From contig NC_068994.1 of the NCBI RefSeq assembly GCF_001194135.2, positions 49,787,174 to 49,829,978 of the forward strand: DNA of 42,805 bases. The letters run 5' to 3'. Below, in pieces: positions 1 through 42,805 of the stretch (the stretch's first letter is position 1; each line of letters opens with the position of its first letter). This DNA is from Octopus bimaculoides (Eukaryota). The position numbers and the translations under genes were made by a program. The notes below the pieces were generated by a model. The model saw only the letters and a program-made list of their open reading frames with translations. It did no database searches and was not told where the DNA came from.

Positions 1-269
1 TTTCTTCTGCTTAGACACTGGCAATGAACCTTAATATATTTCCATGGCTGCAAAAACTAAAATAAATGACATTATTGTTGTACGTCACATGTCTAGCATA
101 AGTGTAGAACTGCCATTTAACAAAAGGAACAATGATGATGATGATGATGATGATGATGACGATGACGATGGTGGTGGTGATACTTCAGAAAAAAAATGGG
201 AAAGTGCTTCGAAATATTTTAATTGCTTCTGAGCCTTTAGCGCCAACTCGAGGATATTTTGTCGTTCCT

Positions 270-524
270 GTTTTGACCAACCGCTAGCTGACAAAGCCGT
301 AAACAAACCAACACCGGCTGTCAAGACCCTTGCACACACACACACACACATATATACATGAGGAGATTCTTTTAGTTTCCTTCTACCAAATCCACTCTGA
401 GGGACATGGTCGGCTCGGGGATATAGTAACAGAGATTTCCCCCAGGTGCTGTACAGTGGGACTGAACCCACGACCACATGGTTGCGAAGCAAGGTTCTTA
501 ACCACAACATCCACGCCTGCGCCT
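270..524 (-). mobile_element. tRNA-headed SINE, family A, with downstream module
   Basis: Minus strand reads AGGCGCAGGCGTGGATGTTGTGGTTAAG...GGGTTCAGTCCCACTG...GTGGATTTGGTAGAAGGAAAC, matching copies at 18862, 28441 and 37976; B-box-like GGTTCAGTCC. Confidence 0.8.
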
Positions 525-618
525 ATGTACATACAATACACATAAACACACACACACACGTGTGTTTGTGTGCGTGTATGTGTGTGTGTGTGTGTGTATA
601 AATTTATACACACACACA

Positions 619-716
<98 letters not shown>

Positions 717-817
717 NNNNNNNNNNNNNNNNNNNNNNNNNNNNNNNNNNNNNNNNNNNNNNNNNNNNNNNNNNNNNNNNNNNNNNNNNNNNNNNNNNNN
801 NNNNNNNNNNNNNNNNN

Positions 818-872
<55 letters not shown>

Positions 873-1084
873 CGTGTGTGTGTGTCTAGATTCTCTCAAT
901 AACATTCTGAAAGTTTAAATTAAGAACATTTATTAAGGGACTCCTACTCCACTGTAAATTTCTCTGAAGGGATCCATCAGGTATCCACGGACCCTCCACC
1001 TGTTTGGGACCCAACCCTCGGAGTTATGTACCGTCCTGAACCTCCCTTTTATAGGCCCCTATCTATCTATCCATCCATCCATCC

Positions 1085-1119
<35 letters not shown>

Positions 1120-1270
1120 CGTTCATCCATACATATACGTGTATATGTGTGAGCGAGCGCGTGTGTGAATGTGTGCACTTATCTCCGTGTCACATGAACG
1201 GTAATTTCCAAGAATATATATTTCCACTAATTTCGCTTGTCACGTATTTACTAAGACGTGTTTAAATATG

Positions 1271-1313
<43 letters not shown>

Positions 1314-1372
1314 GTATTCAAGTGTTTGCGTATGACATAGGCATTCTTCTAAGTAGGATGCTGTGGATAACA

Positions 1373-1580
1373 TTTAGTTCCAGGTTAGTTCTGATTGAAC
1401 AGTGCAATGATTAAAGGCACTCCAGCCGTGAACATCATGTTTTCATGTAGTATCATCATTATCCAATTATTATTATTTTTTTTTATTTACGATAGCTCAC
1501 AAGTGATTTCAGTGTGATTTCGTTGCTATTTCTAACAACCCGAGCGACCACGTAGTCACCTTCGTTTGTGCTTCCGCCCA
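1373..1580 (-). mobile_element. Family C short element (HDV-like head), near full length
   Basis: TTTAGTTCCAGGTTAG...AAAGGCACTCCAGCCGTGAACATC...GTGTGATTTCGTTGCTATTTCTAACAACCCGAGCGACCACGTAG; same module order as the other copies. Confidence 0.75.
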
Positions 1581-1676
1581 TGAATACACATACATACTCA
1601 TACGCATACATTCATAGATGTACATACATGTAAACACACACACACACTCTCTCTCTTTCTGTCTGTCTGTCTGTCA

Positions 1677-1728
<52 letters not shown>

Positions 1729-1769
1729 ACTACACACGTCTTTTAAATATCAGACCGAGGAGGCTTAGA

Positions 1770-2008
1770 TGGGTTCGCTACACAGTCGCTAGCCTGACCT
1801 GCCTTCCAGAAATAGCAGCCAAAAACTCTTCATATCCTAGTCTGCCGTCTTAAAGTATGGAGGACACATTGAATGAGAATGTAGTTCCGGATATATACTC
1901 TCTAGCCAAGAAATTAAAAGGAAACGTGTTAGTCACGGCTGGAAAGCTTTTGATCACAAGCCTGCTAGATAAGAGATGACCTGAAATTAAACAAGTTCAA
2001 CAACAAAA
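1770..2008 (+). mobile_element. Family C short element, near full length with (CAA)n tail
   Basis: AGAAATAGCAGCCAAA...CCGTCTTAAAG...GGACACATTG...AGTCACGGCTGGAAAGCTTTTGATCA...GATGACCTGAAATTAAACAAGTTCAACAACAA. Confidence 0.75.
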
Positions 2009-2039
2009 CTGAGTGCAGTTCACTTTAATGCATGTGTAT

Positions 2040-2076
2040 GTGTATTTGGTAAGCGGAAACTAAAAGAAGCCCATCG

Positions 2077-2108
<32 letters not shown>

Positions 2109-2119
2109 CATACGATGGG

Positions 2120-2157
<38 letters not shown>
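2040..2157 (+). mobile_element. 5'-truncated family A SINE running into (TA)n
   Basis: GTATTTGGTAAGCGGAAACTAAAAGAAGCCCATCGTA followed by (TA)n and a gap. Confidence 0.7.
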
Positions 2158-3135
2158 NNNNNNNNNNNNNNNNNNNNNNNNNNNNNNNNNNNNNNNNNNN
2201 NNNNNNNNNNNNNNNNNNNNNNNNNNNNNNNNNNNNNNNNNNNNNNNNNNNNNNNNNNNNNNNNNNNNNNNNNNNNNNNNNNNNNNNNNNNNNNNNNNNN
2301 NNNNNNNNNNNNNNNNNNNNNNNNNNNNNNNNNNNNNNNNNNNNNNNNNNNNNNNNNNNNNNNNNNNNNNNNNNNNNNNNNNNNNNNNNNNNNNNNNNNN
2401 NNNNNNNNNNNNNNNNNNNNNNNNNNNNNNNNNNNNNNNNNNNNNNNNNNNNNNNNNNNNNNNNNNNNNNNNNNNNNNNNNNNNNNNNNNNNNNNNNNNN
2501 NNNNNNNNNNNNNNNNNNNNNNNNNNNNNNNNNNNNNNNNNNNNNNNNNNNNNNNNNNNNNNNNNNNNNNNNNNNNNNNNNNNNNNNNNNNNNNNNNNNN
2601 NNNNNNNNNNNNNNNNNNNNNNNNNNNNNNNNNNNNNNNNNNNNNNNNNNNNNNNNNNNNNNNNNNNNNNNNNNNNNNNNNNNNNNNNNNNNNNNNNNNN
2701 NNNNNNNNNNNNNNNNNNNNNNNNNNNNNNNNNNNNNNNNNNNNNNNNNNNNNNNNNNNNNNNNNNNNNNNNNNNNNNNNNNNNNNNNNNNNNNNNNNNN
2801 NNNNNNNNNNNNNNNNNNNNNNNNNNNNNNNNNNNNNNNNNNNNNNNNNNNNNNNNNNNNNNNNNNNNNNNNNNNNNNNNNNNNNNNNNNNNNNNNNNNN
2901 NNNNNNNNNNNNNNNNNNNNNNNNNNNNNNNNNNNNNNNNNNNNNNNNNNNNNNNNNNNNNNNNNNNNNNNNNNNNNNNNNNNNNNNNNNNNNNNNNNNN
3001 NNNNNNNNNNNNNNNNNNNNNNNNNNNNNNNNNNNNNNNNNNNNNNNNNNNNNNNNNNNNNNNNNNNATATATATACGCGTATATAGACGTACATACGTG
3101 AATATAATGTGTATGTATGTACGTATGTATAAATT

Positions 3136-3840
3136 AGAGAAACATCCGAATACGCAGCCACCTTAGTTCCCTATCAAAACACTGCACTGACACCACTAAA
3201 TTACCACTACTACAGCAACTATTATCCACAACTACCACGGCCAGAACTGGTGCAACCACGTCTGTCAATACTACTCCCACCACCATTGACACCATTAACA
3301 CTAACACGACGATTACGACTATTAACAATGATATTATTACTAATACAATTGCTACCACCCCTGTTGGTGTTACTCTTACCGCCGCTCCTGTTACTACCAT
3401 AACGTTACGATTTCCTGACACCGCTACTCATAGCTATGTGTACAACGAACATCAGCATCATCATTAGCATTAGCATTAGCATTAGCACAATCACCACTTT
3501 CTCTTTAGCCGTTAGTGTATCTACTCCGACTATACCTCCCGTCTGGTCTGTTACGTTTTCTACATTTTCTTTTATTCCCCCCCTCACCGTGACTTTCTTT
3601 CGTCCTAATTCAAAAGCGTCCACCTCCGCTACCAACACCACCACCACCACCACCACCATCATACACTGCAACGCCGGCTACGACTTCTGCTGGTGCTACC
3701 TTCCTACTTCTGCTACCACCACTGTCAGCATGTACTAACACTACTACTAATACTTGTAAGTGTTCTACTGCATCNNNNNNNNNNACTGTCAGCATGTACT
3801 AACACTACTACTAATACTTGTAAGTGTTCTACTGCATCTC

Positions 3841-3871
<31 letters not shown>

Positions 3872-4860
3872 ATCTATGCATTTATACAGCTATTCCCCCT
3901 CCCACCACCGTACTACTGTAGAACCAGTGCTGTCACGACCACTACTGCAGCTGCTGCTGTTGTTACTACCACGATCTTTCTTATCTACTCACACCACTAC
4001 CAGTAAAATCGGGGCCATCTCCACCGCCACCACTCGTAGCATTACCTACTTACTGTATATGCAAACTGCTGCTACTACGATTGTTTGCATCTACTGACAC
4101 TGCCACCCACCACTAATCAGCAGCAGGTCTACTGTCACCACTACGGCATCGCGCGCGCACGCACGCTACTGTCACCACCGTCACCACCATCGCCAGAGTG
4201 TTCCACTATCTCTGCTACCACGACGGTTGGCATTTACTCACACCGCTCCCACCAACTAGTCAGCATGTCTACTGTCACCACCTCCTATACCGTCGTCATC
4301 ATCATAATCATCACTCCCCCCACCACCACTACTGAATGACCTACTATTATTGCTACCATCACAGTCAACACATACTCACACCACTACCCAGCAGCACCAC
4401 CGCCATCGCCAACTCCACTACCGCTGATATAACCTCTGTTGCTACCTTGTCACTTGACATCTACTGACACCATTCCTCCCATTTAGATTTAACTCCTCAC
4501 CGCCAACTCCACAACGGCTATCACCACTGTTGCTACCACGGCAATCAGCCTTAGCTCACACCGCTACCATTATCACCACCGCTGTCAACTCCCTCAATAT
4601 TACTTCTGCTGCTACCACCACAATCGGCCTTAACTCACACCGCCACTGCTATCACCACCGCCGGCATCTCCCTCATTATTATTATTATTTCTGCTGCTAC
4701 CACCACAATCAGCCTTAACTCACACCGCCACTGCTATCACCACCGCCGGCATCTCCTCGTTGTTACAATTATTTCTGTTGCTACCACCACTGTTGGCATC
4801 TCCTGGCACCATTACCACCATTCAGTTTCTCTACTGCCACTACCACCACCAATAGCAACA
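3136..4860. repeat. Cryptic (ACC/ACT/CAC)-rich low-complexity region
   Basis: Degenerate trinucleotide periodicity over about 1.7 kb; Thr-rich open stretches switch frame and are broken by stops. Confidence 0.8.
4542..4789. repeat. Minisatellite, 3 copies of a 79-85 bp unit
   Basis: Units start CAATC(A/G)GCCTTA(G/A)CTCACACCGC at 4542, 4621 and 4706 and end TTCTG(C/T)TGCTACCACCA. Confidence 0.85.
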
Positions 4861-6329
4861 AACCTAGCAGTGTTATATATAGTTTGTTGTGTGTTTACAA
4901 TTGCATCGTCTCTCTCTCTCTCACTCTCTCTCTCTCTCCACACACACACACACATATACACACACAAACACACACACACATACATACATGCATGTATGTA
5001 TATGCCTTCAGCCATACATTCGAGATTATATATGTATATATACACTCACACAGAGGCACATACACGTAGAGAAAAGACGGAGGAAGAGAAAGTGTGTGAG
5101 AGCGTGAAAGATATATATATATATATATGTATGTATATATATATGTATATATCTAGGCAGATATATGTATATATCTAGGCAGATGTATGTATATATATAA
5201 GTGTGGAATATATATATATAATATATATTTATAATATATAATATAATATATACATGTATATATATATACACCACACTGACAGAGCTGGTACACGTGTGTA
5301 TATAGATACATATACACAGTTGTCATATTTCACATGGTCTTCTGACATTTTACAAAATTGTCAATGAGAGAAAAACGAGAGATGAACACATAGAGAGAGG
5401 GAGAGAAAGAGAGTGTATATATTTATTATATATACCAAGGAAAGAGACACATAGGGAGAGAAAGTGTGTATATATATTTATATATGCATCTGTATACCAA
5501 GTTGACACATAGGAGAAAAAGTGGAAAATTATATACACATTTATCAACAACAGGCCACGTTTAAAAAATACCCCAGAAAACTGTAAGCATATATATATAG
5601 ATATATAGATACATAAATACATTATCATATATATATATTTATACATTTATATATTTATATATTTATACAATATAGAGCTTGACATATGTATATATATTTG
5701 CATATATACATAAGTATATAAATGTGTATTTATACATTGGCATAGAAACAAAAAGAAAAAAAGAAAAAAAAATTGCACAAGCGTATACGCATGTATTGTT
5801 GAAGTTTTTACTTGTGTGTCTGTCTATATATATGTATATATACACATGCATATATGCATATATTTTAACATCCATCCATCCATCCATCCATCAGTTCATC
5901 ACTAAACAGAAATTCACACACACATATATATATACATAGATATATATAATATATATCTATATATATATTTATATACACATATTGTCACATAGATACACAA
6001 CTGTATACGCAATCTACACACATTTTTTTTTTCAATACTGTTCTGTATATTTACACATTTTGTGAAGTTACCACCAGCAACCGTGCAACACACAACACAC
6101 AGATCTATATAATAGTATATATATTGTATATATACCTATATATAGTATATATTCTGATATATATATATATTTATAATCCCACATACAGAATACTTAAAAC
6201 TTTCACAAATATATATATTTATATAGATATAGATATATAGATATATATATATATATACAGGCATACATATATATATATATAAATATAATTCACATATCAG
6301 TTATATTCCATACTATATCATATACATAA

Positions 6330-6369
<40 letters not shown>

Positions 6370-6569
6370 CATATACCATACCATTTGCTATAGTTTATTT
6401 ACCATATTACCAAAATTATATGAAGTGTTATAACTAACAGAGAAACTCCATAAGTAAGAGGTGATTCCAGTGAGATTTTTCCAAACTCCAAAAAAAAAAA
6501 AAAATATTCTAAGTTCTTCGGAAACCTAAATAAAAATTTAAAATTTAAAAAAAAAAAAAAAAAGGAACC

Positions 6570-6624
6570 ATGAACATCGCACAGTTAATAAGGGCTGCTG
6601 AGTTCCTGGAAAGGAAAGACAGAG
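6570..6624 (+). CDS. MXI1: First coding exon of a Mad/Mxd/Mxi1-family MAX-interacting transcriptional repressor (Sin3-interaction domain)
   Basis: ATG AAC ATC GCA CAG TTA ATA AGG GCT GCT GAG TTC CTG GAA AGG AAA GAC AGA G = MNIAQLIRAAEFLERKDR+G. It resembles the SID as I recall it: MXD1 MNIQMLLEAADYLERRERE, MXI1 INVQRLLEAAEFLERRERE, MXD4 LLEAAEYLERRDRE. Start context ACC-ATG, in-frame TAA upstream (6546-6548), donor AG|GTATGT at the phase-1 position inside the Glu codon that precedes AEHGYAS. The symbol is a family-level call; the paralog cannot be resolved from 18 aa. Confidence 0.9.
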
Positions 6625-6630
6625 GTATGT
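6622..6630 (+). promoter_or_regulatory. 5' splice donor GAG|GTATGT, phase 1
   Basis: Near-consensus donor directly after the SID codons, followed by an (ATT)n tract. Confidence 0.85.
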
Positions 6631-6633
6631 GGA

Positions 6634-6635
<2 letters not shown>

Positions 6636-6709
<74 letters not shown>
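6636..6709. repeat. (ATT)n microsatellite just inside the intron
   Basis: About 24 pure ATT units starting about 10 nt after the donor. Confidence 0.95.
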
Positions 6710-7004
6710 TGTCAGTTATTGTTTTGTTATTTAATGTTCGTTATTGTTTGTTATATACTACCATCGTTTCTTGGGACATCTTTTCAGTTTGTGTGTGTAT
6801 GTATGTATGTATGTATGTATGTATGTATGTGTGAGTGTGTATGTATGTATGTGTGTATGTATGTATGTATGTATGTATGTGTGTATGTATTTATGTGTCT
6901 ATCTATCTATCTATACACACAAACACACATGTATATTTATCTTCATCTGCCTGTCTGCCTATTTCTATATATGTATGTCTGTCAGGCTGTCTATTTCGTA
7001 TGTG

Positions 7005-7036
<32 letters not shown>

Positions 7037-7219
7037 CACACACACAAACACGTGTATATACACGCATTGATACATCCATATAGATTGATTGATGTATACA
7101 TCCATTCACAACGAACACATGTCTATATGGATCGGGCTGTCACCGTGCCTCTTGCTATGTATACATGTCCCTGTGTATATAATACCAGTGAACATATGCG
7201 GTGGTTATACTTGCTATTA

Positions 7220-7258
<39 letters not shown>

Positions 7259-8650
7259 CTGAGTCGTGTATGTATCTGTATGTGTGAATGTATGGATGTA
7301 TATGTAGGCATGTGTATATGTATGTACATCTGTGCTTATAAAAATCTGCTGTATATAGGTCCATACCAGTTACCTGTGTGTATATTTATACCTGAATGCC
7401 GCTCATATATATATATATATATANNNNNNNNNNNNNNNNNNNNNNNNNNNNNNNNNNNNNNNNNNNNNNNNNNNNNNNNNNNNNNNNNNNNNNNNNNNNN
7501 NNNNNNNNNNNNNNNNNNNNNNNNNNNNNNNNNNNNNNNNNNNNNNNNNNNNNNNNNNNNNNNNNNNNNNNNNNNNNNNNNNNNNNNNNNNNNNNNNNNN
7601 NNNNNNNNNNNNNNNNNNNNNNNNNNNNNNNNNNNNNNNNNNNNNNNNNNNNNNNNNNNNNNNNNNNNNNNNNNNNNNNNNNNNNNNNNNNNNNNNNNNN
7701 NNNNNNNNNNNNNNNNNNNNNNNNNNNNNNNNNNNNNNNNNNNNNNNNNNNNNNNNNNNNNNNNNNNNNNNNNNNNNNNNNNNNNNNNNNNNNNNNNNNN
7801 NNNNNNNNNNNNNNNNNNNNNNNNNNNNNNNNNNNNNNNNNNNNNNNNNNNNNNNNNNNNNNNNNNNNNNNNNNNNNNNNNNNNNNNNNNNNNNNNNNNN
7901 NNNNNNNNNNNNNNNNNNNNNNNNNNNNNNNNNNNNNNNNNNNNNNNNNNNNNNNNNNNNNNNNNNNNNNNNNNNNNNNNNNNNNNNNNNNNNNNNNNNN
8001 NNNNNNNNNNNNNNNNNNNNNNNNNNNNNNNNNNNNNNNNNNNNNNNNNNNNNNNNNNNNNNNNNNNNNNNNNNNNNNNNNNNNNNNNNNNNNNNNNNNN
8101 NNNNNNNNNNNNNNNNNNNNNNNNNNNNNNNNNNNNNNNNNNNNNNNNNNNNNNNNNNNNNNNNNNNNNNNNNNNNNNNNNNNNNNNNNNNNNNNNNNNN
8201 NNNNNNNNNNNNNNNNNNNNNNNNNNNNNNNNNNNNNNNNNNNNNNNNNNNNNNNNNNNNNNNNNNNNNNNNNNNNNNNNNNNNNNNNNNNNNNNNNNNN
8301 NNNNNNNNNNNNNNNNNNATATATATATATATATATATACATATACACATTATTCAAATATATGTTTAGTAAATATAATATATACTTATATTGTGTATAT
8401 AAGTTATAAATATATGTTATACGCAAGCACACACACACATATATACACACATATGTACATAAGAATTTGTATACTTTGGCATTGCACGAATAGTATAAGC
8501 TGTACATGAGTTTAAGATAAATATATATAGTTTTAATACTGTGAAACTTAGTTTAATTTCAGTTTTTATAAATTGATTTTAATTGAGTTTTTACCTGTAA
8601 TTAGACAGATAGACAGATATAGATAGACAGACAGATGGCTACATAGACAG

Positions 8651-8719
<69 letters not shown>

Positions 8720-8969
8720 TACACACGTGTGTGTGTGTGCGTGTATCCAACTTTTGTAGGCCTTATACCTTTTATTTCTTCCAGAAGTTTTTATGGTCGT
8801 CTATTATTGACTGTTGTCAGTGTCTTACTATAAACACACTGCCTAGTAAAATACTCCACATTTATTCTATACACATACATAAATACGTATAGTGCTTTAG
8901 GCGTGTATACATACACGTGTGTGTATATATAAATATATATATATATAGATAGATAGATAGGTAGGTAGG

Positions 8970-9000
<31 letters not shown>

Positions 9001-9442
9001 ATGTGTGTGTATACACGCCNNNNNNNNNNNNNNNNNNNNNNNNNNNNNNNNNNNNNNNNNNNNNNNNNNNNNNNNNNNNNNNNNNNNNNNNNNNNNNNNN
9101 NNNNNNNNNNNNNNNNNNNNNNNNNNNNNNNNNNNNNNNNNNNNNNNNNNNNNNNNNNNNNNNNNNNNNNNNNNNNNNNNNNNNNNNNNNNNNNNNNNNN
9201 NNNNNNNNNNNNNNNNNNNNNNNNNNNNNNNNNNNNNNNNNNNNNNNNNNNNNNNNNNNNNNNNNNNNNNNNNNNNNNNNNNNNNNNNNNNNNNNNNNNN
9301 NNNNNNNNNNNNNNNNNNNNNNNNNNNNNNNNNNNNNNNNNNNNNNNNNNNNNNNNNNNNNNNNNNNNNNNNNNNNNNNNNNNNNNNNNNNNNNNNNNNN
9401 NNNNNNNNNNNNNNNNNNNNNNNNTGTGTGTGTGTGTATGTA

Positions 9443-9487
<45 letters not shown>

Positions 9488-9770
9488 GTGTGTATATGAA
9501 TATAAACATATATACATACACACTCATGTATGAATACTATATATACACATATGTATGTATATTATATTTATATTTACTTATATGTGAATATATATATATT
9601 ATATGTGTGAGTGTGTATATGTATGTATATATTATAGATATATATACACGTGTTTTTCTGTATATATTCGTGTGCATATATATATATATATATATGAATA
9701 CATATTATGACAACTATACATATAACGTGTCTATATATGTACGTCTTACTCACACATGGTCTTAATTGTG

Positions 9771-9802
<32 letters not shown>

Positions 9803-10087
9803 TGTATGTATGTATCTATCTATCTCTCTATCTATCTATCTCTGTCTCTCACTGTGTCTCCCTCTTTCTCTGTCTATCATTCGATTCATCATGTATTTAG
9901 ATACGTGTTCGTTCGTTTGTTTGTTATTTTTTTAACAAGGAAAACCCATCATGGCCTGTTTCATTCTGTGGGACTTTCGTCTGCATACGTACAGTTGCGT
10001 TGACAATATAGTCACTTCTTTTTTGAGCTGTTTGATCACGTACGCACGCTCATTCAGACGTATACAGATCCAAGTCGATGTGTGTGC

Positions 10088-10121
<34 letters not shown>

Positions 10122-10751
10122 NNNNNNNNNNNNNNNNNNNNNNNNNNNNNNNNNNNNNNNNNNNNNNNNNNNNNNNNNNNNNNNNNNNNNNNNNNNNNNN
10201 NNNNNNNNNNNNNNNNNNNNNNNNNNNNNNNNNNNNNNNNNNNNNNNNNNNNNNNNNNNNNNNNNNNNNNNNNNNNNNNNNNNNNNNNNNNNNNNNNNNN
10301 NNNNNNNNNNNNNNNNNNNNNNNNNNNNNNNNNNNNNNNNNNNNNNNNNNNNNNNNNNNNNNNNNNNNNNNNNNNNNNNNNNNNNNNNNNNNNNNNNNNN
10401 NNNNNNNNNNNNNNNNNNNNNNNNNNNNNNNNNNNNNNNNNNNNNNNNNNNNNNNNNNNNNNNNNNNNNNNTATACACTGCACTTTGACAATTTATAAAC
10501 ACGTGGCAGCATACAACGCAAGCATTGATTGTTGCAAAGCTTATATATACACACACATATACATACATGTTATTTTCTATAGGTGTTGTCATATGTATGA
10601 GTGTATACACGTACTTTTTTTTTGTGTGTATACGTTTATTTATATACCCGTATATTGCATATCATGTATACAAAAGCATGTGTGCGCGCGTGTACTTTTT
10701 GTCATGAATTTTGAAACAAGCTGCTCATTGGTACAAACATACATACATATA

Positions 10752-10804
10752 TACATGCTCACTTCACACACGAAAGGCCCTGGGTTCGATCCCCAGCGGA
10801 ACCA
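10752..10804 (+). pseudogene. 5'-truncated tRNA-Val(CAC) relic
   Basis: Anticodon loop TT-CAC-AC (10763-10769), variable loop AGGCC, perfect T-arm CTGGG-TTCGATC-CCCAG (10780-10796), acceptor 3' strand CGGAACC plus discriminator A. The anticodon stem is broken (CTCAC/ACGAA) and the D-arm and 5' acceptor strand are absent. Confidence 0.7.
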
Positions 10805-11049
10805 TTGAGGGTTTTACTTTTACACTGGCGGTGCCCCAGTATGGCCACAGACTTCGAGAATAGAAGTATATATATATATATATTTAAATATATATACATA
10901 TACACATTTATGCGCCACCCCCTCCTCCAAAGTGGCGAGTACATATGTATCAATGTATGTCACCATGTACACATGGCATTAACTCTTAACGAACGTCCTT
11001 CTGACAGTTTACAGTACAAACCACCACCTCAATACCATATCCTCTTACC

Positions 11050-11600
11050 GACACTCACACTCCCTCTCTTCTCTCTTACTCATACCACACATTCATCTCT
11101 CTCTCATTCTCTCTCTGCTCTCTCTAACATCTCTCCCTATTATTAATCATTCTCTCTTTCGCTCTATCTATTTTGTTTCTTTCCCCCTCTCTCTTCTTTT
11201 TCTCTCATTTAATCTTTCTTTTCCTCCTCCCACCTTTCACATAGTCTCTCTTTCTGTCTTCCCCCTTTCCCCTTTCTCTCATTGATACTTTATATCTCTT
11301 TCTCTCTCCTTCTGTTACCTTACGTCTCTCCTTCCTTCCCCCTCCTCCTCTCTCTCTCTCTCCCATGCACTCGATCCTTCGTATCATTTCCTTCCTTCTC
11401 TCTTTCCCCCTCCCTTTGACATTTATACTCTTTCATTTCTCATTGTTTCACCGTCATACCCCCTCCCCCGCTCCCATTCACACTTGTCGTGTATCATTCT
11501 CTCTCTCTCTCTTTCACTCATATTTTCTCTCTTTCTCAATCGTCTTCTCTCTCCCACTCTGTCTTATATTTTCTATCTCCAAACTGTCTCCTCTCACCAT
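11050..11600. repeat. Polypyrimidine (CT-rich) low-complexity tract
   Basis: The + strand is dominated by C/T with imperfect (CT)n over about 550 nt. Confidence 0.85.
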
Positions 11601-12669
11601 TCCTTCTATCACAGCTTATCACTGTGACCACTTATTTAATATCTAAAGGACAAAGATAGATAGATAATGAGAAATAGAGAGAGGGAATGTGACGGGGTGA
11701 GGGGGATTAGTGCTATGCGTATCTTCTCTGAGTTCAATCCCGGCTCGGGAACGGGAGCTTGAATTTTTCTTTTTTTCTCATCTTTTTTGCCTTATTATTT
11801 ATAGTTTCCCATTGCTCTCATAAAGAAACAAAACCCTTTATTATATTCTAATNNNNNNNNNNNNNNNNNNNNNNNNNNNNNNNNNNNNNNNNNNNNNNNN
11901 NNNNNNNNNNNNNNNNNNNNNNNNNNNNNNNNNNNNNNNNNNNNNNNNNNNNNNNNNNNNNNNNNNNNNNNNNNNNNNNNNNNNNNNNNNNNNNNNNNNN
12001 NNNNNNNNNNNNNNNNNNNNNNNNNNNNNNNNNNNNNNNNNNNNNNNNNNNNNNNNNNNNNNNNNNNNNNNNNNNNNNNNNNNNNNNNNNNNNNNNNNNN
12101 NNNNNNNNNNNNNNNNNNNNNNNNNNNNNNNNNNNNNNNNNNNNNNNNNNNNNNNNNNNNNNNNNNNNNNNNNNNNNNNNNNNNNNNNNNNNNNNNNNNN
12201 NNNNNNNNNNNNNNNNNNNNNNNNNNNNNNNNNNNNNNNNNNNNNNNNNNNNNNNNNNNNNNNNNNNNNNNNNNNNNNNNNNNNNNNNNNNNNNNNNNNN
12301 NNNNNNNNNNNNNNNNNNNNNNNNNNNNNNNNNNNNNNNNNNNNNNNNNNNNNNNNNNNNNNNNNNNNNNNNNNNNNNNNNNNNNNNNNNNNNNNNNNNN
12401 NNNNNNNNNNNNNNNNNNNNNNNNNNNNNNNNNNNNNNNNNNNNNNNNNNNNNNNNNNNNNNNNNNNNNNNNNNAATAATAATAATAATAATGATAATAA
12501 CAGATCAGTTAAAAAACTGGGGTCGATGGTTCCGACTCATCCCTTTCCTTTAAAATTGCTGTTCTTTGTGCCTTAGAATCTGACCATTTTTATTCTAAGA
12601 GCCCGAAAAATTTTCAAAGCCCTTGTGTCTGCTTCGATGTCTGTAAACGATTATTTTAAATAAGACATT

Positions 12670-12800
12670 CGTGTTCGAATCTCGCCGCTCCCGTCTTTTG
12701 TCTTTCAAACCTTTTCCTCGGATACCAGTCATGTACTGCGGTCAGTTATGCGAACTTTCCTCCACCAAGACTATACCCCCTCCCCTCTCTTCCATCCACC
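12670..12800 (+). mobile_element. Decayed family D SINE fragment
   Basis: GTTCGAATCTCGCCG...TTGTCTTTCA...GATACCAGTCATGTACTGCGGTC aligns loosely with the 17798 copy. Confidence 0.45.
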
Positions 12801-13260
12801 CCATTTTGCTCGCTTCGCTCTTAGAATCGAAGAATTATTATTTAAAACTGGAAAAAAAATAATAATGACTGTAAACAATAACAAGAGATGTTGATATTGG
12901 TGAAGTAGGGTTTTTGTGATGATGATGATGATGATGATGATGGTGATGATAGGGGTAATGTTGATAATGATGATGGGTGATGGGTGCTGACGGAAAAAGC
13001 TTTCTAAACGCGCCTAGCAAAACCATGAACCTCACAACACGTTTTACCCCGCCAAAAAAGANNNNNNNNNNGGAGAGTTTTGATCCCGTTTGAAAGAAAT
13101 AAAGGGTTAAGGTTAGAGGGACGACTTTGCAGACAGACAGACAGAAAAAGGGGCTCCTTTGTCTGCTGGTGGTCGTCGTCGTAGCCATAGTAGTAGTAGT
13201 AGTAGTAGTAGTAGCTGTGATGGGGCCTGGCTCATCGTGGTGGTTATACGGTTAGGGATC

Positions 13261-13460
13261 TTTTTGTTCGGGTCGGTTACGCTTGTACTGTCAGCTTTTG
13301 ATCGGACATTCCAGCCATGACCATCTCGCACTGAAGTGTTTTGCAAGTCTTGGAGACTAACTACGTTGTTAGTTGTTTCGGTCAGTAGGGTAAATAAATT
13401 GAGGGAGATTTTGGTTGCTATTTCTAGCAGATCGAGCGTCCATGTAGAGGCATCGCCCCT
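13261..13460 (-). mobile_element. Family C short element with the best-preserved HDV-like head
   Basis: GATCGGACATTCCAGCCATGACCATC...GAGGGAGATTTTGGTTGCTATTTCTAGCAGATCGAGCGTCCATGTAGAGGCATCGCCCCT. Confidence 0.8.
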
Positions 13461-13548
13461 TAGCTGGTGATGTCGGTGGTGATGGTGGTAGTGGCGGTAG
13501 TGGTTAATGGCAGTGTTTGGTATTACGATGGTAGGACACATGCTGGCT

Positions 13549-13780
13549 GTTGTTTTCCCCCCTCACAGCTCACGTCCATGTTGGCGCTGAGCGAGCAGAC
13601 CCGTGATCGAAACCACTCCAGCTGTGACCATCATGCCTTCCGTTTTTAAACGGTGTTGTATGGTAACTGCGTTATCTAACGTGTTCGTTCTCTCCTTATT
13701 TAAGACGGCCATGGAGCGGGCTGAGGGAAATTTGGCTGCTATTTCAAGCAAGCAAGCCGAGCGACCAGAAGCCCCCCCAT
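13549..13780 (-). mobile_element. Family C short element
   Basis: GAGCAGACCCGTGATCGAAACCACTCCAGCTGTGACCATC...TTTAAGACGG...GAGGGAAATTTGGCTGCTATTTCAAGCAAGCAAGCCGAGCGACC. Confidence 0.8.
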
Positions 13781-14999
13781 GTCAGCTCAGGTGCTGTGTG
13801 GTAATAGTGAGGAGGCTTTGTTTCAGTTAGCGGTATGTCGATATATATATATATATATGTCATCATTTATTGTTGNNNNNNNNNNNNNNNNNNNNNNNNN
13901 NNNNNNNNNNNNNNNNNNNNNNNNNNNNNNNNNNNNNNNNNNNNNNNNNNNNNNNNNNNNNNNNNNNNNNNNNNNNNNNNNNNNNNNNNNNNNNNNNNNN
14001 NNNNNNNNNNNNNNNNNNNNNNNNNNNNNNNNNNNNNNNNNNNNNNNNNNNNNNNNNNNNNNNNNNNNNNNNNNNNNNNNNNNNNNNNNNNNNNNNNNNN
14101 NNNNNNNNNNNNNNNNNNNNNNNNNNNNNNNNNNNNNNNNNNNNNNNNNNNNNNNNNNNNNNNNNNNNNNNNNNNNNNNNNNNNNNNNNNNNNNNNNNNN
14201 NNNNNNNNNNNNNNNNNNNNNNNNNNNNNNNNNNNNNNNNNNNNNNNNNNNNNNNNNNNNNNNNNNNNNNNNNNNNNNNNNNNNNNNNNNNNNNNNNNNN
14301 NNNNNNNNNNNNNNNNNNNNNNNNNNNNNNNNNNNNNNNNNNNNNNNNNNNNNNNNNNNNNNNNNNNNNNNNNNNNNNNNNNNNNNNNNNNNNNNNNNNN
14401 NNNNNNNNNNNNNNNNNNNNNNNNNNNNNNNNNNNNNNNNNNNNNNNNNNNNNNNNNNNNNNNNNNNNNNNNNNNNNNNNNNNNNNNNNNNNNNNNNNNN
14501 NNNNNNNNNNNNNNNNNNNNNNNNNNNNNNNNNNNNNNNNNNNNNNNNNNNNNNNNNNNNNNNNNNNNNNNNNNNNNNNNNNNNNNNNNNNNNNNNNNNN
14601 NNNNNNNNNNNNNNNNNNNNNNNNNNNNNNNNNNNNNNNNNNNNNNNNNNNNNNNNNNNNNNNNNNNNNNNNNNNNNNNNNNNNNNNNNNNNNNNNNNNN
14701 NNNNNNNNNNNNNNNNNNNNNNNNNNNGTTTGATGGACTTAGCTTCTTAAACTACTTTACTCGTTATTTTAAATAAACGATGCGTTTGTTAATTTTGCGA
14801 GATAAAAGAAAGAAAAAGAGTCTCTCACATACATACATACATACATACATACATACATACATACATACAAATAATATATGAGTATATGCGTATATACGTA
14901 CGTGTATGTACATACCTACATCTACATGTATATATTAGATGCATGTCTGGGTACAGGACGTTGCAAACAAAACGTGGACAAAATGATAAACGGAATACA

Positions 15000-15031
<32 letters not shown>

Positions 15032-15816
15032 CACATCTATATAAACATGAGTGTATATATGTACATGTGACTACACACACACATTTTGTACCTGCATGCA
15101 CACACGTGTGTATCTATGTTTGTATATACGCGCTTCCACGTGCCAGCATGCATATCCATACGAAAAAAAAGGGTCCCCCGTCGGTTTTCACGACGAGTAT
15201 TTTCAGTAGTTTGATCATCTGAGCTATAGCTATTCATCGAACTATTGTTTACGCATGTCAGTGGCCGAGTACTCCGCGCACACATTTTTTTTTACTCGTA
15301 ATATAGTTAGTTATGATTGTGCATAGTCAGTTTGACACGCTGTTCGTACGACAATGAATAAATGATAGGAAGTGGACTCAGTCTGACCGGCTTCCGTGCA
15401 GTTTCCCTTCTACTCACGAGGTCTGAGCGTGTGGGTGGTTGGGTGGGTTGACACGGAAATGAGTAAAAAGCACTAATGCCCATGATATACACACACAAAC
15501 GGTACTTTCGAAGCCATTGCCGTCTTTGTTACGAAGAGTTCTCAAGACTCGACCATGTCTTTTTCGTCTGAGCACACACACACACTGTGACACTCACGCA
15601 CGCACACACACACGCATACACAAACGCGCGCGCACGTTTTAAAACGGGAGAACATGTTTATTATACATAAACAGCCACTGCCTGATATGTCAGACCAGTC
15701 TGTGAGCGCGCGCGCGCGTGTATATGTGAGCCTGTGTTACTGCATATGTGTGTGTGTGTGTGTGTGTGTATGTGAAAGTCATGTACTTTATACATATAAA
15801 ACGGAATATTTATATA

Positions 15817-15867
<51 letters not shown>

Positions 15868-16591
15868 GCGAAATTATAAGGATCTTTTTGGACGCTGACT
15901 AATGAGGAATTAATTACGAATTTTCCGTTTGTTTTGTTTTTGTTAATTTTTTCATATATATATATATATATTTATAAAATAAGGATTTAATCAAAAAATA
16001 ATTATACCAGTGGCCTAGTGCGTTCGACCTGTGGTTGAAATCAAGAACATGTCTTAGAGTGGATTATAGGTATTTGACATCTACTTCTAGCCTAGGCTGC
16101 TGGTCTCTTCCAGTAGCCCTTAATTATAATTATATTTAACAGTTAGGTTTTTATATATTTATATATATCCACCTTAAATACCTTATCGTTATGCGCGCGC
16201 GCGTATATATATATATATATATATATATTGTGTATAATGTTTGGTTATGACCATGGGAATATGTTCACACACACACACACACACGTATATATATACATGC
16301 ATTTATGTGTAGTATATATATGTAAATGTGTGTGTGTGTCCAATGATATGTTTATATAGCTATATCGACGCACGGACGTTCGCGCACGCACACACCTATT
16401 TTGCGAACAAAGCAATCACGTGCTTAACAGCAAAACGTGCTCGAATATATATAAGCATGTTTACATGTAAAATGCATTTATGTACCATGCGCTTAGCGTG
16501 CATGTGCTAAAGTTGCTGTTTGTTTTTGTACTTTTTGCGCGCACACACACACACACACATACATACGTACATACATACATGCATTGTGCCT

Positions 16592-16657
16592 GAGAGGGAT
16601 CGTGTATGTGGTCGTGTTTCAACCTGCTGAAAATAGCAGCCAAATCCTTTGGTCACA
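16592..16657 (+). mobile_element. Family C head fragment
   Basis: GAGAGGGATCGTGTATGTGGTCG...ACCTGCTGAAAATAGCAGCCAAATCCTTTGGTCACA. Confidence 0.65.
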
Positions 16658-16715
16658 GGCCACTCCATATGCGTTAATCTGCAATACGCGAACAGACACG
16701 CTCATGTGTTCATGC

Positions 16716-16930
16716 TGTTTAGGCCCAGGTCAACACTAATGTAAAAGACCTTTGATCAAAGGCGTTCTGGCCGTGACCATTGCGTCTTTTTTTTTTAGTG
16801 GGTTTGGGTGTGGGAAAGGGTTATTGTTCAGGACTGCCTCACCTTATTTTCTCACCGATTTTTCTTCGTCTTTTGAAGACAGTAACAGAATGTGATTTGG
16901 GGGTTTATTTCTAGCACGCCGAGCGACTAT
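16716..16930 (-). mobile_element. Family C short element, near full length
   Basis: TGTTTAGGCCCAGGTCA...TTTGATCAAAGGCGTTCTGGCCGTGACCATT...TGTGATTTGGGGGTTTATTTCTAGCACGCCGAGCGACT. Confidence 0.75.
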
Positions 16931-17210
16931 TGCGTCTGTACGCGTTTACGCCCGAATTCGTGTCAATATATTCATGGGTTCCTAGGTGGAGACTGCTTGG
17001 AACAAGGTGTAAACTTCCGACCCAGTTCCACCTCTTTGTTCGTTCAAGTTCAACCTACCTGTATTTGTGACACCGATGATTACTCTTGCGGAAAAGCATG
17101 AACATCGACTCTTCCCGTTTCCTGCCACGCCTTTCCTAACGTGCGTGTACGTGTGTGTATGTGTATATTATTGAAGGACTAGTGGCCCATGGACTCATAA
17201 ATAAGAATGA

Positions 17211-17430
17211 TTTCAAATTTTGGCACAAGGCTTGCAATTTTAGGGTAGCGGGTAAGTCGATTACATCGACCCCGTTGTTCAACTAGTACTTAATTTATCG
17301 ACCCCTAAAGGATGAAAAGAAAAGCTAAACTGAGCAGTATTCAAGTTTAGCGCGCAAAGAACCGGAAGACATACCATTAAGCATTTTGTCCGACGCACAA
17401 ACGTTTCTGGTTCTGACAGCTTGCCGCCTT
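17211..17430 (-). mobile_element. tRNA-headed SINE, family D
   Basis: Minus strand starts AAGGCGGCAAGCTG and contains GGGGTCGATAAATTAAGTACTAG and GGGGTCGATGTAATCGACT. Confidence 0.8.
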
Positions 17431-17797
17431 AGAGAAAGAAAATTGATATAATTTCGCTTTATTTTGTTGGGGGTTAGGGGCCTAATTCTTCGTTGCAGCA
17501 CTAGGGCCCCATGAATACTTTATAAATCACCTGGGTTACATCGGTTTTGCTCCTTTGCCCCAGCCACGATTCGACCTGGTTATATCACCAAACTCTTGCT
17601 TGGGATAGAGTTTATCTCTCACATGGCGGATGAGTGACAGCGAAAGTGGGGCCGCTGTTTCTCTAGAACTAAGCTGATTGACTGCATTTCCAACCCTCAG
17701 CCACCCTGTGGAATGTTGTATCTCTGGTGAATATTAAGAATGTTTTGATGGCAATATACTGAAGGCAATAGTTTTTATTTTAATATTTTTATCAGTC

Positions 17798-18030
17798 AAG
17801 GCGGCGAGCTGACAGAAACGTTAGCATGCCGGATGAAATGCTTAGCGGTATTCTGTCTGTCTTTACGTTCTGAGTTCAAATTCCGCCGAGGTCGACTTTG
17901 CCTTTCATCCTTTCGGTGTCGATAAATTAAGTACCAGTTACGCACTGGGTTCGATGTAATCGACTTAATCCCTTTGTCTGTCTTTGTTTGTCCCCTCTAT
18001 GTTTAGCCCCTTGTGGGTAATAAAGAAATA
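17798..18030 (+). mobile_element. Family D SINE, full length, tail type 1
   Basis: AAGGCGGCGAGCTGACAGAAACGTTAGCA...GAGTTCAAATTCCGCCGAGGTCGACTTTGCCTTTCATCCTTTCGG; B-box-like GAGTTCAAATTC; tail GTTTAGCCCCTTGTGGGTAATAAAGAAATAA. Confidence 0.85.
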
Positions 18031-18235
18031 AGAAACGTTAGCGCGCCTGACGAAATGCTTAGCGGTATTCCGTCTGTCTTTATGTTCTGAGTTCAAATTC
18101 CGCCGAGGTCGACTTTGCCTTTCATCCTTTCGGGGAATCGATAAATTAAGTACCAGTTGCATACTGGGGTCGATCTAATCGACTGGCTCCCTCTCCAAAA
18201 ATCTTGGGCGTTGTGTCTATAGTAGAAAAGAGTAT
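18031..18235 (+). mobile_element. Family D SINE, slightly 5'-truncated, tail type 2, abutting the previous copy
   Basis: Near-identical body to 17798; tail CTGGCTCCCTCTCCAAAAATCTTGGGCGTTGTGTCTATAGTAGAAAAG. Confidence 0.85.
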
Positions 18236-18280
18236 TTCTGTCAGTAGTCTGTCTGTCTGTCTGTCTGTCTGTATGTATGT

Positions 18281-18381
18281 ATTCTTTTACTTGTTTCAGT
18301 CACTTGACTGCGGCCATGCTGGAGAACGGCCTTTCGTCGTGCAAATCGACCCCAGGACTTATTCTTTGTAAGCCTAGTACT
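18281..18381 (-). mobile_element. Family A 3' tail fragment
   Basis: Reverse complement of AGTACTAGGCTTACAAAGAATAAGTCCTGGGGTCGATTTG...CCAGCATGGCCGCAGTCAAGTGACTGAAACAAG. Confidence 0.8.
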
Positions 18382-18420
18382 TGAAAACGGCCGAAATGTT
18401 GCTAAGAGTTTTTGTCCCGG

Positions 18421-18482
18421 GTGCTCAGCATGGCCGCAGTCAAGTGACTGAAACAAATAGAAGAATAAAAGAGTAAAAGAAT
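18421..18482 (+). mobile_element. Family A 3' tail fragment, inverted relative to 18281-18381
   Basis: CAGCATGGCCGCAGTCAAGTGACTGAAACAAATAGAAGAATAAAAGAG. Confidence 0.8.
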
Positions 18483-18861
18483 GCGAATGATGCTGTCCTC
18501 CTTGTACAGGGGAACCTCTGATTAGGGCCAATCGAGGAACAGCCGTAGTTCCAAGATTATCCAAGATTAACCCCCGACAGCGAAAAGCCCGTAAAAATTC
18601 TAACGTTGAGACCCCCAAGGCCAGAGGATTGCAACGATCCCACTATTTCGAGTGGTAACTTCATTTTATCAGACCCTGGAAAGAGGTGAAGAGAAAATAG
18701 GCTGAGGAAAGATTTGAACTATCAATCGCAAGGTGTTTTGACTCTTAGAGCCCTTATGAATTCTGCAGATCTATAATAAATACATGTTGTACATACATAC
18801 ACACTCATATTGGAATCGGTGGACTGCCGTCACACAAACGCCCGCGCACGCACATATATAT

Positions 18862-19240
18862 AGGCGCAGGTGTGTGGTAAGAATTGTGCTTCCCAACTAA
18901 TATGGTTCTGGGTTCTTGTACAAGCATCTTCTACTATATAGCCATGGACCAAGTAAAGCCTTGTGAGTGGATTTGGTAGACGGAAACATACATACATACA
19001 TACGTGTGTTTGTGTTTGACCATCCCCGCCCCACATCTTGACAATCGGTGTTGGTTTGCTTACGTCCCTGTAACTTAGCAGTTCGGCAAAAAAGAGTCAG
19101 ACAGAATAAGTACCAGGTTTGAAAAGAAAATAATTACTCGGGTCGGTTTATTCGACTAAAAAAAAAAAATGTACAAGGTGGTGCTCCAGCATGGCCGCAG
19201 TCTAATGACTGAAACTAGTAAAATAAAATATAAAAAGAAT
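18862..19240 (+). mobile_element. Family A SINE, full composite (head, internal microsatellite, module, tail)
   Basis: AGGCGCAGG-TGTGTGGTAAG...GTGAGTGGATTTGGTAGACGGAAAC-(ATAC)n-...CTTGACAATCGGTGTTGG...GTGCTCCAGCATGGCCGCAGTC. Confidence 0.85.
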
Positions 19241-19268
19241 ATATATACTATATATGTGCATATATGGT

Positions 19269-19573
19269 GGAGGCGCGTTGGCTTAGGGGCGTAAAGTCGT
19301 GAGTTCAATTCCCGGCGACACGTTGTGTCCTTGAGCAAGACACTTTATTTCACGTTGCTCCAGTGCATTCAGCTAGTAAAAATGAGTAGACACTGTATTT
19401 CAAAAAGGGCCAGCATTGTCATACTCTGTGTCACGCTGAACCTCCCCGAGAACTACGTTAAGGGTACACGTGTCTGTGGGGTACTCAGTCACTTGCACGT
19501 TAACATCACTAGCAAGCTGTTCCGTCGATCGGATCAATTAGAACCCTCGTCGTCGTGACTGACGGAGTGCCAC
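19269..19573 (+). mobile_element. tRNA-headed SINE, family E, CORE-like central domain
   Basis: GGAGGCGCGTTGGCTTAG head, GAGTTCAATTCC B-box, then TGTGTCCTTGAGCAAGACACTTTATTTCACGTTGCTCCAGT...TAAAAATGAG, resembling the CORE consensus TGTGACCTTGGGCAAGTCACTT...TGTAAAATGGG as I recall it. Confidence 0.75.
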
Positions 19574-19619
19574 TATCTGCTATATATGTATGTGTATGTA
19601 TGTATGTACTTGTGTGTGT

Positions 19620-19651
<32 letters not shown>

Positions 19652-20606
19652 GTACGAGAAAGGTCAAAAACAAAAAGAAAATAAAAATGCCTGCATATAT
19701 TAACCTACATTCGATATGTGGATGATACATACATGGACAACACAACATGGTTCAATCTATAATAAACACACATGTGTTTATGCTTGTGTGCACATGTGCA
19801 ACATNNNNNNNNNNNNNNNNNNNNNNNNNNNNNNNNNNNNNNNNNNNNNNNNNNNNNNNNNNNNNNNNNNNNNNNNNNNNNNNNNNNNNNNNNNNNNNNN
19901 NNNNNNNNNNNNNNNNNNNNNNNNNNNNNNNNNNNNNNNNNNNNNNNNNNNNNNNNNNNNNNNNNNNNNNNNNNNNNNNNNNNNNNNNNNNNNNNNNNNN
20001 NNNNNNNNNNNNNNNNNNNNNNNNNNNNNNNNNNNNNNNNNNNNNNNNNNNNNNNNNNNNNNNNNNNNNNNNNNNNNNNNNNNNNNNNNNNNNNNNNNNN
20101 NNNNNNNNNNNNNNNNNNNNNNNNNNNNNNNNNNNNNNNNNNNNNNNNNNNNNNNNNNNNNNNNNNNNNNNNNNNNNNNNNNNNNNNNNNNNNNNNNNNN
20201 NNNNNNNNNNNNNNNNNNNNNNNNNNNNNNNNNNNNNNNNNNNNNNNNNNNNNNNNNNNNNNNNNNNNNNNNNNNNNNNNNNNNNNNNNNNNNNNNNNNN
20301 NNNNNNNNNNNNNNNNNNNNNNNNNNNNNNNNNNNNNNNNNNNNNNNNNNNNNNNNNNNNNNNNNNNNNNNNNNNNNNNNNNNNNNNNNNNNNNNNNNNN
20401 NNNNNNNNNNNNNNNNNNNNNNNNNNNNNNNNNNNNNNNNNNNNNNNNNNNNNNNNNNNNNNNNNNNNNNNNNNNNNNNNNNNNNNNNNNNNNNNNNNNN
20501 NNNNNNNNNNNNNNNNNNNNNNNNNNNNNNNNNNNNNNNNNNNNNNNNNNNNNNNNNNNNNNNNNNNNNNNNNNNNNNNNNNAACAGGAATACCACCACC
20601 AGGACA

Positions 20607-20645
20607 AGAACAATCACTACTACTACTACTACTACTACTACTATA

Positions 20646-20677
<32 letters not shown>

Positions 20678-20678
20678 A

Positions 20679-20713
<35 letters not shown>

Positions 20714-20724
20714 ACTACTACTAC

Positions 20725-20780
<56 letters not shown>
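20607..20780. repeat. Compound (ACT)n/(GCT)n microsatellite
   Basis: Alternating blocks of ACT and GCT units in one register. Confidence 0.95.
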
Positions 20781-20781
<1 letters not shown>

Positions 20782-20796
20782 GGGAGCTGCAACGCA

Positions 20797-20900
20797 GCCA
20801 CGCGTCCGTACGGAAATAGCAGCGAAATCGCCTTACCTCTTTAGAAATGGGACACGTTGGTTAATGTTATCTAAGTCTAGTCAAACAATCGAGATATCCG
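20797..20900 (+). mobile_element. Decayed family C fragment
   Basis: GGAAATAGCAGCGAAATC...GGGACACGTTGGTTAATGT. Confidence 0.5.
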
Positions 20901-21293
20901 TGTTTTGATGGAAAGTGTTGGACAGGTGAGGACAAGGTGGGGACGAAAGAACAATCGTGGGAGAGCATGGTTTGTCAGGGCCCATTGAGAATATGCTTTA
21001 TGTACCTAAAACCATTAACGAAAGCATAGTAAATTGCTGTTTATCAAGCCAGCCAACCTCGCTCGCGAGTGACGGCTGTTTGTACTTTTGTGCTGTTGGC
21101 CCGCTCATTCAGGACTGACATGGGGTTTAAACATCACCAACACCCACTTCACCGCCACCGCCACCACCACCACCGTCACCCATCATTTCATGTGTTAGCT
21201 TCTACGTGGTCTCATGGCTTGTTAGTAATAACTGCCGAATACCCCTTAAACCTCACTGTTCCTTATCGATGTCGTGAGTTCTTTGCACTTTGT

Positions 21294-21621
21294 CACGAGT
21301 TCTCAACCATTTTTTTTTATCTGTGGTCCCCCTTGATTACAATTCTATTCCGGTGGGCCCCCTTCTCATAGAAACTTCTTTCAGAATCCCTATTTCGTTT
21401 TTTCACACATTAACTTGTTTTGTAGGTTGAACTACGTATAATGTTATAGAAAGGAAACTTCGTTGTTTCTTGCAATACATACCAATACATACATCTAAAA
21501 CGAAAACTTTTCAGGGGCCCTTCAAATACTAGTGTTGTCAATTTACAATTTTGTTGCATGGATCCCGAAAAGTCTTATATGGACACCCAGGGGCCATATG
21601 GGCCCCGGTTGAGAACCACTG
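21294..21621. mobile_element. hAT-type MITE
   Basis: TIRs CACGAGTTCTCAACC / GGTTGAGAACCACTG (12/15 match); 8-bp flanks CACTTTGT / CACTAGGT (6/8). 8-bp TSDs are characteristic of hAT elements. Confidence 0.7.
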
Positions 21622-22559
21622 CACTAGGTGGTCGTCACGACTAGAACGGGGTCCATTTTAATCGACTAAACCCCGCCTCCTTCACCCTTCACTCCACCCC
21701 ACAGAATTACGGTCTTGTTCCTCTATCATAAATTATTCTTTTCTATTCTAGGCACAAGGTCCGCAACTTTTGTAGGGAGGGGTTCTGTCAGCTCGCCGCC
21801 TTTTTTTGTGATGAATTATTAACCGAATCACAAAAGCGTCGGGCAAAATACTTTACCGTTATTTGCTCGGTTCCGGCTCTTTACGTCACGAGTTCNNNNN
21901 NNNNNNNNNNNNNNNNNNNNNNNNNNNNNNNNNNNNNNNNNNNNNNNNNNNNNNNNNNNNNNNNNNNNNNNNNNNNNNNNNNNNNNNNNNNNNNNNNNNN
22001 NNNNNNNNNNNNNNNNNNNNNNNNNNNNNNNNNNNNNNNNNNNNNNNNNNNNNNNNNNNNNNNNNNNNNNNNNNNNNNNNNNNNNNNNNNNNNNNNNNNN
22101 NNNNNNNNNNNNNNNNNNNNNNNNNNNNNNNNNNNNNNNNNNNNNNNNNNNNNNNNNNNNNNNNNNNNNNNNNNNNNNNNNNNNNNNNNNNNNNNNNNNN
22201 NNNNNNNNNNNNNNNNNNNNNNNNNNNNNNNNNNNNNNNNNNNNNNNNNNNNNNNNNNNNNNNNNNNNNNNNNNNNNNNNNNNNNNNNNNNNNNNNNNNN
22301 NNNNNNNNNNNNNNNGAAAACTGAAACAAGTCCGGTAATCCTTCCTTATTGGTATACGACGTCCCTCAACCGCACAACCTTCCCCTCATAACATTAATGA
22401 AGAGGGTCGGCTAAAGAAATGAATGAATGACGTCGTCCCCTCATGCCAACACTCTGGAGACCAATACCGAACGATCGCCAGAAGTCCCTATAAATGAATG
22501 TGAATGTGTAACTTTGTCTCTGTGTGTGTATATTTGTGTTTGTGGGTGTGTGTATGTGC

Positions 22560-22755
22560 CTTTGTGCCCTCTCCACTTGCTTGTCAACTACTGTTAGTTT
22601 GTTTACCTCCCCGAAACTTAGTGGTTCGGCACAAGAGAAACGATAGAATAAACTACCAGACTTTTTTTTTTTTAAAGTGCTGGGGTCGATTTGATCGACT
22701 AAAAATCCTTCACGGTAGTGCCCCAGTATGGTCACAGAGAATGAAACAAGACAAT
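22560..22755 (+). mobile_element. Family A downstream module plus tail
   Basis: GTTTACCTCCCCGAAACTTAGTGGTTCGGCA...GATAGAATAA...CTGGGGTCGATTTGATCGACTAA...GTGCCCCAGTATGGTCACAG. Confidence 0.75.
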
Positions 22756-22974
22756 GTGTGCGCATGTATTTATGTATGTATGTATAATATTGCATGTGCC
22801 ACGTCCTCGCGTTGTTTTTTTTTTCTTGTGCTTTTTCTTCGTTTTTCGGGGGGGATTAACTATGAGTGTGTGTTTGTATGTATAGTATGTGTGTTTACAG
22901 TGTGGAAAGTAACAATGGGAAAAAATAACAAGGACAAAATATTTTAACGCCCAAAAGGAATAGAAAAAAAATCA

Positions 22975-23010
22975 TGTAACGTTTCGGATGTAAGTTCTTC
23001 ATCAGGGAAC
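22975..23010 (-). ncRNA. Degenerate minimal hammerhead-ribozyme-like motif of the Penelope-like-element type
   Basis: Minus strand GTTCC-CTGATGA-AG-AACTTACAT-CC-GAAAC-GTT. Both core boxes are present with a palindromic ACGT stem III, but stem I does not pair. Confidence 0.35.
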
Positions 23011-24131
23011 GAGGAGAGAACAAGGCAGAAAGAAAAGCTTAACACTTTCCAACGTGACTGAAAAATTTTATTGCACACGCACATCCACATGCCTATTGAT
23101 AGCGGAATGTTTGTTATAATCAGGGTTAATGTTATCAATCAGTCGTTGTTATCTAATTAAAATGTTCGTTCGTCAGCCGGTTATTGTTATCGCTGAGGCT
23201 TCGTCCCAAAGTGCTCTTCAAAACAAGCGCGCGCAGGCCGTACCTTTGCCGTTGTGATGTTACCTACAACCACCACTACCACCACCTCTACGTTACTACT
23301 ACTACTACTACTACTACTATCACCATCATCACCACTACTACTACTGCCGCCACCGCCGCAGCCTGTTTCTGTTGACTAATTCCTGCCCGAATTTTACTCA
23401 CACACTATGCCATCCATCATCGCATGCTTCTTTGCACATGTGAGTGATTGTGTATGCATGTGAACTTATAAGGTGATTGTGTGTGGTGCACCCAACGGAT
23501 ATATGCTGTATAATTGTGTGTATGCATGTGTGTGTGTGAGTGTATATATATGTATATATATATATATATATATATGGATGTATGTGTATGATCTGGCTTT
23601 CGTTATTTATTTCTGTCTTGCGAGTGAAGAGCATCCCTCAAGTACTGCAGTGTTAAAATGATATCATTTATTATGTATGCATAATGTATATGTGGATGTG
23701 GATGTATGCATTGAATACGTTCAACACAAGATGTGTGCATGTGTGTGTGTGTGTGTATGTGTGTGTGTGTGTTTACCTATAAGATTTAGTCTTATAAACG
23801 ATTGCATTCGTATCACTTAACACACGCTCTCTCTCTCTCTCATGATCACACGCACTCACACATGATTATAAGTGGGGTTTTTTGGCGGCAGAGGGGAGGG
23901 GGTTAGTTCCTCACGTGATCCTTATATGACAGTCCATCCATGCTGCGTCTATTCCCTCCCACCCACCAACCATCCTTCATCTATTTCTTTTCTTCGAAGT
24001 CCTTCATGAAATTTGCTTCCGTTATACAACGTGTATAATAAGGTTTACTAATTATTATTTTTTAAAGATTTTTGTCTGACCGACCGTTTACCACTTAAAA
24101 CTATTAAACCACCACCACAACAACAATCGCC

Positions 24132-24165
<34 letters not shown>

Positions 24166-24328
24166 GTGGGGTGGCTTTATTTTTACCCTCACCCCAACCA
24201 ATCAGGCGGAATGAAAGGTAAATTTCAAATTCGGTGCAATTTCGAACCCAGAACGTGAAGATCCAGTTCACAAGCTGCAAGATTTTCTAATTAATATTTT
24301 GCCCGATCTTCTTAACGGTTGTGCTAAC

Positions 24329-24390
24329 CCAACGGCCCTTAAAACAGAGACTAGCGAATCCAACCGCCCTTAAAACAGAAACCAGCGAAA
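24329..24390. repeat. 31-bp tandem duplication
   Basis: CCAACGGCCCTTAAAACAGAGACTAGCGAAT / CCAACCGCCCTTAAAACAGAAACCAGCGAAA, 27/31 identical. Confidence 0.85.
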
Positions 24391-24484
24391 GGACGGGATC
24401 GTAACTGCTGACCTCTCGCGTGTCGGGTGGCCGTTTTAGCGATCGCTGTATGAAGGGGCTATTTGGTTTGAAGATTTCTAAAAT

Positions 24485-24650
24485 AGGCACAGGACCAGAA
24501 ATTTATGGGATGTGAGGAGGGGGCTAGAGAACAGTTGCCGAAATCAACCCTAATACTAGAGAGAGGTACTATAGTATATCGACCCCGGAACGGATGAAGG
24601 ATAAAGTCGGCTTTGGAGGGATTTGAAATCAGATCGTAAAAGATCCGTTA
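24485..24650 (-). mobile_element. Decayed family D SINE
   Basis: GGCACAGGACCAGAAATTT...GGTACT...TATCGACCCCGGAACGGATGAAGGATAAAGTCG...ATTTGAA. Confidence 0.65.
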
Positions 24651-24714
24651 TTTGACCTAAAGGAAACTGGTTATAAGAACTACAGGTGTGTGATTTCGAG
24701 TTGTGTGTGTGTGT

Positions 24715-24790
24715 ATGTTAGAAATAGCAGCCATATGCCTTTCAAGTCACATCTCTCCTAGAAAGAGACATTAGATAATATAGTCTTAGC
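24715..24790 (+). mobile_element. Family C fragment
   Basis: GTTAGAAATAGCAGCCATAT...TCAAGTCACATC...GAGACATTAGATAATATAGTCTT. Confidence 0.6.
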
Positions 24791-25200
24791 TGTATTGTGT
24801 TCAAATGAGTTGAGATGGTCATAACTGAAACGATTTTGATCAGAGAAAGAGAGAGAGAGGGGGNNNNNNNNNNNNNNNNNNNNNNNNNNNNNNNNNNNNN
24901 NNNNNNNNNNNNNNNNNNNNNNNNNNNNNNNNNNNNNNNNNNNNNNNNNNNNNNNNNNNNNNNNNNNNNNNNNNNNNNNNNNNNNNNNNNNNNNNNNNNN
25001 NNNNNNNNNNNNNNNNNNNNNNNNNNNNNNNNNNNNNNNNNNNNNNNNNNNNNNNNNNNNNNNNNNNNNNNNNNNNNNNNNNNNNNNNNNNNNNNNNNNN
25101 NNNNNNNNNNNNNNNNNNNNNNNNNNNNNNNNNNNNNNNNNNNNNNNNNNNNNNNNNNNNNNNNNNNCAAGATTCTTTATGTGAATTCGTGTGTTGAAGC

Positions 25201-25520
25201 ATATTTTATTGTGTCTGGGGAGAGAGCCATTCTGTATTAATGCCTTAGTAATTAACACACGCACCGGTTTGATTTCCACTCATTTGCTTTTCTATCTTTC
25301 CTAAAATTTTCGTTGCTCCTTTTGCAACCTCTTCCGTGGTCGTTCCTTGCTTCCTGCAACCTCTTCAATGATCGGTCAACGACTATTGAAGAGGTTCCAA
25401 GAAGCAACGAAAATTTTAGAAAAATAGACAAATAAGTAAATGAGTGGAAATCAAACCAATGCGTGTGTTAATTAATATGGCATTAAAACAAAATGACTCT
25501 CCCCGGACACAATAGTATAT
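25201..25520. mobile_element. Foldback / long-TIR MITE
   Basis: Arms 25201-25334 and 25388-25520 are reverse complements, with perfect blocks of 20 bp (25266-25285/25438-25457), 17 bp (25301-25317/25403-25419) and 15 bp (25249-25263/25460-25474). Confidence 0.85.
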
Positions 25521-25899
25521 ATATTTATTTATTTATGTATGTATATATATTTACGTGTGTATGTATGTATGTATATTTACGTGTATATGTATGTATGTAT
25601 AATCATGTTTATGTGCGCGTTCATGTGTGCTGGTTGGCTGCTTGCTTTCCTTAAGATGACAAAAATGGGTTTGTTTACAACATTCCCACCCTGGGTCTGT
25701 ATTTCATTTGGGTGTAATCCTCGCCAACTCCATCTGGTGTTGTTTAAAAGTCACGGGATTATCACATGCCGACAGTGAGGACCCGAAAATTAAAATACGA
25801 AACACAACAAAGGAACCTAGCTCTGTATTATGTTGTTATTTTTTTTTTATGCATTTAAATTTTCGTTTACCGTTTTAGTTCTTGAATTCTTACGTGTGT

Positions 25900-26016
25900 G
25901 TGTGCCCTGGTAAACTGTAGACTTGGGTTCAATTCTGCTGTGTTGTACCATTGGCAAGTATGTATAGCTCCGAGCCAACCAGATCTTGAATGGATTTGGT
26001 AGACGAAAGAAGTCTG

Positions 26017-26081
<65 letters not shown>
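25900..26081 (+). mobile_element. Decayed family A SINE running into (CA)n
   Basis: GGGTTCAATTCTGCTG...CATTGGCAAG...TGGATTTGGTAGACGAAAGAAGTCTGTCGTA-(CA)n. Confidence 0.6.
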
Positions 26082-26820
26082 NNNNNNNNNNNNNNNNNNN
26101 NNNNNNNNNNNNNNNNNNNNNNNNNNNNNNNNNNNNNNNNNNNNNNNNNNNNNNNNNNNNNNNNNNNNNNNNNNNNNNNNNNNNNNNNNNNNNNNNNNNN
26201 NNNNNNNNNNNNNNNNNNNNNNNNNNNNNNNNNNNNNNNNNNNNNNNNNNNNNNNNNNNNNNNNNNNNNNNNNNNNNNNNNNNNNNNNNNNNNNNNNNNN
26301 NNNNNNNNNNNNNNNNNNNNNNNNNNNNNNNNNNNNNNNNNNNNNNNNNNNNNNNNNNNNNNNNNNNNNNNNNNNNNNNNNNNNNNNNNNNNNNNNNNNN
26401 NNNNNNNNNNNNNNNNNNNNNNNNNNNNNNNNNNNNNNNNNNNNNNNNNNNNNNNNNNNNNNNNNNNNNNNNNNNNNNNNNNNNNNNNNNNNNNNNNNNN
26501 NNNNNNNNNNNNNNNNNNNNNNNNNNNNNNNNNNNNNNNNNNNNNNNNNNNNNNNNNNNNNNNNNNNNNNNNNNNNNNNNNNNNNNNNNNNNNNNNNNNN
26601 NNNNNNNNNNNNNNNNNNNNNNNNNNNNNNNNNNNNNNNNNNNNNNNNNNNNNNNNNNNNNNNNNNNNNNNNNNNNNNNNNNNNNNNNNNNNNNNNNNNN
26701 NNNNNNNTATATATATCGTCATGTGTGGGTTGATCAAATGGTGACAGCTACAAGTTGCTTTAAGGTCTGATTGTTTTCCTTTCATGTTATTTCTCTGTTG
26801 TCAACGCCAGTTAAACTACC

Positions 26821-27125
26821 TGTTTAGCCCCGGGTCAGCTTTCGGACCGAGCGCAATTAGGATCATATGTATTCTATCTGTGACCATACTGCTTTTATTT
26901 ATTTATTTTTTTTCGGTGTTGGAGCTTTGGGGGATCAGCAATGGTGTATCTAGGATTACATTATTCAGCGTGCCGTTTCCTTCCTCTATTCTGGGACCTA
27001 AGCCTTAGATAGTCCTACAGTCCTAGATTTTAAGACTACTTCATTCATTACCCACTGTGCCCTAATTTGATATTGATTTGGCTACCATTTCTAGCAAGCC
27101 GATCGACTACATGAGTGTTCCTTCA
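26821..27125 (-). mobile_element. Family C short element
   Basis: TGTTTAGCCCCGGGTCAGC...CTGTGACCAT...CTAGGATTACATTATTCA...GATTTGGCTACCATTTCTAGCAAGCCGATCGACTACATG. Confidence 0.7.
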
Positions 27126-27160
27126 TTAACTTGGTACATAATAAATTAAATTAAACCGTC

Positions 27161-27388
27161 GTTGTTTTTTAACCCCATTCACGCCAGATCTGAACGAGCG
27201 AACCTCTACGATCAAATGTATTCTACACGTGATCAACACGTCTTTTTGTCCCTTATGCATTGGGGGGACCCGGAACCACGTTATTCAACTAGTCCTTTTT
27301 TTCTAAGACAGTGGGATGTTGATTGAAGGGGGTGGAAAGATTTGGCTATTATTTCTAGCGACCACATAAAGAAGCCCTCTCGCTGGCT
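27161..27388 (-). mobile_element. Family C short element, tandem with the previous copy
   Basis: GTTGTTTTTTAACCCC...ACGATCAAATG...TAAGACAGTGGGATG...GATTTGGCTATTATTTCTAGCGACCACATAAAGAAGCCCTCTCGCTGG. Confidence 0.7.
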
Positions 27389-27569
27389 TGTGAAAATATT
27401 AGTGATGGTTTGTGGTGATTGAGTGGTATCAATGTTGGTATGGTGGTTGTAGTAGCAATAGTAGTAGTAGTAGTAGTAGTGTTGAAGTAGTAGAGGTGTG
27501 TGTTGCGGCGGTGGCTCGTCTTAGCGTTTTTGTTGATGTTTTTAATCACCCTCTATAATTATGGCTAAC

Positions 27570-27774
27570 CTATATGATTAAGTGATCGTCGATATTCCTT
27601 CCATGGCCATCCAGTCGTATTTTTTCTTCACATCTATTCAGTTAAGGTCCATATCGAATGATGTTTTTTGTTATAAATTTTAGTCTGTTAGGGTGTGTGT
27701 TTTAAGGAAAATTTGACTGCTATTTCTAGCAGGTCGAGCGGCCGGCTACGTAGTTAGTCGCTCGACCTGTTAGA
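27570..27774 (-). mobile_element. Family C element ending in a head-to-head palindromic junction
   Basis: AGGGTGTGTGTTTTAAGGAAAATTTGACTGCTATTTCTAGCAGGTCGAGCG...CGCTCGACCTGTTAGA. Confidence 0.65.
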
Positions 27775-28440
27775 GTAGTGGTGGTGGTGGTGGTGGTGGT
27801 GGTGGAGGTGGTGGTTGGAGTTGTAGTGCTAGCATACTTGTTTGCAAAGGCAATATTCATGTCGATTGTCATATTGGTAGCGGTGTTAGTGCGAAGTGGT
27901 AGTCGTTGCAGAGGTGTTGACAGTAGTATATATGCCATTAGTGCACATAGCAGTCGTAGTAGTGGTGATGGTGGTGGNNNNNNNNNNNNNNNNNNNNNNN
28001 NNNNNNNNNNNNNNNNNNNNNNNNNNNNNNNNNNNGCAGGTCGAGCGGCCGGCTACGTAGTTAGTCGCTCGACCTGTTAGAGTAGTGGTGGTGGTGGTGG
28101 TGTCAGTGGTTTGTAAGTGTTGCCGTTGCTGCCGTGCTTGTGTTGTTTTTCGTTGGCCTTCAGGGGTGGTTGATACTGTTTTGTAGAGGGGAGGGGGGGG
28201 CGTTGGTGTTGGTGGTGACGGTAGCGTGGGTATTTTGTGGTACTGCTGTCTCTGCTGCTGTTGCTGCTGCTGCTGTTGTTGTGTGTAGTATGCGTTCGCA
28301 TTCTGATCTGCATTTCATGCACACCCTAATTTTCATCGCTTTCTCCACTCTCTGTGTGTGTGTGTAGATACATACATACATACATACATGCATATATACA
28401 TACATGCATATATACATACATGCATATATACATACGTACA

Positions 28441-28607
28441 TACAGGCGTGGTTGTGTGGTAAGAAGCCTGCTTCCCAACCACATCGTTCCAGGTTCGGTG
28501 TCACTGTGTGACAATTTGGGAAAATGTCTTCTGCTATAGCCTCGGGCCGCCCAAAGCCTTGGGAGTGAATTTTGATCCCCGAAAACCGAAAGAAGCCCAT
28601 CGTATAC

Positions 28608-28699
<92 letters not shown>

Positions 28700-29110
28700 A
28701 CACACATATATGTACATACTTACATCTACATGTGTATATAGATGCATATCAGGGTTATATATATATCTATGGGTATATGGGTGTGTGTTTTTGTGTTTGA
28801 GTTTGTCCCCACCACCACAGCTTGATAACCGGTGTTCGTGTGTTTCCGTCCTCGTAACTTAACGGTTCGGCAAGAAGAGAGATAGAATAAGCACAAGGAT
28901 GTGTATTTGTGTTCGTCCTTCCCCATCGCAGCTTGGCAACTGGTGTTGGTGTGTTTACGTCCCCGTAAATTAGCGGTTCGGTTAAAGAGATCGGTACAAT
29001 GAGTACCAGGTTTTAAAAAAAGAAGCAATGAGGTCAATTCATTCGTCTAAATATTCTTCAAGGCGGTGCCCCAGCATGGCCGCAGACATTGACTGAAACA
29101 AGTTAAAGAT
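28441..29110 (+). mobile_element. Family A composite SINE with expanded internal (TA)n and duplicated downstream module
   Basis: CAGGCGTGGTTGTGTGGTAAGAAGCCTGCTTCCCAACCAC head, GAAGCCCATCGTA-(TACA)n(TA)n, two copies of GCTTG..AAC.GGTGTT.GTGTGTTT.CGTCC.CGTAA.TTA.CGGTTCGG, then the tail. Confidence 0.85.
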
Positions 29111-29703
29111 TCACACACACACACATAACTATATTTAACTCGCTCGGGTGCTTTCGAACTGGGGAAAACCTTTCGCTGTAGATATAGCCACCCGGAGAAA
29201 GTTATATATTTTGACATTCCTTTATGAGTTCTAGTCCTAAGCTTGTGGCCATGCTGGGGCATCGCCATTTAAAATTAATGAATCGACCGCGACGAGACAC
29301 GAACTTGCAATCTAATGATTCGAAGTCGTGTGTGTGTCTATGCTATTCCCTTCGAGTGTGTATATGTACATATATATATATATATATATATATAACAATG
29401 AAACACAGTAGGAACTGCTTATTGTGATCACTTCAAAGCGGAACCTGTTCGATAACAATAAGCGGTGGACGACACTGAGTGGAGGCAATAAGAATATGAG
29501 TTTAGAATTAGGATCCACTAAATTTTGATAGCAGTAACCGTTTGACAACACTGTCCTTGATCATAATAAACGGCTCCCTATGTATTTAGGTCAGGATTGT
29601 TAAATAGGCGATCTGTTGCATGTTTTGCGTGCGTGTGTGCATGATTATATTAGTCGCGAGTGCGTGTTGTCTGTGCGTACGTGTGTGTTTGTGAATGTGC
29701 GTA

Positions 29704-29736
<33 letters not shown>

Positions 29737-30257
29737 NNNNNNNNNNNNNNNNNNNNNNNNNNNNNNNNNNNNNNNNNNNNNNNNNNNNNNNNNNNNNNNN
29801 NNNNNNNNNNNNNNNNNNNNNNNNNNNNNNNNNNNNNNNNNNNNNNNNNNNNNNNNNNNNNNNNNNNNNNNNNNNNNNNNNNNNNNNNNNNNNNNNNNNN
29901 NNNNNNNNNNNNNNNNNNNNNNNNNNNNNNNNNNNNNNNNNNNNNNNNNNNNNNNNNNNNNNNNNNNNNNNNNNNNNNNNNNNNNNNNNNNNNNNNNNNN
30001 NNNNNNNNNNNNNNNNNNNNNNNNNNNNNNNNNNNNNNNNNNNNNNNNNNNNNNNNNNNNNNNNNNNNNNNNNNNNNNNNNNNNNNNNNNNNNNNNNNNN
30101 NNNCCGAAAAAAGAACAGTAATAATAATAACAGAAAAAGATAAACCCTAGCATATTACAAAGGACTGAAAACGTGACTTCTCTATTGGGGTTCTACCACT
30201 TGGGACCAATCAAAGAACTCCCTACTCATCTGGGAATAATCATTCGTTCACTGCTTT

Positions 30258-30269
30258 TTATTATTATTA

Positions 30270-30319
<50 letters not shown>

Positions 30320-30341
30320 ATTATCATTATTGTTATTATTA

Positions 30342-30396
<55 letters not shown>

Positions 30397-30613
30397 CATC
30401 ATTATTATTACTGTTATTATTACTGTTATCATTATTATTATTATTATTCAGTAGTTTTATTTTTATAACGTGCTTTCACTTCACTACCGAGCGCAGCTCT
30501 GTGCGCCTTGGGTATATGTGCTGTGGTTTGCTGTGGTGCTCTTATGTTTACTGTATTGAAAGTGTTTTGCGTAGGATGTGTGCAGTACCCAGTAGTGCAA
30601 TTTTCTGTATGTT
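30258..30613 (-). mobile_element. 3' end of an RLE-type (R4/Dong/Hero-like) non-LTR retrotransposon with (TAA)n tail
   Basis: Minus strand 30610-30548 reads IQKIALLGTAHILRKTLSIQ*, resembling the C-terminal QK..LLGT..ILR motif I recall for RLE-clade ORFs. About 95 nt of 3' UTR follows, then about 190 nt of imperfect (TAA)n. The clade assignment is from memory. Confidence 0.7.
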
Positions 30614-31186
30614 AAAGATGAAAGTATAAAGCGGACGATATCAGCGGGGTTCGAACTCAAAAGCATACGACGACGATGATGATGACGATGACGATGATGA
30701 TGATGGTAGTGGTGGTGGTGGTGGTGACAACAGCATAAACAAGAGGGTGTGATGAGAAGGAGCGACAGTGGTTCATGGAGGACGCAAGTGTGAAAGGGGC
30801 CCCACTGCAAAATTCGACCACCCCCCACTGGCCCGTGTACGTTAGGTGGAAATTAAGGGCGTCCAAAAAGTTTTTGCTCCCTAGTCACCCCCACACCACC
30901 TCCATCGTTCATTCCACCATCCCGAGCGCATAAAACCGTGGTAGTGGTGTCGTTGTTGTTGTTGTTGTTGTTGGTGGTGGTGGTGAGGAGGAGGGAGAAG
31001 GAGAGAATGAAGACGAATAAAAGTCTTCCTCATCTTAGCTATGATTTCTGGTCTGGCCTTGTTGGTCTGGCGATCGGTTTTGTGTCCGTCACAAACACCG
31101 TTAAGCTACGAGAGTCCGTCCTTGTCTATCGTGGTCTGTCGTGGCCGAGTTTCGTTGGATTTGAACTCCAGTATTATTCTTCTGTG

Positions 31187-31475
31187 GGAGGCGCATGGCC
31201 TGGTGGTTAATAACATTGCGACTCACGATCGCTAGATCAACGGTTTCGATTCCCAGACCGGGCGGCGCGCGTCGTGTTGTGTTGTGGTTCTTGAGCAAAG
31301 CATTTCCATTTCAGGTCGCTCCTGTTCCATCAGCTGTAAATGGGTTGGGTAACCTTTGATAGGAACAGTCAGGGGTGGTGGAATGTTTGACCTGCTGTCG
31401 CCCTATCCAGCGCGGCTGCATCGTTTGAAAGCTAAAACAAAGTGTAGCGTATTGTGACCAGCGATCGTGTTACCG
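31187..31475 (+). mobile_element. Family E (CORE-like) SINE, different tail from the 19269 copy
   Basis: GGAGGCGCATGGCCTGGTGGTTA A-box-like, GGTTTCGATTCC B-box-like, TTCTTGAGCAAAGCATTT...CAGCTGTAAATGGG. Confidence 0.7.
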
Positions 31476-31776
31476 TAATTATTTCTCAACTCTTCCAATA
31501 GCACACACATACACACACACAAAAAACACCCAATGCACCTCACTCACCCATTACAGGAGCAAAAACTAACTTATGCCGCGACTACCATTAAACAATGTGT
31601 GATATATAATATGGTCTATGGTAGTATTTCTTCGACTCTTTTTAACGTTTTAAGTTCAAATCCCTCTGTAGTCAGGTTAGCTTTGCCTTTCGTTTTGGGT
31701 GTCGATTAAAACAATCGACAGACTCCTTTTTCCCCTTCAGATTTCAGACTTTGTATATATATGCGAACCCTTAGTG

Positions 31777-31951
31777 CAGTCGTGGGCAAACTGCGGCCCG
31801 CGGGACTTGCTGAATGGCAACGCTTAATATGTCACGAGGAAAATAACGTTTATTAAAATTACTTTGAAGTTTTCTAGTAGTGCGGCCCACCTGACGAGGA
31901 ACCATGTTTCTCTCATGCGGCCCGCTTCTCCTAAAATGTTGCCCATGCATG
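31777..31951. mobile_element. hAT-type MITE, 175 bp
   Basis: TIRs CAGTCGTGGGCAA / TTGCCCATGCATG (10/13); 8-bp TSD CCTTAGTG / TCTTAGTG (7/8); three internal GCGGCCC motifs. Confidence 0.8.
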
Positions 31952-31992
31952 TCTTAGTGGTTAATAAAGAAAAACGTTATGGTATTATTCCT

Positions 31993-32124
31993 AAAGCGGC
32001 GAGCTGGCCGTGTCGTTAGCACGTCGGGCGAGATGCTTTACGTTCTGGGGTTCAAATTCCGCTATGATCGATTATGCTTTTTTTTTATACCTTTGGGGTC
32101 GATAAATTAAGTACTAGTGAAACA
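31993..32124 (+). mobile_element. Family D SINE with internal deletion, truncated by a gap
   Basis: AAAGCGGCGAGCTGGC...GGGTTCAAATTCCGC...GGGGTCGATAAATTAAGTACTAG. Confidence 0.8.
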
Positions 32125-32830
32125 NNNNNNNNNNNNNNNNNNNNNNNNNNNNNNNNNNNNNNNNNNNNNNNNNNNNNNNNNNNNNNNNNNNNNNNNNNNN
32201 NNNNNNNNNNNNNNNNNNNNNNNNNNNNNNNNNNNNNNNNNNNNNNNNNNNNNNNNNNNNNNNNNNNNNNNNNNNNNNNNNNNNNNNNNNNNNNNNNNNN
32301 NNNNNNNNNNNNNNNNNNNNNNNNNNNNNNNNNNNNNNNNNNNNNNNNNNNNNNNNNNNNNNNNNNNNNNNNNNNNNNNNNNNNNNNNNNNNNNNNNNNN
32401 NNNNNNNNNNNNNNNNNNNNNNNNNNNNNNNNNNNNNNNNNNNNNNNNNNNNNNNNNNNNNNNNNNNNNNNNNNNNNNNNNNNNNNNNNNNNNNNNNNNN
32501 NNNNNNNNNNNNNNNNNNNNNNNNNNNNNNNNNNNNNNNNNNNNNNNNNNNNNNNNNNNNNNNNNNNNNNNNNNNNNNNNNNNNNNNNNNNNNNNNNNNN
32601 NNNNNNNNNNNNNNNNNNNNNNNNNNNNNNNNNNNNNNNNNNNNNNNNNNNNNNNNNNNNNNNNNNNNNNNNNNNNNNNNNNNNNNNNNNNNNNNNNNNN
32701 NNNNNNNNNNNNNNNNNNNNNNNNNNNNNNNNAATTAGGAATAACCTGAAGCTAAAGAACCACCTCCACCACCACCACCACCACCACTACTATTGCTACT
32801 ACGACGACGATGACGACACCACTACTGCTG

Positions 32831-32875
<45 letters not shown>

Positions 32876-33042
32876 ACAGCAACAACAACAACAGTAGTCT
32901 AATTGCATTTGCCACGTTGCAAGACTTTTCTCCACGTTACAAGTCAGTTATGGCTTGTAATTTTGTTGTTCCCCCGCTTGCTGTAGTCGACTTTTTTTTT
33001 TTTGGTTTTCTTCTGTTTTTGTTTTTCAAAGTGCACACGCAG

Positions 33043-33195
33043 TCTAGGACGACATTGTCACATTGTCCACCGACGTGTCCTTTTCCTGTATTATTTCTCT
33101 CTCTCTCTCTCTCTCTCTAAGACAGTTAAGGGTGTGTGATTTGAGAGAGATTTGGCTGCTATTTCTAGGAGAAGGAGGAGGTCGAGCGACCCTGC
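33043..33195 (-). mobile_element. Family C element (head half)
   Basis: TAAGACAGTTAAGGGTGTGTGATTTGAGAGAGATTTGGCTGCTATTTCTAG-[GAGAAGGAGGA insert]-GGTCGAGCGACC. Confidence 0.7.
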
Positions 33196-34076
33196 CCAAG
33201 CTGTTTTCGTTTACATGCCTGCAATGTACATCTCCTCTTCCTCACTCTCTTTNNNNNNNNNNNNNNNNNNNNNNNNNNNNNNNNNNNNNNNNNNNNNNNN
33301 NNNNNNNNNNNNNNNNNNNNNNNNNNNNNNNNNNNNNNNNNNNNNNNNNNNNNNNNNNNNNNNNNNNNNNNNNNNNNNNNNNNNNNNNNNNNNNNNNNNN
33401 NNNNNNNNNNNNNNNNNNNNNNNNNNNNNNNNNNNNNNNNNNNNNNNNNNNNNNNNNNNNNNNNNNNNNNNNNNNNNNNNNNNNNNNNNNNNNNNNNNNN
33501 NNNNNNNNNNNNNNNNNNNNNNNNNNNNNNNNNNNNNNNNNNNNNNNNNNNNNNNNNNNNNNNNNNNNNNNNNNNNNNNNNNNNNNNNNNNNNNNNNNNN
33601 NNNNNNNNNNNNNNNNNNNNNNNNNNNNNNNNNNNNNNNNNNNNNNNNNNNNNNNNNNNNNNNNNNNNNNNNNNNNNNNNNNNNNNNNNNNNNNNNNNNN
33701 NNNNNNNNNNNNNNNNNNNNNNNNNNNNNNNNNNNNNNNNNNNNNNNNNNNNNNNNNNNNNNNNNNNNNNNNNNNNNNNNNNNNNNNNNNNNNNNNNNNN
33801 NNNNNNNNNNNNNNNNNNNNNNNNNNNNNNNNNNNNNNNNNNNNNNNNNNNNNNNNNNNNNNNNNNNNNNNNNNNNNNNNNNNNNNNNNNNNNNNNNNNN
33901 NNNNNNNNNNNNNNNNNNNNNNNNNNNNNNNNNNNNNNNNNTCAAAGGACATAGTAAGTATGTCTACCTGCGGGAAATAGCAGTCAAAACTCTTATTTAA
34001 ATCGCCAAAATACACTGATGATAACTACAGAAATCAACCGAAGGCAGATCAGGTTAATAAAATCTCCTACACACAC

Positions 34077-34112
<36 letters not shown>

Positions 34113-34239
34113 CGGCTTATACTCCAAGATCCTCGACAATATGAATTGTTTAAAAATACTGCTTATTCATTGCTATCAAAAAGAATTCCTATTGCCGTGG
34201 TGGTCGTGGTGGTGGTAGTAGTAGTAGTCACCAAGTTTT

Positions 34240-34530
34240 TGTTGTTGTTGTTGTTGTTTTAGCCCCAGGTCATTCTGGAACGAGCCAGAGGGACACCTCT
34301 CTTACGACGATCGCTGGATTTCCGCTCGTCTTCTTAATTTTCAGACATCTGAATACATACAGACATACATACATACATACATACATACATACACACATAC
34401 ATACATACAGGACTACGTTATTCGCGAGTTGTTTCTTCTTCTTCTTCTTCTTTGTTTAAGACTAGGATGTGATTTGTAAGGGGGTTGGGGGTGGATGGAG
34501 GCAAATTTGGCGGCTAGTTGCAGAGGCCAT
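34240..34530 (-). mobile_element. Decayed family C element with internal (ATAC)n
   Basis: (TTG)n-TTTAGCCCCAGGTCA...CAGGACTACGTTATT...TTAAGACTAGGATGTGATTTG...AAATTTGGCGGCTA. Confidence 0.6.
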
Positions 34531-34780
34531 GGGATGGGGGCCGTGATCCCTTAGGTTATAGTAGTAGTAGTAGTANNNNNNNNNNAGTAGTAGTAGTAGT
34601 AGCAGTGGTGGTGATTGTTGTGGTTTTGTTGTTGGTGCTTCTATATAGCTGTACAGCGGGTATTTGACGTTGTTAGTGGTGGTGGCGGTGGTAGTAGTTG
34701 TGTGATGGTATACTATTAATGGTCGGCTGTGTTTTTTAATCGGTACTCATTAAAGTGTTTTCCGCCAAGTGGAAGCAATT

Positions 34781-34823
<43 letters not shown>

Positions 34824-35079
34824 GCGTGTGAGAGAGAGAGGGAGGGAGGGGAAGGAATAGATGATAGAGAAAGAAAAAGGATAAGGGGGAGGAGGAAAGG
34901 GTGAAGGAGAGAGAGAGAGAGAGTGGAGAGAGATTCATTCGCAGCAAAGTAGGACGAACTCAGTATGTGAAAGAAGGGTTTGTTTACGTTAAGATTTGGA
35001 GGAGGAGGAGAAGGAGAAGGAGGGTCTCTCCCGCTCCCTCTGTGTGTATGTGTGTGTGTGTATGCATATATATATTCAT

Positions 35080-35112
<33 letters not shown>

Positions 35113-35161
35113 CATACACTTGGTGTGTTTATATTTTCAGGTCGTATGTTGTGCACGCATG

Positions 35162-35192
<31 letters not shown>

Positions 35193-35684
35193 NNNNNNNN
35201 NNNNNNNNNNNNNNNNNNNNNNNNNNNNNNNNNNNNNTATATTTATATGTTGATATATATATATATGTTGTGGATAGCCTTGTATACATACACGCTATTG
35301 TATTTTATTTATTTATTTATTTATTTATTTATTGGAACTGAGCAGTGTACGAAACTCTCGGCCCTTGAGTAACTTATATACGCTCTCTGCTGAATATATG
35401 CACACACACACACACTTGTATACATATATGCATATACATTATAGTAGCTTAATTCGATGTATAAAGAGTACAAACACTATGTGTATACAACATATAATAT
35501 ATATGTATATATATATACATACATGTGTGTATATGAAGGAATACACACATACAGGCACACCACCTCCATCCCCTCATTTGTCTTTTCTCTTAAAAATCCA
35601 TGTTGAAATGTGGATATGAGGAAGCCCTTCTCGGTTTCAAACTCCCTGGCTGTTTTCACTGCTCTTTCAGTTTTCGCTTCACGC

Positions 35685-35747
<63 letters not shown>

Positions 35748-36293
35748 GTATTTTTTCGTTGATGGGAGAATGCGAAGACGAGGAAGAAGAAATCACACAC
35801 AGTCTTCAAAAGCTGACCTCATTCTCCCACTACGAACGTGACACCGTTGGAGTCTGTGTAGTGAGCAGGTTCGATCCAGCCCCTGTTTTCCTTAATTATC
35901 TGTTTTATTTTATCGAAGTTTTGTGGAACTGCAGAGATGCCCACTTAATAAAAATAAATAATAATGGCTGTAATAAATATCTTTTAGATTGTAAAAATCT
36001 AACGTCCTGTCCCCTTATTTCGAGGGTCACCCACAACGCAACGTGTTTAATATTTAGGGTGTCAGAACATCCCGTTGTCACTACCACAACCACCATCACC
36101 ACCAACAACACAACCACCATCACTGGTCCTAGCTTTAACCTATATAATCTTACTAGAAATAGCAGTTAAATTTCCCTATGACAACTCAGTACACTTAGAA
36201 AGAAAAAAAAAAGGGCCGCATTTGTGAAACGTGCACGTGCGTGTGTGCATTTGCGTGCGTCCGCATGTGTTTGTTTATATTAGTATTTTGTGA

Positions 36294-36610
36294 TTTAACC
36301 CTCGGCAGCTGCTGATCGAGTAGAAGCATTCCTGTCGTGACCAACCTGTCTTTTGTTTTTTTTTTCTTGTTAGCTTTCCTTCGGTATTGGTCTCCAGAAC
36401 GTCCGTGTGAGGAGACAACGTCGTTAATGAAGGAAAGTTGTGGTGGGTAAATGACGTGTACCAATATCGAAGGATTGCCTTTGTTTTCCTTTTTTTTTCT
36501 TCTTTTTCTAACTCTGGAATACATCGACCACTGTTCTTTTATTTTCAAATGCTCGAGAGCAATTTGACTGCTATTTCTAGCATTAGCTGAACAAGAGCCT
36601 TCTCTCGTAG
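36294..36610 (-). mobile_element. Decayed family C element
   Basis: CTGATCGAGTAGAAGCATTCCTGTCGTGACCAACC...GAGAGCAATTTGACTGCTATTTCTAGCA...AGAGCCTTCTCTCGT. Confidence 0.6.
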
Positions 36611-36740
36611 GTTTGTGGGTCTGTTATGTTTTTTGTATGGGTGTGTTTCTTTTATATATTAGTGTCTTGCAGGGTCACTTTGTTCGACTAAAGGCGGTGC
36701 TCCAGCATGGCCGCAATCAAATGATTGAGGCAAATAAAAG

Positions 36741-36809
<69 letters not shown>

Positions 36810-37737
36810 GCTTGTGTGTGCGTNNNNNNNNNNNNNNNNNNNNNNNNNNNNNNNNNNNNNNNNNNNNNNNNNNNNNNNNNNNNNNNNNNNNNNNNNNNNN
36901 NNNNNNNNNNNNNNNNNNNNNNNNNNNNNNNNNNNNNNNNNNNNNNNNNNNNNNNNNNNNNNNNNNNNNNNNNNNNNNNNNNNNNNNNNNNNNNNNNNNN
37001 NNNNNNNNNNNNNNNNNNNNNNNNNNNNNNNNNNNNNNNNNNNNNNNNNNNNNNNNNNNNNNNNNNNNNNNNNNNNNNNNNNNNNNNNNNNNNNNNNNNN
37101 NNNNNNNNNNNNNNNNNNNNNNNNNNNNNNNNNNNNNNNNNNNNNNNNNNNNNNNNNNNNNNNNNNNNNNNNNNNNNNNNNNNNNNNNNNNNNNNNNNNN
37201 NNNNNNNNNNNNNNNNNNNNNNNNNNNNNNNNNNNNNNNNNNNNNNNNNNNNNNNNNNNNNNNNNNNNNNNNNNNNNNNNNNNNNNNNNNNNNNNNNNNN
37301 NNNNNNNNNNNNNNNNNNNNNNNNNNNNNNNNNNNNNNNNNNNNNNNNNNNNNNNNNNNNNNNNNNNNNNNNNNNNNNNNNNNNNNNNNNNNNNNNNNNN
37401 NNNNNNNNNNNNNNNNNNNNNNNNNNNNNNNNNNNNNNNNNNNNNNNNNNNNNNNNNNNNNNNNNNNNNNNNNNNNNNNNNNNNNNNNNNNNNNNNNNNN
37501 NNNNNNNNNNNNNNNNNNNNNNNNNNNNNNNNNNNNNNNNNNNNNNNNNNNNNNNNNNNNNNNNNNNNNNNNNNNNNNNNNNNNNNNNNNNNNNNNNNNN
37601 NNNNNNNNNNNNNNNNNNNNNNNNNNNNNNNNNNNNNNNNNNNNNNNNNNNNNNNNNNNNNNNNNNNNNNNNNNNNNNNNNNNNNNNNNNNNNNNNNNNN
37701 NNNNNNNNNNNNNNNNNNNNNNNNNNNNNNNNNNNNG

Positions 37738-37974
37738 TTGTAATGTGTGTTTGTGTTGTTTGTGTTTTTGCGCCCCGCCCTCGCCCACACACCGTTTGAC
37801 AATCGGTGTTCGTTTGTTTACGTCCCCGTGACTTAGCGGTTCGGCAAACAGTTACCGATAGAATAAGTACCGAGCAAAAAAAAAAAAAAGTAGATAGATA
37901 AGATGATGGGAATGATAAATGATTGAAGGAGCCGATGGCCCCTGTATGGCAACAGTACAGTGATTGAAACAAAT
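37738..37974 (+). mobile_element. Family A downstream module plus decayed tail
   Basis: TTTGACAATCGGTGTTCGTTTGTTTACGTCCCCGTGACTTAGCGGTTCGGCAAA...GATAGAATAAGTACC. Confidence 0.75.
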
Positions 37975-37975
37975 A

Positions 37976-38328
37976 CAAGCGTGGCTGTGTGGTAAGAAGC
38001 TTGCTTCCCAACCACATGGTTTCGGGTTCAGTCCCACTGCGTGGTAACTTGGGTAAGCGTCTTACACTGTAGCTTCGGGCCGACCAAATCCTTGTAAGTG
38101 GATCTGGTAAACGTAAACCGAAAGAAACCCGTCGTGGCAATCATTCGATATCCCGGTGTGTTTACGTCCCCGGATCTTAGCGGTTCGGCAAAAAGAGTCC
38201 GATAGAATAAGTACTAGGCTTTAAAAAATAAATCCTGGGGTTGATTTGTTCGGCTAAAACCCTTTCAATGCGGTGCTCCAGCGTGGCCGCAGTCAAATGA
38301 CTGAAACCAGTAAATGAATAAAAGAATA
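37976..38328 (+). mobile_element. Family A SINE, near full length, internal microsatellite absent
   Basis: GCGTGGCTGTGTGGTAAGAAGCTTGCTTCCCAACCACATGGTTTCGGGTTCAGTCCCACTGCGTGG...GCGGTGCTCCAGCGTGGCCGCAGTCAAATGACTGAAAC. Confidence 0.85.
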
Positions 38329-38859
38329 TTTATTTACGTGTGCGTACGTGTTTTGTTTACATGCATAAGGAAAGAATTTTTAGTTCTTAGACATCGGTCG
38401 CTGGTTCGTCCACTCTGTCGCTAAAATTGCCAAATTCTTCGATTTATAGATGCTTCAACGAACGCGCGCGCGTGTGTGCCTCGACATGTGCGTGGAATTG
38501 TGACCGAGGCAAAACTAAGCACGTTTGTTTACATTCCGAAGTTCAGACCCTCATATAACTGCCGTCTGTATCTTACAGACTCACTCCAGTCTGTGCAAAC
38601 TCGATAAAATCAATAAATACCAGTAATATCGACGTGTGGCATTTGTGTCATTCTAAGAAATGTATTGTTGATTTTTTTTAGATTATTACTATTTTAAAGG
38701 TAAAATCTTTAGTACTAGCCTAAATTCCGCTGGAGTACCAGTTAAACACTGGCGGTCCCTCTCCCAAAATTTCAGGCCTTGTGCATATATATATTAAGAA
38801 AAGATATATTTTATTTTTAGGTACTATCCTTGTAATGTCTCCCTCAACAGGTGCCCCTG

Positions 38860-39069
38860 TAGCAAATATGGGGCCAGCAGTTTTTGACGAGAGGAGGAAG
38901 ATTCCATCAACCCTAATAAACTTGACTTGGTACTTATTTTAATCCACGTCGAAGGGGGATAAAGGGCTAAGTCGAATTCAACGGAATTCGAACTCCGAGC
39001 ATAAAGACGGACGAAATGCCGCTAAGCATTTTGGCCGGCGTGCTAAAGGTTTCTTGCCAGCTCATTGCC

Positions 39070-39072
<3 letters not shown>
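38860..39072 (-). mobile_element. Family D SINE
   Basis: Minus strand AAGGCAATGAGCTGGCAAG...CACGCCGGCCAAAATGCTTAGCGGCATTTCGTCCGTCTTTATGCTCGGAGTTCGAATTCCG. Confidence 0.75.
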
Positions 39073-39110
<38 letters not shown>

Positions 39111-40194
39111 TAATTCTTGTTTTATTGGCCACAAGGGCTAGTATAAATCAGAAAACATGCAAAGACAATGACAGGACGAAGGGTACAAAGGGTTTTGTCC
39201 GAAAAGAAAACGTTCGTGTAAACAAAATATAACAGCGAAAGATATAGCAAATAAAACTCGCAATAGGGGGAGGCGGCACAGGACCTGAAATTTTGGGAAA
39301 TGGGGCAAGTCGATTATATCGATCCCAGTTCTTGATCGACTNNNNNNNNNNNNNNNNNNNNNNNNNNNNNNNNNNNNNNNNNNNNNNNNNNNNNNNNNNN
39401 NNNNNNNNNNNNNNNNNNNNNNNNNNNNNNNNNNNNNNNNNNNNNNNNNNNNNNNNNNNNNNNNNNNNNNNNNNNNNNNNNNNNNNNNNNNNNNNNNNNN
39501 NNNNNNNNNNNNNNNNNNNNNNNNNNNNNNNNNNNNNNNNNNNNNNNNNNNNNNNNNNNNNNNNNNNNNNNNNNNNNNNNNNNNNNNNNNNNNNNNNNNN
39601 NNNNNNNNNNNNNNNNNNNNNNNNNNNNNNNNNNNNNNNNNNNNNNNNNNNNNNNNNNNNNNNNNNNNNNNNNNNNNNNNNNNNNNNNNNNNNNNNNNNN
39701 NNNNNNNNNNNNNNNNNNNNNNNNNNNNNNNNNNNNNNNNNNNNNNNNNNNNNNNNNNNNNNNNNNNNNNNNNNNNNNNNNNNNNNNNNNNNNNNNNNNN
39801 NNNNNNNNNNNNNNNNNNNNNNNNNNNNNNNNNNNNNNNNNNNNNNNNNNNNNNNNNNNNNNNNNNNNNNNNNNNNNNNNNNNNNNNNNNNNNNNNNNNN
39901 NNNNNNNNNNNNNNNNNNNNNNNNNNNNNNNNNNNNNNNNNNNNNNNNNNNNNNNNNNNNNNNNNNNNNNNNNNNNNNNNNNNNNNNNNNNNNNNNNNNN
40001 NNNNNNNNNNNNNNNNNNNNNNNNNNNNNNNNNNNNNNNNNNNNNNNNNNNNNNNNNNNNNNNNNNNNNNNNNNNNNNNNNNNNNNNNNNNGGGTGGGTG
40101 TGTACTTCTCAGCAGCAGCAGCAGTGGTGACAGTCGCGACTACTAACTAACTACAACAGTAACAACAAACGACCAATCTAATCAATCTCTTCCT

Positions 40195-40313
40195 TTTTAC
40201 GTGGTTACTCGATCTGCTAGAAATAGCAGCCAGTAATCAGATCGCCTTTAAATGAATAAATAACACTGCCCGCCGCCGTCGTCTTAAGAATTTTATCAAA
40301 GAGAGGAATACAC

Positions 40314-40360
<47 letters not shown>

Positions 40361-40500
40361 CTAGATAGTATACTCTGTCTGATGAAGACAACAAAAATAA
40401 AACAGACGAGTTGGTCATGGCTGGGATGGAATGTCGATGATCCATCATATCTGCTCATTTATAGCTGCTTATCCAGGGCTTCAAAGCAAAAACGATAACA
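40195..40500 (+). mobile_element. Family C element, near full length, with internal (GT)n
   Basis: TACGTGGTTACTCGATCTGCTAGAAATAGCAGCCAG...GTCTTAAG...GGTCATGGCTGGGATGGAATG...CAGGGCTTCAAAGCAAAAACGATAACAA. Confidence 0.65.
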
Positions 40501-41164
40501 ATTACAATAATAAAATGTATATATCATATACAAGATTGATAGATAGATAGATGGATGGATGGATAGATAGATAGATGGATGGATGGATAGATAGGTGTAT
40601 GTATGTATGTATGTATATAAGGCATAATAAGTTGGTAATATGTATGTATGTATCCACACACATATATTCACATACATATATGCATGTGTGTATGTATGTA
40701 TGTATGTATATTAATGACTCCAGCGCACTGCCAACCGTCGAACCAACCGTCATGCCAGCTAACCAACTTTCTAGCCAACCAAAAAAAAGCTCCAGATCGC
40801 TCTCCCTCCCTCCCTCTCTTTCATACACACACACATAAACATATACGTACACATACATCTGTGATTAGCTTTCTTCTCTCTCCTCTTAATTCTCTTCATA
40901 CTCATTACTCACACGCTCTCTCTCTTTCTCTCTCTCTCTCTCTCCCGTTTTTGACACATTACACTATCACCCTCTCTCTCTAATTCTCTCTCGCATCCCT
41001 CTCTCTCATTGTGTTACATTCAGTCTCTTTCTGTATTACCTCTGACGAACACAGTCGTTCGTCTCACAGTGACACATGTACAATCTGTCAGTCTGTGTGT
41101 CTGTCTGACTGTCTGTCTCTCTTCCTCTGTTCATCTCTGATATAATGACACATGCAGACACCCC

Positions 41165-41220
<56 letters not shown>

Positions 41221-42234
41221 GTATATATAACGAATGACACAATCTCCTGTCCCTCTTACCACGTCATCATCATCATCATCATCATCATCATCTCTCTCTT
41301 CTCTCTCTCTCTCTCTCTCTCTCATACCCCATATTCATATACACACACACACATAATCACATCGTCCTTCTTTCTCCCACTGACAACTAAAGGCCTGGAC
41401 CCATTTATTCTGTGACAGTTCACCACACAAATACACACACACACACATACATACGCACGCACACGTATGCATGTAATGCACCAAGAGGAACGTGTCACAG
41501 AAAACTTTTCAGAGCGCCTCAATTTCTTTGTTAATGGTGGCGGCGATGGCAGCATATGTATCATTGTTCTGATGGTGGTTGCCGTGTTAGTAGTAATAGT
41601 GGTGAGGTTTATAACTACTACTACTACTACTACTAGTTGTTGTTGTTCTTTTTGTTTAGCCCCAGGTCATCGGCGATCGAGTAAGACCTACCTATATATA
41701 TATGTATACTCTTATATATTTTTTATATAAACTTATACGATAATCCTTGAGATCTCAGATATTTTCTTCTGAATCTCCCTGATTCTTTCAATGTGCGAGT
41801 TACCTGGTAATTAAATTGATATTAATTAATATCCAATTTTTTACCCTATTGTTTAATTTAATTATATATATATATATATGCGTGTGTGTACTCTTCGCAT
41901 GAGAAGAGATTGGACGTGGTCCTACGCGCCCTCGGACCCCAAAGTCGAGCACGCGCGTATGATCTAAGGCTCTCCAGTCGTGACCATCCAGTCTTTTAGT
42001 TGTTGTTGTTGTTGTTGTCCAGTCTCGTTGATTCCCCCATCAATCACGAAATTCCAAACCATCCCTCGTTGTGCATTTGGCGCAGGCGATAACGTTTTCT
42101 GAGAAAGAGATTTTGGCTGAGAGAATTTGTTGTTTACAGTATATGAAAGAGTTTATTATTATTTTGAGGCGTGGGATACATACTTACTGGTGGTTTTATG
42201 TTGTGTTTTGGGGTAGAATGTTTGCGGTTTGTTT

Positions 42235-42440
42235 CTTAATGAAACCCAAGTCAACCTCGGTTGTGCAGACGCATGATCAAAGGTGTTTCGGGCACGACCA
42301 TGCCGTCATATTATTCCGTACATCCAGAACCGGACTTTGTTCGAGATATCCTCCTTTCCGCCGCCGTTTTTCTTTCCGAAGATAGGGGTGTGGTTTCAAG
42401 GAATTTTGGTCGCTACTTCTCGAATGCAGTCGAGCACTGT
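42235..42440 (-). mobile_element. Decayed family C element
   Basis: GCAGACGCATGATCAAAGGTGTTTCGGGCACGACCATGCCGTC...GGGGTGTGGTTTCAAGGAATTTTGGTCGCTACTTCT. Confidence 0.55.
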
Positions 42441-42446
42441 GGCTGT

Positions 42447-42508
<62 letters not shown>

Positions 42509-42600
42509 TTACTTGTTACTGTCGCACCTGTTAATTTTGATTGATGATGATGATGGTGATGGTGATGGTGGCGGTAATAAATGCGAAGATGAATAAATAT

Positions 42601-42768
42601 GTGAGTGGATTTGGTAGACGGAAACTGAAAGAAGCCCATCGTATATATGTATATATGTGTGTGGTTGTGCCCCCCCTCCCAACCAATGTTGGTGTGTTTA
42701 CGTCCCCGTAAGGTAGCGGTTCGGCAATAGAGACCGATAGAATAAGTACTAGGCTTACGGCTTACAAA

Positions 42769-42772
<4 letters not shown>
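42601..42772 (+). mobile_element. 5'-truncated family A SINE with downstream module
   Basis: GTGAGTGGATTTGGTAGACGGAAACTGAAAGAAGCCCATCGTATAT...GTTTACGTCCCCGTAAGGTAGCGGTTCGGCAATAGAGACCGATAGAATAAGTACTAGGCTTAC. Confidence 0.85.

Positions 42773-42805
<33 letters not shown>

What the first reader, a model, noticed from the sequence alone, without database searches (positions are those of the whole stretch)
13401..13460. HDV-like (nested double pseudoknot) ribozyme architecture at the head of an abundant non-tRNA element
Seen: this copy's minus strand reads AGGGGCGAT-GCC-TCTACAT-GGA-CGCTC-GA-T-CTGCTA-GAAA-TAGCAA-CCAAA-ATCTCCCTC, with P2 pairing GGGGCGAT/ATCTCCCT at 7/8. Across copies (1512, 13723, 16592, 27075, 27710, 33140, 40200) my by-eye consensus is P2-GCC-TCTACGT-GGT-CGCTC-G(G/A)-C-YTGCTA-GAAA-TAGCA-GCCAA-ATCTCCCTC. 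P4 substitutions mostly preserve pairing (TTGTTA/TAGCAA, TTGCTA/TGGTAG), and the 16592 copy has an alternative P2 (AGGGAT/ATCCTT). Known: HDV-like ribozymes run P1-P2-P3-L3-P3-P1-GG-P4-(G)CNAA-P2 with a catalytic C, and sit at the 5' ends of R2, RTE and L1Tc retrotransposons and their non-autonomous derivatives. The insect R2 core as I recall it (CC-UCCUCGU-GGU...GG...UGCUA...UAGCA-GCUAA) is strikingly similar. Inference: a high-copy cephalopod SINE-like element headed by a self-cleaving ribozyme instead of a tRNA promoter. Caveats: the P1 3' strand is only 5-6 nt (canonically 7), the P1 5' strand is not firmly located, no copy here is intact, and I cannot check whether this is already described.
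Basis: partly seen in the sequence, partly recalled or inferred. Interest (0 to 1): 0.85.

Follow-up and report, generated by a model that had tools for sequence, protein, structure and literature searches.

The report
Ribozyme-like head of octopus repeat
The flagged 60 bases are one worn-out copy of a very abundant octopus short retroelement whose first ~75 bases, once a family consensus is rebuilt, fit the fold of a hepatitis-delta-like self-cutting RNA; this is a plausible but unproven new example of a known way for mobile elements to trim their own 5' ends.

Summary
It belongs to a real, abundant repeat: at least 18 copies in about 33 kb of resolved window, and 5 orthologous copies in each of three Octopus genomes.

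The element is about 330 nt long. The motif sits at its 5' end, the 3' end is A/C-rich, and (CTA)n/(CCA)n microsatellites flank both sides. Copies often lie head-to-tail.

The majority-rule consensus fits the HDV-like order and spacing:
- P2: 9 bp.
- P3: 3 bp.
- L3: 7 nt.
- P1 3' strand followed by GG.
- J1.1/4: 1 nt.
- P4: 6 bp with a GAAA loop.
- J4/2: CCAA.
- The 5'-terminal SAGCKAC can pair with the P1 3' strand over 5-6 bp.

The consensus passes a relaxed descriptor that hits shuffled windows only 0.03 times each.

Against this:
- No real copy passes the descriptor, and the focal copy folds no better than shuffles.
- Covariation is not significant.
- No Rfam family matches.
- P1 is short and its first base is ambiguous.

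Verdict: these are relics of a non-autonomous retroposon that probably (about 0.55) carried an HDV-like ribozyme at its 5' end. That makes it a new member of a known kind, and cleavage is untested.

The parts
13461..13466 (-). Candidate P1 5' strand at the 5' terminus of the focal copy (CAGCTA; family consensus SAGCKAC)
   Evidence: In this copy only 3 of 5 positions pair with CGCTC.
13452..13460 (-). P2 5' strand (AGGGGCGAT; consensus GAGGGRGAT)
   Evidence: It pairs 7/9 with 13401-13409.
13439..13451 (-). P3 hairpin: GCC, L3 TCTACAT, GGA (consensus GCC TCTACGT GGT)
   Evidence: L3 is among the best conserved segments (0.79-0.93). P3 is 2/3 paired in this copy.
13432..13438 (-). P1 3' strand CGCTC followed by the P1.1 dinucleotide (GA here; GG or GA, about evenly, in the family)
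13415..13430 (-). P4 hairpin CTGCTA GAAA TAGCAA
   Evidence: P4 is 82% paired across copies, and the GAAA loop is 0.92 conserved.
13410..13414 (-). J4/2 CCAA(A). The candidate catalytic C is at 13414.
   Evidence: The first position is C in 18 of the 23 aligned copies (0.78); the C-N-A-A pattern is 0.78-0.96 conserved.
13401..13409 (-). P2 3' strand ATCTCCCTC
13253..13400 (-). Rest of the focal element: body, conserved 3' block (13296-13328, ATGGTCAYGGCTGGAATG..GATCA) and A-rich end (GAACAAAAAG)
13170..13252 (-). 3' flank with the (CTA)n/(CCA)n-type microsatellite tail
13601..13790 (-). Upstream tandem neighbour (copy c13739). Its core is at 13709-13783 and its 5' end reads GAGCTGAC.
27580..27765 (-). 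Copy c27720: GAGCGAC at the 5' end and a perfect 10-bp P1-like inverted repeat, but P2/P3 5' strands deleted. First of three head-to-tail copies (27720, 27381, 27085).
16589..16673 (+). Copy c16627 with the alternative P2 (GAGAGGGAT/ATCCTTTGG, 7/9 paired)
1490..1566 (-). Copy c1526 (P4 TTGTTA/TAGCAA; P2 GAAGGTGA/ATCACACTG)
33124..33203 (-). Copy c33159. It ends about 130 nt downstream in an A12 run.

Best explanation
The flagged stretch is one decayed copy of an old, very abundant octopus non-autonomous non-LTR retroposon of about 330 nt.

Its first ~75 nt most likely encoded an HDV-like self-cleaving ribozyme. This step is inferred. The element has no recognisable promoter-derived head, so it would be transcribed by read-through from host transcripts or from an upstream copy. 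The ribozyme would fold co-transcriptionally and cut just 5' of P1. That would free an element RNA starting at its own first base. A partner LINE's reverse transcriptase would then copy that RNA from the 3' block and its A/C-rich or microsatellite tail into (CTA)n/(CCA)n-type microsatellites, often next to older copies.

Shown: the repeat family, its anatomy, its orientation, its microsatellite context, and the HDV-like topology of the consensus.

Inferred: catalysis, the exact cleavage site, and the partner LINE (Dong/R4-clade or RTE are candidates).

The copies in this window are relics and almost certainly inactive.
For: 1. The consensus has the full HDV-like order, with zero-length junctions where the fold needs them:
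   - P2 (9 bp) runs straight into P3 (3 bp).
   - L3 is 7 nt.
   - P3 3' strand, then CGCTC, then GG.
   - A 1-nt linker, then P4 (6 bp, GAAA loop).
   - CCAA, then the P2 3' strand.
   The nested part (P2, P3, P4) is the minimum-energy fold of the consensus. The consensus folds with z = -3.1.
2. The consensus passes a relaxed descriptor that hits dinucleotide-shuffled windows 0.033 times per 33 kb on both strands.
3. The motif lies at the element's 5' end.
   - The 3' ends are A/C-rich, and one ends in A12.
   - Some copies are 5'-truncated but keep the 3' half.
   - The upstream junctions are variable.
4. The 5'-terminal consensus SAGCKAC is complementary to the P1 3' strand.
5. L3 and J4/2 are better conserved (0.79-0.93 and 0.86) than the P2 strands (0.55 and 0.65).
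6. Derived G.U pairs outnumber A.C by 32 to 19, which favours this strand.
7. There are precedents:
   - Dong, which inserts in (TAA)n, and also R4, RTE, baggins and L1Tc carry ribozymes that cleave at their 5' ends.
   - R2 SIDEs keep only the ribozyme and the 3' UTR (PMC3774820).
   - Non-autonomous SINEs with HDV-like ribozymes are mentioned in PMC6765202.
   - Dong-R4 LINEs and 'unclassified' SINEs are abundant in Octopus (PMC13282606).
Against: - No real copy passes the descriptor.
- The focal copy and c16627 fold no better than shuffles (z = -0.9 and -0.7).
- Covariation is not significant:
  - 73.2% of cells are paired against 70.9% in shuffles (18 of 500 shuffles reach it).
  - The covariation score is reached by 34 of 500 shuffles.
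  - Cognate versus non-cognate strands give P = 0.31 for P2 and P = 0.28 for P4.
- No Rfam HDV-like family matches, even at E<=10.
- P1 is only 5-6 bp. Its first base is C in 4 of 7 copies, and its fifth is T in two and C in one of six.
- About half the copies have GA instead of GG at P1.1.
- The most conserved stretch includes the P4 loop and P4 3' strand, which HDV-like catalysis does not require.
- The 5' half of the consensus rests on only 6-13 decayed copies and on an alignment curated by eye.
Confidence: 0.55

Rival explanations
1. The ~75-nt head is a conserved structured domain that is not catalytic. It could be a binding site for the partner LINE's protein, a transcription or stability element, or a shared 'core domain' of a SINE superfamily. 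On this view it resembles the HDV-like topology only by coincidence of three nested helices.
For: - The best conserved stretch is TAGAAATAGCAGCCAAAT, that is the P4 loop, the P4 3' strand and J4/2. It is conserved even in copies that lack P1-P3.
- Covariation is not significant.
- No Rfam ribozyme model matches.
- SINE superfamilies with conserved central domains of unknown function are known (PMC4824008, PMC4758252).
Against: - The domain is at the 5' terminus, not central.
- The junction lengths, the CNAA after P4, the GG after a strand complementary to the 5' terminus, and the low descriptor false-positive rate are all unexplained by a generic structured domain.
Confidence: 0.25
2. The motif is the reverse complement of the 3' terminal stem-loops of a SINE that reads on the other strand and ends in a (TGG)n/(TAG)n tail.
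For: - A (CAC)n/(CTA)n microsatellite lies directly upstream of the motif in at least 7 copies.
- The reverse strand also folds. Its energy for the consensus is -31.6 kcal/mol with z = -3.3.
- LINE-mobilised SINEs often end in a hairpin plus a microsatellite.
Against: - The opposite end of the element is A/C-rich (TAAACAACAA-type, and A12 in c33159), as expected of a 3' tail on the ribozyme strand.
- Copies that lack the outer half of the motif keep the rest of the element. That is 5' truncation on the ribozyme strand, but would be an unusual 3' truncation on the other.
- The junction with the microsatellite is variable rather than precise.
- Derived G.U pairs outnumber A.C by 32 to 19 on the ribozyme strand.
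- Neither strand has a tRNA-like head.
Confidence: 0.08
3. There is no selected structure. The resemblance is a chance property of a purine-rich/pyrimidine-rich repeat and of a consensus assembled by eye from decayed copies.
For: - Non-cognate P2 and P4 strands pair almost as well as cognate ones (0.62 against 0.64, and 0.82 against 0.83).
- Individual copies are no more stable than shuffles.
- The descriptor also hit a (TG)n tract.
Against: - The correct register is 73% paired, against 32-50% when the partner strand is slid.
- The head is far better conserved than the rest of the element across copies that are otherwise barely alignable.
- The consensus folds with z = -3.1.
Confidence: 0.1

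Closest known systems
Dong and R4 (R4-clade site-specific LINEs) with 5' HDV-like ribozymes
   Same: - The ribozyme sits at the extreme 5' end and cleaves at the junction with the upstream target.
- Dong inserts into a trinucleotide microsatellite, (TAA)n, and its ribozyme releases the upstream repeats (PMC3774820).
- The element here is likewise embedded in trinucleotide microsatellites.
- Dong-R4 LINEs are abundant and recently active in Octopus (PMC13282606).
   Different: - The element here is short and non-coding.
- Its microsatellite is (CTA)n/(CCA)n.
- It shows no sequence similarity to the Dong 5' end quoted in that paper.
- No partner LINE was found in the sequence available.
R2 SIDEs (short internally deleted elements) of Drosophila
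   Same: They are non-autonomous elements that keep only a 5' HDV-like ribozyme and a 3' region recognised by the LINE machinery (PMC3774820, PMC3414825).
   Different: - SIDEs are rDNA-specific, low in copy number and clearly derived from a known R2.
- The element here is dispersed, has a very high copy number, and its parent is unknown.
L1Tc/NARTc and SIDER retroposons of trypanosomatids (Pr77/L1TcRz)
   Same: A 5' terminal ~77-nt HDV-like ribozyme is shared by autonomous and high-copy non-autonomous elements (PMC3185411, PMC4035085).
   Different: - That family is in a different phylum and has a different sequence.
- Pr77 is also an internal promoter, and no promoter evidence exists here.
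- L1TcRz activity is demonstrated, whereas here it is untested.
[quoted passage not shown]
   Same: These are promoter-less retroelements freed from read-through transcripts by a 5' HDV-like ribozyme. The pattern of conserved downstream and variable upstream sequence is the same (PMC6765202).
   Different: - Neither Rfam's HDV-like families nor any other Rfam ribozyme family matches.
- P1 is 5-6 bp here rather than the usual 7.
Schistosoma Sm-alpha and other hammerhead-bearing SINE-like tandem repeats; retrozymes
   Same: They are short non-autonomous elements, often in head-to-tail arrays, in which a ribozyme cuts unit-length RNA out of multimeric transcripts (PMC6765202).
   Different: - The ribozyme class is different (hammerhead).
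- Adjacent copies here are no more alike than distant ones, so these arrays arose by separate insertions rather than duplication.

Membership tests
HDV-like (delta-like) self-cleaving ribozymes | Nested helices in the order P2-P3-L3-P3'-[P1']-P4-P4'-J4/2-P2', with P3 stacked directly on P2 | tested here: met
   Met by the family consensus: P2 9 bp, P3 3 bp, L3 7 nt, P4 6 bp. It is the MFE fold of the consensus without the 5' strand. The correct register is 73% paired across 23 copies, against 32-50% when slid. No single decayed copy meets it fully.
HDV-like (delta-like) self-cleaving ribozymes | P1 pseudoknot: the first ~6-7 nt after the cleavage site pair with the strand that directly follows P3' | tested here: inconclusive
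   The 5'-terminal consensus SAGCKAC can pair with (GU)CGCUC over 5-6 bp. It is seen in 6-7 copies, and 81% of cells are paired. Position 1 is C in 4 of 7 copies; position 5 is T in two and C in one of six. No variation is available to test covariation. R2 ribozymes have P1 of 6-7 bp, and one active example has 4 (PMC3774820).
HDV-like (delta-like) self-cleaving ribozymes | P1.1: one or two G directly after P1' that pair with L3 | tested here: inconclusive
   GG (about half the copies) or GA follows CGCTC. L3 positions 2-3 (C, U) could give C-G plus U.G. 71% of cells are paired.
HDV-like (delta-like) self-cleaving ribozymes | Catalytic cytosine at the first position of J4/2, with the junction ending in A (C-N-R-A) | tested here: met
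   J4/2 is CCAA in the consensus. The first position is C in 0.78 of 23 copies, and the two A are 0.96 and 0.91 conserved. The position rule is taken from PMC10879173.
HDV-like (delta-like) self-cleaving ribozymes | Compensatory base changes that support the helices | tested here: inconclusive
   The covariation score is 0.090 against 0.079 in shuffles (34 of 500 reach it). Seventeen cells changed on both sides, against 11.8 expected (35 of 500). The permutation of cognate strands is not significant. The copies are few and decayed.
HDV-like (delta-like) self-cleaving ribozymes | Match to a curated covariance model | tested here: not met
   No Rfam 15 family matches at the gathering score over the whole window. 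No ribozyme family matches at E<=10 around three copies. These models are narrow and do not model pseudoknots.
HDV-like (delta-like) self-cleaving ribozymes | Mg2+-dependent self-cleavage 5' of P1 that is abolished by C-to-U at J4/2 | not testable with these tools
   This needs in vitro transcription and cleavage of the consensus.
Ribozyme-terminated non-LTR retroposons (R2/R4/Dong/RTE/L1Tc type and their non-autonomous derivatives) | The ribozyme sits at the extreme 5' end of the element, with unrelated sequence upstream | tested here: met
   Similarity between copies starts at SAGC. The upstream sequence is unrelated or microsatellite. Orientation is set by the A/C-rich and A12 3' ends and by 5'-truncated copies.
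Ribozyme-terminated non-LTR retroposons (R2/R4/Dong/RTE/L1Tc type and their non-autonomous derivatives) | 5' and 3' ends shared with an autonomous partner LINE | not tested
   No LINE with this head or tail is present in the ~115 kb of octopus-type sequence available. The one RTE fragment next to a copy (L082 23248-23526) is absent from the O. bimaculoides orthologue, so it is an unrelated later insertion.
tRNA-, 5S- or 7SL-derived SINEs | A head derived from a pol III-transcribed small RNA | tested here: not met
   ARAGORN finds no tRNA. Rfam at E<=10 over 12475-19804, which holds four copies, gives no tRNA, 5S or 7SL match; its only snRNA line is a weak U6 hit (15.2 bits, E 5.9, at 18465-18515) that overlaps none of the copies.

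The most novel reading that the evidence does not exclude
Much of the 'unclassified SINE' fraction of octopus genomes consists of promoter-less elements headed by an HDV-like ribozyme. (SINEs make up about 12% of O. vulgaris, and most of the recently active SINE families are unclassified.) These elements would home into each other's microsatellite tails. They would be expressed only by read-through followed by self-cleavage, giving unit-length RNAs that might circularise. That would be a SINE strategy not based on pol III, operating at genome-shaping scale.
Probability: 0.15. Interest if true: 0.8.

Novelty: new member of a known kind. Interest (0 to 1): 0.5.

Why it matters
If the ancestral head was an active ribozyme, one of the most abundant repeats in octopus genomes spread without a promoter of its own. 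It would have used read-through transcription plus self-cleavage, as Dong, R4, RTE and R2 SIDEs do. In this window it has 18 copies in 33 kb, about three times as many as the tRNA-type SINE.

That would:
- Give a concrete classification for part of the large 'unclassified SINE' fraction of octopus genomes.
- Point to a microsatellite-targeting partner LINE.
- Add a mollusc and cephalopod lineage to the HDV-like ribozyme family.
- Predict many self-cleaving sites inside octopus introns and non-coding RNAs.

It does not change what is known about how such ribozymes work.

Tried and rejected
1. Rfam at gathering score over the whole window, and at E<=10 around the copies, gave nothing relevant; the hits were only microsatellite-driven miRNA noise.
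2. A metagenome scan for TAGAAATAGCAGYCAAAT gave 81 matches. All were chance, and none had the flanking motif.
3. I tried to fish octopus contigs with a chimeric translation of the consensus. It returned 12 word candidates and none scored.
4. I searched paper full text for the motif and for HDV-like ribozymes in octopus. There were 0 hits. Two SINE-superfamily papers hold no supplementary text.
5. An RTE-like ORF fragment lies next to a copy in O. vulgaris. I considered it a possible partner LINE or an internally deleted parent. I rejected this because the fragment is missing from the orthologous O. bimaculoides interval. Using it as a protein query first timed out and then found no shared words.
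6. The by-eye 'double compensatory' changes in P2 and P4 do not survive permutation and only marginally exceed shuffles.
7. The descriptor scan of the real window found no family copy. Its single hit, at 6988-7057 (-), lies in a (TG)n tract and is an artefact.
8. I tested whether head-to-tail arrays arose by tandem duplication. I rejected this because neighbours are no more alike than distant copies.
9. I looked for a tRNA-like reading of the 3' block on either strand. ARAGORN and Rfam do not support it.
10. A squid-like rhodopsin locus (L085, 21 kb) contains no copy.

Full report
**1. The observation**

- AGGGGCGAT GCC TCTACAT GGA CGCTC GA T CTGCTA GAAA TAGCAA CCAAA ATCTCCCTC

The window is a gappy eukaryotic assembly with 9,723 N in 42,805 bases, and it is full of microsatellites.

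A profile built from twelve copies finds 18 in the window:
- Twelve have E-values from 6e-14 to 5e-8.
- Six weaker ones lie at 1794, 33961, 27381, 21189, 16929 and 42429.

An 18-mer of the motif is expected 0.01 times by chance.

**2. What the repeat is**

- First comes ...AAATCACACACCCTTAACTGTCTTAGAAAG(A)nGGACACGTTGG...
- A second conserved block, ATGGTCAYGGCTGGAATG..TTGATCA, follows 90-230 nt after the motif. It has 11 profile hits at E <= 1.2e-5 and two weaker ones; all but one of these 13 pair with a motif copy.
- Then comes GTCTGCTCG..TCAG..GCTGACCTGGGGYTAAAC.
- The element ends in an A/C-rich stretch (AACAACAAAC-type). One copy, c33159, ends in A12.
- Beyond that lie (CTA)n/(CCA)n microsatellites.

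Upstream of the motif the copies share nothing. What lies there is again a (CAC)n/(CTA)n-type microsatellite in at least seven copies, joined at variable distances.

Some copies lack the upstream half of the motif. Two of them keep recognisable downstream sequence: c24719 keeps the 3' block, and c36154 keeps the segment just after the motif. In c20815 no 3' block was found, and c33961 abuts an assembly gap.

[quoted passage not shown] - The 5' junctions are variable.
- Some copies are 5'-truncated.

They also place the motif at the element's 5' end.

Neither strand has a tRNA, 5S or 7SL head.

Copies are clustered and often head-to-tail:
- 13739 then 13418.
- 27720 then 27381 then 27085.
- 20815 then 21189.

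Neighbours are no more alike than distant copies. These arrays are therefore separate insertions next to older copies, not duplications.

**3. Where the family occurs**

I retrieved the rhodopsin locus of Octopus vulgaris, O. bimaculoides and O. sinensis, 24 kb each. Each contains the same five orthologous copies. The family is therefore octopodid and older than the split of these species.

A squid-like rhodopsin locus has none.

All copies are very diverged from one another.

Octopus repeat surveys report the following, and none of the papers found mentions a ribozyme:
- SINEs make up about 12% of the genome (PMC13282606).
- Most recently active SINE families are 'unclassified' (PMC13282606).
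- Dong-R4 is the most numerous recently active LINE group (PMC13282606).
- An earlier survey assigned octopus SINEs mainly to tRNA-Core and tRNA-Deu (PMC8967140).

**4. The fold**

A 23-copy alignment was curated by segment and submitted with N in place of gaps, so that MAFFT kept it unchanged. Its majority consensus is:
- SAGCKAC GAGGGRGAT GCC TCTACGT GGT CGCTC GR C CTGCTA GAAA TAGCAG CCAA ATCTCYCTC

This has every element of an HDV-like ribozyme, in the right order and with the right junction lengths:

| Element | In the consensus |
|---|---|
| P2 | 9 bp, running straight into P3 |
| P3 | 3 bp |
| L3 | 7 nt |
| After P3' | CGCTC, immediately followed by GG |
| J1.1/4 | 1 nt |
| P4 | 6 bp with a GAAA loop |
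| J4/2 | 4 nt, starting with C and ending AA |
| After J4/2 | P2 3' strand, immediately |

Without the 5' strand, the minimum-energy fold of the consensus is exactly P2 + P3 + P4. The consensus folds with z = -3.1.

The first bases of the element in six to seven copies are:
- GAGCGAC
- GAGCTGAC
- CAGCGAG
- CAGCTAA
- CAGCTTG
- CAGCCAC
- GAGCTGC

These complement (GU)CGCUC over 5-6 bp.

A 5-6 bp P1 is within the known range. R2 ribozymes have P1 'typically 6 or 7 bp', and one active ribozyme has 4 (PMC3774820).

I wrote a relaxed descriptor with these requirements:
- P1 at least 5 bp.
- P2 at least 6 bp.
- P3 of 3 bp.
- L3 of 7-8 nt.
- P1.1 of 2 pairs.
- P4 at least 4 bp.
- J4/2 of the form C-N-R-A.

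The descriptor accepts the consensus. It hits dinucleotide-shuffled windows only 0.033 times each.

The unpaired L3 (0.79-0.93) and J4/2 (0.86) are better conserved than the P2 strands (0.55 and 0.65). Derived G.U pairs outnumber A.C by 32 to 19 on this strand (p = 0.046, though the cells are not independent).

**5. What does not fit, or cannot be shown**

- No real copy passes the descriptor. Its only hit in the window is a (TG)n artefact.
- The focal copy is a relic:
  - P1 is 3/5 paired, P3 2/3, P4 5/6 and P2 7/9.
  - It has GA at P1.1.
  - It folds no better than shuffles, with z = -0.9.
- Covariation is weak:

| Measure | Observed | Shuffled | Shuffles reaching it |
|---|---|---|---|
| Cells paired | 73.2% | 70.9% | 18 of 500 |
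| Covariation score | 0.090 | 0.079 | 34 of 500 |

  The tool itself warns that such values arise without any structure. Swapping strands between copies hardly lowers pairing (P = 0.31 for P2 and 0.28 for P4).
- No Rfam HDV-like model matches.
- The first base of P1 is C in four of seven copies.
- Copy c27720 has a perfect 10-bp P1-like inverted repeat but has lost P2 and P3.
- The single most conserved stretch is the P4 loop, the P4 3' strand and J4/2. P4 is the part that HDV-like catalysis needs least.
- The 5' half of the consensus rests on few copies and on an alignment made by eye.

**6. Mechanism proposed**

The element has no head of its own, so it would be transcribed by read-through from a host transcript or from the copy upstream. 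The head would fold and cut just 5' of P1. A partner LINE would then copy the freed RNA from its 3' block and tail into trinucleotide microsatellites.

Each step has a validated precedent (PMC3774820, PMC3414825, PMC3185411, PMC4035085, PMC6765202):
- Dong inserts in (TAA)n, and its ribozyme releases the upstream repeats.
- R4, RTE, baggins and L1Tc have ribozymes that cleave at their 5' ends.
- Non-autonomous derivatives keep the ribozyme: R2 SIDEs, NARTc and SIDER.

The last of these reviews already states that some non-autonomous SINEs use HDV-like ribozymes.

I put the probability that the ancestral head was an active HDV-like ribozyme at about 0.55. The rivals are:
- A structured but non-catalytic head: 0.25.
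- A chance resemblance: 0.10.
- The antisense 3' tail of a SINE: 0.08.

**7. Novelty and verdict**

This is a new member of a known kind. It is a candidate, not a demonstrated ribozyme. It lies in a lineage (cephalopods) and at a copy number where, as far as the searchable literature shows, it has not been described.

It is worth a genome-wide follow-up and a simple cleavage assay. It is not a new mechanism.

Noticed in passing
window 17253-17430 (-), 17798-17973 (+), 18031-18192 (+), 32036-32118 (+), 38928-39071 (-); also L082 23990-24260 (-): A second, unrelated SINE family with a tRNA-like head (GGCGGCGAGCTGRCAGAAWCGTTAGCAYGC...GAGTTCAAATTCCGCCGAGGTCGAC). It has about 5-6 copies in the window, roughly a third as many as the ribozyme-like family. 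Neither ARAGORN nor Rfam flags it as tRNA.
   Followed up: partly
window-wide: {1526, 1794}, {13418, 13739}, {16627, 16929}, {20815, 21189}, {27085, 27381, 27720}, {33159, 33961}, {36154, 36571}, {42429, 41992}: Copies of the family come almost always in clusters of two or three within a few hundred bases. The arrangements are head-to-tail, head-to-head and tail-to-tail, and all are tied to (CTA)n/(CCA)n/(CAA)n tracts. This suggests insertion into microsatellites or into the tails of older copies.
   Followed up: partly
window 27736-27790 and 28036-28095: The 5' half of copy c27720 plus its (TGG)n flank is repeated almost exactly just after the N gap at 27978-28035. This is either a local duplication or an assembly artefact around the gap.
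   Followed up: no
L082 23248-23600 (O. vulgaris), same in L084 (O. sinensis); absent between L083 19507 and 19750 (O. bimaculoides): A 5'-truncated RTE-like LINE fragment sits between two copies of the family in O. vulgaris and O. sinensis only. It carries the ORF end ...GRGRPRTRWLDTIKSDTG... and a 3' UTR ending in (GATA)n. It is a lineage-specific insertion or deletion.
   Followed up: partly
L082 18558-18910 (-): Fragments of a mariner/Tc1-like transposase ORF (…NSSDCNPLGYYMWGAVERE…) lie downstream of the rhodopsin gene.
   Followed up: no
window 6988-7057 (-): A (TG)n/(CA)n tract satisfies the relaxed HDV-like descriptor purely through G.U pairing. Microsatellites are a source of false positives for such descriptors.
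   Followed up: yes
L083 12288-12361 (-) versus L082 12205-12264 (-): The copy inside the rhodopsin intron keeps its P2/P3/L3 part in O. bimaculoides. It has lost that part in O. vulgaris and O. sinensis.
   Followed up: no
L085 (ENA ERZ21867824, contig ctg122970l, 450 kb): A record filed as a metagenome assembly carries a cephalopod-type rhodopsin that is 78% identical to octopus. It therefore appears to be host (probably decapodiform) genomic DNA.
   Followed up: no
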